Source of the DNA: a virus
DNA: 64,000 nt
Virus record (IMG/VR): IMGVR_UViG_3300048074_000027
Span: 676 to 64,675 of that record
Reading direction: 5' to 3' (one strand)
Shown here: in pieces, positions 1 through 64,000 of the stretch
How positions within the stretch are numbered: the first letter of the stretch is position 1
Layout: every line of letters begins with the position of its first letter
Program-made: the position numbers and the translations under genes
Notes under the pieces: model-generated
The model's database searches: none
Seen by the model: only the letters and a program-made list of their open reading frames with translations
Told to the model about the DNA's origin: nothing

Positions 1-183
1 CTCGAATAATTCTTTTATTTCGTCGGCTGTCTTTTTAACGTCGTATGACCAGCATCTAATGCCGCCTAAGATTCGATTGATCCGCGCTGTGTCATCACGC
101 TCTTTCCGCGTTCTGTAATACGACGGCTCGCCCCAATCTTCGCTTTCGTTCGATCTTACTCGTAAGCAATAAACTGTTTTCAT
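1..183 (-). CDS. Small hypothetical early protein, truncated by window edge
   Basis: ATG at 183, frame open to position 1, same strand as neighbouring genes. Confidence 0.45.
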   Translation of the reverse strand, partial: MKTVYCLRVRSNESEDWGEPSYYRTRKERDDTARINRILGGIRCWSYDVKKTADEIKELFE

Positions 184-186
184 AAA

Positions 187-468
187 TCACCTCCACTGCG
201 CCGGATTGCCGCTGCCGGGCGCGCCGCTTTCTTCGGCTTGCCGTTCCAGCATTTTTATCGCCGCTGTAGCAACCGGAAACAATAAATCGCCGCCACTCGG
301 ATATTTGATACCCATTCCGGTCAGTACCCGCTCTGCCCTGAGAATCGTTGCGCCAAGCTCCGCCAACACGGACTCGCTGTCCCTGCGATTGTAGACAGCT
401 TCAAGTACCCATTCGATGCCATATTCGGATATGGCCTCTTGAAGCCACTGCTCGTAGTTTTCCATCAT
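187..468 (-). CDS. Hypothetical protein (~93 aa)
   Basis: ORF 187..552; start moved to ATG 468 after GAGG-type RBS. Confidence 0.6.
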   Translation of the reverse strand: MMENYEQWLQEAISEYGIEWVLEAVYNRRDSESVLAELGATILRAERVLTGMGIKYPSGGDLLFPVATAAIKMLERQAEESGAPGSGNPAQWR

Positions 469-538
469 CGCACCTCCTCGGTCTGCTCGCTCACGCGTAC
501 GGTCAGCCGCTTGCCGCCGTTGCGATTGTTCCCCACTT

Positions 539-1099
539 CTATTCGCTTTCACGAACTGCCCGCCGAAGCCAAGCCAGCGCGCAATTGCGCTGATATTGAA
601 TCGTGCGCCCGTTCGTCAATCCCGCCACTTCATCCGTCTTGATGATCCGGTCTGCCTGTTCATATAGACCAAGCTCGGTTTGCATCCGCCCGTGTGTTGC
701 CGTGGGCAGTTTGCCGCTGGCAAGCAATCGGCGAGCGGTTTCAATCGCCTCGGCGTCAGAGCTGCCGACAGAAATTGCAGCCGCTGTTTGTGACCCGCCG
801 CGAATAACCAGCGTACCGCCTGCCGCCGTCGCTTCCGTCGCGTAATGGTCGCCTGTGAAGCGCGGCGTATCGGCTGCGTTGCCGTCGCCGAATTCGCGTA
901 CCAACACGCTGAGCGCCTTCTGTGCGGCGGGAATCGCGCTTTTGACGCATCCGGCCATCACCGGCTCGCTGCGGTCATTCGCTTCGGCGAAGTTGCGAAC
1001 CATTCGGGAAAGGAAAGCCAAGCCTTCAGCAAGTTGGTTTAATCTGCGCTGTTCTTCGCGGGATTTGGTTGCGGGTAAATTGGGTGCGTTCATATTCAT
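539..1099 (-). CDS. Hypothetical protein
   Basis: ORF 539..1177; start at ATG 1099 after GGAGA. Confidence 0.6.
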   Translation of the reverse strand: MNMNAPNLPATKSREEQRRLNQLAEGLAFLSRMVRNFAEANDRSEPVMAGCVKSAIPAAQKALSVLVREFGDGNAADTPRFTGDHYATEATAAGGTLVIRGGSQTAAAISVGSSDAEAIETARRLLASGKLPTATHGRMQTELGLYEQADRIIKTDEVAGLTNGRTIQYQRNCALAWLRRAVRESE

Positions 1100-1149
1100 T
1101 GTTTCTCCAGTCAAACGGCGTAGCTGTTGGAAGACGGGCGCATAGGTGA

Positions 1150-1404
1150 TTAGCGCATCCATATAGAGCAGAGGCAATCTGGCGCATTATCGCAACCGCA
1201 GCCGCGACGAGTGCTTCGTGTTGCTTTTACTGGCGCAGGCCGATTGGCTGCGGCTATGACCTCTTCTGCGTTGCTATAGCGATTACGAGCTATGGCGGTC
1301 TGGGCAAATTCTTCAAAGCTCAGCCCAGCTTTGCGCGATTCCATAAGCGACGGTGGTTTTCCTTGTGCGATTATTGATTTGGCTTCTTCGATGGTCATTG
1401 TCAT
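1150..1404 (-). CDS. Hypothetical protein with Cys-rich C-terminus
   Basis: GGAG RBS; CGC-x4-DCLC tail. Confidence 0.6.
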   Translation of the reverse strand: MTMTIEEAKSIIAQGKPPSLMESRKAGLSFEEFAQTAIARNRYSNAEEVIAAANRPAPVKATRSTRRGCGCDNAPDCLCSIWMR

Positions 1405-1450
1405 TTTCTCCGGTTTCCGTCAGCGGCGTGATTGCTGCTGAACTGACGGC

Positions 1451-1479
1451 ATACTATCCGCAAACTCAGTTCGCGTCAA
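1451..1479 (-). promoter_or_regulatory. Sigma70-type promoter TTGACG-17-TAGTAT with AACTGAGTT in spacer
   Basis: Consensus hexamers, 17 bp spacer, near-identical to the promoter at 2251-2279. Confidence 0.75.
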
Positions 1480-2244
1480 GGACTATTTCACTCTCCGCTG
1501 ATTTATTTTCAACGAAGCATTTATGACGCGGATATTTCTTGTGCGAGCGCGGCGTGTCAGGGTATTGACCACACGCGCAATACGGCTTCCAGCGCGGGCG
1601 TCCCGTGCCTCTGCGGTCAAGTTTCTCTTTCATTTTGGCAAGCTCTTTTTCAAGCTCTGCTTTGGTTGGCATCTATTTTTCTCCCTTGCTTGGTAGCGCG
1701 GCGGCAACAGCTTCCAGCACTTCAAGCGGCTGCGAACGCCAGTCAATTTCGCGCAATTTGTAAATTAGACGGGATCGGCGTTTTCTCGCGTTCACTTCCG
1801 CAATCCGCTCCGGTGTCGCCTCTTCAAGCCAGTCTCTGCGCAACGCGCTCCCGCTGCCGATTTCCCGGCCCGTACTCAGCCTGAATTTAGTGCGGCCTAC
1901 TGTTAGCTGCGTGACGGTCTTGCGAGTGACTTTTTCAATAGATCGAATTGAGCCAATACCGCTACCCGATACGATCACGTCATCACCAACCTGAAGTTTC
2001 CCTAGCCAATCTACGTTCATTGTTTTGCCTCCGTTTCTGGTTTCCAGCCAAGCGCCCGCGCCACAAGCTCGGCGGCAAGATTGGCCGCTTCTGCATTGTC
2101 CCTGCCTGTCGCGGAGCGCTTGACGTGGTTATTGCCGCTAGTTACGGCCAGTTCGCATACCTTGCCGTCGCCAAGCGGGTTAGGGTAAAAATGGGAATGG
2201 TTAAATCTTACGCCGTTGTTTTGTAGCCAGTCTCTTGCTTTCAT
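1466..2244 (-). CDS. Three small hypothetical early genes (1466..1672, 1673..2020, 2017..2244)
   Basis: Abutting or overlapping ORFs downstream of the 2251-2279 promoter. Confidence 0.6.
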
Positions 2245-2250
2245 TCGCTC

Positions 2251-2279
2251 ACAATAGCCGCAAACTGAGTTAGCGTCAA
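2251..2279 (-). promoter_or_regulatory. Sigma70-type promoter TTGACG-17-TATTGT, ATG 6 nt downstream (likely leaderless)
   Basis: Consensus hexamers; AACTCAGTT in spacer. Confidence 0.75.
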
Positions 2280-2380
2280 GATAAATCGCAAAAGAAAACA
2301 GCCCTCGCGCTTTCGCAAAGGCCGCTGTAGGATCGCCGTGGATCAGGCACGCGCCTGAAATTCACAAGCTTGAGTTTGCA

Positions 2381-2417
2381 AGGCTGCGCTCGCAATGGGC
2401 GCGGCCTTATTTTTTAT
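2381..2417 (+). terminator. Intrinsic terminator-like hairpin with T-tract, antisense to surrounding genes
   Basis: AGGCTGCGCTC-GCAAT-GGGCGCGGCCT then TATTTTTTAT. Confidence 0.5.
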
Positions 2418-2420
2418 GTT

Positions 2421-3472
2421 CTAGTAACCGGGGAAATCAGGCAGCGCCTCATATTCTTCGTCGGTCATCTCAACCGCTTCAAATCTGAGCGTAACAGGCT
2501 CAGATAAATCGTCAAGCTCGCCGTCAATTGATTGATTTATTTCGCTGGCTTTTTGAACGAAAGAGCCATTAGCTTCAATGTTTGTGATCCTAATATACTT
2601 GGAACTGATCATAATTCTCCTTTATCTGGTTTTGCGATTGCGTTTTCCATCTGTACCCGACGCGCTTCTGCTTCCCGCTGGCCCGGTTCCACAATCCGCG
2701 CATCGTCAAACGCACGATTGGCGCGCACAGAGGCAGCGGCTACGCGCTGGCGATAAGCTTTGCGGCGAGCAACGCGAGCGGTAGTCATTGTGGTTCACTT
2801 TCTTTAAGCTCTTCAATGAAGCGATCCTCCCATTTCTGAGCGATTGCGAGCGATTCTTCGGCTGTTGATTTCATCGCCTCAAACTCTGGCCTAGCCAGTA
2901 CGACATAGCCAAAAGCTGAGCCAACAACAAATATCAGGATGCCGTTGATACTCGATTCGTGCCAAGCAAACACTAGCCCGGCAATACCAAATGCCAGTTC
3001 AAATAATAACCGAGGGTTGATTTTCATTGCGGTTCTCCGTTGGCAGCGGCTAGGCTGCGGGTTTGCAGTAACTTACGCGCCCGACTGAGTGCTCAGCTTT
3101 TTAGCGCTTCATTCACCTTCTGAGCACTCAGTTTAGCGTCTTCACTGACTATGCCCTCGCCAGTCAGGATAAAATTTGTGAGCCATGCTTGTCGGCGCTC
3201 GGTTTCGCCCGGCTGTGGCTTGTATTTGCCCGTTGCAGCCTGGGAAATCATAGAGAGATGAGCAAGTGCGATAGATTGATGGTCGGTCATTTCTTTGATC
3301 CTTTCTTGGCGGGCTTTTTAGATGTTTCACGAATCTCCGCTTGTAACTTGTAGAGAATCAACAAGACTCCCTCCATTGTAGATTCAACAAACTCATACTT
3401 TTCACTGCCCTCAAATTCAATCATCATTTTGTACCCGTTGGTCACTAATTGGATTGTGCATTTGTTTATCAT
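2421..3472 (-). CDS. Small hypothetical genes (2421..2612, 2785..3027 two-TM, 3093..3290, 3287..3472)
   Basis: ORF track, RBS-like motifs, overlapping start/stop codons. Confidence 0.55.
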
Positions 3473-3755
3473 TTTGCTTTCTTTTCCTTTCGCAGTAGGT
3501 CTTGGTTGTTCAGGCTTTCCCAGTTGAAATAACCGGCAAAGCCGTAAACTGAGTTATCAGCCGACGTGCGATCCGGCTTCCGACTGAGTACCCAAAGGTA
3601 GCTCACACCATACTCGGTTTCGGCAATGGAATAGCCAGTCAGTCGCTTGATTAGCCAGCCTTTTTTGATGCGGCTTCGTTTGTGCGTGCTCTTGTTGAAA
3701 CCAATAGGCTTAGCTTGACTCTGAGTGCTCAGAACTAGCCCAACTGAGTGCTCAG
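3085..3755. repeat. Cluster of 12-bp palindromes CTGAG-N2-(C/A)TCAG at 3085, 3120, 3549, 3721, 3744
   Basis: Four exact copies of CTGAGTGCTCAG (either orientation) plus CTGAGTTATCAG; another CTGAGTTATCAG at 62755. Confidence 0.85.
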
Positions 3756-4179
3756 CTTGCGCTACCTCGCCCGCGCCCAATCCGCCGCCGCCATCATCCA
3801 GCCGCGCACCGTCTCCGTCCGCTCCTGACTGCCCATAATCCACAGGCAGAGAAGCAGAATGCCGATTAGGATGATCTCGATTATCCAGGCTGTCGGTTTG
3901 AGTTTCATCTATTTCAGAATACTCCATATCAGGTATCCCAGTGTCCCTGTTAGTAATACGTAGATGAGAGCAATGCTGTTGCGCTCCCACTTTGGCATTG
4001 GTGCGATTAATGGTCGTCTCATTGATATCCTCCGTGCAATCCGGTTTGATTGCGGACTGTTCGGTTATGGGAATTATCGCCTGTTGTGGATTTTGCCCAT
4101 CTCCAGTGACATTGTTTGCTCCCCGCGCCTCGCCTGCTGGAAGCGCCTCACCTGTCGGCGCTGCGTGTGAGGCGGTTAA
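3469..4179 (-). CDS. -1 frame extension of the 4176..5030 gene (includes ORF 3469..3990)
   Basis: Frame is open from 4263 to 3469 with no start codon until GTG 3990; slippery A AAT TTT at 4185-4179. Confidence 0.6.
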   Translation of the reverse strand, partial: LTASHAAPTGEALPAGEARGANNVTGDGQNPQQAIIPITEQSAIKPDCTEDINETTINRTNAKVGAQQHCSHLRITNRDTGIPDMEYSEIDETQTDSLDNRDHPNRHSASLPVDYGQSGADGDGARLDDGGGGLGAGEVAQAEHSVGLVLSTQSQAKPIGFNKSTHKRSRIKKGWLIKRLTGYSIAETEYGVSYLWVLSRKPDRTSADNSVYGFAGYFNWESLNNQDLLRKEKKAK

Positions 4180-5030
4180 AAATTTAATGGTGGCTGGAAT
4201 TTCCCGCCGCCGCTGATTGTCGTGGTTTTCCCTGTGACCGGCGTTGGTGACATTTGCGCCCCATCACCGAAACCAAACGGGCGGTTATTTGCGACAGGTG
4301 GGCCGTCCGGCTGACCATCGCCGTCAACATCCCATTGCCAGACCATCATCAAGATCATTCCGCCCAAAACCGCAATAACAATTTCCAGCGCGGATGCCCA
4401 AAATAGCCAGCCAAACCACGAAGCGCGCACTTCTTCCGGCGACTTGATGGTTTCCGGCGCTTCTTTCGGCGGCACAGTCACAACAGAAGAAAACGACGGC
4501 AGAGAAGGCGTTGTAGCCGTCGCTGGATTGCCGCCTTGCGGCACGAATCGGCGCTGGCTTGGCGGAAGCTGAATCAAAAGCCGCCGCTGTTCTTTCATTG
4601 CGTCCGTTTCGAGCTTCATTCGCTCAGCATCGGCCTGCCTTAACGCCAATTGCCGCTGGACATCTCTGTCCATATTTTCCTGACCAGCTTTGCTCTTTTG
4701 CTCTTGAACAATGCGCGCCTCTTTCCCTGCGGACACTTCGCGGGCAATCTGAAAATGGAATAAAGCCACAACGCAAGTCAGCGCAGCAACCGCGAAATCG
4801 TGCCAAAGGGCATACTTTCGCGTGTTTGGCGCAGCGTTGCCGGAAAAGTACGTGGAAATGCCGGAAATGCCAATCACGACAACCACGAACACCGTAGCAA
4901 TCCACAAGGCATCGGGGAAGACTTCACGGTTTGACCACGCAATGGCGATTTGTGGCAACACGATGGCAAAGCCAAACATTGCGATTTTTGGCCAGTAGAT
5001 ACGCTTTATAAGCAATTGATCTTTCGTCAC
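4176..5030 (-). CDS. Membrane protein: 3 TM, coiled coil, Pro/Thr linker, TM, DxDxDG loop
   Basis: Hydrophobic segments and heptad-rich region in the translation. Confidence 0.75.
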   Translation of the reverse strand: MTKDQLLIKRIYWPKIAMFGFAIVLPQIAIAWSNREVFPDALWIATVFVVVVIGISGISTYFSGNAAPNTRKYALWHDFAVAALTCVVALFHFQIAREVSAGKEARIVQEQKSKAGQENMDRDVQRQLALRQADAERMKLETDAMKEQRRLLIQLPPSQRRFVPQGGNPATATTPSLPSFSSVVTVPPKEAPETIKSPEEVRASWFGWLFWASALEIVIAVLGGMILMMVWQWDVDGDGQPDGPPVANNRPFGFGDGAQMSPTPVTGKTTTISGGGKFQPPLNF

Positions 5031-5063
5031 TTGAAGATTTCCTTTGCGCCCATCGGCGCGGTT

Positions 5064-5255
5064 TTATTTCGCCTGCCATTTGTAGGTTTGATCTTTGCAC
5101 TTCATTTGCTGAAGATTGCTTTTGGTCTGTCCGGTTGGCTGGCAGTACGGTTCCGGCCCGTAATAAGAGCGAAAACCGTAGGCCACAAGCGCCGCCGCAA
5201 TGACGACAAGGCATCCCCAACCGATAACGTCAAGGCTTGTAGATGCTCTACTCAT
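5064..5255 (-). CDS. Small single-TM membrane protein
   Basis: Hydrophobic N-terminus, GAGG RBS. Confidence 0.55.
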   Translation of the reverse strand: MSRASTSLDVIGWGCLVVIAAALVAYGFRSYYGPEPYCQPTGQTKSNLQQMKCKDQTYKWQAK

Positions 5256-5291
5256 TGAATTTGCCTCTGTGAGAAAGGCGATGGCGCGAGA

Positions 5292-5320
5292 TTGACGCGG
5301 CAGGGCAATGCGGCTAGCAT
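5292..5320 (+). promoter_or_regulatory. Sigma70-type promoter TTGACG-17-TAGCAT
   Basis: Same TTGACG...TGCGGC-TA pattern as the promoters at 1451 and 2251. Confidence 0.65.
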
Positions 5321-5326
5321 CCGGCG

Positions 5327-5403
5327 TCAGCCTGCGCGACCATCGCAGGTTGATGTTGCCGCCGATTGCTTTGGAAGTCTCGCAGTCGGCGGCGTTTTAT
5401 TTT
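5327..5403 (+). ncRNA. Candidate ~75 nt two-hairpin small RNA
   Basis: Promoter upstream; 10-bp stem TCAGCCTGCG/CGCAGGTTGA; 12-bp stem GCCGCCGATTGC/GCAGTCGGCGGC then T-tract; no ORF. Confidence 0.55.
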
Positions 5404-5413
5404 CAAAATCTAG

Positions 5414-5443
5414 TTGACCTCGAAACATTTACCAATATACAAT
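5414..5443 (+). promoter_or_regulatory. Sigma70-type promoter TTGACC-18-TACAAT, ATG 8 nt downstream
   Basis: Consensus hexamers, no SD before ATG 5452. Confidence 0.6.
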
Positions 5444-5451
5444 AACTGCCG

Positions 5452-5706
5452 ATGACAACACAAGTAGAAACCGCAATGACGTTGGCAGAAGTTGCTGCGC
5501 TCTTGCGGGGAACGATTGACGAATGGGCAACCAATCGCCCGAAACCGCTCAAGCCATCCGTCAAACGGTGGGCAAGGGCGCACAAGCAGGATTTCCCGCA
5601 CATTTACAACGTGCTAAACCAAAAGGCGAAGCCGGGGAAGAAGCTGCGAAAGTTGCTGGACATTGAACCGGAAACATATTGGAGAAAAGCGCGAAATGAA
5701 AAATGA
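5452..5706 (+). CDS. Small basic protein, possible Cro-like regulator
   Basis: 84 aa, basic, first gene after the divergent promoter; HTH not certain. Confidence 0.5.
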   Translation: MTTQVETAMTLAEVAALLRGTIDEWATNRPKPLKPSVKRWARAHKQDFPHIYNVLNQKAKPGKKLRKLLDIEPETYWRKARNEK

Positions 5707-5842
5707 CACCCTAACAAAAATCACCCGCACGATCCGCGCCCGTGACGGCAGAGGACGACGATATAGGCACGGGACTTGACGAGTACGTGTATCAGATACG
5801 CGGTGGTCAAGTGACGCCGGGCAGCTTGGCGCGTGAGGAATA

Positions 5843-6049
5843 ATGATGATTCACATTGAGCAAAAAGATAGCACTGAAGCCGGTAGATGTCAGGGATGCG
5901 CCTCAAGTCTTCCGAACCGCTCGGTGCTAAACTACCCGGTCTACGTGCTTACTGTGAGCCGAAACCCGATTATGATGAATGAGCTTAGATTCTGCTTGCG
6001 ATGCCTTGAAGATTTGCGTGAAGAGGTCGCAAAGATTATTCCGTTTTGA
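5843..6049 (+). CDS. Small zinc-ribbon-like protein
   Basis: CQGC and CLRC pairs; GAGG RBS. Confidence 0.6.
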   Translation: MMIHIEQKDSTEAGRCQGCASSLPNRSVLNYPVYVLTVSRNPIMMNELRFCLRCLEDLREEVAKIIPF

Positions 6050-6247
6050 ATTTAACGCATTGAGACGACGTTTTTGACGAGAGTTTTCATGTCTCAATTC
6101 CCACAAGGGCGTTAATCAAGGATAAATCCATCGTGACAGCCGGAGATAGCGGCACAGACTTTTTCGATCTTTCACACTTTGCGGCGCGTTGACGCGAGCC
6201 TTTCGGTGAACTTGGTTTGTGTCAGTGAGGCGCGTCGCAAACAGGTT

Positions 6248-6415
6248 TCGGAGTCCCGCCCGCAAGGATCGGAGTCCCGCCCGCAAGGAAGTGACTCGCT
6301 CTTAACCCCGATGGGGTATCGCTCGTTTCTACAGATTCCGCCTGCCCCTTCGGGTGTGCTTGAATGGGCGGGTGGCGAAAATAAATTGCACGCGAGTGCT
6401 CTTTTGTCTGTTAAT
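6248..6415 (+). repeat. Element A, copy 1 (21-bp tandem duplication at 6248-6289; ends in TTGCAC-18-GTTAAT promoter)
   Basis: Aligns by eye to 38374-38518 (minus) and 60908-60969 (plus). Confidence 0.85.
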
Positions 6416-6421
6416 TGAGAC

Positions 6422-6736
6422 ATGGAAAAAATCGCTCTTAAAACAAGTCGCATAGCAACTCCGATCTGGCGCTGTAGGTGCTGTGGCGCTGAAAACGATC
6501 AACGCGGTTGCGTTAAAGGCCCGCCGAATTGTTTCTGCGAAAAAGACAAAAGCCTACTAATGGAGCCTCTGCGCTGTACGTGGTGTGATAAGTGCTCAAC
6601 GCACTGCCGCTGCCATGACAGCCTTTGTAAGTGCAGGTTTCTTGAAGTGCGGTTCACGGCAAATGTGCCGCAAGGCCACGCGCCAAACTGTCAAAGCCGG
6701 AAACTGTTTCGGGAGCGCCTTCGCCATCCGGCGTAG
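6422..6736 (+). CDS. Cys-rich protein (14 Cys in 104 aa), cargo of A1-B1
   Basis: ATG 6 nt after GTTAAT; stop codon lies within element B1. Confidence 0.65.
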   Translation: MEKIALKTSRIATPIWRCRCCGAENDQRGCVKGPPNCFCEKDKSLLMEPLRCTWCDKCSTHCRCHDSLCKCRFLEVRFTANVPQGHAPNCQSRKLFRERLRHPA

Positions 6737-6875
6737 CCGAGAGCGGGGCGGCGGGCGGGCGGAAGAAACCGGAATGCCCTCGCGCACTCCATTCCGTCGG
6801 CTCGCTCAATCGCTCACACGACTGCACTGCCGTGCTAGGGGGTCGTCTCTTACCCCTACAGGGTGGCGTTCCTTC
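6722..6875 (+). repeat. Element B, copy 1
   Basis: First 19 nt identical to B2 (37778 downward); aligns to 62106-62240. Confidence 0.85.
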
Positions 6876-7098
6876 GATGAACCGCGTTTTGCGACGGATG
6901 ACGCGCCACGAAATAAAACCAGAATAGGGAGCGTAGGCGGATCGTTCAAACTTCTCCGCGCCGCGCTTCCCTAAATCCTTACAGCGCATTAAATAGCCAC
7001 ACATCTGGCAACTTACCTTGCCGCGCTTCCTCTAATTGGGCGATAATCCGCCTACCTATGGTGCATCTTATCAACCCTCTCCCCCTGAGAGGCTAACA

Positions 7099-7431
7099 AT
7101 GGCGATTGCCGACAATGGGGCAAAGGTGGACAAAACGGGCCTTGCGATTGAAATTCTATACGTAACGGTTTCGGCGCTTGGCGGCTTGGCAAAATATCTA
7201 AACGGTTACTTGCGCGGAAAGCGCTTTGATCTCTGGAAACTTCTAGCTTCGATGCTGGTCAGCGCCTTTAGCGGCGTGACGTGCGCGCATTTGGCATTGC
7301 TCATTAAGCCCGGCTGGGAAATAATTGCCGCCTCTGTTGGTGGATTTATGGGCGGCGAGGCAATGACCTTTCTCGCAACGTGGCTTGGCAAGAAACTCGG
7401 CATCGAAGATGACGACTCGAAAGCTCCATAG
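7099..7431 (+). CDS. Phage holin, LydA-like
   Basis: Three TM segments, SAFSG...ASVGGFMG motif, charged C-terminus. Confidence 0.75.
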   Translation: MAIADNGAKVDKTGLAIEILYVTVSALGGLAKYLNGYLRGKRFDLWKLLASMLVSAFSGVTCAHLALLIKPGWEIIAASVGGFMGGEAMTFLATWLGKKLGIEDDDSKAP

Positions 7432-7678
7432 AATTATTTTTCTCCGCATCGCGCTTGGCGCGTGCTCTTTGATCGTCTCGCTTGGCTCGCTAATTGGATA
7501 CGCAATTGATTACAGGCCGCTGTATGCGCCGATTGACCGCATTCTGGGCAATATGATCCCGATTTCGTCAATGGCTCCTACTACAGCGCTGGCGATTATG
7601 ATGCTGAGCATTGCAACGATTCTAGGCGGGATTGATCGTGTCGAAAGCGTTGCGCGGAACGGAACGCAGAAGGAATAG
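7409..7678 (+). CDS. Two-TM membrane protein overlapping the holin
   Basis: Hydrophobic segments; position in the lysis block. Confidence 0.55.
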   Translation: MTTRKLHRIIFLRIALGACSLIVSLGSLIGYAIDYRPLYAPIDRILGNMIPISSMAPTTALAIMMLSIATILGGIDRVESVARNGTQKE

Positions 7679-7686
7679 GTTTTACA

Positions 7687-9360
7687 ATGAATGAAGATCG
7701 AACCATCAAAGCAATCGCGTGGGGAATGTTTATTGTTTGCGTTATTGCCGTTGCCTTTGCGATAGCCAGCGCGCAAACGACTGTGCAATGCCCATCAGGC
7801 CAACGCCCTGTAACCGTCGCAATCAGCACAACCGCATCACGGACAACGTGCGTTGCTGTGACGCCAACACCAACGCCAACACCTACACCTACACCTACAC
7901 CGATTACCACTCCGACTCCGACGCCAACGCCCACGCCGCAACCTACTCCCCCACCTGTGGGCGTTGCTGAGATGCCGAGAGTCTTGCTGGATTCTTCGAT
8001 GCCGGTTCAATCCGGCGGCACGATTCGCAACGTCGAAGCCGGGCAGGATTTGCAAGGCGTATTTAACGCTGCGATTCCAGGTGATACGATTGTTCTCCGT
8101 GCGGGCGCAGTCTTTACTGGACATTTCATTATCCCGACCAAAGCGCAGAACGGAAAATGGCTGATCGTTACGACCTCCAACGGATTGCCCGCGCCGGGCT
8201 CACGCGTCGGCCCGGCCAATGCCGTGAACATGCCGAAGATCGTCACGCCCGACAACGCGCCGCCTTTGGTCTTTGTAGACGGCTCAAATTTTACGCGCTT
8301 GATCGGAATTGAAATTACCTTAGCCGCTTCAGCCGTGCCAGACGCGACGAGCGGCGGGCCATACGTGAGCCGCTTGCTTGAACTTGGCTCAGACCAGACG
8401 ACGGACGCCAGCCGATTGCCAACCGACATTGTGGTTGACCGGAGCTATATTCACGGCTTGCCAACGAAGAATGTTCGCCGATGCGTGATGCTCAATTCGC
8501 GCCGGACTTCCATTGTGGATTCATATTTGAGCGACGCGCACGAAATCGGCGCGGATAGCCAGGCCATCGCCGGTTGGAATGGCCCCGGCCCTTACAAGAT
8601 CGTCAACAATCATCTCGAAGCCGCAGGCGAAAACGTGATGTTTGGCGGTTCTGATCCGAAGATTGCCGGGTTGATTCCGTCCGATATTGAATTCCGGCGC
8701 AATCTTCTCTTCAAGCCACCCGCGTGGAAAACCTCGCAATGGTCGGTGAAGAATTTGTTTGAGCTGAAGAACGCGCAACGAGTCTGGATTGACGGAAACA
8801 CGATGGACGGCATTTGGCCCGCAGGCCAGCAGGGCTTTGCCGTCCTGCTCAAGTCCGTCAATCAGGATGGCTCCGCGCCGTGGTCGCATACTGGCGATGT
8901 GACCTTCACAAACAATACCATCAAAAATTCCTTCGGCGGCATCAACCTTCTCGGCACAGATTCCAGTCAGCCGGGTGTGCGGATGAACCGCGTCCTTATT
9001 CGCAACAATGTCTTTACTGTGACGGGCGACTACTGGTTACTTGTCTGCGAAGTTGCCGACCTTCTGATTGACCGCAACACAGCGGCCAATAGCGGCAGCT
9101 TGATGCAAGCCTACGGCCCGCCGTCGCAGCGATTCATCTACACTGGCAATGTCGCCAACAGTGGCCCATTTGGGATTAAAGGCGATGGGCTAGGGCCAGG
9201 AGTCAGCACGCTGAATGTCCACTTTCCAGGCTTCGCGATGACCGGTAACGTGTTCTTTAAGGGCGAGGGCGCGAACTATCCGCCCGGCAACTTTTACGCC
9301 GCAACGCCGAATACCGGCGCAGATTTGGCCGCTATTTCCGCTGCGCAGGCCAGACCCTAA
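7687..9360 (+). CDS. Secreted right-handed beta-helix protein (pectate-lyase-like fold) with Pro-Thr linker
   Basis: Signal peptide ending ASA-Q, (PT)n linker, repeating beta-strands (DSQAIAGWNGPGPYKIVNNHLEAAGENVMFGG). Confidence 0.75.
   Translation: MNEDRTIKAIAWGMFIVCVIAVAFAIASAQTTVQCPSGQRPVTVAISTTASRTTCVAVTPTPTPTPTPTPTPITTPTPTPTPTPQPTPPPVGVAEMPRVLLDSSMPVQSGGTIRNVEAGQDLQGVFNAAIPGDTIVLRAGAVFTGHFIIPTKAQNGKWLIVTTSNGLPAPGSRVGPANAVNMPKIVTPDNAPPLVFVDGSNFTRLIGIEITLAASAVPDATSGGPYVSRLLELGSDQTTDASRLPTDIVVDRSYIHGLPTKNVRRCVMLNSRRTSIVDSYLSDAHEIGADSQAIAGWNGPGPYKIVNNHLEAAGENVMFGGSDPKIAGLIPSDIEFRRNLLFKPPAWKTSQWSVKNLFELKNAQRVWIDGNTMDGIWPAGQQGFAVLLKSVNQDGSAPWSHTGDVTFTNNTIKNSFGGINLLGTDSSQPGVRMNRVLIRNNVFTVTGDYWLLVCEVADLLIDRNTAANSGSLMQAYGPPSQRFIYTGNVANSGPFGIKGDGLGPGVSTLNVHFPGFAMTGNVFFKGEGANYPPGNFYAATPNTGADLAAISAAQARP
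7858..7950 (+). repeat. Low-complexity (ACNCCN)n repeat encoding the PT linker
   Basis: Visible tandem repeat. Confidence 0.85.
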
Positions 9361-9979
9361 GCGGCACTGTTAAAGCTCTTTCTATTGACCACCCGCGCCG
9401 CAGGCGCAGGCTGATTTGATCTTGGCTGATGCCGCATTCGGCTTCCCATTCACAAATTGTCAATGTTTTGCCGTTTAGTGTGAGTTTGGTGTTTGATCTG
9501 CGGTTTCGAGCCTGCTCGGTTCTGGTTGCCCATCTGCAATTTTCCGGTGAATAGCCGAGATCGTTGTCAGTCCGCTCAAGGGTGAGGCCGCTTGGTGCTT
9601 CGCCCATATCGGCAAAGAAGTTCTGAAAATCGCGCCATCGCTCGCATACCGTGATGCCGCGACCGCCATAACGCGAGTAGGCCGCATTCTTTGGGTTTCC
9701 GCATCGGGCAAGCATTGAAGCCCAAACGTTATAGGTAGGACTTTTGGCTTGCCCGTGCTTAACAGCATTGTTCTTTTTAAGGCAACTACAGGATTGAATC
9801 TTGCCGGATTTAAGGTGCGCGCCTCTGACTCTTGTAGTCTTCCCGCATTCGCAAAGGCATTTCCAGGCGAGACTATTGGCGCTGTATCCGTCAAGCGACT
9901 GAACAGTGAGCTTGCCGAACTTTTGGCCTGTTAAGTTCTTGAAATTGTGAATAGACGGTAGAGTTTCTTCTGTTTTCAT
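9332..9979 (-). CDS. HNH homing endonuclease (His-Me finger type)
   Basis: NLTGQKFGKLTV...WKCLCECG, YGGRGITVC, ERTDNDLGYSPENCRWAT motifs. Confidence 0.85.
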   Translation of the reverse strand: MKTEETLPSIHNFKNLTGQKFGKLTVQSLDGYSANSLAWKCLCECGKTTRVRGAHLKSGKIQSCSCLKKNNAVKHGQAKSPTYNVWASMLARCGNPKNAAYSRYGGRGITVCERWRDFQNFFADMGEAPSGLTLERTDNDLGYSPENCRWATRTEQARNRRSNTKLTLNGKTLTICEWEAECGISQDQISLRLRRGWSIERALTVPLRVWPAQRK

Positions 9980-10049
9980 TGTGCAAGTATAACACGAAAA
10001 CAACTGGCTTGCACGGTAAGTTGTATTAAACGTCGCAGTTAGGTTGTAA

Positions 10050-10556
10050 ATGGCTATTAACATTATCGCTCTTTTGATTGTTCTTGGTGTGGCAGCGCTG
10101 GTTATCGTTTGGGGATACCGTGCAAAAGACAAGCGCGTTACGGATGAAGTACTGGCGCAATGGCTCGGCTTTTTGGTCAAAGACAATGAAGACGAGCCGG
10201 AGAAGATGCCCAAAACGACGATGGCCAAGCTTGAGTTTGAAGTTTACGAGTCGGTCAACAAGTTCATCAATCCAAAGCTTGACGCGGAATATAAAGAGCG
10301 GCTTCTGAAGTTGAACAATGAAATGGCGGCGCGTGCCATCCAAGTTGAGATGGTTTCGCGCAGGATGGCCGAAGGCAAGGCGCTTTCGGCGTATGATGAC
10401 AAGATTCTGATTCGTGAGGGATTGCGAACAGATTCAACCAATGGGAGAAATGGGAATGGACGGAAGAAGCGAGATAGCGATCCAGCGTTCGTTGATGCTC
10501 AAGATCATCGGACTTTTGACGATGTGCGCGATGGTGTGCTGCCTCGCACTGAATAG
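10050..10556 (+). CDS. N-terminal TM plus coiled-coil protein
   Basis: Single TM then helical region. Confidence 0.6.
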   Translation: MAINIIALLIVLGVAALVIVWGYRAKDKRVTDEVLAQWLGFLVKDNEDEPEKMPKTTMAKLEFEVYESVNKFINPKLDAEYKERLLKLNNEMAARAIQVEMVSRRMAEGKALSAYDDKILIREGLRTDSTNGRNGNGRKKRDSDPAFVDAQDHRTFDDVRDGVLPRTE

Positions 10557-11559
10557 CTTTGCACAATGCACGCCGCCGCTGTTTCAGGGATGGCCCTCAT
10601 CGTGCTCGGTCATCAATCTGCGATGGTTGAACCGTGACGATCACACACTGATTGAGCGCTACGAAATCTACATCGGCACACAGCTTCGAGGCACAAGGCC
10701 GGGCAGTGCGCTTTCCTTCTCTGATCCTGTCGGCTGTGGCTTTGGCGCAAACTACATCATCAAGCAGGTAATGAAATCAGGCGCAACTTGCCAAACACTA
10801 ACAACGGGCGGGCCGCATACCGCGCCATGTAATCTGTGCGGCGCATCATCAAACAGTGGCGCATCCATCGTCAACAGCGCCAACTTCCGGCAAGGTGTCA
10901 GCCGCAATTCGCTGGCGTCAATCTTTCCCGATGCTGGCCAGAGCTTCACGAGCGCACCCGCCTACGCAACATCACTGCCGCTGCCAACGTCGCTTGGTGG
11001 TGTCACGGTTTCGATTGAGGGGCGGCTATGTGAGCTTGTCGCCGTCGTTCCGGCAACGGCCACCACGTCAAGCCAAATCAATTTTTACTTGCCGTCTGAC
11101 CTCGATTCGGGGCCGACGGAAACAACAGCCATCATCCTGACGACAACAGGGACATCGCCGCAGTATATCGCCAAGCCGCAACTTAACCCGAACGCGCCCG
11201 GCATCTTTACACTGGCGTCGAACGGCACAGGGCCAGCGGCGAGTAATTGGCTTATCGTGAAACCAAGTGGCCAACAGATCTGGCAGAATGCCGGAGCGCT
11301 TTCGTATAACTCACAAGATCAAGTTTTCCTTGTGCTGTATGGCACGGGCATCAATGAATCGGTTGCTGAGCTTCGCGTTACAACCGGCGTTTTCAAGGCG
11401 CTTTATTCTGGCAATAGCTGGATGACGGGCGTTCAACAGATTGTGATTCCGATTCCGATTATCAGCCTGCAAACGTGGCCAGCGCTGGTTAGTGGCACGG
11501 TGCGGATTGGGCAACCTGGATTTAGTTTTGAAAGTCAAGGCTTTGAGATTAGGAGATAA
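10495..11559 (+). CDS. Secreted protein with TIGR03437-like (Solibacter C-terminal) domain
   Basis: Signal peptide from ATG 10495; IVNSANF...LASIF...PLPTSLGGVTVSI...SQINFYLP...PGIFTLASNGTGPAA...VFLVLYGTG. Confidence 0.75.
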   Translation: MLKIIGLLTMCAMVCCLALNSFAQCTPPLFQGWPSSCSVINLRWLNRDDHTLIERYEIYIGTQLRGTRPGSALSFSDPVGCGFGANYIIKQVMKSGATCQTLTTGGPHTAPCNLCGASSNSGASIVNSANFRQGVSRNSLASIFPDAGQSFTSAPAYATSLPLPTSLGGVTVSIEGRLCELVAVVPATATTSSQINFYLPSDLDSGPTETTAIILTTTGTSPQYIAKPQLNPNAPGIFTLASNGTGPAASNWLIVKPSGQQIWQNAGALSYNSQDQVFLVLYGTGINESVAELRVTTGVFKALYSGNSWMTGVQQIVIPIPIISLQTWPALVSGTVRIGQPGFSFESQGFEIRR

Positions 11560-13054
11560 ATGAGCTATCCAACAAATCCCATCAATGTTTATCAGTGCGA
11601 GAAATGCGGCGGCGAAACCGTAACAATTGACCGCGAAGAAGGCGTAACGCCGTTTATGATCCGGTGCAGAGCGGATGCAACGTGTGGCGGAATGATGAAT
11701 TCAACGTTTTATATGGCTCCGCAAGACCTGACACCAAAGTTTGAATGGCGGAAGCCAACGCCGATTGAATACAAAAAGCTCGACAAGGCGACACGGACAG
11801 ATCACGTAGACAGGGGCGGGCTGCTTTTGTATCCCATCACGCCAGAAAAACGAATCGCTGAAATTATCAATCGTTCGCTTATGGCAACCGAGGCGGGCAA
11901 TGATTCTGCGCCGCAAGTCCAACGCAAAAAGCTAACAGCCAGCCAGCGGCGCGAACGAAGGCGGCAAAACTCAAGAGACTTGATTGCGAGATTTGCATTC
12001 GAAAGTTAGTTTCTCAAGATTAGGAGATAACTTATGAGTATCTTACCGGATGGTTTTTTTGAGCGCAATGACGGGAAATCTTACGTTGACCCCGAACAGC
12101 AAGAGCTAGCCAGAAAAGTCATCAACAGCTTCCCGGTTTATCCGCGAAGTTATGACCGGCCATTTGTTGGCGATGCTTCACTTGGCGCGGACGGTGCGCT
12201 GTTGTGTTTTTGTGGCGATCCCCGCAGCGATCACCCAGACGACGGGCCTTGCCGTCTGAACGGGCTTGGCCACGGAATGCCATCTGATGCGCCAGAGAAT
12301 CACTGTCACGCTTACCGGGCGGATAAATGACACACGCCGACCGACTTGCCGCAATGCGCGCCAAATATCAAAAGCCGCCGCGCGTGCCGCTGCCGGACGT
12401 GAAAGCGTATTGGCTGGCGCGATGGCAAAAGGCGGTAGAGAAGAAAGACAACGCAAAAACAACAAAGGAGAATAATACAAAATGAAAACAATAGAAGAGC
12501 TCACGAACGATCAAGCAAAAGACTTCGCGGAATTGATCGCAACAGGTAGCTTTCCACTTCTACCGCAATCGCTGAGCAGATTTAATCTAATTCCCGTCGC
12601 GACTGCCGCGCTAGAGCGAATTGACACTCTGCATAAAATGGCCGTGAATAACCCGCCTCAACTGCCGAATGAGGCTTAACCGGAGATAACTATGGTCAAT
12701 GGGCAAATTAAATCACCGTATAAACTGGTCGCGGTAAAATTCCAGCGCCATTACCCAGGCTACATTTACCGCAGAGAAATCATAGATGATTCGGACTATG
12801 GCGGAGATGGCAAGCTTGAAATGGTGAATTGCTATTCCGATGAAACCGGCCACTGGATTGGCGATGCGCGAACAGCCAAAGCAATTTGCAAGGATTATGG
12901 ATTAAGGCAAGTTCAGAAGCGGACGAAAGAAAGCTGCGTGGCTACAATTGGATTTCAGCCAGAAGAAAAGAAGTGGTACGGATGGAGTCACCGTGCAATC
13001 GCCGGATTTAAGACGCGAAAAGCAGCAGAAAGATTTGCCGAAAGTGTAAGTTAA
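11560..13054 (+). CDS. Small hypothetical genes (11560..12009 Zn-ribbon, 12034..12330, 12327..12485, 12482..12679, 12692..13054)
   Basis: GGAGATAA RBS at three of them; ATGA overlaps. Confidence 0.6.
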
Positions 13055-13077
13055 TAGCATCAAACATCGAGGAACCA

Positions 13078-13647
13078 ATGAAACAAAACCTACTCAGAAC
13101 CGTAATTGCCGCGCTTGTGCTGTCGTTCCCGCTCACACTGACCGGATGCCCGCAACAAGTCAGCCTTGCCAAGTTTGCGCCAACGATTGCGCCACTGGCT
13201 GCGCTTGTGCAAAAAGAATTGCCGATACTGTTGCCGCAATTGGTGGCCGCGAAAGCCATCACACAAGAAAAAGCCAACGAACTTCTGGCGATTGATTTTC
13301 AAGGCAAGGGCAAGCTGGTTGGTGATTTTCTGGTTAGTGTCGGTGCAATTAACACGGCTAATAAACAGGAAGTGCTGGACGCGCTCCAACGTGCGATTGA
13401 CCTTTTCCACCCCTTAACAAATCTCGCGCCGCCCGGTTCCGTCTTGGCGAATGTGCTGGCAGTCGGAATGAGCGGCCTTAATATCTATCACGCCGCAATT
13501 GCGATTATGCAGCCGCCAGCGGCAAGCTTTTCGATTGCGACAGAAGGCGGCAAGCCAGCGGGCGTTTCCACGGCGGACGTGAAGGCGACATTGCCGAAAT
13601 TGAGCAAGGAAGCGAAAGCAGCGATGGAAGCGGCGGGCGTGAAATAA
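13078..13647 (+). CDS. Lipoprotein
   Basis: Signal peptide with lipobox LTGC. Confidence 0.7.
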   Translation: MKQNLLRTVIAALVLSFPLTLTGCPQQVSLAKFAPTIAPLAALVQKELPILLPQLVAAKAITQEKANELLAIDFQGKGKLVGDFLVSVGAINTANKQEVLDALQRAIDLFHPLTNLAPPGSVLANVLAVGMSGLNIYHAAIAIMQPPAASFSIATEGGKPAGVSTADVKATLPKLSKEAKAAMEAAGVK

Positions 13648-13703
13648 CGCAAAGCTTGCTTGACACTGCCGGGCGATGGCCGATAATTGGCGCGAGGTTT
13701 TCT

Positions 13704-14072
13704 ATGCCGCTAATCTCTATTGGATTCGACAACGCCACGAAACTGCTCATCCGTCACTTGATTGATGCGCTCAATCGTGAGCCAACTGACAACCAAGCCA
13801 TCCTCGATGAGCTTCAAAACGTAAAAGGAATCGTTATGGCCAAAGCACAAGAACTCTTAGACAAATTCGCAGTAATCGAAACTGAGGTTGGTGAAACTGC
13901 CGCTGAGGTTGGATTGCTGAAGACTGAGATCGAAGAATTGAAAACGAAAGTTACAGGCAATGCCGAATTGGAAGCCGCTGTTGATAGCGTGCTGGCAAGG
14001 GCTGACACTGTGGCAACCGGCCTCGACAGCCTACAGCGCAAGGTTGCTCCGCCGCCTGAAGAACCTGAATAA
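13704..14072 (+). CDS. Coiled-coil protein
   Basis: GAGG RBS, heptad-rich, acidic tail. Confidence 0.6.
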   Translation: MPLISIGFDNATKLLIRHLIDALNREPTDNQAILDELQNVKGIVMAKAQELLDKFAVIETEVGETAAEVGLLKTEIEELKTKVTGNAELEAAVDSVLARADTVATGLDSLQRKVAPPPEEPE

Positions 14073-14105
14073 TTATTCGCTGCAAATCTTCTTATTCCGT
14101 TACCA

Positions 14106-14138
14106 CGGCGCACTTTTCGGAGTGCGCCGATTTTTCTT
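14106..14138 (+). terminator. Intrinsic terminator
   Basis: CGGCGCACT-TTTCGG-AGTGCGCCG then ATTTTTCTT at a convergent junction. Confidence 0.75.
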
Positions 14139-14139
14139 C

Positions 14140-14757
14140 CTACCTTTGGAGCAGTAGGGCAAGCCATCCCATCTGCTTTCGTAGTTCATCCCGCTCTCGC
14201 GTCAACTCTTCGACCTGGCGCTTTGTAATTTCAAGCTCATTGGCGAGGCGCTTATTTTCGGACTGCATCAGTTCAATCTCAACTACGCTCATAGAAACTG
14301 TCATATTCCCTCCTTCAATTCCAAAATCCAAACGTCTTTCCCCTTCCGCGTCACCTTCCGCGCCGTCGCTCCCCGCTCTTGCTCAAGTATCCACGCGGCA
14401 TCGTCTGCCGCTTCCGGCTTGCGCAGCGTCGTGTAGCCGTTAGCGCGGAGCGTGGCGAGCGCAGAGCGGCGGCGGGAGCCAGCGGCGGCGCTGGGATGGA
14501 TGGCAGGCTTAGACATTGGTGGTTTCCTCTTGCAGTCGTCGCCAAACCAAATCACCATTGCGAGCGTTGAGAATGAGTTCAAGGCCGGACTGGTCAAAAT
14601 GACAGTCATAGGCCGCGCCGCCAACGCGGACGGTGCGACCGTTTGGCGTCGGGAACCATTCTTCCGGCGTGGTGTTGATCGCGCTAACCGGGATTTTTAG
14701 CGCATCGGCAATTCTAACGTCTGCAAATTGTGTGTTTGTTGTTGCTGCCATTGTCAT
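14140..14757 (-). CDS. Three small genes (14140..14304 coiled coil, 14301..14516, 14509..14757)
   Basis: RBS-supported starts, overlapping ends. Confidence 0.6.
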
Positions 14758-15367
14758 TTTCTCCGGGTAAAGCCAAGCGGGGCAGGCTTGGCGGGGTAGC
14801 AGGGAGCGCCCGCCCTCCGTGGAAATGCCTGACGGCAGGCCGAACGGAGCCACAGAGGACGCGGCGCATAAATAATTAACGCAGGGAGTTGAGTGATTCT
14901 TGCGCGCCTTTGCGCGTGCCGTGCTCACTGACCACTGTCTGAGTTGTTTCATTCCAGACAATATAGCGACGCGATTTGCTGAAAGGCGTCCGACCGTTGG
15001 CACGGTCTTTAATGGTTACTAACTGCTGTCCGTTGTTGATGTATTTGCTTCCCATTTTCTTTTCTCCGCTCTGGTTAGCTGCATTACCCGCGACTGATTC
15101 CGCGTCGCCCGTTCGGTGGTAACTCCCAACCGCAAAAACAAGATACTACAGGTAGGGGATAAGCGCAAGGAAAAAATGACGCGTCCAACCAAATAAATCA
15201 TTAAAATCCGCACGAAGAAAAAGCGCATAGTCCCACCCAAAAGACTATGCGCCTGGCGCGACGAAGAAAAATGGAAACTAGCCACGCTACGGCTGCATCT
15301 TACGCCGCTCGGCTTCGGCTTGCAATTCTTTTCAGGCTTGGCCGTTGTTATTTTCAAGAAACAAGTC

Positions 15368-15396
15368 TTGCAGAAGTAACAATTCTACGCTATAAG
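15368..15396 (+). promoter_or_regulatory. Promoter TTGCAG-17-TATAAG, ATG 6 nt downstream
   Basis: Consensus-like hexamers. Confidence 0.55.
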
Positions 15397-15402
15397 ATGC
15401 CT

Positions 15403-15714
15403 ATGACACCTGAACAAATGGCCGCATCGCTGAAATCGAAACGCACTGAGCATCGGCTTTCCTTGCGCAAGCTTGGCAAGATTCTCAGCGTCCCATTTAC
15501 CACGCTTTCACGCATTGAGCGCGGCACTGTGCCGATGGGCGCGACATTCGCAAAGGTGCAGGAATGGCTTGAACCGGGCGGCATCGCGGCGGATACGATT
15601 ACCGCCGTCAATGCGATGATCTTTGCCGACACGAAATTGACGCCGGATGCAAAGAAGGCGCTTGGTACGCTATTCGCGGTTGCGTATCGGCAATTTACAA
15701 AGGGAGAGAAATGA
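15403..15714 (+). CDS. XRE/Cro-C1 helix-turn-helix regulator
   Basis: LKSKRTEHRLSLRKLGKILSVPFTTLSRIERG. Confidence 0.85.
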   Translation: MTPEQMAASLKSKRTEHRLSLRKLGKILSVPFTTLSRIERGTVPMGATFAKVQEWLEPGGIAADTITAVNAMIFADTKLTPDAKKALGTLFAVAYRQFTKGEK

Positions 15715-15872
15715 GCAAGCAAGCATCAGAGCCGCATATAAGAGTGGCGGCAACTTTCTGGATCATTGGCACTGCGTTGCTTATAGTGGGGTTAAACCTT
15801 GACAACTGGAAGGTTTTAGCAGTTGGCGCTCTTTGCTGGTGGTTTTCAATTAAGATTTTTGACACGCCTTAA
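15711..15872 (+). CDS. 53-aa two-TM protein (absent from ORF track)
   Basis: ATGA overlap with the HTH gene; MSKQASEPHIRVAATFWIIGTALLIVGLNLDNWKVLAVGALCWWFSIKIFDTP. Confidence 0.6.
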   Translation: MSKQASEPHIRVAATFWIIGTALLIVGLNLDNWKVLAVGALCWWFSIKIFDTP

Positions 15873-16127
15873 TTATCGAATCCGCCGCCGTTCCGCTTCC
15901 GCCTGAAGTTCCGCAAGCGTAAACAGGCTCAGCCATCGCCTTTCAATCTCCGCTTTGAGCGCAGCATCCGGCACGGCGCGCAGCAATTGCCGCCGCTCGA
16001 TTGGCAATAGGGCAGGCTTTGGCTTGCTGGCCTTCCGGCGCGGCTTTCGCTTGGCATCGGCTGCGATTGGCAACGAAAGCGCGAGTGTGAGCATCAGGAA
16101 GAAAACGCAGAATTGTTTCATTTGCAT
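15873..16127 (-). CDS. Small protein with signal peptide and basic region
   Basis: MKQFCVFFLMLTLALSLPIAADA then KRKPRRK. Confidence 0.5.
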   Translation of the reverse strand: MQMKQFCVFFLMLTLALSLPIAADAKRKPRRKASKPKPALLPIERRQLLRAVPDAALKAEIERRWLSLFTLAELQAEAERRRIR

Positions 16128-16283
16128 TAGATGGCCGCACAGCAAGCATCCCCAGTTTGCCGTGCGGCCTTTTTGTGCGTAGCCTCACCGACACCGCACA
16201 AAGGGAACGCCCGCCTGAACGCCAGTTCATTAAGCCTCTCTGACAATCCCCCGATTATGTCAAAGATGCGGCGGGCGATAAGC

Positions 16284-17567
16284 CTACAGATTTAGCGTTT
16301 GGGCGACGCTCCAATAAAACGAACCATCCCACAAGAAAACAAACGCATCGCGCTTACTCGCCGTCGTGGTTAATGTCGGCGCGGTTCCGCCGCTCCACTT
16401 GACCGATGCTGGCCAAGTTACCGTCCGGCTTCCTGTGCCATCCTGCACGATAATCACCGTTACAAGCGAGCCATTTGGCGGCGGATTATTCCACGCGGTA
16501 AACGTCACATTGCCGCCTGATGCTGTAAAAATACGTGTCACATTTGCGCCCTGACACTGGTTAAAATCTAAGGTCTGATTGCCGTTGCCTGAGCCTGTGT
16601 CAATCCTTCGACGTGCGCCGCCAACGGCAATCCATCGGGAATTCAAGTAAATGGCAAGATCATATTCACCATTCGCGCCGTTGTTGTAAGCGCAGATTGG
16701 CGCGAATCCAGTCTGACCAGTCGGCGTGCCTGATGGCATCGCATTGGAGCCGACAGCCGGAACATAAACCCATCCATCGGTATCGGTTGCGCCAATGCCG
16801 CCCTGCCCTAAAACCACGTCACCAAGATGTCCAACCTTGAGCCGCTGGCTCGCGCCGCGACACTCAACCAGTAAGGGCGGAATTAAGTTACTTGTGTTGG
16901 TTTTGAGATGAAGCAGCGGCCCGGTTGCCGACGTGTTATTGCCCTCGAGCTTAAACGCTGAGCTTGTCGAAAAATTGCCTGCCCAAACCAGCGATGTTAA
17001 ATGCGTTGCCATTGCAAGCGTCAGGTTGCCAGACGGGTCGGTCAGCGCAGACCACGATGCCGCACCGCTCGCTGTCAGTTGCGAAAAGGCCAATCCCGTT
17101 ACTCCAACCGTGATTGGGTCATTTGTTGTCAGGATGAAAAGCTTGTCTGCGTTCGTTGTGCCTTCCGCAACCGGAATCACGCACCCTGCGGTCACTTCCG
17201 CGTCCGCGTCAAAATCTGTTGCCCGCGTTGGAGCACCCGATGCAGCAACGATGTAAATGCCATTGTCTGCCGCCGTCGCTTGATCCTTAATCAAGATTCT
17301 GTTGCCAGTTGCTATCACAACACCATCAATCGTGTCTCCGTTCTCAAACGATGTAGCCAGCGTTCCGGCTCCGGTCGTGGCCACGCGCACACTTTCTTTG
17401 AAATCTACCAGTGTTGCGCCGCCCGAAACGCCAAGCGTTGCGCGTGCGGTTGCCGCGTCCGCGTCATCAACTAGCGTCAAAAAAAACGCCGATGGCGTCA
17501 CGCCCTGAATTTTGCGGACGATGCTATTAAACACATCCCCGCCAAGCGTCCTTAGTCCACGTTTCAC
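16284..17567 (-). CDS. Tail fibre-like protein
   Basis: DFKESVRVATT...TIDGV...GNRILIKDQ...NGIY motif common in phage fibres; end of tail operon. Confidence 0.75.
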   Translation of the reverse strand: MKRGLRTLGGDVFNSIVRKIQGVTPSAFFLTLVDDADAATARATLGVSGGATLVDFKESVRVATTGAGTLATSFENGDTIDGVVIATGNRILIKDQATAADNGIYIVAASGAPTRATDFDADAEVTAGCVIPVAEGTTNADKLFILTTNDPITVGVTGLAFSQLTASGAASWSALTDPSGNLTLAMATHLTSLVWAGNFSTSSAFKLEGNNTSATGPLLHLKTNTSNLIPPLLVECRGASQRLKVGHLGDVVLGQGGIGATDTDGWVYVPAVGSNAMPSGTPTGQTGFAPICAYNNGANGEYDLAIYLNSRWIAVGGARRRIDTGSGNGNQTLDFNQCQGANVTRIFTASGGNVTFTAWNNPPPNGSLVTVIIVQDGTGSRTVTWPASVKWSGGTAPTLTTTASKRDAFVFLWDGSFYWSVAQTLNL

Positions 17568-17577
17568 AATTTCACCT

Positions 17578-17913
17578 CTATGTAATTCGGTTTACCACGC
17601 CAGCAATATTGATGACATTTGTTGAAGATGCGAACGCTTTCAGCAGAAGACTATTTGTAAGCTGAATCGCGGGAAGTTCAACAATGCTTTTTGCCGGAAT
17701 CGTAATCTTTAGTTGGTCGCTCGTTGATGTGCCGCCGTGCTCAAGCGTCAAGTCACGGTCTGACGTGTCAATGTTGGACGCGACAATCAGAATTTCATCT
17801 AGGGATGTCGCGTGCGCTGTATGAATCGTTGTGCCGGGTGAGCTTGTTGCAGCAACGGCAACCGGACGCCCGTTGGTTGAAGCAGATAAATTGACTCTTG
17901 TAAAAGTGGCCAT
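17578..17913 (-). CDS. Small virion structural protein
   Basis: Beta-rich; synteny. Confidence 0.6.
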   Translation of the reverse strand: MATFTRVNLSASTNGRPVAVAATSSPGTTIHTAHATSLDEILIVASNIDTSDRDLTLEHGGTSTSDQLKITIPAKSIVELPAIQLTNSLLLKAFASSTNVINIAGVVNRIT

Positions 17914-17927
17914 AAATTCCCCTTTGT

Positions 17928-20639
17928 CTATTCAAAGACTTCTACACCTAACTGATCCCATCCCGTAACCGAATCCGAAGCGTATACGCTCTCAAAAACT
18001 CGCGCCGGAAGTATCCATTCTGAGTTTCCGAATGAAGTCGGGTCTACCCTGTAGACATATCGCTGCCAGGGATACAAGCTCCGGTTGCCGTCTCGCATCG
18101 CGTAGAAGTCAAGTCGCAAGCGAGCCGAGAGTGTCGCCGATCCTAAATCCGACAATTCATCCGCGTTTGTGTAAGTATAAGTGAGTGTAGAAAGCCCTGT
18201 CACGTTTCGCAGCAGCACAGGCGTTGATGGTGCAGCATTATAAATGTCAATCTCCCACGTAACGCCCGCCTCTGCCGCGTCCGTCGCCGCTGATTGCTTG
18301 AAAAGCTCAAGCGCGGTCAGCCGGGAATGCTCGCGCCACGTAAACACAAGGTCGCCTGTATCCTGTTGTTCATTCGTATAACTGCCGCCAAGCCTCACAT
18401 AATGCGGCGGCAACGGTCTGAGCGCCCGGCTGTCTACAGTATGGGCAAAGTTCGTCGCTTCGTCCGTCCGCAATTGATCTCGCATCGTGCGCGTGAGGGC
18501 TTCAAAGGTAATGGCCTGCCCGTCCGTCAAAGGCGTTCCGAACAAAGCCGAGCCGACATTGAAGAACCATACCCGGTCGCCCAGCGTCCACGTTCGTGGC
18601 GGCGTGTCGAGAAGCCCGCGCCAAATGTTATCAAGCGTCACCGATCCATCGAGATTGTCCGTCACAGATTCAAACGCAATCCATTCGTGCTCCGCGCCCG
18701 GATCGCCAATCAGCGCCAAGCCCGCGCCCTGTGTGGCAATTGTGGTAGACGTTCCGGCTTCGATCAAATCCGCGTCCGTTGCAATGTTTTCAACATCAAA
18801 GCCCGCTGTGTTGTAGTCCGTGCCGGAAAGCTGGTCTAGGTTCGCGGCCAATGTCCCGGTTGGCGTGAAGTCAGTCGAGAGCGCGGCGTCATCTTCGTTG
18901 GCATTCAGTAAGCCAGTGTAATCAATATGCGTTGCGTCCGGTCGCTCAGCCACGCCAAACACACGCGGCACGTCGTCGCGCTGAAACCAATAGGGAAGTT
19001 CGCCAACGTCACCTTCCGGCACATCGTCCGCTTCGCCGCCTAACGGGTCAGTCCAAACGGTTGACGTGGTTGGTGCATAGGTTGCGGAACCAACGGCAAA
19101 CACATCCTCAACAGCGGAAATCGTAATCGTACCTTCAAGCAATGTGCCGAGCGTCATTGTCGTGATTCGCATTACCATGTCAGTAATGCCTTGCTCTGGC
19201 CAACTGAACTTGAACACACTGGCCGGGTGCAGTTGCCACGCTTTGCGGTCAATTGTGCCTTTGAGCCGTGCGAGCGGCGTTGAAACTACCCGCCCTTCGC
19301 GTGCTGCAAGGCGATTCGCAAGCAGAAACGACGGACAACCGCGAAAGGTAATCTCTGCCGGGTCTGACGCGCCTTGAATTTGGTAATTCGCCGGGTTGCG
19401 CCACGTCGCGGTATTCATTTCGTAATCAACTTTCGATTGGTCTGGGAAAGAAACGCGCACTTCGCTTTTTGTGTCTCGCCAACTGCCCCGCGTAAAGCTT
19501 TGAATCTCGATAAAATCATCATTGCTGAGGCTGGGAAGGCTCCCAATCGAATAATCCGCCCGTGCCAGTGTCAGCTTAATCAATCCGCTTGCCGGGTCTG
19601 TCCAGAGCACGGCGTCAACATAGCGCAGGATTTCCGCGAGCATTTCCTCAACCGGCGATGCAGACGACCAGACGTAGGAAAAGGCCATCCCCTCAAGATG
19701 ACATTCCACCGCCGCGCTGGTAAAAGTGTCTGGCTGCCCGCCTGCTGTGCCTGTGTAGAGGTGCGCTTCTGCGATGCCTGCGCCAAAGAGCGGCGAGATA
19801 AGGCATTCGTACAAGGCTTCTATCGGATTGGCGTGTACGTAAGAGTCAATTGGCGGCGAATCCCCAAACGGAACGTCGCTAACTTCATTGGCGACAATGC
19901 CGTGCGTCAATAATCGCGGAAAGCGCGCAACCTTGAAAGCAATTGGCCACAATCGCGGCGCATTGCCAATCATCCCCGATTTCTTGCCGCCAAAACTTGG
20001 CGAAAGATTGCCGAAGCTCGGCCCGTGCCAAACGAAGTAGCACACGTCTTTATAATCCGGCATCGTGACGCCGCGCTGTGCTGCCCAGTAAGCGTTGGGC
20101 AATTGGTCGCTCGCGCTCGGCAACACAATATCCATTCCGGTGTACCAATAGCCCTCGACGCGGACGCCGCCCTCTTTCTTTTCTTCGCCAAACAATGTCG
20201 GCTTGTTGATGATGACCGGATCATCCGCGCCGTTGTACAACCCTTGCCCGTTGGTGACGGGCGGGCTTGATGCGGGTAGCCACGCAGAACGGTTGTCAAT
20301 CAGGATTTCAAGCAGTTTCGTCCCTTTGGCGGTTGGTTGCTGCGTCGTTCCGAAGCAGAGGCCGAATACCATCCCGATGAAGTATTTGTAGCCGATGGTG
20401 GTTTTCGTGATGAAGAATGTTGCGGGATTCTGGATCGTGATTTTTTCAGACTTGAAATCGAAGTAGTCAATCAGGAATGGGTCTTTGATAAGGCAGCGGC
20501 CAAACGCCACGGGAATCGGCGTTGATGCGTCTACGTGCGGCAAATCCAGCTTCTTTTCCGGCTTCGCGTTCTTGTTCGTTAGCAGTCCGGAAAGAATCTG
20601 CAAGCCGACTTGAATCAATAAAAGATAAAACCACGCCAT
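17928..20639 (-). CDS. Tail tip / baseplate hub protein (Phage-tail_3-like)
   Basis: Size, TPIPVAFG motif, position after the BR0599-like gene. Confidence 0.8.
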   Translation of the reverse strand: MAWFYLLLIQVGLQILSGLLTNKNAKPEKKLDLPHVDASTPIPVAFGRCLIKDPFLIDYFDFKSEKITIQNPATFFITKTTIGYKYFIGMVFGLCFGTTQQPTAKGTKLLEILIDNRSAWLPASSPPVTNGQGLYNGADDPVIINKPTLFGEEKKEGGVRVEGYWYTGMDIVLPSASDQLPNAYWAAQRGVTMPDYKDVCYFVWHGPSFGNLSPSFGGKKSGMIGNAPRLWPIAFKVARFPRLLTHGIVANEVSDVPFGDSPPIDSYVHANPIEALYECLISPLFGAGIAEAHLYTGTAGGQPDTFTSAAVECHLEGMAFSYVWSSASPVEEMLAEILRYVDAVLWTDPASGLIKLTLARADYSIGSLPSLSNDDFIEIQSFTRGSWRDTKSEVRVSFPDQSKVDYEMNTATWRNPANYQIQGASDPAEITFRGCPSFLLANRLAAREGRVVSTPLARLKGTIDRKAWQLHPASVFKFSWPEQGITDMVMRITTMTLGTLLEGTITISAVEDVFAVGSATYAPTTSTVWTDPLGGEADDVPEGDVGELPYWFQRDDVPRVFGVAERPDATHIDYTGLLNANEDDAALSTDFTPTGTLAANLDQLSGTDYNTAGFDVENIATDADLIEAGTSTTIATQGAGLALIGDPGAEHEWIAFESVTDNLDGSVTLDNIWRGLLDTPPRTWTLGDRVWFFNVGSALFGTPLTDGQAITFEALTRTMRDQLRTDEATNFAHTVDSRALRPLPPHYVRLGGSYTNEQQDTGDLVFTWREHSRLTALELFKQSAATDAAEAGVTWEIDIYNAAPSTPVLLRNVTGLSTLTYTYTNADELSDLGSATLSARLRLDFYAMRDGNRSLYPWQRYVYRVDPTSFGNSEWILPARVFESVYASDSVTGWDQLGVEVFE

Positions 20640-20640
20640 T

Positions 20641-21549
20641 CTATGAACCGCCTCCAAAGAATCCGCCGCCACTGCCGCCGCTCACCTCACCCGGCTGACC
20701 AGCGCCAAGCCCTTGCGTGAAAATGTTCCTGTCCGGCGTCGTGAAAAAGCCGAGAAAGTTCAAGATATTGCCCGTCCCTGAAACGAACGAACCGCCAGAC
20801 GGAAAGAATTTACTGCGGCAAGTCGTGTGCTGACCATCGCATCCCGCCGTAATGTCAATCGTGTCTGAAACCGCCAAGCCATCGAGGTCAAGCAGCAACG
20901 TCAAATCCGCGCCAACGTGCAGTTCAATGTGACGCTTAACGCCTGCCGCGTCCGTGATGTATCCGCCGTTGTAGTATCCGTCCGCGACAACGGGCATCCC
21001 TGTAACTGTGATCGTCAGTCCGGTGACTGCTGAAACCGTCACCGTATCCGTGAAGTCTGCCGGATCAACGCCGCATCGCGTTGAATAGACCTGTAGATTA
21101 CAAGTTGGTTGCCAGCGCATCCACAGGCCAAGCCGTTTCATTTTGCCGATGTTCGGCTGGCAAGTGAGCGTTGCCTCTGATTCTTTCCAAGTGCAGTCTA
21201 AAACCTCGCCTGCAAACCACGTGGTTATTTCCGTGTCTGATTGATGCTTCCGATATACCCAAACCTGGACGCCTTCATCGGGTACGTAGCTTTTGAACAG
21301 GTCGGCAATCGGATTGTCACGCGGCACGATAATTGGAATCGTAAAATCGCCGTGATCTGATACGTGCTCAAGTTCGCCCAATCGAATCGGCGTTGGTGTG
21401 TACGTGCCGTTCTGGTCTGCCGTGCCTGTGGTGAGCGTTTGCGTGGTTGGCGCGGATGTGTAGAGGTACTCCGTTGCGCCGACAAGGAAGCGGAAGTGTT
21501 CGACCAATTGGCCGCTGAATTCGCTTATCTCTACTGAATTGTAAGCCAT
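20641..21549 (-). CDS. DUF2163 / phage BR0599-family tail protein
   Basis: WFAGEV, WQPTC...STRCGVD, ITAGCDG...TCRSKF...NILNFLGF motifs. Confidence 0.8.
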   Translation of the reverse strand: MAYNSVEISEFSGQLVEHFRFLVGATEYLYTSAPTTQTLTTGTADQNGTYTPTPIRLGELEHVSDHGDFTIPIIVPRDNPIADLFKSYVPDEGVQVWVYRKHQSDTEITTWFAGEVLDCTWKESEATLTCQPNIGKMKRLGLWMRWQPTCNLQVYSTRCGVDPADFTDTVTVSAVTGLTITVTGMPVVADGYYNGGYITDAAGVKRHIELHVGADLTLLLDLDGLAVSDTIDITAGCDGQHTTCRSKFFPSGGSFVSGTGNILNFLGFFTTPDRNIFTQGLGAGQPGEVSGGSGGGFFGGGS

Positions 21550-21570
21550 AAGCTATGATAAAATTGAGCT

Positions 21571-21690
21571 ATGAACTCATCGAACTGGTACGGGCTGCTA
21601 TCCGCCGTTGTTTACGCCATCCCTGTGATGGTAATCCTGTTTTTCGCGCTTGATCTGAACGGCGCATTTAACAACAAAGACGGACAATAG
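21571..21690 (+). CDS. 39-aa single-TM protein antisense to the tail operon (absent from ORF track)
   Basis: MNSSNWYGLLSAVVYAIPVMVILFFALDLNGAFNNKDGQ fills the intergenic gap. Confidence 0.5.
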   Translation: MNSSNWYGLLSAVVYAIPVMVILFFALDLNGAFNNKDGQ

Positions 21691-21700
21691 AGACATCGCG

Positions 21701-22933
21701 CTACGGAACCGAGTACATCTCTCGAAACGGTTGCTTCGTGACAGCGATGCACGTATTCTTCCAAGCTATCTCTACCGTGTCACTCTCCATCCGGCAAAAG
21801 CGGAGAAAGCTGACGCGAATCAAATTCTTATCTTCCTCATACACGAAATTCAGCGGGCAATTGATCGTTTCCGTTCCGTCGCCATTGTTTGTTGCCGCAG
21901 TGATTCGCACGCGCTGATGATGCCCCTGCGCGTACACCTGACCTTGTGCCAGATAGATAATCGCAATGTCTTTGCGCCCGCTTGCCGCATCAATCCAATC
22001 CGCATAGCCGTTTGCTTCGTAGTCAATCGCACCGCTGACGCCGTTCGTAATCGTGACAGGCTGAAAATCCTTTTCCCACGACGGCATCCAAAAGGGAACG
22101 CGCCGCCCTTGCCGACGATCCAAGAATCCCCACCACTCGCTAATTTGCGTCCGGTTCGCAAACTTCTGCGCGTAAGGAATCAACAGCGTTGGCGTTGGTC
22201 GTGCGCCCGTATCCAGCGCGACAGCGCCCGTCTGTGCGTCAATAATTGCGTAGCTTTGGTCATATCCGAAATCAAGATCATCTGACGCTTCGGTTGATGT
22301 TGGCACAGTCGGAAATTCAAACGTGTCACGGCTCAAATACTGTGTTGGCGAAAGCGCTGTGATTCGATTCGTTGAATAGCTCGCTTCATCAATTTCAAAT
22401 ATCAGCTTGTACGGCCTTAGATTGTGCGCGATTTGCGTTCCCTGCATTTGCTGCGTCAATCTGCCGAGGCGGGCAGGCGCGACAATGGTTCCGATTGGCC
22501 ACGTTGAAACAAGATTCTCTTCAAGTGTCAGAGTTGTCGAGTTCAGGCTATCAATCGCCACGACTTCATAGCTTGAAGGCGAACGCCAGAGAATCACGTA
22601 ACCGTTCGTGTCGTAGTCATAAGTGACTGTGTTGACCGTCACCGTTGCCGTTCCGCTTGTCGCCGCTGTCGTCAGCCGTTGCGCGTCCGTCCAAATCGGC
22701 ACAATCATCGCTTCGTCAGACTTGCCCCAAAGGAAGTTTTCAAGCCGGGTTTGCAACACCTGCGATTGCGGTAATACCGAATACTCAAACATCCGGCGCG
22801 GGTACAATCGCGGCTGCCTGCGCTGTTCTGAGCCGTCGCGGTGCGCCATTACGTCCGTCAGCCAAGACAGTCGTTCGATAACGTCATCTGCCCAATTTTG
22901 AGGGAACGAAAATGTTGAGCCTGCCCATGCCAA
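21701..22933 (-). CDS. Distal tail (Dit-like) protein
   Basis: WLTDV...GSEQRR...PRRMFEY; GRRVPFWMPSW; follows tape measure. Confidence 0.75.
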   Translation of the reverse strand: MAWAGSTFSFPQNWADDVIERLSWLTDVMAHRDGSEQRRQPRLYPRRMFEYSVLPQSQVLQTRLENFLWGKSDEAMIVPIWTDAQRLTTAATSGTATVTVNTVTYDYDTNGYVILWRSPSSYEVVAIDSLNSTTLTLEENLVSTWPIGTIVAPARLGRLTQQMQGTQIAHNLRPYKLIFEIDEASYSTNRITALSPTQYLSRDTFEFPTVPTSTEASDDLDFGYDQSYAIIDAQTGAVALDTGARPTPTLLIPYAQKFANRTQISEWWGFLDRRQGRRVPFWMPSWEKDFQPVTITNGVSGAIDYEANGYADWIDAASGRKDIAIIYLAQGQVYAQGHHQRVRITAATNNGDGTETINCPLNFVYEEDKNLIRVSFLRFCRMESDTVEIAWKNTCIAVTKQPFREMYSVP

Positions 22934-22950
22934 TGATTTATAATTCCTTT

Positions 22951-23160
22951 ATGTTGACTGAACCAAACTCTCGGAACATTCCGCCCGCCGATGCACTATT
23001 AAGCGCGTTGCAGGATTTTAGTGAATTCACCGGATTTGACCTCGCGCCGGATACGTTAGAGCGCGTAGAGGAATATCGGCAATCCGGCAATGAAGAAGTT
23101 GTATGGGGAACCATCACAACTGATCTCGTTGACGATCTAATTAAAATCATTCCGCTTTAA
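22951..23160 (+). CDS. Small acidic protein antisense to the tail operon
   Basis: ORF fills the gap; AT-rich upstream. Confidence 0.45.
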   Translation: MLTEPNSRNIPPADALLSALQDFSEFTGFDLAPDTLERVEEYRQSGNEEVVWGTITTDLVDDLIKIIPL

Positions 23161-23784
23161 GCCTCCCTTACCGGCAGCATCCAGTAGCCGCTTTCTTCCG
23201 TTGGCGGAACGATGTCGTCTGAAACAAAAAACACCGTCTCGCCATACCGCACAAAAAGCGCATTCGGCAACGCAAGTTCATCTTCCAAATCTTTCGGAAT
23301 GACCAAAAACACAACCTGTGTGTTGTTGTTGATTGCGCTTTTCGACCAGCCTTGTGCAAGAGTAATCGGCGATTCGTCGCCGCAATCAATTTTGATTGTT
23401 GACGGCGCACCTTGCGAGGCGCGAAAGCCGGTGAGCGTGTCCATCACGTTTTGTAAAGCTTCTGCTTTGGTCATATCTTCAGTGCTAATTCGTGCCTTTT
23501 AACCCGCATTCTTCGATCCATCCGTATTGCCCAAAAACAGGATGAGGCTTGCGGGATTCATCCTTCGCAGCGTGATAAACGCATAATCCGTTCGCCCTCT
23601 CTTCTGTCTTTAGGCACTTATAAAGGCAGACCTGACAAGTGCTCGTTTCAAATAAAAGATGGCCTTCGCCGAAGTCAATTGGCGCAACGGCGGTTGTGAC
23701 TATTAACCCGTTTACGATTGACACTTCAGGAAGTGCGGTAATATCTACGTCAACTATTATTTCTTCTGTGCGTAAAAGTGCCAT
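23157..23784 (-). CDS. Two hypothetical genes between tape measure and Dit (23157..23474, 23485..23784)
   Basis: ORF track. Confidence 0.5.
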
Positions 23785-23786
23785 AA

Positions 23787-26700
23787 TTATACCTTCAAAG
23801 CCGCTCGCCACTTGGCAGGACTTTTCACAATTCGATTCAAGATTACTTGCTCACCCGCCGCGCTGTTCAGGAACTCTTCAGCCTGCGCCGGGTCGCTCAC
23901 ATTGATGATCCGCAAGCTTTGCGCGCCGCCAGATGCAGGCGCAGCGACGGGCGCGACTGCCGCCAAGCCGCCCGATGCGAACGCGCCGGAACGCGCACGG
24001 ACAGAGATATTCGACAGGCCGGAAAGGTAATCGCCAATTGCGGCAGGACTCAATGAACCGCGACGAATTGCCTCAAAGAAGGATGCGCCAAACTCGCTCA
24101 CACGCTGCGCCGGAATGACGTATTCGCCCGCGTGAACAATGCCCGCTGGCTGGTACTTCGCGCCGTCGCCTGTGTAGCCGCCTTCAGCAAAGCCCGCTGC
24201 CGCTGGCGGTTTTGCGCCGCCTAGGCCAATTGAGCCAAGAATCGAACTAATGCCGCCAATGATGGCCGAAAAAACAGACTTGATGCCGTTGCCGATGCTC
24301 GTTCCGATGGATTTTAGCCCATTGGCGAACTTTTCAAACGCGCCTTTGACTTTATCAAAGAAGCCGTTGAGTGCGCTTTGCGGCCCTGTCACTTCTGCCG
24401 CCGCATCCGCCCCGGCATCGCCGCCTAATCCAATAAGATCAAGCGCGGAGCTTTGCGCGCCCGCTGGAAAGAGCGTGCCTGATACGCCATTGACAGCGCT
24501 CGCTGACGTATTCGCCACAAGCGCGGCAGTATTGGCGATGGTTGCCGCCGTGTTGCTGTCCGTCGAAACCGTTGCGGCCAAATCAGCCGGGTCAAGCGTC
24601 TTGATGCCGAGAACTTTATCGAGAAACGCATTGCTGATTGGCGCAATAATGGATTTTTCGATTCTGTCACTCAAGGCGCGTGCAATAGCCTTGCGGAACG
24701 AATCAAGCACGCCGGTTGCGAAGTCACGCAAGCCTTCAAGGCTAAACCGGGCATTGGCGATGAAGTCACTAAATGCGCCGGAAAGATCATTTTCAAGGCC
24801 GTTGCGAATCTGCGCAAAAATCGGGTCAACGCCAATCTGGTCAAGCGCCTTCCGTCTGACTTCAAGCTGCAAGACTTCCGGCGATGCTGCGCCCGTCAAA
24901 GATGCCTGCGCTGCAATCTGCCGGTCTAGGCGCTCTTTTTCGACTTTCGCAAACGCCTGTTGAATTGCAAGTATCTGCTTTCGCGCTGCAATTTCACCTA
25001 TCAGCCCTTGCTCAAGCTGGTTTTGGATTTCCACGCGGGCAAAATCAAATTCCGCTTGCCGTGTCGAGCCTTCGCGCTCAATTTGCCGGATGCTCGCGTC
25101 CGTTCGTAAGGCATCTTTCAGTGCTTCGATTGCCGCAACCTGTGGCGAGCCTTTGCCGAATTCCAGAATTGCCCGTGCTATCAAATCCCTGAACCGCTTA
25201 TCAATATCCGCTGCCGCTGCCTCAAAGCCTTGCCCGCCAATTTCAAGCAACTGATTTGAAACATCTTCGATTTCACTTTGTAGACCGCGAAGGGCATCAA
25301 TTCGTTTGCGGATGTTTTGATCCGCCTGCGTTGCGCCTTTTGTTTGTTCAGCGGCAAGTTTCGTTTCAAGTTCGACGATTTCCGCAAGAATCTTGATTCG
25401 CTCGGCTTCCGCATCGTTTGACACCTTTGCCTTTTGCGCCGGGTTCTTGGCGAGCGTTAGTTGTTTCGATTCGCGGGCATTGATTTCTTCAATCCGCTGA
25501 CGTTGCGCCGCAACCTGATCCTGTATGGCCTTCTGTTCGCGGGCATTATCTTCCGCAATCAGCTTGGCTTTTTCGGCGTAGAAGTTTTCAAGGCTAATTT
25601 GCCGGTCATCCAATTGGCGCTCAAGAATCTCCGTTTGCTGCTCGGATTCCGCTTTCGATAAAGCAATCTCGCGTTCGCTAAAGGCTTTTGCCAATGTAAG
25701 CCGGGCTTCCTGTAATTTCTCTTCTGAGGCCAAAATTGCTTTTGCATCGGCATTTGTTTTTGCTTTGTCTTTTTCCTTCTGTTTGTCCGGCGGCGTCAGT
25801 GTTGTGTTGCCGCCCGTCAGGGATTTGCTGAAGCCTCTCGCCTCTCGCTTGAACTTCGCAGCCAGCGGAGCATTTGCAATATCAAGCAAGGCTTCGCGCC
25901 CGGCTTTGCCGAAGTTTCGCACCGTATCCACAACCGCCGCGCCATTGTTCTTAACCGCCGATGCGAGTGACGCGCTGGCGTTGTTCAGGATCGTGGCCAC
26001 ATTCTGCGCCGCCGCGCCAAGTCCAGGTACAAACGACAATACAACCGCAATCGCATTGACAGCGGCGCGCAAGGGCTGAATGAGCGCCAAGCCAATGGCC
26101 GCGCCAACCGTGATGACGGCGGAGCGAACGAGAAACAACGTTTCCCGAATGGCGGCAATCGAGAATGCAACCACCTTCAGAATCGCGGCAACGCTGCTTA
26201 ATTGACTGCCCCAATCAGCGGAAATGCCAATCGTCTTGAACAGGTCAGAAACGATGCCGACGATTTGCTCCGCAATGATTTCTACCGCTTCAAAAAGCTG
26301 GTCAATGACAGGCTGGTTATCCGAAAGGAATTTGGAAATCTGCCTGATGCCGTCAATGATAAACGTAATGACGCGCTCTGCCGCCGTGCCTACACGGTCG
26401 AAGATTTCCGTCAGCGTATCGGCAATGCCCGCAAAGGCCGGGGCAATCTTGACCTTGCCGCCCGCTGTCGTGAAGATTTGCGGCAAAAGTTCATTGACCT
26501 TCGTTCGCAGCGACGTGAACAGCCCTTCGGAGACTTGCGCGGCAAGCACAGTTCCGGCTTCGCGGAGGTTCGACTTTGCCGCCTCAAACGTCTGCGCCAT
26601 CAATGCGCCGGTTGCCGCTGCTACACGAAGCTTTTCATTCAAGAATTCGGCAAAGGTTCCGGCTTCTTTCGCCGCTTTGACTTGTTCGCGAGTAATTTGT

Positions 26701-27890
26701 AGGGCTTTCGCAACCTGCGTATCGTTGTTGATTTCACCGCTGAAGATTGCGCGCAATTCCTGCCCAAGCTGTTCTGTCTGGCCTGTGAGCGGCCCTACCA
26801 ATTGCGCCAAATCTACAACCGTCTTGCGAATCTGATCCAGGTTCAGCCCAGCGGCAAGTCCCGGCCCCACGGCTTGTAAGAAGCCTTTCGAGATTTCTTC
26901 AAACGTCAAGGCAGTGCTGAGCGCATCCACGCGCAAGGCGTCAAGCTGCTTCTGTGCAATCGGCAGTGCAGCATTCAGCGCGTCAATACCTTTGAGTTGT
27001 ACGCCGTTCTGATTGAGCTTGCCGACAGAAGCGATAACGGACGCGATGCCAAGCCGCGTCTGCTCAAAGCCTGCGTTGGCCGTAATGCCGCGCTCGCCAA
27101 TTTCAATCAGCACATTGACCAATTGCTGACCAATGGCAACGACGCCAGCCAAGCCCAGCCCGGCAGCGACAAGGCCGCTGATAGCGACGGTAGCAATACC
27201 CGCTGAAGCTGTAATCCCGCCAAAGACGTTGCCAGCGTTGCCCGCTGCGCCAAAGAAAGATTGAATTGCGCCGCCTGTCCGACCAAGCAAGGGCGACAAT
27301 CCGTTTAGGCCATTGGTAATCTGGCGAATCGCGCCAATTAGCGGCGAATTTTCATAGTTTGTCGTGAGGTAGGTTTTTTGTAGCTCCGCACGAATAGCCG
27401 CAAGTGAGCTTGGATTTGTCGCCTTTGCCAGCGCATCTGTCAGGGTTTTGATTGCGCCGGGCGTGTTGCCTGCAATCTGCTGAAGCCGAGCGATTGCCCG
27501 CGCTTCATTGAGCATTGCTGTCTCAGACTTCCCGGCAGCGGTTGCTGCGCGGGCTTCAACGCCAACGAGTTGCGTGCGTGCGCGAATCGCGGCGATTGTC
27601 CCTTGATTGACTTGACCAATCGCGTTTCTGAGCCGGATTGCCGCTGCGCCGATTTTGCCCTGTGATTCGAGCAACCGCGCCTCGGCAGAGGCAAGGGCAA
27701 GCGTCGCCTTTTCCTGCTTCTCAATCTCTGACGTGACGGCTTTTGCATTCGCAGCGGCCTTCGTAGATGCGCCCGTTACGTTCACATCGCCAGAGACAGC
27801 CTTCAATCGCTTCAACGAATCGGCAAGCTTATTGATTTGCTCCGCGCCCTTGAGCAAGACCGCAATGTCAATTGTAAGTTTGCTTGCCAT
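23787..27890 (-). CDS. Tail tape measure protein
   Basis: 1367 aa, Ala/Gly-rich helical, C-terminal [11 protein letters not shown]...[10 protein letters not shown] motif. Confidence 0.9.
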
Positions 27891-27891
27891 T

Positions 27892-28233
27892 CTATTTCTT
27901 CATCTTCAAAACGTCATCAACGCTCATCGGCTTCTGCTTGCGCTTCGTCAGATCGTCAATGACGCGCTTAATATCTTGCGGCTTGCCGTGATTGCCGAGA
28001 TTGATTGCGGTAATCAGTCGCGCAAAATGCTCATTCTCGACTTGCTCCGAAGCCTCACACAGCGCAAAAAACTGGCTTAGCTTCATCCTTCGGATTTCAC
28101 CAATCGCAAAACCTCTTCTGTTGAGAGTTGCGATGTGCTTTGCCCACTCGTTGCCGTCGCTTTCGCTGCCGGGGCGAACAGCCCGCTTACGAGTTCGATC
28201 AATTCCGTGAACTGATCCATTTGGGCGAAAAAA
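27892..28233 (-). CDS. Tail assembly chaperone -1 frameshift extension
   Basis: Slippery T TTT TTC at 28233-28227; -1 frame open from just upstream of it to 27892. Confidence 0.7.
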
Positions 28234-28586
28234 CTTTCATTCGCTCCGATAACCGCCGAATACAAAGCCAGCCCATCACCAAGCGGCAGTTTCTTGAACC
28301 ATTCACGCGGCTTGCCTGTTGCCACCATTGCGAATTGGATGCCAACCTCCCCGGATTCCATCAGCATCGCACTGGTCAAATCTTGCGCGGCATCTCTATT
28401 CGCGGTCTTGTCAGCCATTGCTTTCCCAATTAACCCTTTTACCATTCCAAGCAACAGCGGCAACTGTTCAATCTCAAATTCTTCGACCGTCACCGTTTCG
28501 CCGCGCACTGTCACCGTTTTAGACGAAAGGCCGAGCGCAGTCGCCAACGCATCGGCCTCGTTTTTCTTCTGTTTTGTTGCTGCCAT
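28083..28586 (-). CDS. Tail assembly chaperone
   Basis: Between tail tube and tape measure. Confidence 0.8.
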   Translation of the reverse strand: MAATKQKKNEADALATALGLSSKTVTVRGETVTVEEFEIEQLPLLLGMVKGLIGKAMADKTANRDAAQDLTSAMLMESGEVGIQFAMVATGKPREWFKKLPLGDGLALYSAVIGANESFFAQMDQFTELIELVSGLFAPAAKATATSGQSTSQLSTEEVLRLVKSEG

Positions 28587-28624
28587 AAGCTCCCACAAGT
28601 GGCGAGCCGTTTGGCATCGCCGGG

Positions 28625-29395
28625 TTAGGTGATAACGATCAAGCGGCCAAAGTTGCCGAAGTTCGCATCAGTTCCAAGCGTCGCGTCATACAGCGCCGCG
28701 CCGTCCAGTTCCAGGCGTCCAAATTCGTCATTGATAACCGCGAATTCGTTGGCCGGTTGCAGTTGAATGCTGAACAACTCAATGCGGAATTTCGCGTTGC
28801 TGTCCGCCGTGTTGCACAGGTTGAAAACTACATAATAGTTAAGCTGCGCTGTGTTAAAGAACGGATAAATGGTCTGATTGGCATACGTGTAGTCAATCAG
28901 GTACGGCTGCGTGTCGCCGGTCACAGACAGCCATTTAATCAAGCCGTAATCCGCTGATTCAATCGTGTAGTCCGTGTCCAGAACCAGCGTGTTTGGGATC
29001 GGTGAAGCGGAATCCGTCAACGTGACGCTTGAAATGTCCGCGAACTTCGTCCGGCCATACGGCGTGTTGGTCACGGCGAGGCCAGAATCCGGCCCAATCT
29101 GTTCATTTGTAACGGTCGAACCTGTGATGGCAACCGCTGTTGAGCGCAAAGCCAACTGCAAGTTCTTCGTCAGCAGTTCTTCGAGCACGACGCGCAAGTT
29201 GACTCGCTGTTCGGTTTCAAGCTGCCGGTCTGTCAATCGGGAACAAGACGTTGATTCCTTATGGTCAATTGTTTCCGTTTCAAACGAAATGACGACTTCC
29301 GGCGCGTTGCCGACGAAATAAAGCTCGTTCGGTTGCCCGGTTCCCGCGTCCTTCGTGCCGATGTAGCATTTACCCTGAAAGCTGAAATAAGCCAT
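28625..29395 (-). CDS. Major tail tube protein
   Basis: YFSFQGK...VGNAPE...ETIDHKES...INDEFGRLELDG. Confidence 0.85.
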   Translation of the reverse strand: MAYFSFQGKCYIGTKDAGTGQPNELYFVGNAPEVVISFETETIDHKESTSCSRLTDRQLETEQRVNLRVVLEELLTKNLQLALRSTAVAITGSTVTNEQIGPDSGLAVTNTPYGRTKFADISSVTLTDSASPIPNTLVLDTDYTIESADYGLIKWLSVTGDTQPYLIDYTYANQTIYPFFNTAQLNYYVVFNLCNTADSNAKFRIELFSIQLQPANEFAVINDEFGRLELDGAALYDATLGTDANFGNFGRLIVIT

Positions 29396-29730
29396 AGTAA
29401 TTCCTTATGTGATGTTCACAAGGCTGCTATGCGCTTTTCAGCGTTCGCGGGATTCGTCTGCATCGCGGCGTGCGAAACAACGTCTTCCACGGCTTGCCCG
29501 GTCTGGTTAGGTTTTCAATCCTTCAGGTCGCCTTTGCCTGAAAAGTTCTGTTTCACTTCCTCAAGATCAATCTTTCTGCCGTCCGCTACTTTTCTGAGCG
29601 CCTTGCCGGTGTCAATCAGTAATGAGCCGATGCCCTTAACGAGTCCGCCCAGCTTCTCAAGAAAAATAGACCAAAGCCGCGTGTTATCCATTCGCGTGTG
29701 ACAGCGGCACGCGCCGCCTTCCTCTCATTT

Positions 29731-30051
29731 TCACTTGCCCTTGTACGGCGCAAGAATCTCGTTGATCGGCTCGGTTGTCGGATACGCGCACTTCAGATTT
29801 TGAATCATCCGCTGCGCTGTGTACTGGTCAATTTCAATCACGGAATCACGAAGCCAGGTTTTCTTTGCCTTGCCGTCTGTGTGGTCAGTGCTGACAATAT
29901 GAATCCGCATCATCCCCGGCGCTACATCGTCCGGCTGGCCATTCGTGGTCGGGGGCGCAAGCGGGTCAAGTTCGCCGGTCGCAACCAATGCCGCCTGATC
30001 ATCGGCCTTCGCAATCATTTCCTCAATTGAGAGTTTTGCCTTTGCCATCAT
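29731..30051 (-). CDS. Hypothetical protein
   Basis: ORF overlapping the AlkB-like stop codon. Confidence 0.55.
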   Translation of the reverse strand: MMAKAKLSIEEMIAKADDQAALVATGELDPLAPPTTNGQPDDVAPGMMRIHIVSTDHTDGKAKKTWLRDSVIEIDQYTAQRMIQNLKCAYPTTEPINEILAPYKGK

Positions 30052-30566
30052 TTCCTTTTCTTTCTGGAATGCGTAAAGAGCACAATGCTGATTCGCAATT
30101 CATCCGTTTGACTTGGCGGGATTCTGTGTTGGTAAAGCTCTTGGAATCCCGCCCTTGAAACGATCAAATCATTTTCTTCAAGTAACACCTTAGCCTCTGC
30201 TTCATTGCCGTTCCGATGTCGAAATTCCATCACTCTACTTGCGCCGAACGACAGCACGCCCATTTGCGTATTCGGCTCAAGTAGCGGCCCGCCATCAGAA
30301 TGCCAATCCACGTAATCACTGGCAGCGTCGTAACGGACAACAGACACATCATCAAATTCAATCAGCGCATCAAGCCCGGCGCGTTTCAACAGGCGAATCA
30401 GGAAGTGCGCCGCTTCGTTGTTCGTGTTGTCACTTTGCAAGGATCGTGAAAGGTGCATTGCCAGGCGCTCAATGCGCGTGAATGGCAATTCTTTCAGGAA
30501 TTCAAATATCACGGGCAGCGCGATAGACGGTAGTACGTTTTTGTGAACTGCGTAGCCTTCGATCAT
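30048..30566 (-). CDS. AlkB-like 2OG-Fe(II) dioxygenase
   Basis: Y...WHSD (HxD), LSFGASR, HRIP distal His, RISI. Confidence 0.8.
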   Translation of the reverse strand: MIEGYAVHKNVLPSIALPVIFEFLKELPFTRIERLAMHLSRSLQSDNTNNEAAHFLIRLLKRAGLDALIEFDDVSVVRYDAASDYVDWHSDGGPLLEPNTQMGVLSFGASRVMEFRHRNGNEAEAKVLLEENDLIVSRAGFQELYQHRIPPSQTDELRISIVLFTHSRKKRK

Positions 30567-30575
30567 CGGCGACTG

Positions 30576-31109
30576 TTAGACCTGAACTCGAATCGTGCCG
30601 TACCCCTTGCGGACTTCATCTAGGTGAAACATTCCAACAATCGGGAATTCCGCAATCTCATCGCTAATGAAATCAATCCGGCTCGCCGCTTCAAACGTCA
30701 CACGAAATATCTCTAGCCGTATTGACTTATTGCCATCCGCTGAATTGACGCCCTCAAGCAGCAAATAGTATTCGCCAGAATTCCCGTTGGGGTTGAACGT
30801 AAACTCTCTAAACGTCTTACCATCACTGACCGTCTCTGTCCCGTCGCCTCCAAACAGCAACGGCCAGGTTTCTATTTGCCACGCTTCAGGGACTATTTCG
30901 ATTCGACCACTGGAAAACACCGATAATTTAGGGACGTTGCCTAGAAAGCAGAACTCGCCAGGGACGCCATACGCATCGCGCTTGGCAACCATTACCCTGC
31001 CTTGACCGGAGAAGTACTTCGACCGCTGCTTTTCTTGAATCTTGAAGTCAGTCAAACGCATTCCCGATGCCGATTCTTGATGCTCGTTTTTCATAATCCA
31101 CACTCTCAA
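30576..31109 (-). CDS. Shortened paralogue of the major tail protein
   Basis: YFSGQG...FLGNVP and GVNSADGN...RLEIF...FISDE match both ends of 28625..29395. Confidence 0.7.
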   Translation of the reverse strand: MRVWIMKNEHQESASGMRLTDFKIQEKQRSKYFSGQGRVMVAKRDAYGVPGEFCFLGNVPKLSVFSSGRIEIVPEAWQIETWPLLFGGDGTETVSDGKTFREFTFNPNGNSGEYYLLLEGVNSADGNKSIRLEIFRVTFEAASRIDFISDEIAEFPIVGMFHLDEVRKGYGTIRVQV

Positions 31110-31654
31110 TCTGCCGGTGTTCGGTAAAGCTCAACGTCCAATCTACACGCCGCAAAGTGCGCCCATTCCGCGCCCATCGAAACAATGTCCAAATCCGCCT
31201 CAACTTGAAGCTCGCCGTGTTGCTTAATGCGCGAACCGCCGCCGCATTCCGTTGTGGCAATGTTCAGCCGGGGATTGCGGGCAAACACTTCGATTACATC
31301 ATCAAGCAAATCAATGAACGTCTCTGTCGAGTCCGTGTTGGCGGCTTCGCTTCCGTGCGCGTAACGGTACAAAAACCAAATCTTGTAACTGATCTTTGAA
31401 TCCAACCGGTAACTTGTCGCCGGATCGCTTGCATCCCAGGCGACGGAACCAACGCGGCTATTCTCGCTGCGCCCGCGCCCAATCATCCATCCGTGAATCT
31501 TGCCCGTGTCCGCGCCGCTTGTCGGCTTGAGCAAGTTCGCGTTTTCGCCCGTCACCACATCCAAAACAAACTTGGGCAAAACAATGGCGGCGGTGTCTAC
31601 GCTTTCAATGAGCGCCTTAATCGCGTTCCTGATTGCAAGGTCATTGGGTAGCAT
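31106..31654 (-). CDS. Tail terminator / completion protein
   Basis: Synteny, size. Confidence 0.6.
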   Translation of the reverse strand: MLPNDLAIRNAIKALIESVDTAAIVLPKFVLDVVTGENANLLKPTSGADTGKIHGWMIGRGRSENSRVGSVAWDASDPATSYRLDSKISYKIWFLYRYAHGSEAANTDSTETFIDLLDDVIEVFARNPRLNIATTECGGGSRIKQHGELQVEADLDIVSMGAEWAHFAACRLDVELYRTPAD

Positions 31655-31844
31655 TTGCCTTCGCTTCCGGCCAAGCCTGCCGCTTCGCCGCTTCCATTTC
31701 CGCAATCAGCTTGTCAACATCTTCCGGCGTCCGAAACGATACCCAGACTGTGCATCCGTCGCATTCCGCCAGCCAGACGCGCCCGCCGTTGGCGAATACT
31801 TCCACGGGCGGATTATCCTTCGCTGATTGTGCGCTTGAGTTCAT
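31641..31844 (-). CDS. Small hypothetical protein
   Basis: Overlaps both neighbours. Confidence 0.45.
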   Translation of the reverse strand: MNSSAQSAKDNPPVEVFANGGRVWLAECDGCTVWVSFRTPEDVDKLIAEMEAAKRQAWPEAKANATQ

Positions 31845-32298
31845 CGGTAAAAATCTCTTCAATCCGTGGCGTTGCCGTTTCCATCGCCCGTTCCATAAAC
31901 AACTTCGGCTTCACGCCTCGCTTGCCAATCACCGCCGCAATCGCAAAAGCCACTTGGCGAATATCGCGCCCGCCTGTGTCTATCGGTTTGAGCGCAATCC
32001 ATTTCACAATTGCATTAACGGGCGGTCGCTTGCCGGGCTTGCGGCCATAGTTCGCAAAGGACGCATAGGTCAACGCGGAACCAATAAGCCAGGCTTTGAT
32101 TGCACCGCGAGTTTCAAACACCTTTTCAACAGAGCGAAGCAGCGAAAATGAAGCGATTGCGCCGCTTTGAATAATGCCGGATCGTACTTCCTCGACCGTT
32201 GCACGTCCGCTGGCTTCGTGCGCCACATCAAGCGCTTTGCCGAGCCGGGCAGGGAGCGATTGAAGGGCAGGGGAGATTGTGATTGCGACTTCAGCCAT
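31813..32298 (-). CDS. HK97 gp10-like neck protein
   Basis: YASFANYGRKPG...GVKPKLFMERA. Confidence 0.75.
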   Translation of the reverse strand: MAEVAITISPALQSLPARLGKALDVAHEASGRATVEEVRSGIIQSGAIASFSLLRSVEKVFETRGAIKAWLIGSALTYASFANYGRKPGKRPPVNAIVKWIALKPIDTGGRDIRQVAFAIAAVIGKRGVKPKLFMERAMETATPRIEEIFTDELKRTISEG

Positions 32299-32652
32299 CT
32301 ATACAGCCTCGCCCGTCGCGGAACAGGTTAGCAGCCAAACGAGCGGCGCACCTTCCGGTTCGCGTTTCCCTTTGATCTTATATCGCTTCTGATTGAAAAC
32401 AACTGTTGCCGCGTACCGCCTCACATCTGTCGGATTCCAATGCGGCGTTTCCGCGACTAATACCTGCAATTCCTGTTCGCCTGTCGTTCGATCTTCCGTA
32501 AATTCCGCGTACCATCCAGCGGTAATCGTTCTGCCCGTTTGCGCGTATCCGGTTGCGGTGGCTCTTTCCATTTTCAACCCAGTCGTCATCTTTCGCAGCC
32601 GACGAAGTCGGTCATACGTATGAATCATTTGGTTGGTCATCTGGTCAGCCAT
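32299..32652 (-). CDS. Head closure / stopper protein
   Basis: Synteny; KRYKIKG...WLLTC. Confidence 0.6.
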   Translation of the reverse strand: MADQMTNQMIHTYDRLRRLRKMTTGLKMERATATGYAQTGRTITAGWYAEFTEDRTTGEQELQVLVAETPHWNPTDVRRYAATVVFNQKRYKIKGKREPEGAPLVWLLTCSATGEAV

Positions 32653-32653
32653 C

Positions 32654-33193
32654 TTAATTCCGAAGCGTTCCGCCACTCACGCCTGACAAAAACGGTTCAA
32701 GTAAATCGTAAACCGCCTGCGGTAACGCTTTTTGCCCCGCGCTTCTTGACGTGCTCGCAGTGGGAGCGATTCGTACAACGCCCGTTCTGATTTCCACGTT
32801 TTCGATACTTTCAGGATTTAACCACCAATCATCTACACTGGCGATGATTGCCATCTCGCACTGCGCTTCCGCGATTGGCAGCGGCACGGCGTCATCAGTC
32901 CAAATACGTCCGCGCTTGTCCGTCCAATCTCCACTCGATGGCGTCGCTCCAGTTCCAGGCTGCGGTTGATACGTTGCCAAACGCGGAAACTCAAGCGCCT
33001 GGGTAGTTGTTGCCCGTGAGCCAATATATTTCTGTTTTTCAATGATCCGCATCACGCGATAGAGCAAACCTTCCGGCTCTTGAATCGCTTGCCATTCGGA
33101 TAATCTACCGGTCGCATCAAAGTACGTATCCGCGATTGTCACGTCCGCGTAGCTGTTCGCATTCGAGGCTCCCGCTGTGATAATCAGCGCCAT
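32654..33193 (-). CDS. Head-tail adaptor (DnaT-like family)
   Basis: ANSYADVTIADTYF...QALEFPR...PIAEAQCEMA. Confidence 0.75.
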   Translation of the reverse strand: MALIITAGASNANSYADVTIADTYFDATGRLSEWQAIQEPEGLLYRVMRIIEKQKYIGSRATTTQALEFPRLATYQPQPGTGATPSSGDWTDKRGRIWTDDAVPLPIAEAQCEMAIIASVDDWWLNPESIENVEIRTGVVRIAPTASTSRSAGQKALPQAVYDLLEPFLSGVSGGTLRN

Positions 33194-34161
33194 TATGCCC
33201 CCGCTCGCTGATGCAAAAAGACACTCACGCCACCGACAATCAGCGCATTTGCCAGCGTAATCTGACTGCCGCCCGGCACTCGGTCATTTGATGCGCCTTG
33301 CACGTCGCCAATTGCACCGTGCGCCGAATCTGCCCACGCGCCGCCGAAGTTGCCATTGACCGCAATCGCGGACTGAATCATCATTCCGTTTCGGTAAAGC
33401 TCGACTTTGCCAGTTCCAGGCTCAACAGAGATGACGAATCGAAGCGGGTCAAGCCCTCCGCGAAGCAGGGAAGATGACCAGACACCACTTGCCAGCGTTT
33501 TCGCTACAGAAATCGAATTGCCGCCCGTGCCTGATGTTTTCGCCGTTGCGATCATCGTATCACCTGCGCCCGCCGAAGCTGTCACGGTCGGATGTAGCGT
33601 TGTTGCCGCCGCATACAGCGTGCCTGAGCCAGCGCTGAGATTGATTGCGGCAATTAAGTTATCAATTGAATCTGACGCCGAAGCGCCAATCAGCACATTG
33701 CCGTTGACATTCGTCAAGACAGTCTGAAAGGTGTACGCCTTGCCGTCAATCGTCACCGTCTGACCATTCCCCGCATTGCCCGAAAGCGTCAGCGTAGCTT
33801 TTGCAACCGTCAGCAGCATCGCATCCGCTGCATTGAGCGTCACGCCATCATCCGCACTGCCTGAGCCAGCGCCAGCGGCTACGTTTACATCACCGTCATC
33901 AACCCAAACCGCAAGGCCGCGAGTATCACTGCCAAAGTCCAACACTAGCCCAGCGCCGACACCGGAGCGCGAAAGCGAAAAGGCGAACGTAACTGGCTGT
34001 TCGCGGGATGTGTCGTCACCGAAAACCGCCGCCGTATCAATGTCTGTGTCCGCAATCGTAAAGCTATGCGTTCTGTACAGCGCGGATGCAGGATCGCGGA
34101 GCGCCCTGCGATTCTTGCGCTGATAATAACGGACAGTTGACAGTTGCGATAATGAAATCAT
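33193..34161 (-). CDS. Virion structural protein with an inserted beta-rich domain
   Basis: Gly/Ala/Thr-rich; head module. Confidence 0.6.
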   Translation of the reverse strand: MISLSQLSTVRYYQRKNRRALRDPASALYRTHSFTIADTDIDTAAVFGDDTSREQPVTFAFSLSRSGVGAGLVLDFGSDTRGLAVWVDDGDVNVAAGAGSGSADDGVTLNAADAMLLTVAKATLTLSGNAGNGQTVTIDGKAYTFQTVLTNVNGNVLIGASASDSIDNLIAAINLSAGSGTLYAAATTLHPTVTASAGAGDTMIATAKTSGTGGNSISVAKTLASGVWSSSLLRGGLDPLRFVISVEPGTGKVELYRNGMMIQSAIAVNGNFGGAWADSAHGAIGDVQGASNDRVPGGSQITLANALIVGGVSVFLHQRAGA

Positions 34162-34586
34162 TGAACGACTTTACCCGCGAGCGGACGATGCGGAAACTTA
34201 TTGCGATTCTTTGACGCAATCGCAGCATCAAGCGGCGAAACGTGGATCGGCGCAAGCTCGGACGGATTTACGCCGAGCGCGACAATCTCATTAAGCCGTT
34301 GCACGCGGTTTGCCCTGACTTCCGTGCTGCGTTCGATGACTTTTTGAATCTCCAATTGGTTTTCGTGTGGGCTTTTGACGCCCTCGATTGCAACTGTCAA
34401 TTCATCAATCTGCTCAACGAGCGCGGCGCGTTTTGCCTGCAATGCCCGCATTGAGGCATCAAGATCAGTCAGTTCCGCCTCAAGCTGAATCTTCTGCTCT
34501 GACGGCGTAAGGGCTTGCGCCGCTTCCTTTGATCGCTCATCAGGAAGCGGCCAAGCTTCTTTTAGTTCTGTTTGCTTCTTAGCCAT
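34158..34586 (-). CDS. Coiled-coil head-associated protein
   Basis: Position after the capsid genes. Confidence 0.55.
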   Translation of the reverse strand: MAKKQTELKEAWPLPDERSKEAAQALTPSEQKIQLEAELTDLDASMRALQAKRAALVEQIDELTVAIEGVKSPHENQLEIQKVIERSTEVRANRVQRLNEIVALGVNPSELAPIHVSPLDAAIASKNRNKFPHRPLAGKVVQ

Positions 34587-34591
34587 AATCT

Positions 34592-35491
34592 TTAAGCGTA
34601 ATAATCCACGATAACCGCCGTCGCATCGAGCGCAGTGGAAAGCGTGATTGTGTTTGATTCGAGCGCTGATGCGCTGACAGCAACCGTCGGCGCAGTGCCT
34701 TCCCTGACATTTGCCAGGAACGCGGCAATGACCTGATTGCGGCTGAACTTCTGCGGAAGCCCAAGCTTCGCGCCGGTTCCAAATGCCGTTGTTGCCGCCG
34801 TGCCATCGTGAATCGGCAAGTCAATATACGTGACGGTCTGGAAGGCTTTATTGCCAACAACAGTCGTTCCTGAGTTTTCCGTGAAAACCGGCAACGTCTC
34901 GCTAATTGCTGCGCCTGCCTTGTTCGTTCCGACAACGACTGCCTGAATGTTGTTGATGTCGGCAGCGGTTCCGCCGCTTGTCGCTGTGATATTGCGCGGC
35001 ACTGCCGGATTCGTGATGGTTGCGGTTTTGATGACAGAGGCAACGCCCAAGTCTGTAAATGCAGCCAGCACTCCGTCAACCGTTTCTTCGTAGACGCCAA
35101 CGCTGGTTGTTGCGCCTAAACCATCGTGCGCGGGGATTTCAATAGACGTGATTGTCTTGAAGCTGCCAACGCTGGTCACAGTCCCCGCTGTGTTGACAGT
35201 AAATACGGGCAGCGATTCCGTGAGCGGATCGCCAGCGGCATCCGTGCCAATCACAATGACCTGAATGGCCTTAATGTCAGCGGCGGTTCCGCCTGCGGTT
35301 GCTGTAATGCGCTTCGCGGTTCCCCGGCTCCATAGTGTGGTCGCATTGTAGAAGCGATGGAATTTCCCGTCATCTGTGAATGCGGCCATCACTGCCGTTG
35401 TAGCGCCAAGCGCGGGCGATCCGGGCGCAAAACTGCGAATTTCCAGAAAGCGCCGATTTCGATCAATCGAACGTGGTAGACCTTTTGACAT
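34592..35491 (-). CDS. Putative capsid decoration protein with a tandem duplicated domain
   Basis: Two AAFTD...TAT(A/S)GGTAADI...LPVFT...HDG repeats; follows the capsid gene. Confidence 0.65.
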   Translation of the reverse strand: MSKGLPRSIDRNRRFLEIRSFAPGSPALGATTAVMAAFTDDGKFHRFYNATTLWSRGTAKRITATAGGTAADIKAIQVIVIGTDAAGDPLTESLPVFTVNTAGTVTSVGSFKTITSIEIPAHDGLGATTSVGVYEETVDGVLAAFTDLGVASVIKTATITNPAVPRNITATSGGTAADINNIQAVVVGTNKAGAAISETLPVFTENSGTTVVGNKAFQTVTYIDLPIHDGTAATTAFGTGAKLGLPQKFSRNQVIAAFLANVREGTAPTVAVSASALESNTITLSTALDATAVIVDYYA

Positions 35492-35561
35492 TTCGTGTTC
35501 CTCCGAATTGAAAGACTACAAGGGCGCAGCTAAACCACGCCCTTACGGTGATGCCATTAGC

Positions 35562-36590
35562 TTAGGCTTCGCGGGTAATGAGCCGGGCAATTTTGACTTG
35601 CTTTCGCTCCGGGTAGACACGCATCCAGCTATCCGCGTGCGCCAGATTGCCCGATGTTGCGGCGTTTGCAGGCCCGCCCGATGTGACCGTGCCGACGAAC
35701 TTGTTGCCAACAGGGTGCATAATCAATTCCCAGCGATGATGCAGCGTTTCGCCGCCGCCGCCGTTGCCGGAAAGCGGATTACGGAATGTCTCTGTTGGTG
35801 TCTTTGGCCCGCCCTGCCCAAGCCGGACAGCGCCACGCCCAAAGAGCCAGGTATTGTAGACGCTGGTTGCTTTCGGCATCGCGTCATCAACGATAACTTG
35901 CACGCCTTGAAACGTCGGGATATTAACCACGCCTTGAGAGTCAGGTATGAAGTCAATCAAATTGTTTTTCTGCATCCGCGCATAAACAACCGAATGCACC
36001 ATCATCAACGCCAAATCATCCATCGAATCGCCCATCGTCAACTTAGCATCAATGAAAGCTTCGGCAGAGAAGTTCGTTACGCCGTCTGTAAATGACGATC
36101 CTGAAATGTCGTTCGTCATATCGCCCGCCGTATGCTCGGAGCCAGACGGCGCAGCGGCATTGTCGGCAAACAGGCCGGTGATGGTTGCGACGAATACATC
36201 CTGATACCGGCGCGCACGATACGCTGCAACACGTGAAGCGATGGACGCCATCGGGTCGCTTCCTGCCAAGTCGCCCGCAAGGTCTGACGTTTGCCAGACT
36301 TGGTTGCGGCTCAAGCGGACAAAGATTTCATCCACTGCGGCGGTTTTCTTTGGCGTGGCATCGGAGACGGTAGGGAGTGCGTCAGACGATACGTTGTCCG
36401 CATCGTCGGCGAGGTCTTTCCAGCTTGGCGCGTTGCCGGTGTTGCCGCCTCCCAAAAGGAATTGGTCAAGCATCGGCTCGCTGACGAGTGCGCCGGAACC
36501 GATGAGGCGCGATTTGACTTCGGTGAGTTGTTGAACGTAGGGGTTAAATACTTCAGGGACGATAACGTCCGCGATCTGTGTACCTGCCAT
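35562..36590 (-). CDS. Major capsid protein
   Basis: DVIVPEVFNPYV start, ~340 aa, follows scaffold. Confidence 0.9.
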   Translation of the reverse strand: MAGTQIADVIVPEVFNPYVQQLTEVKSRLIGSGALVSEPMLDQFLLGGGNTGNAPSWKDLADDADNVSSDALPTVSDATPKKTAAVDEIFVRLSRNQVWQTSDLAGDLAGSDPMASIASRVAAYRARRYQDVFVATITGLFADNAAAPSGSEHTAGDMTNDISGSSFTDGVTNFSAEAFIDAKLTMGDSMDDLALMMVHSVVYARMQKNNLIDFIPDSQGVVNIPTFQGVQVIVDDAMPKATSVYNTWLFGRGAVRLGQGGPKTPTETFRNPLSGNGGGGETLHHRWELIMHPVGNKFVGTVTSGGPANAATSGNLAHADSWMRVYPERKQVKIARLITREA

Positions 36591-36698
36591 ATAAAGCTCC
36601 AATTTGCTGTCAAATCAGAGCCGCGTCCATGACCCGCCCTGTAGGTTTCATTTAAGGCCCGATGTCATCATCCGGCCCGGTTACAATGCTTCAAGAAT

Positions 36699-37550
36699 CT
36701 ATGCGGCCTTTGCCTGCGGTTTTGCACCGCCAATGGATGTCCCGGCTTGCTTGGCCAACTGTTGCGCCTTTTCCATTCCGTGTTTGCTGATGTACTGTCC
36801 CTGATCGGTCAGGTTCCAGTTCTCGCCTTTCCACGGATTCAAACCACTGCCGCCGTTGCCCGTGTCGCCGCGTGCGCCACCGCCTTCACTTGGCCCCCAC
36901 CACAACGGGCGCTTGGCCTGCATTTCGCTAAACCATATGTCAGCGGTAATGCCGGGCGTCACGCCTACGCCGTCTTTCGTGACGACGCGGCCATCGCTGG
37001 AAATCTCAAACATCCGTTCCGCATTAAGTAAAATATCTTCTTCCGCTTCCTGCGCTGCCTTGACTTGCACGCGAGCTTTGCGGACTTCATCGGTAATCAA
37101 TCGCAATCTGTCTTTCGTTTCCAGTCCGATCAGCTTTTCCGTCGCGGTTTTCAGCTTTTCTTCCGTTAGTGTCTTTTCGCGCTCAATCGGTGCAAGCTTC
37201 GTCTTGAGGCGGCTTTCGACAATCTCATTCAACTTGGCCTCATCAACCTTGCCGCTTGCTGCGGTTTTAAGTTCGTCGTATCCATCGAATGCCTCAATGA
37301 CGGTTTTCAACTGATCGTCGGACATTTCCACGATAGATTGATTGTCAAAGTGAAGCGGTCGCAAACGATCCTTCGTGCCTTTGTGCGCGAGTCGTTCCGC
37401 GTCCAGGCTTCGCTGTACCCGGTCAACATCTTCCTGCGTTTTCAGCCCTGCGATGCCGGTCAGTTGCCATTTGCCGTTCCGTTCCGTGAACAATTCCCGG
37501 TGATTTTCGGGAATGTCGTCTTGCTTTTCGTAAACAAGATTCAACGCCAT
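36699..37550 (-). CDS. Capsid scaffolding protein
   Basis: Coiled coil; SEGGGARG...NPW...WNLTDQG C-terminus. Confidence 0.8.
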   Translation of the reverse strand: MALNLVYEKQDDIPENHRELFTERNGKWQLTGIAGLKTQEDVDRVQRSLDAERLAHKGTKDRLRPLHFDNQSIVEMSDDQLKTVIEAFDGYDELKTAASGKVDEAKLNEIVESRLKTKLAPIEREKTLTEEKLKTATEKLIGLETKDRLRLITDEVRKARVQVKAAQEAEEDILLNAERMFEISSDGRVVTKDGVGVTPGITADIWFSEMQAKRPLWWGPSEGGGARGDTGNGGSGLNPWKGENWNLTDQGQYISKHGMEKAQQLAKQAGTSIGGAKPQAKAA

Positions 37551-37620
37551 GCGCAAATCCTTTGTGTGTTACCTTGCCGGATCAATCCGCCAAGTGCGCC
37601 GTGGTCAACCAAAGCGCGGA

Positions 37621-37778
37621 GAAGGAGTGCCGCCCCAGAGGGGCAAACGACGACCCCCCGCCCTCGGCAGTGAAGCAGTGCGGCGCGACTTAGCGACGCC
37701 TGCGGAATGGAGACGGGCGAGGGCTGCCTTTTGTCTTCCGCCCGCCCCGCTGCCCCGTTTCGGCTACGCCGGATGGCG
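37621..37778 (-). repeat. Element B, copy 2
   Basis: Starts immediately after the stop of 37779..37991; aligns to B1 and B3. Confidence 0.85.
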
Positions 37779-37991
37779 CTAAGTATTCAGCTTAAGCCAA
37801 CCTCGAAGAAACTGAATCTCTTTGGATTGAGCCTCAATTACCCTGCGAGCAAATTTATCGATCTCGCCAGAAAGCCCGGTTTTGATAACTTTTTCGGACA
37901 TCTCAATCGCCATTTGGTGATGCGGAATCATTTCCTTAGCGTACTTGATGTCATTCTTGATGTCGTACTGTGAAGATGAAGGCATTTCCAT
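37779..37991 (-). CDS. DUF305-like (ferritin-like) small protein
   Basis: MIPHHQMAIEM...IEAQSKEI motif. Confidence 0.75.
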   Translation of the reverse strand: MEMPSSSQYDIKNDIKYAKEMIPHHQMAIEMSEKVIKTGLSGEIDKFARRVIEAQSKEIQFLRGWLKLNT

Positions 37992-38028
37992 TTTATTTAT
38001 CCTTTTTGGTTCATTAGGCACTGTTGAT

Positions 38029-38367
38029 TTATAAGCTTGACGCGGAGCGAGAGCGCACGGCAAGTATTTGCTTGTGATATTCAAGATCGCGCTGCAATGA
38101 TTCGATCATCAGTTTTTGCTTTCCAATGATCTCATTGCCCCCATTGATTTGCCTTTGTTTTGAGGCTAGTTCAAGGGATACAGCGGAGTTGGCAGCGTCT
38201 AGCCCATTTGCGAAATGGCTAATCCGGCAATGGTGGCAATTGCAATCCTGCTCGCAAGCGTCCCACTGCGCGCACTTCGGAAATTTCTCTTCCTGCAAAT
38301 CGCGCAGGAAGTCTGCGGCTTCGCCAATTTCGAGATAGTCAGTGTTAGGTGAAAGATGGTTATTCAT
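38029..38367 (-). CDS. Hypothetical protein with Cys/His cluster and coiled coil
   Basis: ATG 6 nt after GTTAAT of element A2; CAQWDACEQDCNCHHC. Confidence 0.6.
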   Translation of the reverse strand: MNNHLSPNTDYLEIGEAADFLRDLQEEKFPKCAQWDACEQDCNCHHCRISHFANGLDAANSAVSLELASKQRQINGGNEIIGKQKLMIESLQRDLEYHKQILAVRSRSASSL

Positions 38368-38373
38368 AATGGC

Positions 38374-38518
38374 ATTAACGGACAAAAGGACGACCGTGTG
38401 CAACTTATTTTCGCAACCCGCCCACTTCAAGAAAACCCGAAGGGGCGGCGGAATCTGTAGAAACGAGCGGCACCCCAGAGGGGTGGTAAGCGAGTCACTC
38501 CTGGCGGGCGGAACTCCG
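38374..38518 (-). repeat. Element A, copy 2 (ends in TTGCAC-18-GTTAAT promoter)
   Basis: Aligns along its length to A1. Confidence 0.85.
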
Positions 38519-38660
38519 CTAAACCAAAAGCGCGACAGTCGTCCCTTTCGGAATAACTGCCGCGCTCATCTCGGTCACGATAGCCTTGTTGAGAAGTGGT
38601 GTCAGCCCATTGGGTTCATGATTCCCAAACTGCGCGCGCGGACTGACATAAATTAAGATA

Positions 38661-38732
38661 TTGCGGCGATGGGAATTGAACCCACTATTTCAAGGTTATG
38701 AGCCTTGCGACTTACCGGTCGTCCTCACCGCG
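38661..38732 (-). tRNA. tRNA with CAT anticodon, initiator (fMet)-like; no encoded CCA
   Basis: Cloverleaf: CAAGG-CT CAT AA-CCTTG, TTCAATT T-loop, C1:A72 mismatch, A11:U24. Confidence 0.8.
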
Positions 38733-38822
38733 TCAATTTCAAAACGTCCGCTACGGTAACAAGTCCATCAGTCACCGTAGCGGGATGGAGTAAACTAAGC
38801 AGCAACCAGTGTTGCAATCGCC

Positions 38823-39095
38823 TTATAGCACAAGACTTTCAGCTTTGCTAGTGCATTCGCGCCGCGCAGATGGCCCCCAGCGGTTCACCGCGCCGCAACC
38901 GCCCGTTGCCTTTCGGCACGTAAACACTACCGGCCCCAGAAATTCAGCTTCGCCGATGAACAATTGCGTATTCGCCGCGTCCATTTCGCCAAGCGGCTTC
39001 CCGCATCCACAACAGCATTTCGGCTGAAGCTGTAGCGCGGCGCGGGCGTCAGGATCGGCAAGCATTATCATTGTGCGACGTGGGGAATAGCTCAT
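38823..39095 (-). CDS. Zinc-ribbon protein, Mu Com-like
   Basis: KCCCGCGKPL...FTCRKATGGCGAVN. Confidence 0.55.
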   Translation of the reverse strand: MSYSPRRTMIMLADPDARAALQLQPKCCCGCGKPLGEMDAANTQLFIGEAEFLGPVVFTCRKATGGCGAVNRWGPSARRECTSKAESLVL

Positions 39096-39240
39096 AAGCT
39101 CAGTGCGTCCTGATAGTCAATTGCCGGTCAATACGATCTTCGGTTGCAATGCGCGCTGCCTGCCATACGCAGATGCAAAACAGGCCGAAGCTACAGAGCG
39201 ATGCGATTAAAAGTGCTGTCATAATTGACTCCCATTCGGA

Positions 39241-39426
39241 CTAATCTAATAAAACAATTTGCTTTGATTCTTCAATTATTTCAATGTTCGGCATAAGCTC
39301 TCTGAACAAATAAATAGCATTACATAGTAATTGAGTTGCAATTGCTCGATTTGGCGCGCAGCACAACTCATCCACAACAACTCCATCTAATGTTTCAAAT
39401 TTAATCCTGTAACGCTTATTTTCCAT
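39241..39426 (-). CDS. Small AT-rich hypothetical protein
   Basis: Overlaps the portal stop codon. Confidence 0.5.
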   Translation of the reverse strand: MENKRYRIKFETLDGVVVDELCCAPNRAIATQLLCNAIYLFRELMPNIEIIEESKQIVLLD

Positions 39427-40912
39427 TTTGACTCGCGGGAACGTCTGGCGGTTGGCCCGTTACAGGCTGCGGCATCAATTCCATTTTCGCTTTCTTCTCT
39501 TCCATCACCTTCGCCATTTCCGCCACAAACTTCTTATCCGTGAATTCGTTTTCCACAAGTAAATCGTGAACAGACTCATCCGAAAGCGGCAAGCCTTTTT
39601 CGCGTGCGCTTTGCAAGTCAAGGAATTCAGCGGGCGTCATTCCCGCTTCGACAAATTCCGTGTTCGGGAAGACATTGACCTTTGCCGGGTCTGCGCCCAT
39701 CCATTCCGCAATAATGCGAAGCATTGATTGAAGCCCTTCGCCGCCTGTCAGTGCAATCTGTTTCAGCGTAACCGTCTGCGCTGCTACTCGCACTTTCAAG
39801 GCTTCGCCGGATTCCTTTTGCCGCGACGACGTATCCAGCATTTGCCCGGCAATCTCTTTCGCTTCGTTTCGGTCATTTTCGAGCGCTTGGCGTTGCTCCG
39901 GCAATCCGGCTGAGTTTGTGCCGATGAATTCCGTTGGGTTGGCAGCGTCCAATGGCGGACAAATCGTCGCGCCGTAGCCGATGCGGTAGGTTGTTTCAGG
40001 ATCGCCGCCTGGAACGACTAATGTATCCTGCGATTGCGCGAATAGCCCTTGCCTATAATCCGCTTCGCCTCGATAGATCGTCAAGCACAAGTCCGCCAAT
40101 TCATCCATCGGCGGCATTTGTGGGCAGGGTACAAGGTCAGTCGCGTTGATAAACACGAACGGAATTTTATTGAGCGTCTTGCCGCGCAGCTTCGGCTCCA
40201 TCAATCCGTTTTCATCAAATCCGTTCGCATCCAAGAATACGCCTTGCCTGTAAACGCCCATCGGTTCCGCTGCCGTCACGTCACCAATGACCAGCACGCG
40301 ATATTTGATGACTTCAACCCATTCAAAGTTGGCGTTCATTACCTTTTCCGTTTCATTCAAAACGACAAGGTTCAATGACTGGATAACCGGATTCCCGCGC
40401 TGGCCATCGTTCCAATTCGTAATGGTCTCAGCGGAATAAAGCGCAATCGCGGGCATAGACTCAAGCGTCTTACCTTTCGGCATGTCGCTCATCAATCCGA
40501 CTCTGCCAACCGTCAACTGCTCTGCGTTAATGCGACGAAGCAGCAAGGACAAGGATTCGCCGGATGTGCTGGCGAGCGTTCGCAGCGGTTCCATCGCAGG
40601 CGGCAATTCAATCACGGCGGCTTGGCTGTGCATCGCGCCAACCATCTGTTCGACAGCACGTTTGACGTAATTTGGGAACCGCGCACGCTTTTTGTAAGCG
40701 AGGTAGTTCTTGTAGCCGTCTTGGTGTGTCAGCATCCCGTCAATCAATTGGCCGGGCGTGGCGGGCAAATAACACCGAGCCTTTGTTGAGTCGCCCGTGT
40801 CTACAGCCTTAATCCACGCTTCGCCCTTGTAGCAGTCGCGGAGCTTTTGCCACGTTTCGGCCATATCTGTGTATTGTGGATGCCTTGAGTCTAAAGCCAT
40901 TCTTTTATCCAA
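39416..40912 (-). CDS. Portal protein (DUF4055-like)
   Basis: HPQY...W...RDCYKGE...YLP...AYKKRARF; directly after terminase. Confidence 0.9.
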   Translation of the reverse strand: MDKRMALDSRHPQYTDMAETWQKLRDCYKGEAWIKAVDTGDSTKARCYLPATPGQLIDGMLTHQDGYKNYLAYKKRARFPNYVKRAVEQMVGAMHSQAAVIELPPAMEPLRTLASTSGESLSLLLRRINAEQLTVGRVGLMSDMPKGKTLESMPAIALYSAETITNWNDGQRGNPVIQSLNLVVLNETEKVMNANFEWVEVIKYRVLVIGDVTAAEPMGVYRQGVFLDANGFDENGLMEPKLRGKTLNKIPFVFINATDLVPCPQMPPMDELADLCLTIYRGEADYRQGLFAQSQDTLVVPGGDPETTYRIGYGATICPPLDAANPTEFIGTNSAGLPEQRQALENDRNEAKEIAGQMLDTSSRQKESGEALKVRVAAQTVTLKQIALTGGEGLQSMLRIIAEWMGADPAKVNVFPNTEFVEAGMTPAEFLDLQSAREKGLPLSDESVHDLLVENEFTDKKFVAEMAKVMEEKKAKMELMPQPVTGQPPDVPASQNGK

Positions 40913-42305
40913 TGCCTGCGGAGCGGCCTGAGTGAACCTTTGGTGGTCGCGGAGCCATCAGCCTATATCGTGTCAAATCGCCTAAGTGATCTTCCGCGTC
41001 CGTGTCTACATCATCCCGCTTTTTCTTGTCACGCGGCAATGAGGGGACAGTGCGAATCCATTGTAGGCAAGGATCAAAGATAAACAAACCGGATTCTTCC
41101 ATCGGCGTTCCCGTTGCCGCTTTCAGGTATCGGCGGATGCGCTCCCATCCAATCTTTCGACTGCCCGGCGACTTATCAGCCTCAAGCCATTTGATGCCCA
41201 CCTTTGCCATATCATCGGCGATGCTGACGCCATTCTCCGCGTCAAAGATGGAACTGTCAGCACATCCCGGCTGCACTTTGAACGGCATCTCAATTTCACG
41301 ATCTTTAATGCCGCGTGCAATCTCAATGGCCAGCATCTTGCAGCCCTCGTTTGGCCGTCCGTTCCATCCGTACCACTCATCAATCAGAAACACTGAGCCA
41401 CGCGGATAATGCCTTCCGTTGGGCGCTTGCGTGCCGTCGCTTTCTGCCCACCACGCGACACCAAAGGGCTTGGATGATCCCCAATCAAATGTGCGGTCAA
41501 CTTTCCAGCTTTTCGGAATGTCAAATGGGTCAATGACGTGAATCGAACGACGCCACAAATCATCCAGCATTCCGCCCGCTACGATATTCCAATCGCCCCA
41601 ACGCCAAGCTTTCTCTAACGCCTCATCGCCAGCGGTTGCCGCCTTGACGCGCTTCCAGTAGTCAGGATCATTTTTCAGTAGCGCCGGATTGTCGTCCAGT
41701 GTCGAGGGGATGAAAACGCGCCACGTCTCAGCCTCTTTGTCATAGAACGGACTAAGCGGCGGGGCAGGGTCAATGTATCGCGCCTTTACCCAGTTGTGGC
41801 CAACGCCACCCGGATTCCCAGATGCCCGGAAACTCTTATCAATTGGCGCATCGCCGGAACGAAGGCAAGCGCGGAGCTTGTCTATCGGTTTCGGGTCTGG
41901 CCAGTTCGTAAGCTCATCAAAGGCCATCCAGGTATAGGCGTGTCCCTGATACCTGTCCGCATCAGCGTCCCTGTCCAAATACCGAAGCTTGAGCGTTGAA
42001 CCATTTGCAAAGAACCATGTGCGCTTTCCGCTGTTATAGACGCCGCCAACAGCGGGGAAGATGCGGCTCGCTCTATCCTGAACTTCGTCAAGTTCGTCAT
42101 ACGTCCGGCGAAAGAAAATCCCGCGTGCATTTTCGCCGTGCAGGTCAGAGTGACTAAGCCAGTCGCCAAGCAAGCCGTAAGTCTTACCGCCGCCGCGTGC
42201 GCCGCCATAGAAAACATCTTCAATCGGGCAGCTAATCAGCGAAGTTTGCGGCCCCGATTGCGCCTCAAATACTATTCGCTTTGTGCCTTTTGCAGACGTT
42301 CCCAT
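40905..42305 (-). CDS. terL: Terminase large subunit
   Basis: Walker A YGGARGGGKT, Walker B AFDE, SGNPGG, FDWG, DHLGDLTRY. Confidence 0.95.
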   Translation of the reverse strand: MGTSAKGTKRIVFEAQSGPQTSLISCPIEDVFYGGARGGGKTYGLLGDWLSHSDLHGENARGIFFRRTYDELDEVQDRASRIFPAVGGVYNSGKRTWFFANGSTLKLRYLDRDADADRYQGHAYTWMAFDELTNWPDPKPIDKLRACLRSGDAPIDKSFRASGNPGGVGHNWVKARYIDPAPPLSPFYDKEAETWRVFIPSTLDDNPALLKNDPDYWKRVKAATAGDEALEKAWRWGDWNIVAGGMLDDLWRRSIHVIDPFDIPKSWKVDRTFDWGSSKPFGVAWWAESDGTQAPNGRHYPRGSVFLIDEWYGWNGRPNEGCKMLAIEIARGIKDREIEMPFKVQPGCADSSIFDAENGVSIADDMAKVGIKWLEADKSPGSRKIGWERIRRYLKAATGTPMEESGLFIFDPCLQWIRTVPSLPRDKKKRDDVDTDAEDHLGDLTRYRLMAPRPPKVHSGRSAGIG

Positions 42306-42586
42306 TCTTCCCGGCTTTGCGCTTTCACAGGCACACGAATAATCGAGTGCTGTAATTCGCCTTCAATGGCTACGGTTTCTTTCGGCTTGCCGAACGTGTA
42401 GGCCATCAGTATCTTAATTGCTTCAAGGTTGCCCGCATTCGCGAGGGAAGCAAGTTTCTTGATTGTCTTTTTGCGACTATCAACCGTCCAGCACTCATCA
42501 AGCAGCGCGGTCAAACCAAGTTCTTCGGCTTTCGACTTTCGCCCGCTTCGACCTTTTACTCCGCCTTTTCCTTTTACTCCGGCCAT
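42272..42586 (-). CDS. terS: Terminase small subunit
   Basis: GRSGRKSK, AIKILMAYTFGKPK; upstream of terL. Confidence 0.75.
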   Translation of the reverse strand: MAGVKGKGGVKGRSGRKSKAEELGLTALLDECWTVDSRKKTIKKLASLANAGNLEAIKILMAYTFGKPKETVAIEGELQHSIIRVPVKAQSREEWERLQKAQSE

Positions 42587-42609
42587 TATGTTTTCTAATG
42601 TTTTATAAC

Positions 42610-42969
42610 TTAAACTGAGGCATCAGTTACGCCCTTGCGCCAAATCACTTCCCCATCGGGAATGATTGTCGCCGGGTTGCCGCCGCTGTCAATCGCCTGC
42701 ACATCCCAATAATACCGCTTGCCCGCTGTGAACAGGGCAGTGTCCGTTTTCGACAGCGTGAAGCTAAAGACGACGGAGGTTGTGCCTGTAAAGCTTGTCG
42801 TGGTTTTCTGCACAATTGCCGCCGCGTCGAGGTCGCTCAGGCTGCGCTTAAAGGTCAGCCAAGCCTTTGACAATGTAATGCCAGCGGGAACTGTTGCCGT
42901 CACGCTCACAGGTACGGCATCGCCGGTTATCGGGTCTAATCCGTCACTGCGTTTGAGTTCCGTCGCCAT
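42610..42969 (-). CDS. BppU-N-like beta-sandwich structural protein
   Basis: FTLSKTDT...YYWDVQ...G pattern. Confidence 0.6.
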   Translation of the reverse strand: MATELKRSDGLDPITGDAVPVSVTATVPAGITLSKAWLTFKRSLSDLDAAAIVQKTTTSFTGTTSVVFSFTLSKTDTALFTAGKRYYWDVQAIDSGGNPATIIPDGEVIWRKGVTDASV

Positions 42970-43288
42970 TTAGCACTCCAAGTTGACAGCAAAGCTATAC
43001 GTTGGCCATTCGCCGATTACGCAAATCGGCACAATCAGCGGTGTGACTTCGACAGCCGAAGCCGCTGCGCCGCCGCCGAATAGCGCATTGCCAAACAGAA
43101 AACCGCCGAATAATGCTTCCTCTTCGCCGCCCATTTAATCACCAAGCTCCGTTACTTTCTCAACCAAGACTTCCAAGTATTCGCCGCAACATTCCGGTTG
43201 ATCGTCAAATTCGTCGTAACATTTCAGGAAAGACCGCGCGGCTTCGGCGATTTCTTTGACCTTTGCTTTTTCGTCTTCCGGTGTCATT
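42970..43288 (-). CDS. Two very small ORFs (42970..43134, ~43136..43288), absent from ORF track
   Basis: Fill the gap exactly with abutting starts and stops. Confidence 0.45.
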
Positions 43289-43758
43289 TATGCCGCCTTT
43301 ACTTTCTTCTTTCGAGTAATCTGCGTCACCTTTTCCGTTTTCGGTTGCGCTTCCGTTTCAGGTTCGCCAATCAGCCAGCCAAGCGAAAACAAATCCGCCG
43401 TGCTGATTTCCGCCTTGCCAAGTTCCTCAATTGTCAGCATTCGGCAACCGTCCAGCGTGATTTCCTCTTTCAAGAGTTCCGTGAATTCGCGGCTGAAGTC
43501 TACCATCTTCGCTACCGGAACCTTCCATTGTTCCGGTTCATCTTCTGTGCTCGTTTTCTCGCCAAGCCGCTTGATAAGCTCCGTGCGCAGGTCTTCCGTG
43601 CGCTGATATTCCTTGTCCGCCGCTTCGATTGCGCGCTTCAGGTCGTAAGCAACGGGCAAGGGCAGGGATTGAGTCGCCAAGCGGTCAATCGGATTGGGCG
43701 TTTCTGGCGTCAAACGCTCAAAGGTGTTGCGAATTTCTTGCAATGTTGTCGTAATCAT
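43288..43758 (-). CDS. Hypothetical protein, possibly fibre-associated chaperone
   Basis: FTELLKEEI...LFSLGWLI pattern. Confidence 0.6.
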   Translation of the reverse strand: MITTTLQEIRNTFERLTPETPNPIDRLATQSLPLPVAYDLKRAIEAADKEYQRTEDLRTELIKRLGEKTSTEDEPEQWKVPVAKMVDFSREFTELLKEEITLDGCRMLTIEELGKAEISTADLFSLGWLIGEPETEAQPKTEKVTQITRKKKVKAA

Positions 43759-43779
43759 TTTTTGAGGGTTTCCTTTTTG

Positions 43780-44082
43780 TTATGGTAAGTCAGTCAAAAC
43801 CGGCGCGACGATCTTCTTTTGTTCTGTCCGCTCCCGGCTTTGTCTGACGGTTTCACGAATCAGATATTGAAGCTCTTGATTGAAAAATGCCTGCTTGGTC
43901 GGCCTTGTCCCTGCGTCCATCGCTTCCCATCCGTACACGTCCGCAAAAGCGTCAATCACGGCGTCTTTCGCGGCGTTGTCACGAAAGACAATCAGCGTGG
44001 CGCGTGGATAAACAGTTGCATCAGAGTCAACAGAGTTGTTGCCTTGCCGAACGTCGAATAACTTTGTTGGTATTGCTGGCAT
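43780..44082 (-). CDS. Hypothetical protein downstream of the fibre-like gene
   Basis: AGGGG RBS. Confidence 0.55.
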   Translation of the reverse strand: MPAIPTKLFDVRQGNNSVDSDATVYPRATLIVFRDNAAKDAVIDAFADVYGWEAMDAGTRPTKQAFFNQELQYLIRETVRQSRERTEQKKIVAPVLTDLP

Positions 44083-44097
44083 AAATCCCCTTTGTAG

Positions 44098-47000
44098 TTA
44101 CCCGTAAATCCAGTTCGTGCCATCGCTGTAGACAGGCACTTGATTTGAGCCGCCGCCCGCTACCGTCGTTCCAAGTCCTAAAATCAGCGTCGTACTGGCG
44201 TCTGTCACAAAAGCAATCGCGCCTGCGCCCGACGCGGACGCGCTTGGCAATGCGGCAACCGTGTAACTCGTCAGTACAGCGGTTCCGTTTTTAACCGTCA
44301 ATCCTGTCGTCTGTGTTTGCGCGCCCGTTCCACTCGCCACGGCAATCGGGCTTTGTAGAATCAAGCTTGAGATTGTGCCGGTTCCGGTTCCCGTGCCGGA
44401 TTGAATCGTCATCGTCGCGCCGCCGACATTTGAATCCGTGCCAGCGCGTGATCCTTGCGTGCTGATTTTCTGATTGACAGGCGATGCAGCATTCGCCGCG
44501 CCGTGGGCAATATCTGCCGCTCCATTGCGGCGGAGAATTAAGTCTGTAGACCATTGCAGCGTTGATCCGCTGACTAAAGTAGCCGCCGAGTTGGCAACTA
44601 GCAGATTGCTGGAAAGCGTAACGCCAGCCGCGCTATTAATCACTACGCCAGTATATGCGCCGTTTGCACTTTGGAAAGAAACAGACGTAGGAGTCGCAAC
44701 TAAGTTGCCGCCGCTGGTCATTTGCCAGACGTTCGAGTATCCACCCGCGTTTATCTGGCTGGCGAATGCTAAATTGGCAGATGGATTTGCTGATCCCTGA
44801 ACCGGCAATACATACGCTCGCCAGTTGACCGTCTGACTTGCCGCCGTCGCCGTCGTTTTCCAGCCTTGCGCCGTCCAGACCAAATCAGGCGAAATCTGCT
44901 GCGCGCCCGCCGCCGCTGCCGTGTTGTTGATTAACTCAAGTCCTGTTGCGTTCGTGACGCCAAGCGAATTGCGCGTAACGATTGCGCTGGTCGTAATGGC
45001 GGGTGTCGTCAGTTCCGCGCTTGTGGCAATCAGATTGCCGCTCCCAAAAGTAACATTCGTTCCGTCTGACGTCGCGCCGCTGATGCCGCCAAATGCCCCG
45101 GCGTTGTTGCGCTGAAGCTGCGTATTCGACCCGCCCGGCGAACCACCACCGCCCGCCGCCCAACTGAGCACGCCATCACCCGCCGCGTCTGTCAGCACAG
45201 TACCCGCCGCGCCCACTGCTGGCGGCAGCGAATACGTAATGCTTGCGCTCTGTGCCACGGCCTTGAATGCGCTGTAATTCGTTCCTGAGCCTGACGGTTC
45301 CAGAAAACGAAACTCTGCCGCTGTCGCGCCGCCACCGAAGTTAAGCACGGTTGCGGACGCTCCCACGTTGATCGTGGTTGCCGCGCCAAACGCATTTACG
45401 GTCGTTGCTGTGGTGTTGACAAGCGCAAATATTGTTGAAGGTGTCGTCAGTTCCGTTGTGACCGCAAATCCGCCCGTTGCGCTGGCGACGGTGATGTTGG
45501 CCGTGCCGTCAAACGAAACGCCGCCAATCGTGCGCGCTGTCTGTAAGGCGGTTGCCGTACCAGCATTGCCACTCACGGATGTCTGGTCGCCGGTATTCGT
45601 GCCGCTATGTGTGCCGCCGTTCAGTGTGGCATTGCCGCCGAGCGTGAGCGTGCGGTCCGCGTCGCCAACCACGAGCGTGAGCGTTCGACCAGCGGTAAGC
45701 GTTTCATTGCTCGCAAGCGTCAGGTCGAAAGCGCCCGTGCCTGCGTTGCGCAGGCTAAAAGCGGTAAGCGCGGTAACGCTGCCGCCCGCAATGGTTGGCG
45801 CAGTCCCAAACACAAGCGCACCGCTCCCGGTTTCGCCGGTCACAGCAGCCGCGAGATTCGCGCTTGATGGCGTGGCCAGGAATGTGGCAACATTCGCACC
45901 AAGCCCACTGACACCGGACGCAATTGGCAACCCGGTCGCGTTGGTAAGAGTACCACTGGACGGCGTACCCAATGCACCGCCATTCACGACGAATGCGCCA
46001 ACGCTGCCTACGTTGACAGCCAAAGCAGTCGCAACGCCGGTTCCTAAGCCTGAAATTGCCGTAGCAATAGCAATCTGTCCGCCGCCCGCCGCATTCGTGT
46101 GATCGTGCGTGGCATTCGTAAAACTGCCGATTGTTGGCGTCGTCAGTGTTTTATTTGTCAGGGTTTGCGTGTGCGCTTCAAAAACAAACGTGTCGCCTGC
46201 GCCAAGCAAGGGCAAGGTAACAGTACGATCTGCCGCTAGCTCACTGACCGCAAAAATATATTGATGGTCAGCCGATGTGTCATTTATTTGCGGCGTCGTC
46301 AGCACGGGCGAATCATTAAACACAGCCAGACCGCCGCCAGTCTCATCACTCAGCACGCCGCGCAGTTGCGCGCTTGTTGTAGCCGCGAATTGACTCAGCG
46401 GGTTGCTTGTGAGCGCATCACCGCCGCCCGGTATCGCCTGCCAGGAACCATCATCGCGCAGATACTTCGTTCCGTCCGGCGTTCCTGTAATCGAGAGCTT
46501 GCTGATTGCGATTGATCCGGCAAGCTGGCCATTTGTAATGCCCGCCGTTGCGGAAAGCTCTACCGTGGTGATGCCGGAAAGCCGGGCAAGTGGCACGGTT
46601 CCTGCGCTCAAGTCTGACGCACTGCCGGATGTGGCAATCGTAGCAAGGCCAAAGTCGGTTTTGACCTGTGCGATGGTTCGATTCGTCCAAACGCCAGCCT
46701 TGCGTTGGATGATGTCGTCATTTGACGGCGCGAGCGCGGCAATTGCGGACAGGTCAGCATCAAGCGGCTGATACGTTCCGCTCAAGTCCGGGATGTCTCC
46801 GGTTGCCAGAACGCGCCACAGCGAGGTTCCCGCCGTCGTGTTACCCACGAGAAACTTGCCAACCGTTGGCGTTGAAGCGCCGATGCCGACTTTTGTTTGC
46901 AGCGCAATCTGGCTTGCGTTTGGCGTGGTCAGATGCGCCGCCACTAACCGCAATCGAACATAAACCGTACCCGTTGACCAATCCTGCGGGTCAGACGCAA

Positions 47001-47268
47001 ACGCGCCACGCCCGCCGCTGGCAACGGTAAAGTTATTGCCAGATTTCGCGGAGTAAATAATATCTTCGGTTTTTGTTGGCGAGGTCAGACTGTCGGTGAG
47101 CGTGACGCATCCATCGGCGGGGAATAGCGTCCCACTGGTCAGCGTAAAAGCAGTGTCGTCAATATCGATCCCGGCTGAGAGGGTAGAGAAGGCACGATCC
47201 GCAGTGCCGCCGAAAGATGTTGTGTCGTCTAGCGATGTCGGATAATTCGATACAAACGGTGTGCTCAA
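44098..47268 (-). CDS. Large Gly/Ala/Thr-rich fibre-like virion protein (1056 aa)
   Basis: TQTLTNKTLT, LGTPSSGTLTNATGLP, ALVFGTAPT, VYSDGTNW motifs typical of phage fibres. Confidence 0.75.
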   Translation of the reverse strand: MSTPFVSNYPTSLDDTTSFGGTADRAFSTLSAGIDIDDTAFTLTSGTLFPADGCVTLTDSLTSPTKTEDIIYSAKSGNNFTVASGGRGAFASDPQDWSTGTVYVRLRLVAAHLTTPNASQIALQTKVGIGASTPTVGKFLVGNTTAGTSLWRVLATGDIPDLSGTYQPLDADLSAIAALAPSNDDIIQRKAGVWTNRTIAQVKTDFGLATIATSGSASDLSAGTVPLARLSGITTVELSATAGITNGQLAGSIAISKLSITGTPDGTKYLRDDGSWQAIPGGGDALTSNPLSQFAATTSAQLRGVLSDETGGGLAVFNDSPVLTTPQINDTSADHQYIFAVSELAADRTVTLPLLGAGDTFVFEAHTQTLTNKTLTTPTIGSFTNATHDHTNAAGGGQIAIATAISGLGTGVATALAVNVGSVGAFVVNGGALGTPSSGTLTNATGLPIASGVSGLGANVATFLATPSSANLAAAVTGETGSGALVFGTAPTIAGGSVTALTAFSLRNAGTGAFDLTLASNETLTAGRTLTLVVGDADRTLTLGGNATLNGGTHSGTNTGDQTSVSGNAGTATALQTARTIGGVSFDGTANITVASATGGFAVTTELTTPSTIFALVNTTATTVNAFGAATTINVGASATVLNFGGGATAAEFRFLEPSGSGTNYSAFKAVAQSASITYSLPPAVGAAGTVLTDAAGDGVLSWAAGGGGSPGGSNTQLQRNNAGAFGGISGATSDGTNVTFGSGNLIATSAELTTPAITTSAIVTRNSLGVTNATGLELINNTAAAAGAQQISPDLVWTAQGWKTTATAASQTVNWRAYVLPVQGSANPSANLAFASQINAGGYSNVWQMTSGGNLVATPTSVSFQSANGAYTGVVINSAAGVTLSSNLLVANSAATLVSGSTLQWSTDLILRRNGAADIAHGAANAASPVNQKISTQGSRAGTDSNVGGATMTIQSGTGTGTGTISSLILQSPIAVASGTGAQTQTTGLTVKNGTAVLTSYTVAALPSASASGAGAIAFVTDASTTLILGLGTTVAGGGSNQVPVYSDGTNWIYG

Positions 47269-47272
47269 GTGT

Positions 47273-47334
47273 AATAGCCTCGCCGGTTAGAATTTAAGCG
47301 AGGCTATTGTATGCAAGAAATGCAAAACAGCAAA
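47273..47334 (-). promoter_or_regulatory. Promoter (TACAAT at 47311-47306) overlapping an 11-bp hairpin that sequesters the SD of the 47268 gene
   Basis: AATAGCCTCGC / GCGAGGCTATT perfect stem; GAGG 9 nt before TTG. Confidence 0.55.
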
Positions 47335-47357
47335 CCAAAATTGACGGCGGGCGAAAA

Positions 47358-47942
47358 TCAGGATTCATCTGGCACAATTGGCCCTTGCCATTCTGCGTAA
47401 TCAATTTCATCTATCGGATAATCGGACTTGTCCGACCGAACAACGAGCGAGCCATCTATTTGGCGATGCACGCGGCAAATAATCGGCGGGGCTTTGATTC
47501 GCGCAAACTCTCTCGCCCAATACCAGCCCGGCTCTTTCGGCTTCTCTTTTGTCCATTCCATAATCTATAATCTCCACCAACTGGCAGCAAAGAACTGTGA
47601 GGTACGCTGCCGATGGCCGCTCTGTAATGGGGCGGCTTTTTGCTAGCCGCTGACTGCGTAACGCTTCGGCTCCGGCATCTCAGCCAGTTCCACCATTTTC
47701 AAACTTACACCGTGGCTCATTATATTCAATAGATAAAGCTTGTCCGCGTCTTTTACGGCAACGTCGCGGTTTTCAAGTTGCTTGTCCCTGTCGAGCGCAC
47801 GCAATGCTAAATCCGCCGTTTCGCGTTCTTTCACTTTTCGACTTAGTTCGTTTTTAGCGCTTTCAAGTTTACGCTCAGCATCTTTTTCCGCTTTGAGCGC
47901 GTTGATATAAGCAATCGCTAGCGGTTTAGGGTCAACTCTCAT
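47358..47942 (-). CDS. Two hypothetical genes (47358..47561, 47643..47942)
   Basis: WTKEKPKEPGWYW motif common in small phage proteins. Confidence 0.6.
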
Positions 47943-47945
47943 CTC

Positions 47946-48536
47946 TTACTCCTTCGGCGCGACAAACAGCGCCTTGTCGACGTAATCCAGTATCCGTGTC
48001 GTCTCCGTCACCATCCCGCCACGAACGGCGCGCACGTGCATCAATGGCCAAAATTCCGGCGCAATCCAATGTTCGCCCGCTTCGTCAATCACAACGGCAA
48101 CCGTGCGGCCCCGGTATTGGTCGAAGCGCTGAAAGCCGGGGCGCGACTGCCACGTTGACGGCAATTGAAGCGAGGCAGGGCGACGAAGCAATTGACCTGC
48201 CTCGCGTACCTTAACCATCCGCTCAGGGTTGCTTGCATCCTCGTTGTTCTTCCATCCGCCTTCTGTAGTCAACAAGCTGACGAATGTGTTGCCGGTTACG
48301 ACTTTCGTGTAATGATAATAGTGCTGCCCGTGATCGTGCGCGGTTAGCTCCATCGCAATCAGGTTGCCGGATGCGTCTCGCGTTTCCTGTTCGACCGTGA
48401 ACACGTCGCTAAGCGTAAAGCTTGTCGGCACAGAAACCGGCGGCGGATTCTTTGCGGTTGCGGTGCGATTGCCGATGTATGTGCCTGTGATGACGACGAT
48501 GGCGAGCGCGAGAAAGGCGAAGAGTATGTTTTTCAT
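47946..48536 (-). CDS. Secreted or periplasmic beta-rich protein
   Basis: Signal peptide MKNILFAFLALAIVVITG. Confidence 0.65.
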   Translation of the reverse strand: MKNILFAFLALAIVVITGTYIGNRTATAKNPPPVSVPTSFTLSDVFTVEQETRDASGNLIAMELTAHDHGQHYYHYTKVVTGNTFVSLLTTEGGWKNNEDASNPERMVKVREAGQLLRRPASLQLPSTWQSRPGFQRFDQYRGRTVAVVIDEAGEHWIAPEFWPLMHVRAVRGGMVTETTRILDYVDKALFVAPKE

Positions 48537-48795
48537 TTGGTTTTGTCCTTTGTTTACGGTTCTACGGTTTCGCATTTTTCAAAGTCAATTGACCCTGACA
48601 TCTGCTCAATTGTTACCGGATCGTGCTTCCTGATCCGCTTGATTCGTACTCCATTGTTTACAACTGTTGCTTCGAACTCATCAATATCAAAAGAAAGAAG
48701 CAAGTCTCGGTTGTCGGCCATCAGATGTAGCGGGTAATCCCGCACCCAAAGCGTTATAGAATTATTTGTCTCAGGCTGAATTAAAAAGCTTTTCA

Positions 48796-49137
48796 TTATC
48801 CCGCCCTTCCTCTCAAGAATTCCTCAAGCCGTTTCTGGTCAGCCGCGCACCAATACGCGCAACTGCATTCGTATCCGTAAGCATTCGTCGCCAAGCAGAC
48901 AACAAAATACTTATGTTTATAATAGCGGCACGGGACAGCTTCCGCGCAGCAAACATATCCCACTGGCCACGTTTCGCCAGCGCATTGAATCGGGTTATAC
49001 GTACAGCCACAGTCTTGCGCGACGGCGGCAGTGATTGGCGGCTTGTCGGCGGTTGCGTACTTCGCGCTCGCTGTGCTGTAGCCGATAGTAAAACTGGCGA
49101 CGAAGGCCAGAAGGGAAATGATAATGATTCGTTTCAA
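48796..49137 (-). CDS. Secreted Cys-rich protein (10 Cys)
   Basis: Signal peptide ending ASA-K. Confidence 0.65.
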   Translation of the reverse strand: MKRIIIISLLAFVASFTIGYSTASAKYATADKPPITAAVAQDCGCTYNPIQCAGETWPVGYVCCAEAVPCRYYKHKYFVVCLATNAYGYECSCAYWCAADQKRLEEFLRGRAG

Positions 49138-50270
49138 GTAGTCTCCTGTTTAGTTGGTTTACATTTACATTTGCCGAGTACGACTTGTACGGGCGAATCC
49201 ATAAGCGAGATTTGGCAGTCCGCTTTGCTGGCAAATTGAATTGCCTTGCCCATATTCTTCGGATCGCTACGTTCAGGATCGTATGCGGCGATATTGTCGC
49301 CACATTTACAGATTACGACAAAAGCTTTCTTGCTCATTCGCTATTACCCTTTTGAATTGAACGCCAAGCCGCTTCCGCGATGATGGCGGGATCGGCTGTC
49401 ATAAAAACTTTAACGCGCAAGTCATCGCGACCACGCCAAGAATCTATTTTCTCGCCTGATAGTTTCCACGCATTCTTTATTGCCACGTCGAAAAGCGCAT
49501 CGTCCGCCGCAATCCACACCTTCAGCGCGTGGCAGGCTTCGTGATCGGTGTAGGGGTCGGGCAACCGCTCACATGTCCAAATATCTTCTGGCTCACCGTG
49601 TATGCAGCCATAACTGCCATCCGGTGCGATAAGACAGAATTCCGATGGCTTTACCTCCTGCATCGCCCATCCCATCGCCTTCGCCAGTTCCGCGCACTTC
49701 TCGGCCTGTGTTGGTTCGGTCATTCGTTCTCCTTTTGCGCCAATCCAAGCTTGGCGATGGTGGCGTCGAGTTCTTGCCGGGCTAAGTCCGTTGCTGCCCG
49801 CCACGGAATGCTTGCGCCTTCACCGTCTGCTCTTAACGTGTAGCCTCCCCGCAACGCGGCCAGCGCGTCGGCGACGGTTTGGCGGAAGTTCACGGCGCTA
49901 TCATACTCGTTTGCCAACGCTTCCAAATTATCCGGGCTGATTGTAACGGGCCTACCAGGGTACGTCAGACGTGCAATCTCTGCACGGATAATCTTGACCG
50001 TATGGGCGGCTAGTTCTGATTGTGCAACATCTGATTTTCTGTTCATTCGCTCTCCTTTGCGCTGACGGCGGGCGCGGGCTGTCTGACGCAATTACACCCG
50101 CCAAGTGTGACAGTCTGGCGAGTCACACCAATCCTTAGTCCCATCCGCGCAGCGTAAACAGCAGCGCGGCCAATGTCGGCCATTACCTCATCCGTGTCGT
50201 GAAGGACATAGCCAGCCGTGAATGACCGGCAAGTACGACAACTAACTGTGAAGATTTCTGGGTTGTTCAT
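49134..50270 (-). CDS. Four small hypothetical genes (49134..49337, 49334..49723, 49720..50046, 50043..50270)
   Basis: Chain of 4-nt overlaps. Confidence 0.6.
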
Positions 50271-50316
50271 TTTTCTACCTCATAAAAAAGTCACATTGCT
50301 TTTGGTAAGTTCCCAA

Positions 50317-50829
50317 TCATCTTCTGCCTTCTAAGTAACTATCCTTGAACAGGTTAGGAAAGGCTACGGCTAAAAGGCTATCGTCTCGTTTACACGGATG
50401 ACTGTCTGGCATCAATTGCCGCAAATCCGCACGCTGAAGTTCTTGATATTTCAGCCATCGCATTTTCTTGTCTGGGTATTGATGACGAAGAATAGATTTC
50501 TGAATCGCGTCTTTGTCTCGCTTCCGCCAAGTGTGACTCATTACTTGGCGATTCAATAGCGGCTTGTTTTCGACAATCGCAAACTTTTCCACTTCCCAAA
50601 GTTCAATACGCCGAACCTGCAACCACGCGATCTTAGTTGCGCCTTCCGCCGCTGCTTTCTTTATGTGATGATGATTCACCCAGCGCGCTCTTATATTCTG
50701 CGCTGAGCCGATATAGAGAAGCCTACGTTCGGCCATCACAAAATAGACGCCCCAAGTATCGGGTAGTTTGTCACGCTCACTAAAAGCGACAGAGGGCAAT
50801 CCGTGAAAGGTGAGCGGCAAGAATCTCAT
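50317..50829 (-). CDS. GIY-YIG nuclease-domain protein
   Basis: GVYFV...LLYIGSAQNIRARW...E...N. Confidence 0.8.
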   Translation of the reverse strand: MRFLPLTFHGLPSVAFSERDKLPDTWGVYFVMAERRLLYIGSAQNIRARWVNHHHIKKAAAEGATKIAWLQVRRIELWEVEKFAIVENKPLLNRQVMSHTWRKRDKDAIQKSILRHQYPDKKMRWLKYQELQRADLRQLMPDSHPCKRDDSLLAVAFPNLFKDSYLEGRR

Positions 50830-51041
50830 ATCTTTAGAAGCTTCTCGGTGATTACGCCTCGGCGCTCTAGCACGATCAATTGTAGCGCCCGTTTCAACAT
50901 AGCTGGATGACGCGGTTTTCGTCTGCCGGTATACCAAGCCATCACCACCTTATCATTCGCATCTAATTGTTCAGCCAGCCGGGAATAGGTCAGTCCGGTT
51001 GCGTCAATCAGTCCGCGAAGTTCAATATCAATCTCATTCAT
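50826..51041 (-). CDS. Small HTH protein coupled to the GIY-YIG gene
   Basis: GLTYSRLAEQLD...VMAWYTGRRKP; ATGA overlap. Confidence 0.75.
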   Translation of the reverse strand: MNEIDIELRGLIDATGLTYSRLAEQLDANDKVVMAWYTGRRKPRHPAMLKRALQLIVLERRGVITEKLLKI

Positions 51042-51344
51042 CGGCAGGGAATATAGCACAACCTTACCGCTTTGTGTAGATAAAAAGGTATACTTAGTGA
51101 GACCGATAACGGTTCTTATGACAAGTTACCCTAAATAATGTGCTGCCATTTCTTATACCATTCCCAAAGCTCTTTCGCGGCCTCATCCTTCAATGCGCCC
51201 GTAACTTCAAACTTCGAGATCATTTTGATCGCATTCCGCTCCCGCTGTTCTTTCGTTAAATGCCTGCCATCTAGTGATAACTGCCAAATAAACGCGCCAT
51301 CTCTTTTGCGATGTCTTTATGTTCTTTGCTGATTGGAATTGCCA

Positions 51345-53520
51345 TTAGCTTTTAACCTCCACATGCCGCACACATCCCGGCACTTTACACAGAATCCTAA
51401 ACTTCGCGCCCATCGGCACAATCTGCCCGCGCATCTCAATCGCAAACCGGCGCGGCTTCACGATGCGGCCATCGCCTGCGTTGAAGTTGACGCCCTCGAA
51501 TATCTGGCAAGGATCACGAAGGCCCTCTGGCGCATCCTGCTCGCGCAGCAAAGCTCGGAACCGCTCGTTTGCGTCGGTAACAGTGCGCGGCGCTTGGTTT
51601 TTCACGGTGAAGCCGTCGCGGTTTATGCGAAATTCGGTTTGCATAATTTACTCCCTATTGGATTGACTATAGCTGACAATTAAACATCGTCTATTTTATC
51701 AAATCTCACGCATGGACAGTCGCCGATCATTTCATTTATGAACGCTTCGCACTCACCGTCAGCAGGATGAGATTCTCTCCGATGCGTACAGGTACACATA
51801 TCGCTTGCGCTATCGTCACAGCAGGCTACGGCATCGGACTCGCTATCGTGTTCCTCTTCGCATTCACCGCAAACATACACGCGCCTGACTGGTTCTTTAC
51901 AGCAAACCTCGGCTTCGCCATGCGTCTCACATAACGTCCCACAGTGCGGACATTTCCATTGTTCTTTTGCGTTCACTTACTCAACCTCCTTGCCGGCAAT
52001 CAGCCGGTGTGCTTCGTAAAAATCTTGCGCTGTCGTCACGCCCCTTAGCCATACCATTGCCGATCCGGTAAACAGCCAGACGCGAAACGGATGCAAAGGA
52101 TGCTCGTTGAATCGAACGCCGATTCTGCGTTCCGGCGGGTGTAGTTCATTATCGCTGCCAATTTCCATCCAGTATTCCGGGCAAGGCGTCTCAAAATTCG
52201 GGTACCAGGTGATGTTTTTAAGCCCTGTTACCTGACACCATTTTTCAGTAATCGCTTCACTCATTCGCTCGCGCCTCCCCGCGCTTTACTGTCCGCAAAA
52301 TCAGATTGCCTTTTCACCTCGCAAGACATCCGATGGTGCGGCCATTTCACGTCGTATCCGGCCCGCCTCATTGTGGCATCTATATCCACATTGCAGAGGC
52401 AATAATTATCCTCTTCGTCACCGGGTTCGGATGCGTTTTCAGCGTCCCAAAACTTGATAGAGTCATTGCCGACCAGCGCCCGAAGCTGCCCAAGCGTTTC
52501 AATCTCTGTTTCATTGCCAATATAGATCGAGATGCACATTTTAACCTTCCGCCTCCAATTCCTCCGGCCACTCTTCCGCCAACACCAACTCATCGCTTGC
52601 CGCGCCGCCTACGTGGTCACACGGCATCCGGCCTTCGACTCGGAAGCGCCAGGATTCCGTAACCACGCGCTCCGCATCTTCGGCAGCGGTAACGATTGCG
52701 CCGGACTTGAGGCGCACCGTGTCACCTTTGCGGATTTGGTCAAGTCGTTTGGTCATTTAAGCTCCACTTTTCCAAAACCACACCGACACAGCGCAGCTTT
52801 GGTTAATTCCTCAACCATCAGTGCGAGCGACTCGCTTAGTGTAAACCGCTCGCTTCCTTCGCCGGAAAGCCACATCTTGCCATCATCAATAATCAGCGCT
52901 ACCGTACTCGGGATGTTCGGCGACTTGTCATCGTGGCTGCGGACATTGATCGCCGCGTCAAGCAATTCTTCTATCGTTTCAAACACAATTATATTTTTCA
53001 TTCAGCCCTCATACTTATCGCCCTTGTGATACTTCCCCGCTGGCACGGCAACAAAGAACCGATCCTCGACGCCTTGCCGAGCGATGGCCATCTTAATAAT
53101 CCCTTCGGCGGCATCTTCTGTTTTATTCGGCTCAAGCCAAAGGATTTCGCCGCTGTCGGAGCTGACGGCGATTGCGTCAAAGAATTGGTGCATCTGAACA
53201 TCTTCAACAAGCCAAAACTTAGGCGTCAAATTGTGCTTTTCCATCCACGCCTTAAATGTCTTCCGCAGCCCTTCGGTCAACTCGTCAACTTGTTCTTTTG
53301 AAGCTTCTGGCCAATCTTCAGCTTGCTCAATGTAAAAGTCTTCAAGTTGGCAAATCTGTTCAATTACATCTTGGCCATCAATACCGAACATGACATCGGG
53401 CGGACGATTCTCCCCCGTCCAAAACTTGCTCAGCCCTTCCGCTCTAGCTTCCGCAATCGCAAGCTCTCGCGTTGCAAATTCGCCGGTGTAGTGTTCTTCG
53501 TTATGTGAGTATGAAAACAT
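51345..53520 (-). CDS. Small hypothetical genes (51345..51644, 51680..51976 Zn-finger, 51977..52264, 52261..~52539, 52541..52756, 52753..53001, 53002..53520)
   Basis: Abutting ORFs with RBS motifs. Confidence 0.6.
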
Positions 53521-53857
53521 TATCGCCTCCCCTCATCCGCAGTTTCCCGCTATCCGTTATCGCGCCCATCTTCTCGACCTGCTTTTCCAGCAACGGCTCA
53601 AGCGCGATGCCGAAGCGGTCAGCAAGCGCCGCCGCGTTAAAGATGATTGCCGCAAGCTGCACTTTCGCTGCCTCGCTGTAGGACTGGCGAAATATCATCA
53701 TTGCGGCGTCATTGAATGGGCGCGTGGTCACATCTTCAGCGGCAAGCTGCGTCTTGGCCATTTCGCCCATTGCAATCATCAAGTTCATTGTGAGCCTGTC
53801 AGCCGTAAGCCCTTCGGCGTTGCGGGCGGCGGCGGATTGGTAGTGTTCGAGGTTCAT
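53501..53857 (-). CDS. MazG-like protein with degenerate catalytic motif
   Basis: MNLEHYQ..A.R...GE...LA.RFGIALE pattern; acidic metal ligands largely replaced. Confidence 0.55.
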   Translation of the reverse strand: MNLEHYQSAAARNAEGLTADRLTMNLMIAMGEMAKTQLAAEDVTTRPFNDAAMMIFRQSYSEAAKVQLAAIIFNAAALADRFGIALEPLLEKQVEKMGAITDSGKLRMRGGDNVFILT

Positions 53858-53861
53858 TGCG

Positions 53862-54928
53862 TTAGCCTTCGTTCTTCGCACTAGCGATAGCACTTTTCAG
53901 CGCTGTTACCAATTGAGCGGGGAAACTATATTCCCCCTGTTCAATTTTCATCCGGTGATATTTAAGCGCGAACTCACACGCTGCGAGTAAATCAGGCGCA
54001 GCGGCAATTAAAAGCGCATTGGCCTTCTGAGTTTCAACGCCGTGAGTCCCGCCGCCTTTCCAAAGGGAGGCAATCGGAGTCTCCGCGCCGTGGTCTGCTT
54101 TTACAATATGCCCTTCAATTGCGGCGGCCAGCACATTCAAGTGAGCCTTCCACGGCCCCAATGTATGTTTCGGTTTAGTCATTTTTCTTCCTCTCGTTCC
54201 CTGTATAATGTAACCCGCTCCAAGCCCATCGCCGCGAGTACGGCAGGCGTGGGCACTGCCTTGTCTAACCTATCCAACGAATGGCACGGCGACTCCGCAT
54301 AGCCTAATAATCCAAACAATCACTGCTGCTGGAATTGAAAACTCGCCGAGAAAAAGCCCAGCAATCGCATCGCCATACCACGGAATATCTTTGCCAAAAA
54401 CGGCATAAAGAACGTAATCAAAACACGCGCCACCAATACCAAGATTGATAACAAGAAGGATTAAGACTGCCACTAGCTTGCTCATTTTATGCTCCCTTTT
54501 TTACTGGTTAGTGAGATTTTAGCCGCGTAAAGCACCTGCACCGCTTCTCCGATAACCGCCGCGACAGTCGGCTTGAGTTGCCCGGCACTAACCGCCGCTT
54601 CTCGGATTTCTTCGATTTGCTGGCGGCATTGCGCGGATAAGTGTAGGTTGGTTCGATTTGCTTTTGTGTTGAATTTATTTGGCATTTTCCTTGCTCACCG
54701 CGCTCCAGTTCGTGCGTAAATCACAGTTTCGGTATGATCGTAGTTTTCCCCGGCTGATTGATCTTCCCGCCCTTCCGTCCATACGATTGATTTAACCGTA
54801 TGCCCGTCTCGTATCGTTGCGCCGTCACCAAGAAGCATGACGATCATCGCGGCTAGTCCGACATCTTTCGCGGACGCCTGATACTGGCCTTCGCTATCAT
54901 AGATTTTCCAACGTGGTGAAGCTGCCAT
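53862..54928 (-). CDS. Four small genes (53862..54182, 54270..54485 two-TM, 54482..54685, 54695..54928)
   Basis: HT.GPW...ANA.LIAAAPDLL motif in 53862..54182 is common in phages. Confidence 0.6.
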
Positions 54929-54960
54929 TCTCTGACTCCTTATTTATCGGCGAATTAGTT

Positions 54961-55008
54961 ACCGTATCAACGGTAAACACAATAACGCCGCAATGCGTCT
55001 TTTGTCAA
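54961..55008 (-). promoter_or_regulatory. Promoter TTGACA-18-TATTGT with ACCGT-N4-ACGGT palindrome at the start site
   Basis: Consensus hexamers; palindrome at 54961-54974. Confidence 0.7.
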
Positions 55009-55017
55009 GAAAAAAAA

Positions 55018-55655
55018 TCAGCCTTCCCGCTTCCACTTCTGCCAATCCCTGAGCGCCGCAAATGCCGCCGATTCCGTGGCCGGTGATTGCGCTTCCTCTT
55101 CCGCGACGGCAAGCGCAATGGCGCGAAGTAGCGCCATCTCATCGGACTGCTTCTGCATCGCTTCCGTTGCGGCGACAATGTCTGCCCAGCAAGCGCGGAT
55201 TTCATCGCAAAGCTTCAGGATAATAGGCTCGCCATATTGGCCTATCGCCTTTTGTGTTTCTTCGAGATCGTCAACGTATGATGGTGATAATCTTTCGCTC
55301 ATACTTCCTCCCTGACAACTTCAAACACTGGCTTCCCCGGCACTTCATCAGCACAGCGCCGAAGCTCGATATAATGGCCAAGTTCAGGATAGCGCTTAAT
55401 AAGTTCGCGGGATAAAAACGAAACCAAATTGTTATTCAGTTTGAATCCTTCGGCGTCTTTCTCCCACGTCGCCATTACTTGCCAGCGAACTCTCTCCGCA
55501 AGCGCTTTCATTCCGAATCGCCGCTTGCGGTTGGCCATCTCTAGTGCGAATCGCTCAAACAGCGCGAACGCTTGCGGATTGGCCGTGATCCACGCGGCTG
55601 CGGCCTTGCGTAGTTTGGCTTGCTGGTCAAAGTTGAACGCGGCTTGCTCGCTCAT
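55018..55655 (-). CDS. Two hypothetical genes (55018..55302, 55299..55655)
   Basis: 4-nt overlaps. Confidence 0.6.
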
Positions 55656-56197
55656 ACTGCATCCCCTCTGTAATACCGCTCAATTTTATCAATCGCCTCA
55701 GTTGCGGAGTAGCACACATGGACGGCGTAACCTTGCGCCTGCACGTCATCAATAAATTGCCGCTGTGCAGGCGACACCTTGCCAACTGTAGATTTCATTT
55801 CAACAAACAGGCCGTGCGCAATGCTTCCATCTTTCTGCTTTCGGGCTATTGGCAAGAATAAGTCACACACGCCTGCGGTTGTGCCGGTTCGTCGAAGCTT
55901 TCGAGCTTCCCCCAATATGCGCTTGCCACCGTTCGGGATAGCGAATAACAGATTGATGCCCGGCATTCGGCCAAGCATTACCTGATCGTCACGCCACTTG
56001 ATAACGGCGGCTTGATGCTCATCTTCGCTGATAACGAGCTTCTTTGTTCGCTTCGGCTTTGCCTTTTTCTCAATGACTGCGGCTTGCGTTCGGCGCTCGG
56101 CAACTTCCGTGTTCGCCGTTTGCCCAATTTGCTTCATCCGTCGCTGGTGCGCTTCATAATCGAAGCCCGCCGCAAACTGACTCATTGATTGTGCCAT
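55652..56197 (-). CDS. VRR-NUC nuclease (PD-(D/E)xK)
   Basis: EDEHQ, FAIPNGG, GVCDL, LFVEMK, SPAQ. Confidence 0.9.
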   Translation of the reverse strand: MAQSMSQFAAGFDYEAHQRRMKQIGQTANTEVAERRTQAAVIEKKAKPKRTKKLVISEDEHQAAVIKWRDDQVMLGRMPGINLLFAIPNGGKRILGEARKLRRTGTTAGVCDLFLPIARKQKDGSIAHGLFVEMKSTVGKVSPAQRQFIDDVQAQGYAVHVCYSATEAIDKIERYYRGDAV

Positions 56198-56785
56198 TCC
56201 ATTTCCTCCACTAAACCAGCTTTCCGCAACATCTCTTCCGCTTCCTCAGCTTCGGCAAATATCGCGGCTTCTTCCGCTTCGCAATCATCACAAAGCGGAT
56301 CGTCCAAATCGTCGGGCGCGTACACATCGCATCCGCAATGAACGCAGACCGTGTAATTGCTTTCAATTGCCATCACGCAACCTCCACAGCGGCAATCCCT
56401 AGCTGCTGCTTTGATGTTATGCTCCCGATCCTTGTCCGTAGCGAATAGCTTCTGCTTCCGCTCGGTATGTTCCCAAAAGGCTTTGCATCGCGCTCAACTG
56501 CTGGCGAAGCGATTTCACAAGTTCACCGTCGCTTTCGTGCCGCGCTTCGGCCAATCGTAGCTCAAGCATCGGCGTTGCGCATTCAATGTCCACAATGGCC
56601 TGCGTATGGTCAACTGTGCGCTTCGTACCATCGGCGATTAGCGACGTGAAGGCTTTTGCTCGCGCTTGACGGTAAGCGTGTTCCGCTTCAGCGTGCGCCC
56701 TTGCAGACGTGCGCTGGTCGTTCAGCGCTGCCTGCAATGCGGCGATGCCGTCCAGAATGTTAGATTGAAACTCAGTTGAAATCAT
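56182..56785 (-). CDS. Two hypothetical genes (56182..56376, 56417..56785)
   Basis: ORF track. Confidence 0.55.
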
Positions 56786-57177
56786 CGTGTCGCCTCCATC
56801 TCTGGGAATAACTCTTGATTGTTCTTTTTCTTTCGCCGGGTTGCCGCCGCGTTTTTCTTATGCGCTTCGTGGTCATATCGCAGATGGCAACGATTGCACA
56901 TTGCCTTGAGGTGCGATTCATCGCTGCACTTTTCGCCTGTGCGTGCGAAGCAATCGCAGATGCCGCCAGCCGCGTCTAAGTGCGCCACGGTAAGCACAAC
57001 CTTGCCTTTTGCCCAAAGCGCAGGTTGGCCGTCGCGCTCGATACAGCGGCGCGGCCCCGGATTCGTGCGGTGCAGTCCGCATTCTCCCTCACACTCGCAT
57101 TGTCCATTTGCACGCTCGCGGCGAATCTTCAGGCTGACAGTTTTCCAGTCACTAGGATATTTCGCTTTTGTCGGCAT
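56782..57177 (-). CDS. HNH-like endonuclease
   Basis: YP.DW..S...CEC...VLTVAHLD...HLKAMCNRCHLRYD. Confidence 0.8.
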   Translation of the reverse strand: MPTKAKYPSDWKTVSLKIRRERANGQCECEGECGLHRTNPGPRRCIERDGQPALWAKGKVVLTVAHLDAAGGICDCFARTGEKCSDESHLKAMCNRCHLRYDHEAHKKNAAATRRKKKNNQELFPEMEATR

Positions 57178-57363
57178 CTACGTTTCTCCTATTTATCTCT
57201 GCCCGGCTCCGATGCTTGCGCTGCGCGTTCGGAACCTGTTTCAGCCGCCGCCAGTCGCGTTTCGCTACAGCCGCGAGACACGCTTTCCGCTTGTTGGCCT
57301 TCGTGATGGCGGCAGCGATGCGGCCTTTGGCGAAGGGGCTACTCAGGCGTAAGGCGGCAAGGG

Positions 57364-58430
57364 TCATACGATAGACGACTCCCCTTGCTTCACCAAGCGA
57401 TGATCGGGCGTCAGCAAATAGCCAGTACAGCATACCCGCGCATCATCCTGATCTTGCGACCGCTGGCGACATTCGCCGCATTGATAGAGCTTTTGGATAT
57501 TCGACGCCTCGCCAGAGCATTCGCAATCCGCGCCCGCGTCGAAGAAGTCTGCTTTCAGTTGCCCTTTCGGGCTGCAAGTTAAACAGGTAAACCCGCTTTG
57601 AATAAACATCGCTTTCTCCCTCACGTAAACAGCCCCGCCTGCCTCAGCTCTTGCGCTTTCAGCCGCAGTACAATCGGCCTCCCTGGCTTCAGTGCGCGCC
57701 ACGCTTCGCCGCATTGCCCAGCACCAGCGCACAGCGGCCTGCACACGCGGCACAAGGCCATCTGGTCGCGGCAATCGCAGAAGTGCAGCGCGTCGGACGC
57801 GGGTAGACGGCGGCGCATTGGTCGCAGGCGGTCATGGATGTTTGTATCCTCTCAGTTGGGCGCGAATTTCTTTTTCGTCGTACTTCCAGCTTCCAAGCGG
57901 TTTCGCTTCGCCAGTTAGCCGTAAAAAACGCTTCACTCTTTGCGAAGATGGCTTGAGATACGTTCTGCCGCCAACCCAGATAGTCAGGCCAAAATCCTTC
58001 ACGTCTCGATATTCCCGCTTTAGTTCAAGGCTGGCCAGTTGATAGCTTGGCGTTTCCGTTAGATAGCGATCAACCAGCACTTCAGGACTAACCCGGCGGC
58101 GATCTTCCCGCACATCACCCGATCTGTTGACCGTCATCAGATACACCGTACAAAGCCCTGTTTTTGGCAACAAGCTCAGAGCTTCAAATCGTGAAAGCTT
58201 AATTGAATAGTTTTTCATCGTTCCCCCTCTTTCATCTTCGCCATCATCTCCCGCGCTTCCTTCGCCTTCGCCGCCCAGATGCGGGCTTGCCGCTGCTGGC
58301 GTGCGTCAGGAAATGTAGCGAAGGCGGCGGCAATAGTTTCGCGGCGGATGGCGATGCGACGGAGTTCTTTGATTTTTGCTTGGTTAGTCATCACGTCCTC
58401 AGTTTGAATGATTGAATCATTTGCTGCCAT
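57364..58430 (-). CDS. Hypothetical genes (57364..57609 Zn-finger, 57832..58218, 58215..58430)
   Basis: ORF track and RBS-like motifs. Confidence 0.5.
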
Positions 58431-59803
58431 TGCTCCGGCGTCCTATCGGCTTCATAAAACCACGCACGATCCGGCTTGAAGCCTACAAGCAAGCTGCCCA
58501 TTGGCCCATTGCGCTGCTTCAGGATTATCAACTCTGCTGAGTGTTGCGGCTCGGCTGTTGGATTGTCTATTTCGGGGCGATGAAGTCCGAATACCAGCGC
58601 GGCATCTTGTTCGATTTGGCCGGATTCTTTGAAGTCACGAAGCGATGGTTTATTGCCGTGCGCATCCCGGTTCAACTGCGCCAATGAAACGCCGCAAATA
58701 TCATTTTCCTTGAAAAGCTCCGTCATCCCTTTGCAAAACCGTGCAACCTCTTCCGCTCGCGTTCCTCTGCCTTTCTCGCCGTCGCCAAGCTGCAAATAGT
58801 CCGTGAAAACCATATCTGGCATCTGGCCTTCTGCCTGCTTAATCACCCGGATTGCCTGACGAATCTTTGCCACGGACAGTCCGCATCGGTCATCAAAATG
58901 AACGCGCATTTTAGCGACGATTTCTTCCGAATAATGCACGCGCCGCCATTCATCCGGCGAAAGGTTGCCGCGATGCAGTTCAAGCGCGTCAACATCGGCC
59001 AAGATTGCCACCATTCGCCGCATTAGCTGTTTTGCGGGCATTTCCATCGAAAACCAGACAATCAACGGCGGCTTGCCATCTTCGCGGACGTTCCACTTGC
59101 TCAAGCTCGCGTAAAGCGTAAGCGACAATCCAAACGCAGTCTTGCCAACGCCAGGACGCGCCCCAATGACTGTGTGAAACTTCCGCTCAAGGCCAAGCGT
59201 CATCCGGTCAATTCCGTGAAAGCCTGTCGAGAAGCCGACAACGGGCCGGTCAGAGTTCATCCGGCTTTCTACTTCCGCGATGTAATCTGAAAAAACTGCG
59301 CCAGCGCTTTGCCAGCTTGATTCGCCGTCATCGCACACGCCGGACAATTCGCGCTCAATCTCTGCAATCTGAAACTCTGTCGAGTCTTCATCGTCAAAAG
59401 CTCGCATCACAGCTTCGTAGCCGATGGAAATAAGCTTCCGAAGTTGCGCCTTCTGTCTCACGATTTTGACGTAAGCCTCTATCCGCGAGAAACGAGGCAC
59501 ACCATCAAACAAACTGGCGATATAGGCAGCGCCGCCGATGCGTTCAAGATCAAGCGTCCGGCGTAATTCTTCCTGAAGCGTGAGCGGGTCAATGCCAGTT
59601 TTCCAAATGCGTTTCATCGCGGCGAATATGATCTTATGCGACGGCGTGTAGAATTCATCTTCGCTCAGTAGCGCCGCCTGCTCCATTAGCGAATTGTCGA
59701 GAATAATACAGCCGAGTATCGTTCGCTCATTGTCCACGCTGGACGGCATCGGGCGGTCAAGAAACACATCGGAAAAGCGGGATACTTGTTTCAGAGTAGA
59801 CAT
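58391..59803 (-). CDS. dnaB: Replicative DNA helicase
   Basis: GARPGVGKT, FSMEM, DYLQL, LAQLNR, SGQIEQDA, KQRNGP. Confidence 0.95.
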   Translation of the reverse strand: MSTLKQVSRFSDVFLDRPMPSSVDNERTILGCIILDNSLMEQAALLSEDEFYTPSHKIIFAAMKRIWKTGIDPLTLQEELRRTLDLERIGGAAYIASLFDGVPRFSRIEAYVKIVRQKAQLRKLISIGYEAVMRAFDDEDSTEFQIAEIERELSGVCDDGESSWQSAGAVFSDYIAEVESRMNSDRPVVGFSTGFHGIDRMTLGLERKFHTVIGARPGVGKTAFGLSLTLYASLSKWNVREDGKPPLIVWFSMEMPAKQLMRRMVAILADVDALELHRGNLSPDEWRRVHYSEEIVAKMRVHFDDRCGLSVAKIRQAIRVIKQAEGQMPDMVFTDYLQLGDGEKGRGTRAEEVARFCKGMTELFKENDICGVSLAQLNRDAHGNKPSLRDFKESGQIEQDAALVFGLHRPEIDNPTAEPQHSAELIILKQRNGPMGSLLVGFKPDRAWFYEADRTPEQWQQMIQSFKLRT

Positions 59804-60726
59804 TATTCAACTCCCATAGCTCGGTGAAGGTTGGCAGGTAAAAGCGCTTTCTGGTTTTGAACGATGGTATTGTCCTTTGGCGTCGCATAGGCAATGAATC
59901 GTTCAACGTGTGAGGCATCGCGCAAGATTAAGTCTATTCCGTCGTAGACCGTCGCGGAATTGTTTTGCCCTTGGTGGTAGGCGGAATTTTTACAGCCATC
60001 AATCGCAATTTTTAGCCTGTCAACGCTAAAGCCCTCTTTGAGCCGGGCGATTATGATTCGCCTGCGCTTTGCGTCTAAAATTGACCGTGGATGGTTATGT
60101 TTGATTTTCCAATAGTCGAAAACTTCTGATACCTGAGTGCTGTGCTTGTCGGGTTTTAGTGGCTCCATTGGCAAACTCTCGCTTTCCGGTAAGTCGGGCG
60201 ATGGCTTGTTTGACATGTCTTCTTTAGTATTAAGAATACAAGTTAAAGAATAAGAGCTTTGCTGCAAACCGTTTTCCAAGTTGCCGACAACTTGCTCGCA
60301 AGTGGTTTTTGTATCTTGCTGTATCTGTTCAGGTTCCGCCTCGACTTGTTTTTGAGTCGCGCCGCTCTCGCCTGATTCCCCCTTCTGTTCAATGACTTCT
60401 GGTGGTTCAGGGAATACGGATTTCTCATCAGGATGCGGCGATTGATAGCGAATAAAGCTTGTAATGTGAATGTATTCGTTGCCGTCAACTTGGTAGAAAC
60501 TTATGAGCAACTTGGAAGCAAGTTGTTTTAGCCAAGTCGTTGCGTCTTCTACGGTTGCGTCATAGGGTAAAATTTCAGCCTTCAATCTTTTGGGGCGATG
60601 CTCTAAATTTCCGTTCCGATCCGCGAAACACCAAAGCCCTTGAAAGAATATCCGGCCAAGCGGGTCAATATCGGACAATGCCTCGTTTTTGAAGAAATTC
60701 GGCGAGAGATTGCGTTTGCGCGGCAT
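59803..60726 (-). CDS. Phage replication initiator / replisome organiser
   Basis: PNFFKNE...FFQGLWCFADRNG N-domain; VFDYWK C-domain; adjacent to DnaB. Confidence 0.8.
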   Translation of the reverse strand: MPRKRNLSPNFFKNEALSDIDPLGRIFFQGLWCFADRNGNLEHRPKRLKAEILPYDATVEDATTWLKQLASKLLISFYQVDGNEYIHITSFIRYQSPHPDEKSVFPEPPEVIEQKGESGESGATQKQVEAEPEQIQQDTKTTCEQVVGNLENGLQQSSYSLTCILNTKEDMSNKPSPDLPESESLPMEPLKPDKHSTQVSEVFDYWKIKHNHPRSILDAKRRRIIIARLKEGFSVDRLKIAIDGCKNSAYHQGQNNSATVYDGIDLILRDASHVERFIAYATPKDNTIVQNQKALLPANLHRAMGVE

Positions 60727-60728
60727 TC

Positions 60729-61061
60729 TTAATAACCCCCCACTTCTGACTCCATCAAGTTTTCTTCCTCCATCTTCTGACGACGGTTCCACTCTTCAAT
60801 TTCAGCCTGATGATAGTCTTCCGCGTCTTGTCCGTCTCGAACCGCGTCTTCTTCTTCACCGACTAAATCCTCGGTTTCAATTAAGCATTGAGGCAAGTCG
60901 TGACTGGATCGGAGTTCCGCCCGCCCAAGCGACTCGCTTTCAGCCCCTACAGGGCATCGCTCGTTTCTGCATTCGTTTTTCTTGCGTCCAGCACTCAATG
61001 GTTCGCCCTCAGTTAGATTGTAGATATTCTTTGGCTTCGTCGTACGCTTGAAGTAAGCCAT
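60729..61061 (-). CDS. Hypothetical acidic protein whose ORF runs through element A3
   Basis: ORF track; RBS plausible. Confidence 0.45.
   Translation of the reverse strand: MAYFKRTTKPKNIYNLTEGEPLSAGRKKNECRNERCPVGAESESLGRAELRSSHDLPQCLIETEDLVGEEEDAVRDGQDAEDYHQAEIEEWNRRQKMEEENLMESEVGGY
60908..60969 (+). repeat. Element A, copy 3 (core only, no promoter part)
   Basis: ATCGGAGTTCCGCCCGCC...GACTCGCT...GCCCCTACAGGGCATCGCTCGTTTCT. Confidence 0.8.
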
Positions 61062-62088
61062 TCTCGAAAGGCGCAGCTAGTCCGTTCAGGCTTTCGTTCA
61101 GCGCATCCTTTAGCTTATTGGGCAGCAAGTGGTAACAGCCACGGCACAGCGGTAGGCTTTTGACCTTTCGCTTACCACAGAAACAATTCCAAGAACCTAC
61201 CGCTTGTGCGACTTTTCGAGTGTGTATGACTAATTCATTGTGTGTCATAACCTAAAAGCTTCCTCGCCCTGCCGTGCGCGCACTCGCCCTTACCTACCCA
61301 CAAATGTTCTTGGCAATAACCGTGGTGGTCTAAGCGGCACGGATCGGAACTTACAATCTGACTCAGAATTGTTTTCAATTCGTTCGCCTCTTGCTGAAAG
61401 TGTACGGCGTTACCTGCCCAATGCGTTGCGCCTTCGCGTATCTTTTTCAGCTTTTTGATTTCGGCGATAGCTTCGGCAAATAAGTCTGCCTTCGGTTCGC
61501 CTGTAATATCAATCAGCATCCAGATAAGCGTATCGCGCTCGTATTTGGTCTGGTCTGGTTCGTTCGGAATTGACACCGCTTTTTCGATGCCAGCGCGTAG
61601 GAGCGCAAATACGTCATCACGTCGAATCAACTCTTCGCCGTCAGATGCGAAGTCTACTGTTGGCATTTCAGCTATGGCCTGCCGAGTGTTGACCACGCTG
61701 AAGCGTGCATTCCACCCCGCCTCAAAATACATAAAATCAAGCGGCCATCCGCACTCATCGGGGAACTGAATCCGTTCGTCGTTGATGTTGCATCCGGTTT
61801 TAATTGCCCACGCTTCAAGTAGTTCGGTTGGGTATTTACTACTCCGCTCTTCAGTTAGAAAATCGTTCATCGCATTGTCTCCACTGCTGGCAAAACGTGC
61901 TTCTTGAAATCTCCCACCGTCATCCAACTGCTGAGCGTGGAATAAACACCATCGCCAAGCGTACAGTTGCCGGAATTATCTTTCTGCACGCATAGCCAGA
62001 TAAATTGCGCATCTTTGGTGACACCAACGAAGCGAAAGCCTTGCTGGTTGGGAATATCTCTTGGTTCACGAATTATGCTCATAGCCAT
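61009..62088 (-). CDS. Three genes between A3 and B3 (61009..61248 Zn-finger, 61235..61870, 61867..62088)
   Basis: Overlapping ORFs, GGAG RBS. Confidence 0.6.
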
Positions 62089-62105
62089 TGCTCCTATACA
62101 GATAA

Positions 62106-62240
62106 CCGAAAAACGGGGCGGGCGGAAAACACCAGAAGGCCCTGGCCCGCTCCGGCTACAGCGGCTCGCTCAATCGCTCGCACGCCTTCTCCATCCGGGG
62201 CCGGGGGTCGTCACTTGCCCCTACAGGGCAGCGTTCCTTC
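62106..62240 (+). repeat. Element B, copy 3
   Basis: GGGGCGGGCGGAA...GGCTCGCTCAATCGCTC...GGGGGTCGTC...GCCCCTACAGGGCAGCGTTCCTTC. Confidence 0.85.
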
Positions 62241-62374
62241 AGCGCACATCCCGCCGAATCCGCTATCCGGGTCAATTTCTTCTTCGATCAATTCCGTGTC
62301 GCATTGGATGCAAGTCATACGTCTCCTTTCGTGCGCGTCTCCGCTGCCGGTGCGCGGCGGGCGTGGATGCGAGA

Positions 62375-63970
62375 TTAAATCGCTTCGTAAGTCGCAAAAT
62401 CAGCGCCCATCTTCTTTTGAAATTCAATAAGACAATTCGCGCATAAAGACATTGCGCCTTGCAGCCCGTCGCTGCCCGGCTTCGCTTCGGTTGCCACGAT
62501 GACGGGCTTGATGGTGCATCGCTCTACTTTTCGCCGTCCGCCTATTTGCATAAAACTTGGATTGGTGATGATGTCAGCCTGGCATCTTGTTTTGTCTACA
62601 GGCTCCAACGCTGGTTGAGTATTCATTATTGCTCCAAAAAAACAGAAAAGGCCGCGCTCTACGATGCCTGCGCCTAAGTGATAACCATTCCCTTTGGCAG
62701 AGAATGCCGCACAAGGCATCGTACAACGCGGCCTGATTGACCGCTATTCTCTCACTGAGTTATCAGATCAGAAAGAAAAACAAATTCGAAAAGAGCGGCT
62801 GGTTGCCAAGCCAGCGCCGTCACTCTAGCGCATCGTGGGCAGTGATGCAACGGCTATTTGATTAAATCAGACGACGGACTAATCAGTACATCAAGCGCTG
62901 CCCCGCGCAATTCTTCTGGCTCGCATTTGATGTACACGCCAACCATATTCTGCGCTTTCAATTGTTCGACCGTGTAACAATCAGTAGCCTTCGGGTCGCC
63001 GATGATCTTTCCTTTGAGCCAGTTTTGATGATGCTGCGAAGCTTCCTCTTGTGATTTGTTGAAGCTTCGCGCTACGCACATTTCAGCGTTGCTGCCTTTT
63101 GGGTTATACGTATTGCTCAACCATCGCACTTTGAAGCCCGCCCTATCGCCGGTTAAGGCTTCGGCATGATCCTGCTCAAATTCAATCCGTGAAGGCCGAT
63201 TGTTGCCGCTTTCCTGATTCTGCTTTTCATTATTCATTGTCTTAATCTCCTATTGGTTAAAGCGTTGATCCGTGAACCGCCGCTTGGCGGCAATTCCTTT
63301 CAGCGTAAGCCGCTGCCAATAAAAGCCGCTTTCCAACCTGAGCCGCTCGCACCATCCCAGCCGCGTGGCAAGGTCACTAAGCGGCGTCAGAAGCAGGCTC
63401 GGCATTAGCTGGCCAGACCGGTCAACCGTGCGGAATAAGTAGGCCAGCTTTTTGAACTGCTTGCGTTGTTGACGTTTGTTCATCGCTTCACCTCTTCTGT
63501 AGAAGCTATCGGCTCTGGCCTAAAATGCTCCGTTACCGCGTCAAGGAAATCCTCATCTTGAATGCGGCGATAGCATGGAAGGCAAAGACCGATAACGGCG
63601 TCGTTTTCAGCTACTTCAGTGTCGCATTCTAGGCACTTCATTGTTTCCCCTCGCTCGCCTCGCCGTGAACGCGGGCAAGCACGGCTTCAGCTTGCTGGAT
63701 AACAATTTTATACTCGGAATAGTGTGCAAGATCACTAGGACTCGCCTCAACTGACCAGTTCACGTTTAGAGCAAGCGAATTTTCCAGCGCGTCAACCAGA
63801 TCGCCGTAACCGGCAGCGACAAGCGCGGCGTCGGCCAAATTGCGCGACACGAGCGGACTGGTATATTGCTGCCGCTGAATGGCTTCCGTTGCCACTGTCA
63901 GCATCGTGGGCGGGATTGGTGCGGACTGCGGTTTGGTGCTTTCTATTGCATTCCTATTCCATTCCGCCAA
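62375..63970 (-). CDS. Hypothetical genes (62375..62626, 62854..63237, 63250..63483, 63638..63970)
   Basis: ORF track with RBS-like motifs. Confidence 0.55.
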
Positions 63971-64000
63971 CTGCCAATCGTTTTCTTTGTCAATCTCTGC

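Follow-up and report, generated by a model that had tools for sequence, protein, structure and literature searches.

Passenger-gene cassettes with folded ends in a tailed phage are probably tnpB-less derivatives of IS200/IS605-type elements

Three short units in a tailed-phage genome, each consisting of a non-coding end (A), passenger genes and a second, unlike non-coding end (B), are probably tnpB-less, non-autonomous derivatives of IS200/IS605-type (IS1341-like) insertion sequences that carry passenger genes and recombine with one another. They lie in the window, the whole 64-kb stretch of DNA that was analyzed, which is contained in a 65,147-bp IMG/VR record (76% complete). The three copies of A and three of B that had been read from the letters alone were recovered by direct reading, a repeat finder, MAFFT and nhmmer, and the whole 65-kb virus record holds no further copy of either. 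In all three units A is followed downstream by B on the same strand around unrelated cargo, as had been proposed, and this arrangement extends to nearly every complete A found elsewhere. Both ends contain a hairpin module, and an 11-nt segment beside the A terminus (X) pairs with a segment (X') ∼110 nt inside the B end, across the cargo. The features are as follows.

36699-37556: head scaffold gene
39416-40912: portal gene
40905-42305: large terminase gene
58391-59803: DnaB helicase gene
59803-60792: replication initiator gene
6249-6269, + strand: tandem repeat of the first 21 nt of unit 1 (CGGAGTCCCGCCCGCAAGGAT), just outside the unit, seen by direct reading
6270-6415, + strand: unit 1, whole A end
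6270-6330, + strand: unit 1, A core, with terminal CGGAG, X (6275-6284), a purine-rich linker and the hairpin module
6293-6330, + strand: unit 1, A hairpin module, GACTCGCT-hairpin-CGCTCGTTTCT, homologous to the ends of tnpB elements
6331-6415, + strand: unit 1, A tail, with a second hairpin, the conserved GCGAAAATAA and then a promoter-like pair
About 6337-6378, + strand: unit 1, second hairpin of A, with a CUUCGG loop
6386-6391 and 6410-6415, + strand: unit 1, promoter-like TTGCAC and GTTAAT
6422-6736, + strand: unit 1, cargo, a Cys-rich ORF of 104 amino acids with no family match
6722-6875, + strand: unit 1, B end, with a small hairpin (CGCC-ATCC-GGCG), X' (6753-6764), a multi-helix body and the hairpin module
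Within 6722-6875, + strand: unit 1, B hairpin module, GGGGGTCGTC-hairpin-GGCGTTCCTTC
6876-6881, + strand: unit 1, flank GATGAA, that is NNN, the invariant G and AA; candidate TAM-like target motif
38374-38518, - strand: unit 2, A end, with CGGAG (38518-38514), X (38513-38503), the hairpin module, a second hairpin and a promoter-like part
37779-38367, - strand: unit 2, cargo, a 112-aa Cys/His-rich ORF (38367-38029) and a 70-aa DUF305 ORF (37991-37779)
37621-37778, - strand: unit 2, B end, with X' (37746-37736)
60910-60971, + strand: unit 3, A core only, with CGGAG, X (60915-60926) and the hairpin module
61009-62088, - strand: unit 3, cargo, three ORFs (79, 230 and 73 aa) opposite to the A-to-B direction
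62102-62240, + strand: unit 3, B end, without the first small hairpin, with X' (62116-62127)

The first A end is real, but it is shorter than originally drawn (from 6248), for 6249-6269 is a tandem duplicate and not part of A; the resulting double of CGGAGTCCCGCCCGCAAGGAT (6249-6290) could be the footprint of an earlier event at this end. The promoter placed at the end of the same A is only putative: the TTGCAC/GTTAAT pair is there with an 18-nt spacer, but a consensus promoter scan did not call it, and several relatives have a Shine-Dalgarno sequence in its place. Terminator and promoter scans at the A and B ends found nothing. The cargo of unit 1 does stop within the start of B, its stop codon lying inside the first B hairpin. 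The A and B hairpin loops are identical within cassettes 2 and 3 and unlike within cassette 1. Unit 3 has neither the second hairpin nor the promoter-like part of A, and reverse-strand coding directly follows its A core. Past the B ends, the flanks of unit 2 (TCCG, 37620-37617) and unit 3 (AGCG, 62241-62244) both close with the invariant G, and the flank of unit 1 reads as TTC-N3 on the opposite strand. Between the portal and head scaffold genes, and immediately upstream of unit 2, there is a tRNA-Met gene (38662-38731, - strand). The early region of the phage also encodes a free-standing GIY-YIG endonuclease-like ORF (50317-50937, - strand) and a VRR-NUC nuclease (55652-56197, - strand), both unlinked to the units.

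Viral, metagenome and genome collections were scanned with sequence patterns, and an nhmmer search of every locus retrieved yielded 93 matches to A and 78 to B, spread over 78 loci; many of the raw pattern matches in the genome and metagenome scans were due to chance or to one unrelated conserved gene and were set aside. A-B pairs with different cargo, which the original prediction had proposed to look for in other contigs, are thus present in about 70-78 other loci on phage or metagenome contigs. Nearly every complete A has a B on the same strand 257-1333 nt downstream, the exceptions being cut by contig ends, and units span 520-1560 bp from (K)CGGAG to CTCCTTC. Their cargo includes N6/N4 and Dam methyltransferases, PAPS-reductase-like proteins, a DnaQ-like exonuclease, HTH proteins and many small Cys-rich proteins, with DUF305 in the window; it is mostly co-oriented with the A-to-B direction, with a Shine-Dalgarno or promoter-like sequence after A. 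No recombinase or transposase was found among the cargo genes of these loci.

Cassette copies are present in genomes grouped in the same class as a Blastocatellia metagenome-assembled genome (MAG; G005), which is consistent with an Acidobacteriota host. Three loci (L164, L205 and L207) come from MAGs labeled Heliomicrobium or Heliobacteriaceae, labels that are probably wrong; the MAG of L205 (G118) grouped with the class of G005, and hairpins in G127 and G148 match those of L207 and L164. Two further loci show individual variation. In L019 (12036-12700) an A end and its cargo precede a B of which just the first 15 nt (CGCCATCCGGCGTAG) are present; an HNH-endonuclease-like C-terminal remnant comes next, the B end having seemingly been replaced. 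L197 is a closely related phage, with about 87-94% identity to stretches of the window within 52.5-57.4 kb; there (4882-7168), an FGE-sulfatase-like gene and a 1352-bp unit occupy the place of two other small ORFs in the window (52757-53520), and the last codons of the sulfatase-like gene come from the first bases of the unit.

All-against-all BLAST of the loci showed that whole units move between unrelated sites and that their termini are defined. Units 98.8-99.9% identical occur in unrelated contigs, and near-identical units with unrelated flanks were seen for L136/L168/L207 (617 bp), L147/L197/L050 (1352 bp), L135/L164, L061/L084 and L026/L157. One type of cassette is bordered by no fewer than seven different sequences on the left and five on the right. 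In the shared units identity starts at most 3 nt from GGAG and stops at CTCCTTC. The K and C before GGAG travel with the unit and are best read as its terminal bases, a reading that the comparison of L132 with L160 supports. The proposal of a non-autonomous mobile cassette with A and B as its ends is thus borne out by identical units in unrelated flanks, by their differing cargo and by the absence of any recombinase from cargo and window.

The insertion sites have one constant feature, which is a G at position +4 past the B end in 52 of 52 distinct contexts; the three bases between the B end and this G vary even among identical units. Target-site duplication was not found beyond chance in the flanks compared, the mean longest shared flank word being 4.9 nt against 4.5 nt in shuffles. 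Nor do the units have long terminal inverted repeats, terminal complementarity amounting to 4 nt (GGAG/CTCC) besides the internal X/X'. Unoccupied sites were sought among the fetched loci and among relatives of the head scaffold gene beside unit 2, and none was found. Head-to-tail junctions of B to A, as expected of a circle closed end to end, gave only chance matches in the viral contigs. In one locus (L061, 7651-8424) a unit sits directly against a DDE-transposase-like ORF, which is truncated, terminates in YHKRS at the unit boundary and has no continuation beyond the unit; in related contigs the same ORF shows a 550-bp indel flanked by 12-nt direct repeats.

Both ends are predicted to fold. 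The A module (GACTCGCT-hairpin-CGCTCGTTTCT) and the B module (GGGTCGTC-hairpin-GCGCTCCTTC) are homologous direct repeats with covarying stems, so that subterminal hairpins lie at both ends of the unit on the same strand. The long-range helix between X and X' also covaries. In unit 1 X' is complementary to X and in unit 2 it is a perfect 11-nt complement; the complementary A and B segments TTCCGCCCGCC/GGCGGGCGGAA are replaced by TTCCGCCGTCC/GGACGGCGGAA in L013, by TTGCGCTCGC/GCGAGCGCAA in L020 and L205, and by a TCCC.../...GGGA pair in L026. True partners scored 9.64 for complementarity compared with 8.81 ± 0.16 for shuffled partners, and none of 1000 shuffles reached the observed value. Because X pairs with X', both ends of the unit can be held together in a single strand, and when A and B were joined in RNAalifold the terminal GGAG also paired with the terminal CTCC.

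The B end on its own is a covariation-supported multi-helix structure, with 28 predicted pairs, compensatory changes in 10 of them and 96.5% of cells paired; its covariation score is 0.270, against 0.107 for shuffled alignments (0 of 500 reach the observed score) and at most 0.083 for slid partners. An excess of GU over AC (234:53) does not mark the strand that folds, for a reverse-complement control gave a similar bias. Consensus energies are also similar for the forward and reverse strands (-92.0 versus -88.3 for B; -51.5 versus -49.2 for A), and strand-specific folding is therefore not supported. Covariance models of known Rfam families, with the gathering threshold and E ≤ 10 on the window and E ≤ 1 on six tnpB loci, matched tRNAs only. 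A known riboswitch, terminator or ssi family, a match to which had been named as a way to refute the mobile-cassette reading, was thus not found, and membership of any known Rfam family, omega-RNA-like motifs included, is not supported.

The relationship to insertion sequences came from ORF clustering of the loci, which identified a 410-aa TnpB (OrfB_IS605, 4e-32; Cas12f1-like_TNB, 1e-21) in L187, a locus from a Blastocatellia MAG, and in L045 and L100. The tnpB gene, an accessory gene of IS200/IS605-family elements, sits here between an A-like and a B-like end and runs against the A-to-B direction, and its stop codon lies at the very A-side terminus. The same organization, with tnpB between homologous ends, is found in L267, L268-L272 and L278-L284. 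The A-like ends align with the A of the window (GACTCGCT-hairpin-CGCTCGTTTCTGCC) and the B-like ends with its B (GTCTCCATTCCG...TCGCTCAAC...CACTGCCGAG...GGGTCG-hairpin; 84 bits by nhmmer for L187), and the X:X' helix is kept with quite different sequences, as TCGCAGATGGC/GCCATCTGCGA, AGGCGCGGCTG/CAGCCGCGCCT and the palindrome TCGCGCGCGA. Unit 3, with its reverse-strand cargo right after the A core, has the layout of a tnpB element, its cargo running in the same orientation as tnpB does in these relatives; none of the window's own units contains tnpB.

The tnpB elements also have defined ends and a flanking motif. Two of them, P0008 (L268/L270/L271) and P0059 (L278/L280), occur in two or three contexts each, some of them phage-like (beside tRNAs or a tape-measure gene), and the boundaries of identity coincide with the A-like and B-like ends; in L268 two tRNA genes are close to the element. 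In seven of nine cases the sequence that precedes the B-side end, in the tnpB sense, is TTC-N3, which in the A-to-B direction is a GAA at +4 to +6 past the B-like end. The C of TTC-N3 corresponds to the invariant G at +4 of the cassettes, where only that base is invariant. Five of the loci (L267, L272, L187, L270 and L278) share a conserved TGnTATAMT-like extended -10 box that faces tnpB and stands between the tnpB start and the B-like end, which places the B-like structure upstream of the apparent start of tnpB transcription. The TnpB clade has thousands of members, the named ones being from Chloracidobacterium and Blastocatellia, and tnpB-only (IS1341-like) elements of the IS200/IS605 family are common in these groups of the Acidobacteriota.

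Units recombine with one another, both inside B and at the hairpins, and mosaics and tandem arrays result. L050 and L147 have the left flank, A, the cargo and the greater part of B in common and then diverge from the B hairpin onward, and the same pattern is seen for L057 and L073 and for L035 and L146 with L137. In the converse case L061, L064 and L111 have a common B end and right flank around different cargo. The tandem arrays L084, L142, L128 and L093 have junctions composed of a B body, a hairpin and an A tail, and in L107 two complete units lie 9 nt apart. Since the A and B hairpin modules are homologous, the array fusions are explained by recombination between adjacent units.

These recombinants, together with the strong covariation, bear on an alternative reading, which we nevertheless consider unlikely. 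It holds that A and B act primarily as RNA, being structured 5' and 3' parts of cargo transcripts (stabilizers, processing sites or a ribozyme) that have spread only by homologous recombination between carrier phages, as the PeSL cassettes of T4 do. Abundant breakpoints inside B and at the hairpins would fit such a history, and UUCG and UACG loops in cassette-specific hairpins, the prevalence of A-to-B oriented cargo with a Shine-Dalgarno or promoter-like sequence after A, and RNA-library contigs over unit 1, one of which is 732 nt long and spans 6346-7077, would all fit a role in RNA. Exchange alone is insufficient, however, to account for identical units with exact ends in more than five unrelated flanks, which need insertion. 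The cargo is antisense to the fold in unit 3 and its relatives, and in the relatives with tnpB the B region precedes the apparent tnpB promoter and faces the other way. Folding energies do not single out one strand, the lack of an Rfam match also speaks against it, and the invariant flanking G points to a choice of target at the level of DNA.

A second alternative, that the hairpin cores are crossover sites of a tyrosine or serine recombinase, is in our judgment very improbable. Under this integron-like or att-like model a circular cassette (A tail, cargo, B body and core) would integrate at the core, so that A would be attL-like, B attR-like and the B-A fusions of arrays a product of integration. 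The direct-repeat homology of the two hairpin modules, the B body/hairpin/A tail junctions of the four arrays and several breakpoints at the 5' edge of the hairpin are as this model would have them, and a tyrosine integrase is encoded by four of the five element-bearing virus records and lies beside the unit in L024. Co-occurrence of tyrosine recombinases, which the original prediction had asked after, is therefore seen in those four records but not in the record of the window, where 65 kb hold no integrase or other tyrosine recombinase. The empty site (A-left, hairpin, B-right), the hybrid that had been suggested as a diagnostic, gave only chance matches in 2.9 million viral contigs, and its absence counts against att-type integration. 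Furthermore, identity of 99-100% extends to the outer parts of A and B, which move along with the cargo, the model does not explain why the outer A segment covaries with the B body, and recombination of adjacent units, such as those 9 nt apart in L107, explains the fusions equally well.

Two other readings were rejected. For a group I or group II intron, or splicing of any kind, there are no restored ORFs and no Rfam match at E ≤ 10; the units are intergenic or truncate genes without continuation (the transposase fragment of L061; L132/L160), and contigs from RNA libraries have no joints apart from cross-mapping between units. Membership among integron cassettes with attC sites, an analogy drawn in the original prediction, fails for want of an IntI, an attI or a tyrosine recombinase, with two unlike ends in each unit and no empty hybrid site.

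Of the kinds already known, the IS200/IS605 family and its PATE-like derivatives come closest. Members of this family transpose via single-stranded DNA with a Y1 HUH TnpA, and their ends, TAM/TEM motifs and DNA guides have been described together with PATE-like non-autonomous copies that are mobilized in trans (PMC10055086). Like these elements (IS1341-like ones and PATEs), the units have a subterminal hairpin at either end, both on one strand; the target is not duplicated, and a short motif is conserved in just one of the flanks; they have relatives with tnpB between homologous ends and the 3' end of tnpB overlapping one terminus; and the non-autonomous copies outnumber any autonomous one. 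Unlike them, the units carry one to three passenger genes, often with their own promoter-like sequence, reside in phage genomes and have no TnpA with matching ends among the best 30 Y1 loci. A covarying helix of 10-12 bp joins the ends of the unit, and one end is a structured body of about 110 nt; to our knowledge neither is a known feature of the IS200/IS605 family. The flanking motif also differs in placement, for the target motif of characterized elements directly abuts the element end (PMC10055086), whereas the conserved G of the cassettes stands three variable nucleotides off the boundary. We found no description in the literature of cargo-carrying, tnpB-less derivatives of this family.

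Other small mobile units share fewer of these traits. MPME1 and MPME2 of mycobacteriophages are 439-bp mobile units with a few base pairs of obscure origin between one end and the target (PMC3029335), and they resemble our units as ultra-small phage-borne units with identical copies at different sites and unexplained bases at one junction. They differ in having 11-bp terminal inverted repeats and an ORF of 123 codons of their own, have no sequence similarity to the units, and lack hairpin ends, the long-range helix and tnpB relatives. The T4 PeSLs, to which the elements had been likened, are similarly conserved non-coding blocks around variable accessory genes and serve as recombination substrates that shuffle phage cargo, but they are promoter-plus-stem-loop blocks without defined mobile termini or such folded ends, and the likeness does not amount to membership. 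MICs are also passenger-carrying units mobilized in trans, but have IS231-type inverted repeats, target duplications and no such folded ends. Integron cassettes share small cargo units, folded single-strand recombination sites and arrays; they differ by a single attC, IntI, attI and promoterless cargo, none of which was found in the units.

Given the IS200/IS605-type reading, the enzyme that acts on the ends would have to come from elsewhere. As had been reported from the letters, no recombinase or HUH enzyme was recognized in the window, and neither Y1 TnpA nor TnpB is encoded in its record or in the four other element-bearing virus records. Y1 genes occur in 66 of 81 Blastocatellia genomes, and the best 30 of these loci, searched for the co-occurring Y1 genes proposed earlier, have no A-like or B-like ends. 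The suggestion of an HUH enzyme gains indirect support from the homologous ends that flank tnpB, an accessory gene of the IS200/IS605 family. The transposase may instead be a serine (IS607-type) or other enzyme.

As an IS200/IS605-type derivative, then, A, cargo and B would form one non-autonomous unit that descends from, or is sister to, an IS1341-like insertion sequence, with A and B as its two cis-acting ends, each bearing a subterminal hairpin with conserved flanks, and with passenger genes standing in place of tnpB. In the canonical orientation of the insertion sequence (tnpB sense), B would be the left end and A the right end, and the X:X' helix would hold the two together. The transposase that moves the units in trans would be encoded by the host or by a co-resident element and would most likely be a Y1 HUH TnpA that works on single-stranded DNA; the units would insert without target duplication beside a short motif, probably TTC-N3 in the tnpB sense.

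A broader reading, which we think less likely than not, joins three roles: exchange of phage gene cassettes on IS200/IS605 ends, an "end-matching" helix and a scaffold for a TnpB guide RNA. Here the helix, acting in single-stranded DNA, would place the cleavage site of the right end beside the left end and thereby restrict joint movement to cognate ends. B (or A), co-transcribed with the cargo, would act as a scaffold for a TnpB of the host and so would bias the retention of cassettes in phage or host genomes.

Acidobacteriota are a major and poorly studied phylum of soil and wastewater. If the IS200/IS605-type reading is true, their phages exchange accessory genes in the form of discrete transposable cassettes that are built on TnpB-type insertion-sequence ends, and the genes traded would include methyltransferases, nucleases and small metal-binding proteins. 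The covarying helix from end to end would add to single-strand transposition, or to guide-RNA biology, a new feature that can be tested, and the family would offer compact natural "landing pads" together with a large TnpB clade that has defined ends and a candidate TTC-N3 motif.

Follow-up and report, generated by a model that had tools for sequence, protein, structure and literature searches.

IS200/IS605 elements move by single-strand transposition (PMC3597680), and gene-less derivatives of them, called PATEs, have been described (PMC3119063). T4-type phages contain the PeSL mobile regulatory cassettes, in which one short promoter-plus-terminator unit stands on both sides of an ORF (PMC2839356, PMC4122927). 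Integron cassettes are a further system for comparison; each carries a folded element, attC. Phage morons consist of a promoter, a gene and a terminator inserted between conserved genes.

The locus described here, cassette 2, is a unit of two small genes between two unlike structured ends, A and B. It was studied in a window of 64,000 nucleotides, which comes from an IMG/VR virus contig (65 kb, estimated to be 76% complete). The window holds three A/B pairs, one per cassette, and further members of the family were found elsewhere.

Comparison with known systems

By analogy, the closest model is the single-strand transposition of IS200/IS605. Like these elements and PATEs, the cassette family has asymmetric ends, imperfect subterminal hairpins in the same orientation at both ends, strand-specific folding and non-autonomous copies, together with neither terminal inverted repeats nor target duplication. 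Unlike IS200/IS605, it has no TnpA or TnpB in its units or in the phages searched. A six-frame search for Y1_Tnp (PF01797) found nothing in five phage records, among them cassette 2's own and a complete genome. TnpB (PF07282) was found in none of five other phage records, including the complete genome, and in cassette 2's own genome none appeared in the sole test there, a Pfam screen of the 72 window ORFs. Across the family, 73 cargo ORFs include no TnpA or TnpB, and no mobility gene beyond one HNH. IS200/IS605 elements also require a tetra- or pentanucleotide target abutting the left end, whereas no such sequence is conserved in 80 left flanks of the cassette family. Further differences are that the cassette ends base-pair with each other (IR with IR', GGAG with CTCC), that the cargo is diverse (0.3-1.6 kb) and that arrays occur. 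Because TnpA and TnpB were not found and no left target is conserved, cassette 2 is not filed as an IS200/IS605 member.

With PeSL, the family shares conserved non-coding modules that bracket small accessory phage ORFs, modular shuffling, and recombination between neighbouring modules. In contrast to the single repeated unit of PeSL, it has two different ends, 110 and 160 nt long, which pair with each other, contain covarying stems and keep their outer termini exact in contexts that are unrelated. In neither A nor B was a consensus promoter or terminator called.

Integron cassettes likewise mostly hold single small genes, have a folded, strand-specific element, and form arrays with a structured element between ORFs. 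Unlike them, the present units have two different ends each, are dispersed in the genome, and in many cases carry their own promoter-like signal. The Pfam screen of the 72 window ORFs gave no integron integrase, no platform was seen, and inspection of the ends recognised no R''/R' core. The GTTAAT of A2 was considered as an integron GTTRRRY core and rejected, as the next base is G or T, which does not fit, and the motif is absent from most A copies.

Two other classes were set aside. A MITE of the DDE type does not describe a unit without terminal inverted repeats and without a target duplication of fixed length. A group I intron or another Rfam family does not fit either: Rfam reported tRNA only, and the unit is intergenic; moreover, a group I intron calls for U at -1 and a final G, and the units have G, T or A at -1 and end in C. 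With morons, cassette 2 has in common that it is an accessory transcription unit (in the portal/scaffold interval) whose composition is locally unlike its flanks; unlike morons, the family has shared, structured and mutually pairing ends.

The cassette and its surroundings

The features of cassette 2 and its neighbours are collected in Table 1. The ends of the family were defined from 80 left and 64 right flanks, and positions 37621 and 38518 coincide with the exact ends of the conserved unit. PHROGs matches confirmed that the cassette lies between the portal and scaffold genes. On the gene strand the order is tRNA-Met, a strong hairpin, and then cassette 2 from C38518 to C37621. The hairpin is probably an intrinsic terminator, and the cassette starts 3 nt past its tail.

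Table 1. Coordinates of features in the window.
Feature	Position	Strand	Remarks
Cassette 2, whole unit	37621..38518	-	898 bp, CGGAG... to ...TCCTTC; nhmmer profiles of A and B
Left end A2, core	38407..38518	-	terminal CGGAG, IR, hairpin M_A, stem-loop A'
IR, TTCCGCCCGCC	38503..38513	-	pairs with IR' of B2 (RNAalifold on joined alignment, compensatory alleles, duplex energy)
M_A, imperfect hairpin	38460..38498	-	about 39 nt; tip is the 11-mer at 38473-38483
Promoter-like TTGCAC-N18-GTTAAT	38374..38403	-	6 nt 5' of ATG; candidate leaderless start
Cargo gene 1	38029..38367	-	112 aa, Cys/His cluster
Cargo gene 2	37779..37991	-	70 aa, half-size DUF305/CopM-like, HHQMAIEM motif
Right end B2	37621..37778	-	stop-adjacent hairpin, IR', long covarying stem, M_B, terminal TCCTTC
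IR', GGCGGGCGGAA	37736..37746	-	exact reverse complement of IR
M_B, hairpin	37627..37654	-	tip is the 11-mer at 37633-37643
Flanking direct repeat, left copy CGCGCTTTTGGTT	38522..38534	-	within tail of terminator-like hairpin
Flanking direct repeat, right copy CGCGCTTTGGTT	37607..37618	-	observed score reached by 8/20000 shuffles
Terminator-like hairpin	38519-38578	-	3' of tRNA-Met; -32.9 kcal/mol, z -6.4, tail UUUUGGUUU
Phage tRNA-Met	38662-38731	-	upstream of cassette 2 on gene strand
Portal gene	39416-40912		PHROGs match
Scaffold gene	36699-37556		PHROGs match
Major head protein gene	35562-36602		PHROGs match
A1 and B1	6270-6415 and 6722-6875	+
A3 (short) and B3	60910-60971 and 62114-62240	+	around oppositely running genes
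Leaderless-type layout	38365-38403	-	also in loci L028, L034, L064, L098, L031, L097
Leaderless-type layout	6380-6424	+

The borders of the cargo are as precise as the original prediction had claimed. Six nucleotides separate GTTAAT (38374-38379) from the ATG (38365-38367), and B2 begins at 37778, the base directly after the TAG stop codon (37779-37781).

Cassette 2 is also flanked by an imperfect direct repeat, CGCGCTTT(T)GGTT, which matches at 12 of 13 positions and stands 3 and 2 nt outside the ends. This is no family trait; a comparable repeat (12 nt) is found only in L064. With the portal protein as a probe, IMG/VR gave no close relative with the portal-scaffold interval, and tblastn of all window proteins against about 100 cassette loci gave no locus with the window's portal or scaffold. 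Elsewhere in the window is a free-standing gene resembling a GIY-YIG endonuclease (50317-50937, minus strand; PF01541, 25.4 bits), which adjoins no cassette.

Architecture and folding of the ends

End A has four parts: a terminal (C)GGAG, an IR of 11 nt, the hairpin module M_A and a stem-loop, A', that leads to the start signals of the cargo. End B consists of a small hairpin right after the stop codon, IR', a long stem, the hairpin module M_B and the terminal TCCTTC. M_A and M_B are homologous and have the same orientation, so that an imperfect hairpin of about 40 nt stands at both ends. A and B are otherwise different elements, with only this module of about 38 nt in common.

The stems show compensatory changes. 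In M_A, 30 sequences have G-C and 19 have A-U at one pair of the lower stem; for the closing pair the numbers are 40 G-C and 9 A-U, and one G.U pair is invariant. In M_B, 22 sequences close with G-C and 13 with A-U, while the lower stem occurs as GT..AC, AC..GT and GC..GC. In the long stem of B, the combinations found at pair 87/115 are C-G (21 sequences), G-C (14) and U-A (2), those at 88/114 are C-G (28) and A-U (8), and those at 73/129 are A-U (20), C-G (12) and G-C (2); this stem also contains invariant U.G pairs. Because of the G.U pairs, it is one strand that folds, either as RNA or as single-stranded DNA.

The two ends also pair with each other. In RNAalifold predictions on joined alignments of A and B, GGAG and IR pair with IR'...CTCC, so that the unit is closed as a whole. 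Each allele of IR has its matching allele of IR': CCGCCGTCC occurs with GGACGGCGG, CCGCCTGAC with GTCAGGCGG, TTGCGCTCGC with GCGAGCGCAA, and TCTCGCC with GGCGAGA. The duplex energy of true partners is -25.26 kcal/mol, compared with -24.06 +/- 0.22 for shuffled partners, and was reached in none of 300 shuffles. For cassette 2 itself, TTCCGCCCGCC in A2 proved to be the exact reverse complement of GGCGGGCGGAA in B2, as predicted; a search of the window with this pair gave 6 exact sites, and 10 sites at no more than one mismatch, a count that no shuffle reached. IR' lies inside the unit, some 110 nt short of its right end. From the covariation of IR and IR' it follows that the left terminus must travel with the cassette.

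Rfam searches of the whole window at gathering thresholds, and of the local region at E values up to 5, returned tRNA only. Covariation between the terminal TTC/TCC and a GAA in the right flank was not seen when the aligned flanks were checked by eye.

The shared 11-mer

A2 and B2 contain the same 11-mer, CCCCAGAGGGG on the plus strand and CCCCTCTGGGG on the gene strand. It occurs at exactly two sites in the window, 840 bp apart. Taken alone it is weak, as 7 of 100 shuffles have at least two matches at no more than one mismatch; it extends into a 22-nt direct repeat with 82% identity.

The original prediction regarded this loop as private to the pair, and as a crossover core or a target duplication. 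Inside the window, the loop is indeed restricted to the pair, but across the family the TCT tip is common. In 58 distinct cassettes the tips of A are TCT (23), TAC (13) and others, and those of B are TACA (29) and TCT (23). The tips of A and B are unlike in 39 of the 58 and alike in 19, where 11.3 would be expected (permutation p about 0.001), an enrichment that is inflated because related copies are not independent. Since two thirds of the cassettes have unlike tips, the 11-mer is not a target duplication, nor is it obligatory as a core; a target duplication is also foreign to the family, which has no general TSD. The 11 identical bases form the tip of the hairpin shared by A and B. They are no insertion scar and no crossover site private to the pair, and their identity in cassette 2 is mostly a matter of two common alleles meeting. 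What survives of the crossover core is that the hairpin module is sometimes a place of recombination, as seen in arrays.

Cargo and its expression

Cargo gene 1 encodes a Cys/His cluster, C-x6-C-x3-C-x-C-H-H-C. It has no match in Pfam, PHROGs or PDB, and only three homologues were found besides itself. Metal binding is suggested by the Cys/His cluster only. Cargo gene 2 matches Pfam PF03713 (E 2.5e-15) and CopM (5fej, E 9e-16), as well as the single-half DUF305 structures 7vw0-2, and its homologues are 77-87% identical. By homology, metal binding is plausible here. No A or B was found in viral loci that encode distant DUF305 relatives.

In three loci of other phages (L157:4473-5462, L158:4473-5462 and L159:4758-5954) a half-size DUF305 module with the motif MIPHHQMAIDM appears, by eye, to be fused to a protein resembling a prohead protease or scaffold. 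Such fusions, together with the site of the stand-alone gene between portal and scaffold, hint at a link to head assembly.

The cargo of the family as a whole (73 ORFs) includes 10 N6/N4 DNA methylases and one Dam methylase, so that 11 of 73 are orphan DNA methylases. It further includes two proteins with a PAPS-reductase domain, HTH proteins and one HNH protein, and most of the ORFs have no known family.

Many cassettes lack a Shine-Dalgarno sequence and have, 6-8 nt 5' of the ATG, a pair of sequences resembling -35 and -10 boxes (TTGCAC-N18-GTTAAT/GTTACT or ...TATTGA). The layout of A2, TTGCAC-N18-GTTAAT, recurs in A1, L028, L034 and L064; a simple sigma-70 scan made no call on it. This arrangement suggests that the cargo mRNAs are leaderless. 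In some others, A' is followed by a Shine-Dalgarno sequence alone.

Near-consensus sigma-70 promoters are present downstream of A' in L014, L044, L047, L087, L029, L075, L042 and L086. Their spacers contain short palindromes, for example CAAATGCGAATTTG and CTCTCAATTGAGAG, which look like candidate operator sites of repressors. In L010:12000-12150 an upstream ORF stays open through A and ends at a TGA that overlaps the cargo ATG, and the equivalent frame is open through A2 in the window (AEFRPPGVTRLPPLWGAARFY...).

Family and distribution

A pattern derived from A was found in 8 IMG/VR contigs, 78 metagenome loci and 7 MAG contigs from unrelated phyla. The MAG contigs came from a search of one genome per species over 185,579 species, and all of them hold short cassettes. 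Profile searches gave about 100 copies of A and 83 of B, nearly always as same-strand A-to-B pairs 262-1573 nt apart. The units are 521-1835 bp long, with a median of 800. Neither GenBank phages nor PLSDB plasmids matched the whole unit in blastn, and a less strict B pattern matched 46 loci, all by chance and none of them a true B.

L098 is a close relative of this phage, with 87-94% nucleotide identity over 52.5-57.4 kb. An A/B cassette lies at L098:4878-7166, where the window instead has 766 nt of unrelated DNA (52758-53523). This site was considered as a clean empty site and rejected as such; it is a replacement region. Within the window, the first 21 nt or so of A1 are repeated in tandem ahead of it, GGAGTCCCGCCCGCAAGGATC (6250-6290, plus strand).

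Evidence for mobility

The family is mobile or exchangeable, as the contexts of its units show. There are 80 distinct left flanks and 64 distinct right flanks, and the conserved sequence breaks off abruptly at CGGAG on one side and TCCTTC on the other. In the left flanks, no position exceeds 0.12 bit apart from -1, which has 0.48 bit and is never C. In the right flanks, G is present at +4 in 56 of 64.

Different cassettes can occupy the same site. L029, L059 and L032 have three different cassettes, with B ends that differ to within a few bases of the end, and right flanks that are 100% identical starting with the first base beyond TCCTTC. The left flanks of L029 and L086 are 100% identical up to CGGAG and then the loci diverge. 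An empty and a filled site can be compared in L010, which does not have the cassette of its relative L047: the right junction is exact, and 23 extra nucleotides are present on the left.

Units can also be nested or joined. In L011:7482-7664 and L064:78-1475 a unit with an intact CGGAG terminus lies within the B of another copy, in L011 in the opposite orientation. Arrays in which B runs into A' occur in L044, L066, L075 and L099; the B/A' junction was confirmed at the hairpin in L044 (two junctions), L066 and L075, and the interior cassettes have no IR.

No general TSD was found, the longest word shared by the two flanks averaging 4.3 against 3.9 for shuffled pairs. Cassette 2 and L064 are clear exceptions, and L097 shares only 7 nt.

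Explanations for the cassette

The best explanation is that cassette 2 is a non-autonomous mobile cargo unit that is moved whole and in trans, probably as single-stranded DNA, and we regard this as an evenly balanced call. In its favour are the unlike ends, the same-strand subterminal hairpins, the lack of a general TSD, the exact termini, the nested copies, and the retention of both ends in short-A units, whose cargo tends to be reversed. Against it are the failure of the searches above to find a transposase or recombinase, the left flanks without a conserved target, the 23 extra nucleotides in the one pair of empty and filled sites, and the signs that A is also part of an mRNA. On one strand, the ends fold and pair (GGAG with CTCC, IR with IR'), which brings the termini together. 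An enzyme supplied in trans would recognise both hairpin modules and cut at the outer termini, so that the whole 898-nt unit moves. The most likely intermediate would be single-stranded DNA, as in the "peel and paste" elements of the IS200/IS605 type. Occasional recombination between the hairpin modules of neighbouring units would produce the arrays, and expression of the cargo would use the promoter-like signal that lies 6 nt 5' of its ATG. In this way the family would carry small accessory genes between phages, DNA methylases among them, and here the genes of two small proteins, one CopM-like and probably metal-binding, the other with the Cys/His cluster.

More tentatively, and with clearly less probability, the family may be a phage-specific gene-cassette system of an undescribed kind. 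Two unlike ends would fold, pair and present the termini to an enzyme that is probably encoded by the host or a helper. Units would insert at nearly any position, take each other's place at a given site and be joined into arrays at the shared hairpin, an integron-like exchange with no integrase in cis.

The hairpin core could also be the crossover itself, although this is improbable. Recombination between M_A and M_B would excise an 840-bp circle (A', the cargo and the 5' part of B), as the original prediction proposed, and the circle would re-insert at another hairpin module, like attC or the mini-circles of T4 PeSL. PeSL recombination does lead to encapsidated mini-circles in T4-type phages (PMC2839356), and the hybrid B/A' modules of the arrays in L044, L066 and L075 lie exactly at the hairpin, with interior cassettes that have no IR and like tips somewhat enriched within pairs. 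However, the enrichment is inflated by relatedness and the tips are unlike in 67% of pairs, while the site that such an excision would empty (the 5' flank of A or IR, a hybrid hairpin, and the 3' flank of B, TCCTTC) is absent from the roughly 100 loci and from IMG/VR. New contexts, replacements and nested copies are bordered at the outer termini and not at the hairpins, and the covariation of IR with IR' requires the left terminus to travel with the cassette. If the crossover did take place at the core, a core-to-core junction ...GGGGGTCGTCGTTTG-CCCCTCTGGGG-TGCCGCTCGTTTCT... would be expected. As units that are present, absent or replaced end at CGGAG.../...TCCTTC, outside both hairpins, the relevant read junction is instead the end-to-end junction of the whole unit (898 nt), which corrects the predicted 840 nt. 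A whole-unit circle of 898 nt would give ...CTCCTTC/CGGAGTTCC..., that is, ...GGCACTCCTTC/CGGAGTTCCGCC... (the slash marking the junction), and the empty site would read from the terminator tail ...ACTGTCGCGCTTT(T)GGTT straight into GACCACGGCGC.

Another explanation places the function of the ends in RNA. A and B would be structures of the 5' and 3' UTRs that enclose an ORF and act in processing, stability or translational control, and ordinary phage recombination would spread them, with A and B as portable homology. The G.U pairs and compensatory changes on the coding strand are in keeping with this, as is the direction of the flanking genes, co-directional in 36 cases against 12. In units with a full-length A, the cargo runs from A to B in 56 of 64 (2 are reversed and 6 ambiguous). 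Many copies have a Shine-Dalgarno sequence and ATG directly after A', so A must be transcribed in them. As the cargo mostly runs from A to B, and as nothing but a Shine-Dalgarno sequence follows A' in some cassettes, A is also part of an mRNA and its structure could act as RNA. As a full account this is nevertheless unlikely. Units with a short A keep both ends (IR and M_A, and the complete core of B) even when the cargo is on the other strand, as it tends to be (7 reversed, 4 forward), which argues for a role of the ends at the DNA level. A quarter of the units (25%) run against their neighbours, no Rfam family matches, and homologous recombination does not explain exact termini in 80 unrelated contexts or nesting. 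An RNA-level role may exist alongside the DNA-level one.

Little probability is given to a descent of the ends from TnpB-only (IS1341-like) IS200/IS605 elements of Acidobacteriota, with B as a former omega-RNA scaffold. B is structured, about 160 nt long and 3'-terminal, and it has the direction of the cargo, as an omega-RNA does; the units have hairpins at both ends and no TSD. Against this, a covariance model of B matched only the cassette-bearing contig in 151 Acidobacteriota genomes, a B pattern gave only chance matches over 400 genomes, and the MAG contigs found with the A pattern all hold short cassettes. TnpB is absent from the searches of phages, window and cargo described above and from the MAG that holds L099, and the left flank has no conserved TAM-like sequence.

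Significance

If the units move whole, as the trans-mobilised reading has it, they would be a defined vehicle by which phages of one environment swap small accessory genes. Judged only by how the samples are named, that environment appears to be wastewater and digester metagenomes. Phage mosaicism by this route would then be directly testable, as the two ends are exact, short and simple to assay. An enzyme able to recognise folded ends that are unlike and pair with each other, and needing next to no target sequence, would be of interest to the fields of mobile elements and genome engineering.

Follow-up and report, generated by a model that had tools for sequence, protein, structure and literature searches.

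The closest known systems to the element described here are the IS200/IS605-type elements that carry only tnpB (IS1341-like), those that carry iscB (ISC), and the gene-less PATE, with IS608, ISDra2, and ISGst1-6 as model members (10.1101/2023.03.14.532601; 10.1101/279083). Most tnpB and iscB elements depend on TnpA supplied in trans, and their cut sites are selected by base pairing with guide bases (10.1101/2023.03.14.532601; 10.1101/279083). Class 3 of the Y1 proteins has been described for Acidobacteria and Planctomycetes as an intermediate between IS and REPtron, and its members are uncharacterised (10.1101/279083; PMC8266576), while RAYTs read only a dinucleotide at the cut (PMC8266576). 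In IStrons, the left and right ends interact across the tnpB gene (10.1101/2023.11.20.567912).

The window, that is, the whole 64,000-nt stretch of DNA analysed here, belongs to a phage contig of 65 kb whose termini overlap over 139 bp, which suggests a complete contig, yet the record is classed as linear and 76% complete. The window contains three units in which an end A and an end B enclose cargo genes: cassette 1 (6269-6875, minus strand), cassette 2 (37621-38519, plus strand, reversed), and cassette 3 (60909-62240, minus strand). Cassette 3 is a whole non-autonomous element of 1332 bp, whose boundaries follow from ~60 family members, from filled/empty site pairs, and from the break of identity to the relative phage L360 at position 60908; the start at 60908 given in the preliminary description was corrected to 60909. 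The 14-mer by which that description recognized the two ends, A3 and B3, is exact at 60943-60956 and 62217-62230, 1274 bp apart, and occurs nowhere else in the window. Similarly, the 12-mer at 60915-60926 is the reverse complement of 62116-62127, as described, and constitutes the only perfect 12-bp inverted repeat within the element. A lack of significant alignment between A3/B3 and the other two copies had been named beforehand as grounds for refutation; the alignments have E values from 1e-9 to 1e-23. A3 indeed lacks the promoter and the second hairpin that are present in A1 and A2. In cassette 1, the A1 tip (~21 bp, arm included) is tandemly duplicated at 6248-6289, resulting in two possible right-end cut sites. 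An Rfam scan of the window gave no match at the three cassettes; its sole match was a tRNA with a CAT anticodon (38661-38732, minus strand), located 140 bp upstream of cassette 2.

The family was recruited by pattern scans of viral, metagenome, and genome collections combined with profile searches, which yielded 113 A matches, 96 B matches, and ~60 distinct single-cassette elements. These ~60 elements, which originate from phages and Blastocatellia genomes, have identical outer boundaries. The matches in the genome collection are confined to the class of a Blastocatellia assembly, and a phylum-wide search in 150 sampled genomes revealed nothing strong outside the Blastocatellia seed. Four loci (L235, L248, L249, and L250) come from assemblies that are titled Heliomicrobium or Heliobacteriaceae and are grouped in the Blastocatellia class; these titles are probably misleading. 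Several variants of the common architecture were observed. For instance, the element L234:886-1431 has a B end without most of the long stem-loop described below and retains the arm, the hairpin, and the G at +4; three loci (L271, L279, and L316) contain composites of the type A-cargo-B-cargo-B, in which a pair of left ends goes with a single right end; and the element L304:2150-2840 has a 28-bp imperfect palindrome on each flank. In the short elements L509 and L514 (G076), a fold resembling the left end occurs close to a 13-bp inverted arm; these elements possibly represent a distant branch.

The origin of the two ends was traced using a covariance model of B, which was run on 151 genomes of the class. 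The model matches the 5′ side of two tnpB genes in reverse orientation (108 and 51 bits), as well as the 3′ side of an iscB gene, which is the far end of the iscB element. At its far end, the best tnpB element has A in reverse, and the A model matches the right end of that element. Both ends were found in >20 copies of a TnpB clade with 50-88% identity to the protein of the best tnpB element; the arms of these copies are wholly different yet complementary, and the layout of the tip, an arm plus six bases, is identical. Thus, B reversed corresponds to the left end and A reversed to the right end, and, by analogy with the tnpB relatives, the working strand of cassette 3 is the minus strand. The relatives with homologous ends carry tnpB or iscB with an omega-RNA at the right end; cassette 3 itself has neither gene, and its scaffold is truncated. 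The region 60972-61008, which takes the place of the second hairpin of A1 and A2, is a decayed omega-RNA stem, and a functional guide RNA is therefore unlikely to be made from cassette 3. Gene-less minis of ~430 bp (L548, L559, L560, and L562) and of 140 bp (L546) were also observed; they are composed of a left end, a promoter-like spacer, and an apparently complete omega-RNA, and are possible guide donors for TnpB in trans. Cassette 3 is best read as a non-autonomous representative of an IS200/IS605-type clade found in Blastocatellia, with small phage genes in the place of tnpB; its shell derives from insertion sequences of Acidobacteria that carry TnpB.

Conservation in the family begins three bases ahead of the first purine run conserved in A and continues to 11 nt past the B hairpin. 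We identified three filled/empty pairs, all of them with zero duplication and no remnant of the element: a tandem repeat in L236, L289 compared with L255, and L360:4268-5089 (filled) compared with the window at the junction 2122/2121 (empty). In the latter case, the empty target site occupies positions 2118-2126 (minus strand), and the relative L360 has an 822-bp family member there. In another case, a helicase gene of L118 is split by an element, and its clean removal gives the same spacing as in 32 out of 34 helicase homologues. Variable target duplications at L136, L297, and L304 were considered and rejected as local coincidences or nested events that follow no rule. At L248:377-1138, an element lies antisense within a long ORF with reverse-transcriptase-like motifs, and taking it out leaves an uninterrupted frame.

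In 67 of 68 true ends, position +4 of the flank beyond B is G, a tally from which five extra regex matches without a B profile match were excluded; on the working strand this base is C at -4. The cassette targets show hardly any constraint at positions -1 to -3 and have T or G at -5. Beyond A, there is no base bias over 83 sites. In cassette 3, the target motif is located beside the left end at 62241-62245 (minus strand), where the plus-strand G at +4 (62244) represents the C at -4. The tnpB-bearing copies have a tighter target motif than the cassettes, and C at -4 was found in 23 of 24 tnpB/iscB elements, and T at -5 in 22. The right-end tips likewise have C at -4, echoing the target motif. 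These data show a mobile unit with fixed ends, whose insertion causes no duplication and requires little beyond a C four bases before the cut; as a whole unit, it lands almost anywhere.

The flanks of cassette 3 retain the traces of a more complex history. The closely related phage L360 lacks cassette 3 and is 97.5% identical to positions 58214-60908 of the window, with the break exactly at the element tip. The segment at 60729-60908 (minus strand), directly upstream of the replication initiator gene, holds the final 59 codons, now orphaned, of a T5orf172/MUG113 gene that the right end interrupts. This gene is intact in L360 (L360:11532-12206, 224 aa), and the four bases before the junction in that phage begin with C (C at -4), matching the target rule. 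On the opposite side, the left end cuts another small gene and leaves its first 26 codons with a good RBS (62241-62318, minus strand), which are not the natural start of the T5orf172 tail; this flank in the window has C at -4 too. The preliminary description placed A3 inside an ORF at 60729-61061 beside the replication initiator. The frame does exist and adjoins the initiator gene (59803-60726), but it is composite: its last 59 codons are the T5orf172/MUG113 tail and its first ~51 codons are element sequence. Since the T5orf172 gene is intact in L360 and the left-end flank is different, this ORF is chimeric and the two flanks come from two sites. We infer that two target sites were joined, either through a one-ended strand transfer or because two copies recombined with each other. 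The alternative that removal of cassette 3 restores one 85-aa gene was rejected; the fusion is in frame, yet the tail in L360 belongs to the T5orf172 gene. Pairs of loci that have one flank in common and break exactly at the element tip are frequent in the family, and such one-ended junctions go both ways, with the same left flank and a new right flank or the reverse. Assembly chimeras could account for some of the mosaic flanks in metagenome contigs. At L127:512-584, an element's A tip is joined to the outer half of another B in inverted orientation, which is a rearrangement junction at an exact element tip.

The shared 14-bp core was initially proposed as the crossover point for excision and integration, which corresponds to an integron- or att-like system, in which a site-specific recombinase acting at the hairpin core would release a 1274-bp circle and leave an A-core-B remnant. 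Junctions of the predicted circle type, B-core-A, do occur, and five distinct ones were found in tandem arrays of two to three cassettes (L246:1923-3583, L275:1796-4367 with two junctions, L299, and L308). The corresponding A-core-B site, however, was absent from all fetched loci and gave 0 matches in IMG/VR, and nothing of the element is left at the true empty sites. Identical cores at the two ends were found in 8 of 60 elements, slightly above the 3.9 expected by shuffling (p ~0.02, a value that ignores kinship), and the B3 core is the commonest one (31 of 60); in the other 52 elements, the two cores are unequal. Moreover, the switch points in the B-core-A hybrids lie before, inside, or after the hairpin and are spread over ~30 bases, and there is no integrase among the ORFs tested. 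Such scattered crossovers are expected of micro-homology recombination. The hybrid in L263 was formed via a third hairpin at the inner edge of B, showing that any hairpin copy can serve as crossover homology. The same cassettes were also observed in different order in the tandem arrays of different contigs. Thus, core crossover as the main route is largely refuted, an integron- or att-like system is very unlikely, and the common hairpin is a micro-homology that builds tandem cassette arrays and not the normal crossover.

The ends of cassette 3 combine several conserved folds. The right end A3 (60909-61008, minus strand) aligns to the right ends of tnpB elements and represents the 3′ part of a TnpB-type omega-RNA scaffold with a decayed 5′ stem; its fold has -27 kcal/mol, compared with -45 kcal/mol for a tnpB copy. 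From the cut inwards, it contains the terminal six bases past the right arm (60909-60914), which are target-like with C at -4 from the cut; the right-end pairing arm (60915-60926); and the subterminal hairpin (60943-60955) that the preliminary description regarded as the core, which is located on a stem with a 2x2 internal loop and covarying stem pairs. Hairpins resembling the latter flank host Y1 transposase genes. The geometry of an arm plus 6 nt is common to the cassettes, the tnpB elements, the iscB element, and the minis. The left end includes the complementary left-end pairing arm (62116-62127), the long stem-loop (62140-62207) with a large internal loop and a bulged base that never varies in the alignment, and the left-end subterminal hairpin (62217-62229), which is 11 nt from the cut, all on the minus strand. 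Both subterminal hairpins covary and stand in direct orientation; counted inwards, they lie 11 nt from the left end and ~34 nt from the right one. The long stem-loop is also conserved in the tnpB and iscB elements, and 10 of its 21 pairs are compensatory with 96.6% of the cells paired, as high as in 0 of 500 shuffles and above the slid controls. Among the 24 non-modal cassette arms, 12 are still perfectly paired, whereas 1.0 is expected and the maximum in 5000 shuffles was 5. Thus, the 12-bp arms covary across the family, which argues that the two ends pair. In a DNA-parameter fold of the whole cassette 3 as ssDNA, the arms pair with a probability of ~1.0 on either strand, so folding alone does not name the working strand; folding energies were not decisive for strand assignment, and wobble counts separated neither the two strands nor DNA from RNA. 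On visual inspection, the hairpin foot offers no guide tetranucleotide that would follow the IS608 pairing rule. The left end begins with a purine dinucleotide, which is a candidate that could read the two conserved target bases.

Long-range pairing that loops out the cargo, an invariant bulged base, and several insertions inside reading frames would also suit an RNA-level element, in which A and B fold as an IStron-like self-splicing intron or retro-element and the interrupted genes are repaired in the transcript. However, the ends have no Rfam ribozyme match even at E 1, the terminal signatures of group I and group II introns are absent, both orientations of the element occur within host operons, and removal of cassette 3 would fuse two unrelated genes. 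We regard this explanation as very unlikely. The DNA-level function favoured by the preliminary description was upheld, since the unit moves, its cargo is found in both orientations, and B-core-A junctions of the kind it predicted exist; this points to folded ssDNA and away from a terminator or riboswitch.

The cargo of cassette 3 comprises three ORFs, all on the minus strand. The ORF at 61009-61248 encodes a cysteine-rich protein of 79 aa that belongs to no family and is without any Pfam or PHROG match; its homologues (38-86% identity) occupy the same position in all seven other reverse-cargo elements. The ORF at 61235-61870 encodes a mosaic protein of 211 aa with weak matches to PHROGs of unknown function, and its parts recur in the elements L243, L257, L313, L259, and L267, in both orientations. 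The third ORF (61867-62088, 73 aa) has 65% identity to the cargo of the L259 element. In the family as a whole, the cargo amounts to 0.3-1.6 kb and consists of small phage genes, with DNA methylases and a PAPS-reductase-like gene among them; none of those seen encodes a mobility enzyme. Eight elements, including cassette 3, carry cargo that is reversed with respect to the A-to-B direction, and they have a common 3′ cargo ORF. The earlier claim of reverse cargo is correct for the three minus-strand ORFs; relative to the parent element, however, the cargo is not reversed, as cassette 3 cargo follows the tnpB direction, and the cargo of cassettes 1 and 2, the latter including a DUF305 gene, follows the iscB direction. 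The cargo is co-directional with the surrounding genes in most callable cases (39 of 50, and 3 of 3, by a rough ORF-length call), suggesting that both cargo polarities can survive in an operon.

No Y1 transposase, TnpB, or other mobility enzyme was found in this phage, and there is no tnpA inside any element or beside the examined left-end copies; reciprocally, no left ends were found beside tnpA at 58 loci. The host genomes encode many Y1 proteins, including one group that is flanked by REP-like repeats with hairpins matching the element ends. Hairpins of the element ends (≤1 mismatch) occur near 14 of 30 REP-type Y1 genes, compared with 3 of 30 other Y1 loci and 2 of 21 classical tnpB loci, an enrichment put at ~6-fold over the other Y1 loci and 16-fold over the classical tnpB loci. 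By motif and taxonomy, the criteria used for this assignment, the REP-type group resembles class 3. The REP-associated Y1 group of the Blastocatellia hosts is therefore the likeliest candidate enzyme, at slightly below even odds, on a circumstantial link. Another enzyme could act in trans on the same ends, such as an IS91-like (Y2) rolling-circle transposase, another HUH protein, or an unrecognised protein, with B as the start and A as the end. The one-sided target motif, the frequent one-ended junctions, which also suit rolling-circle behaviour, and the lack of a physically linked Y1 gene agree with such an enzyme; nevertheless, the gene-bearing relatives have IS605-type TnpB or IscB, which are normally moved by Y1 TnpA, and the end hairpins match the REP-type Y1 loci, making it improbable.

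Overall, the best explanation, to which we assign a probability of about 0.8, is a mobile IS200/IS605-derived cargo element that uses a Y1-type ssDNA route, with cassette 3 as a scar. By extension from IS608 and ISDra2, the minus strand would become single-stranded in replication and both hairpins would fold, the 12-bp arms would bring the element ends together, and a host-supplied Y1 HUH transposase would cut both at the left boundary and, on the other side, six bases beyond the right arm, releasing a single-stranded circle that would then be pasted after another (T/G)C-NNN. Cassette 3 would in addition be a rearrangement scar in which two different target sites are joined. A more speculative proposal, which we hold with rather little confidence, is that the elements are natural substrates of the REP-associated (class 3) Y1 proteins, that end pairing replaces most guide-target pairing and allows kilobase cargo to enter nearly anywhere, that Blastocatellia phages share the elements as a system for shuffling genes and building arrays, and that the minis may guide TnpB in trans. 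If confirmed, it would connect the REP-associated Y1 enzymes with genuine insertion sequences, a link described as missing (10.1101/279083), and would describe a scar-free mover of cargo. In mechanism, the family points to a single-strand transposon whose ends pair with each other and whose target requirement is about one base. It provides a concrete route, with junctions that can be checked, for the reshuffling of small accessory genes (methylases, PAPS-reductase-like genes, and DUFs) and of module boundaries among phages, and is a candidate gene-shuffling tool with a putative enzyme. The contribution of cassette 3 is the reverse-cargo subfamily and an exact junction verified against a relative.

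The comparison with known systems places the cassettes closest to the IS200/IS605 elements, with which they share subterminal hairpins in direct orientation at both ends, the lack of target duplication, and a motif that is found only 5′ of the left end and is echoed at the right-end tip (TAM/TEM, 10.1101/2023.03.14.532601). In addition, both ends are homologous in sequence to those of tnpB/iscB elements, and dependence on a transposase in trans is presumably shared. Unlike the IS200/IS605 elements, the cassettes bear unrelated phage genes in either orientation and form tandem arrays; their left end has, in addition, a ~70-nt covarying stem-loop and an arm of 10-12 bp, the latter pairing with the right end; and their target is reduced to about one base, whereas the known members specify four to five. 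Within the part of the literature covered, we found no publication on end-to-end pairing. The REPtrons (TnpA-REP/RAYT) have similarly short hairpins with 5-bp stems, several of them identical to the element-end hairpins; however, RAYTs cut immediately after the dinucleotide and the cassettes are cut three bases after the conserved C, and transposition of kilobase cargo is not reported for RAYTs in the publications consulted (10.1101/279083; PMC8266576). The IStrons, which combine a group I intron with IS605/IS607 (10.1101/2023.11.20.567912), also have structured ends that interact across the gene between them, whereas the cassettes have neither a group I core nor a terminal G and use both orientations.

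In contrast to IS607, in which a serine TnpA carries out the exchange inside a 2-bp G-containing core and the bases outside this core are target on the left and element on the right, the three bases at the A tip travel with the cassette, and the three bases beyond B come from the target. The Helitron2/IS91-type HUH elements insert without duplication, have subterminal inverted repeats that are asymmetric as well as a hairpin ~11 nt from one end, and capture genes. The cassettes share all four of these features; however, no Rep/helicase or Y2 transposase was seen, the cassette target lacks the four-base specificity that IS91/ISCR elements have next to oriIS, and the cassette ends are homologous to those of IS605-type elements.
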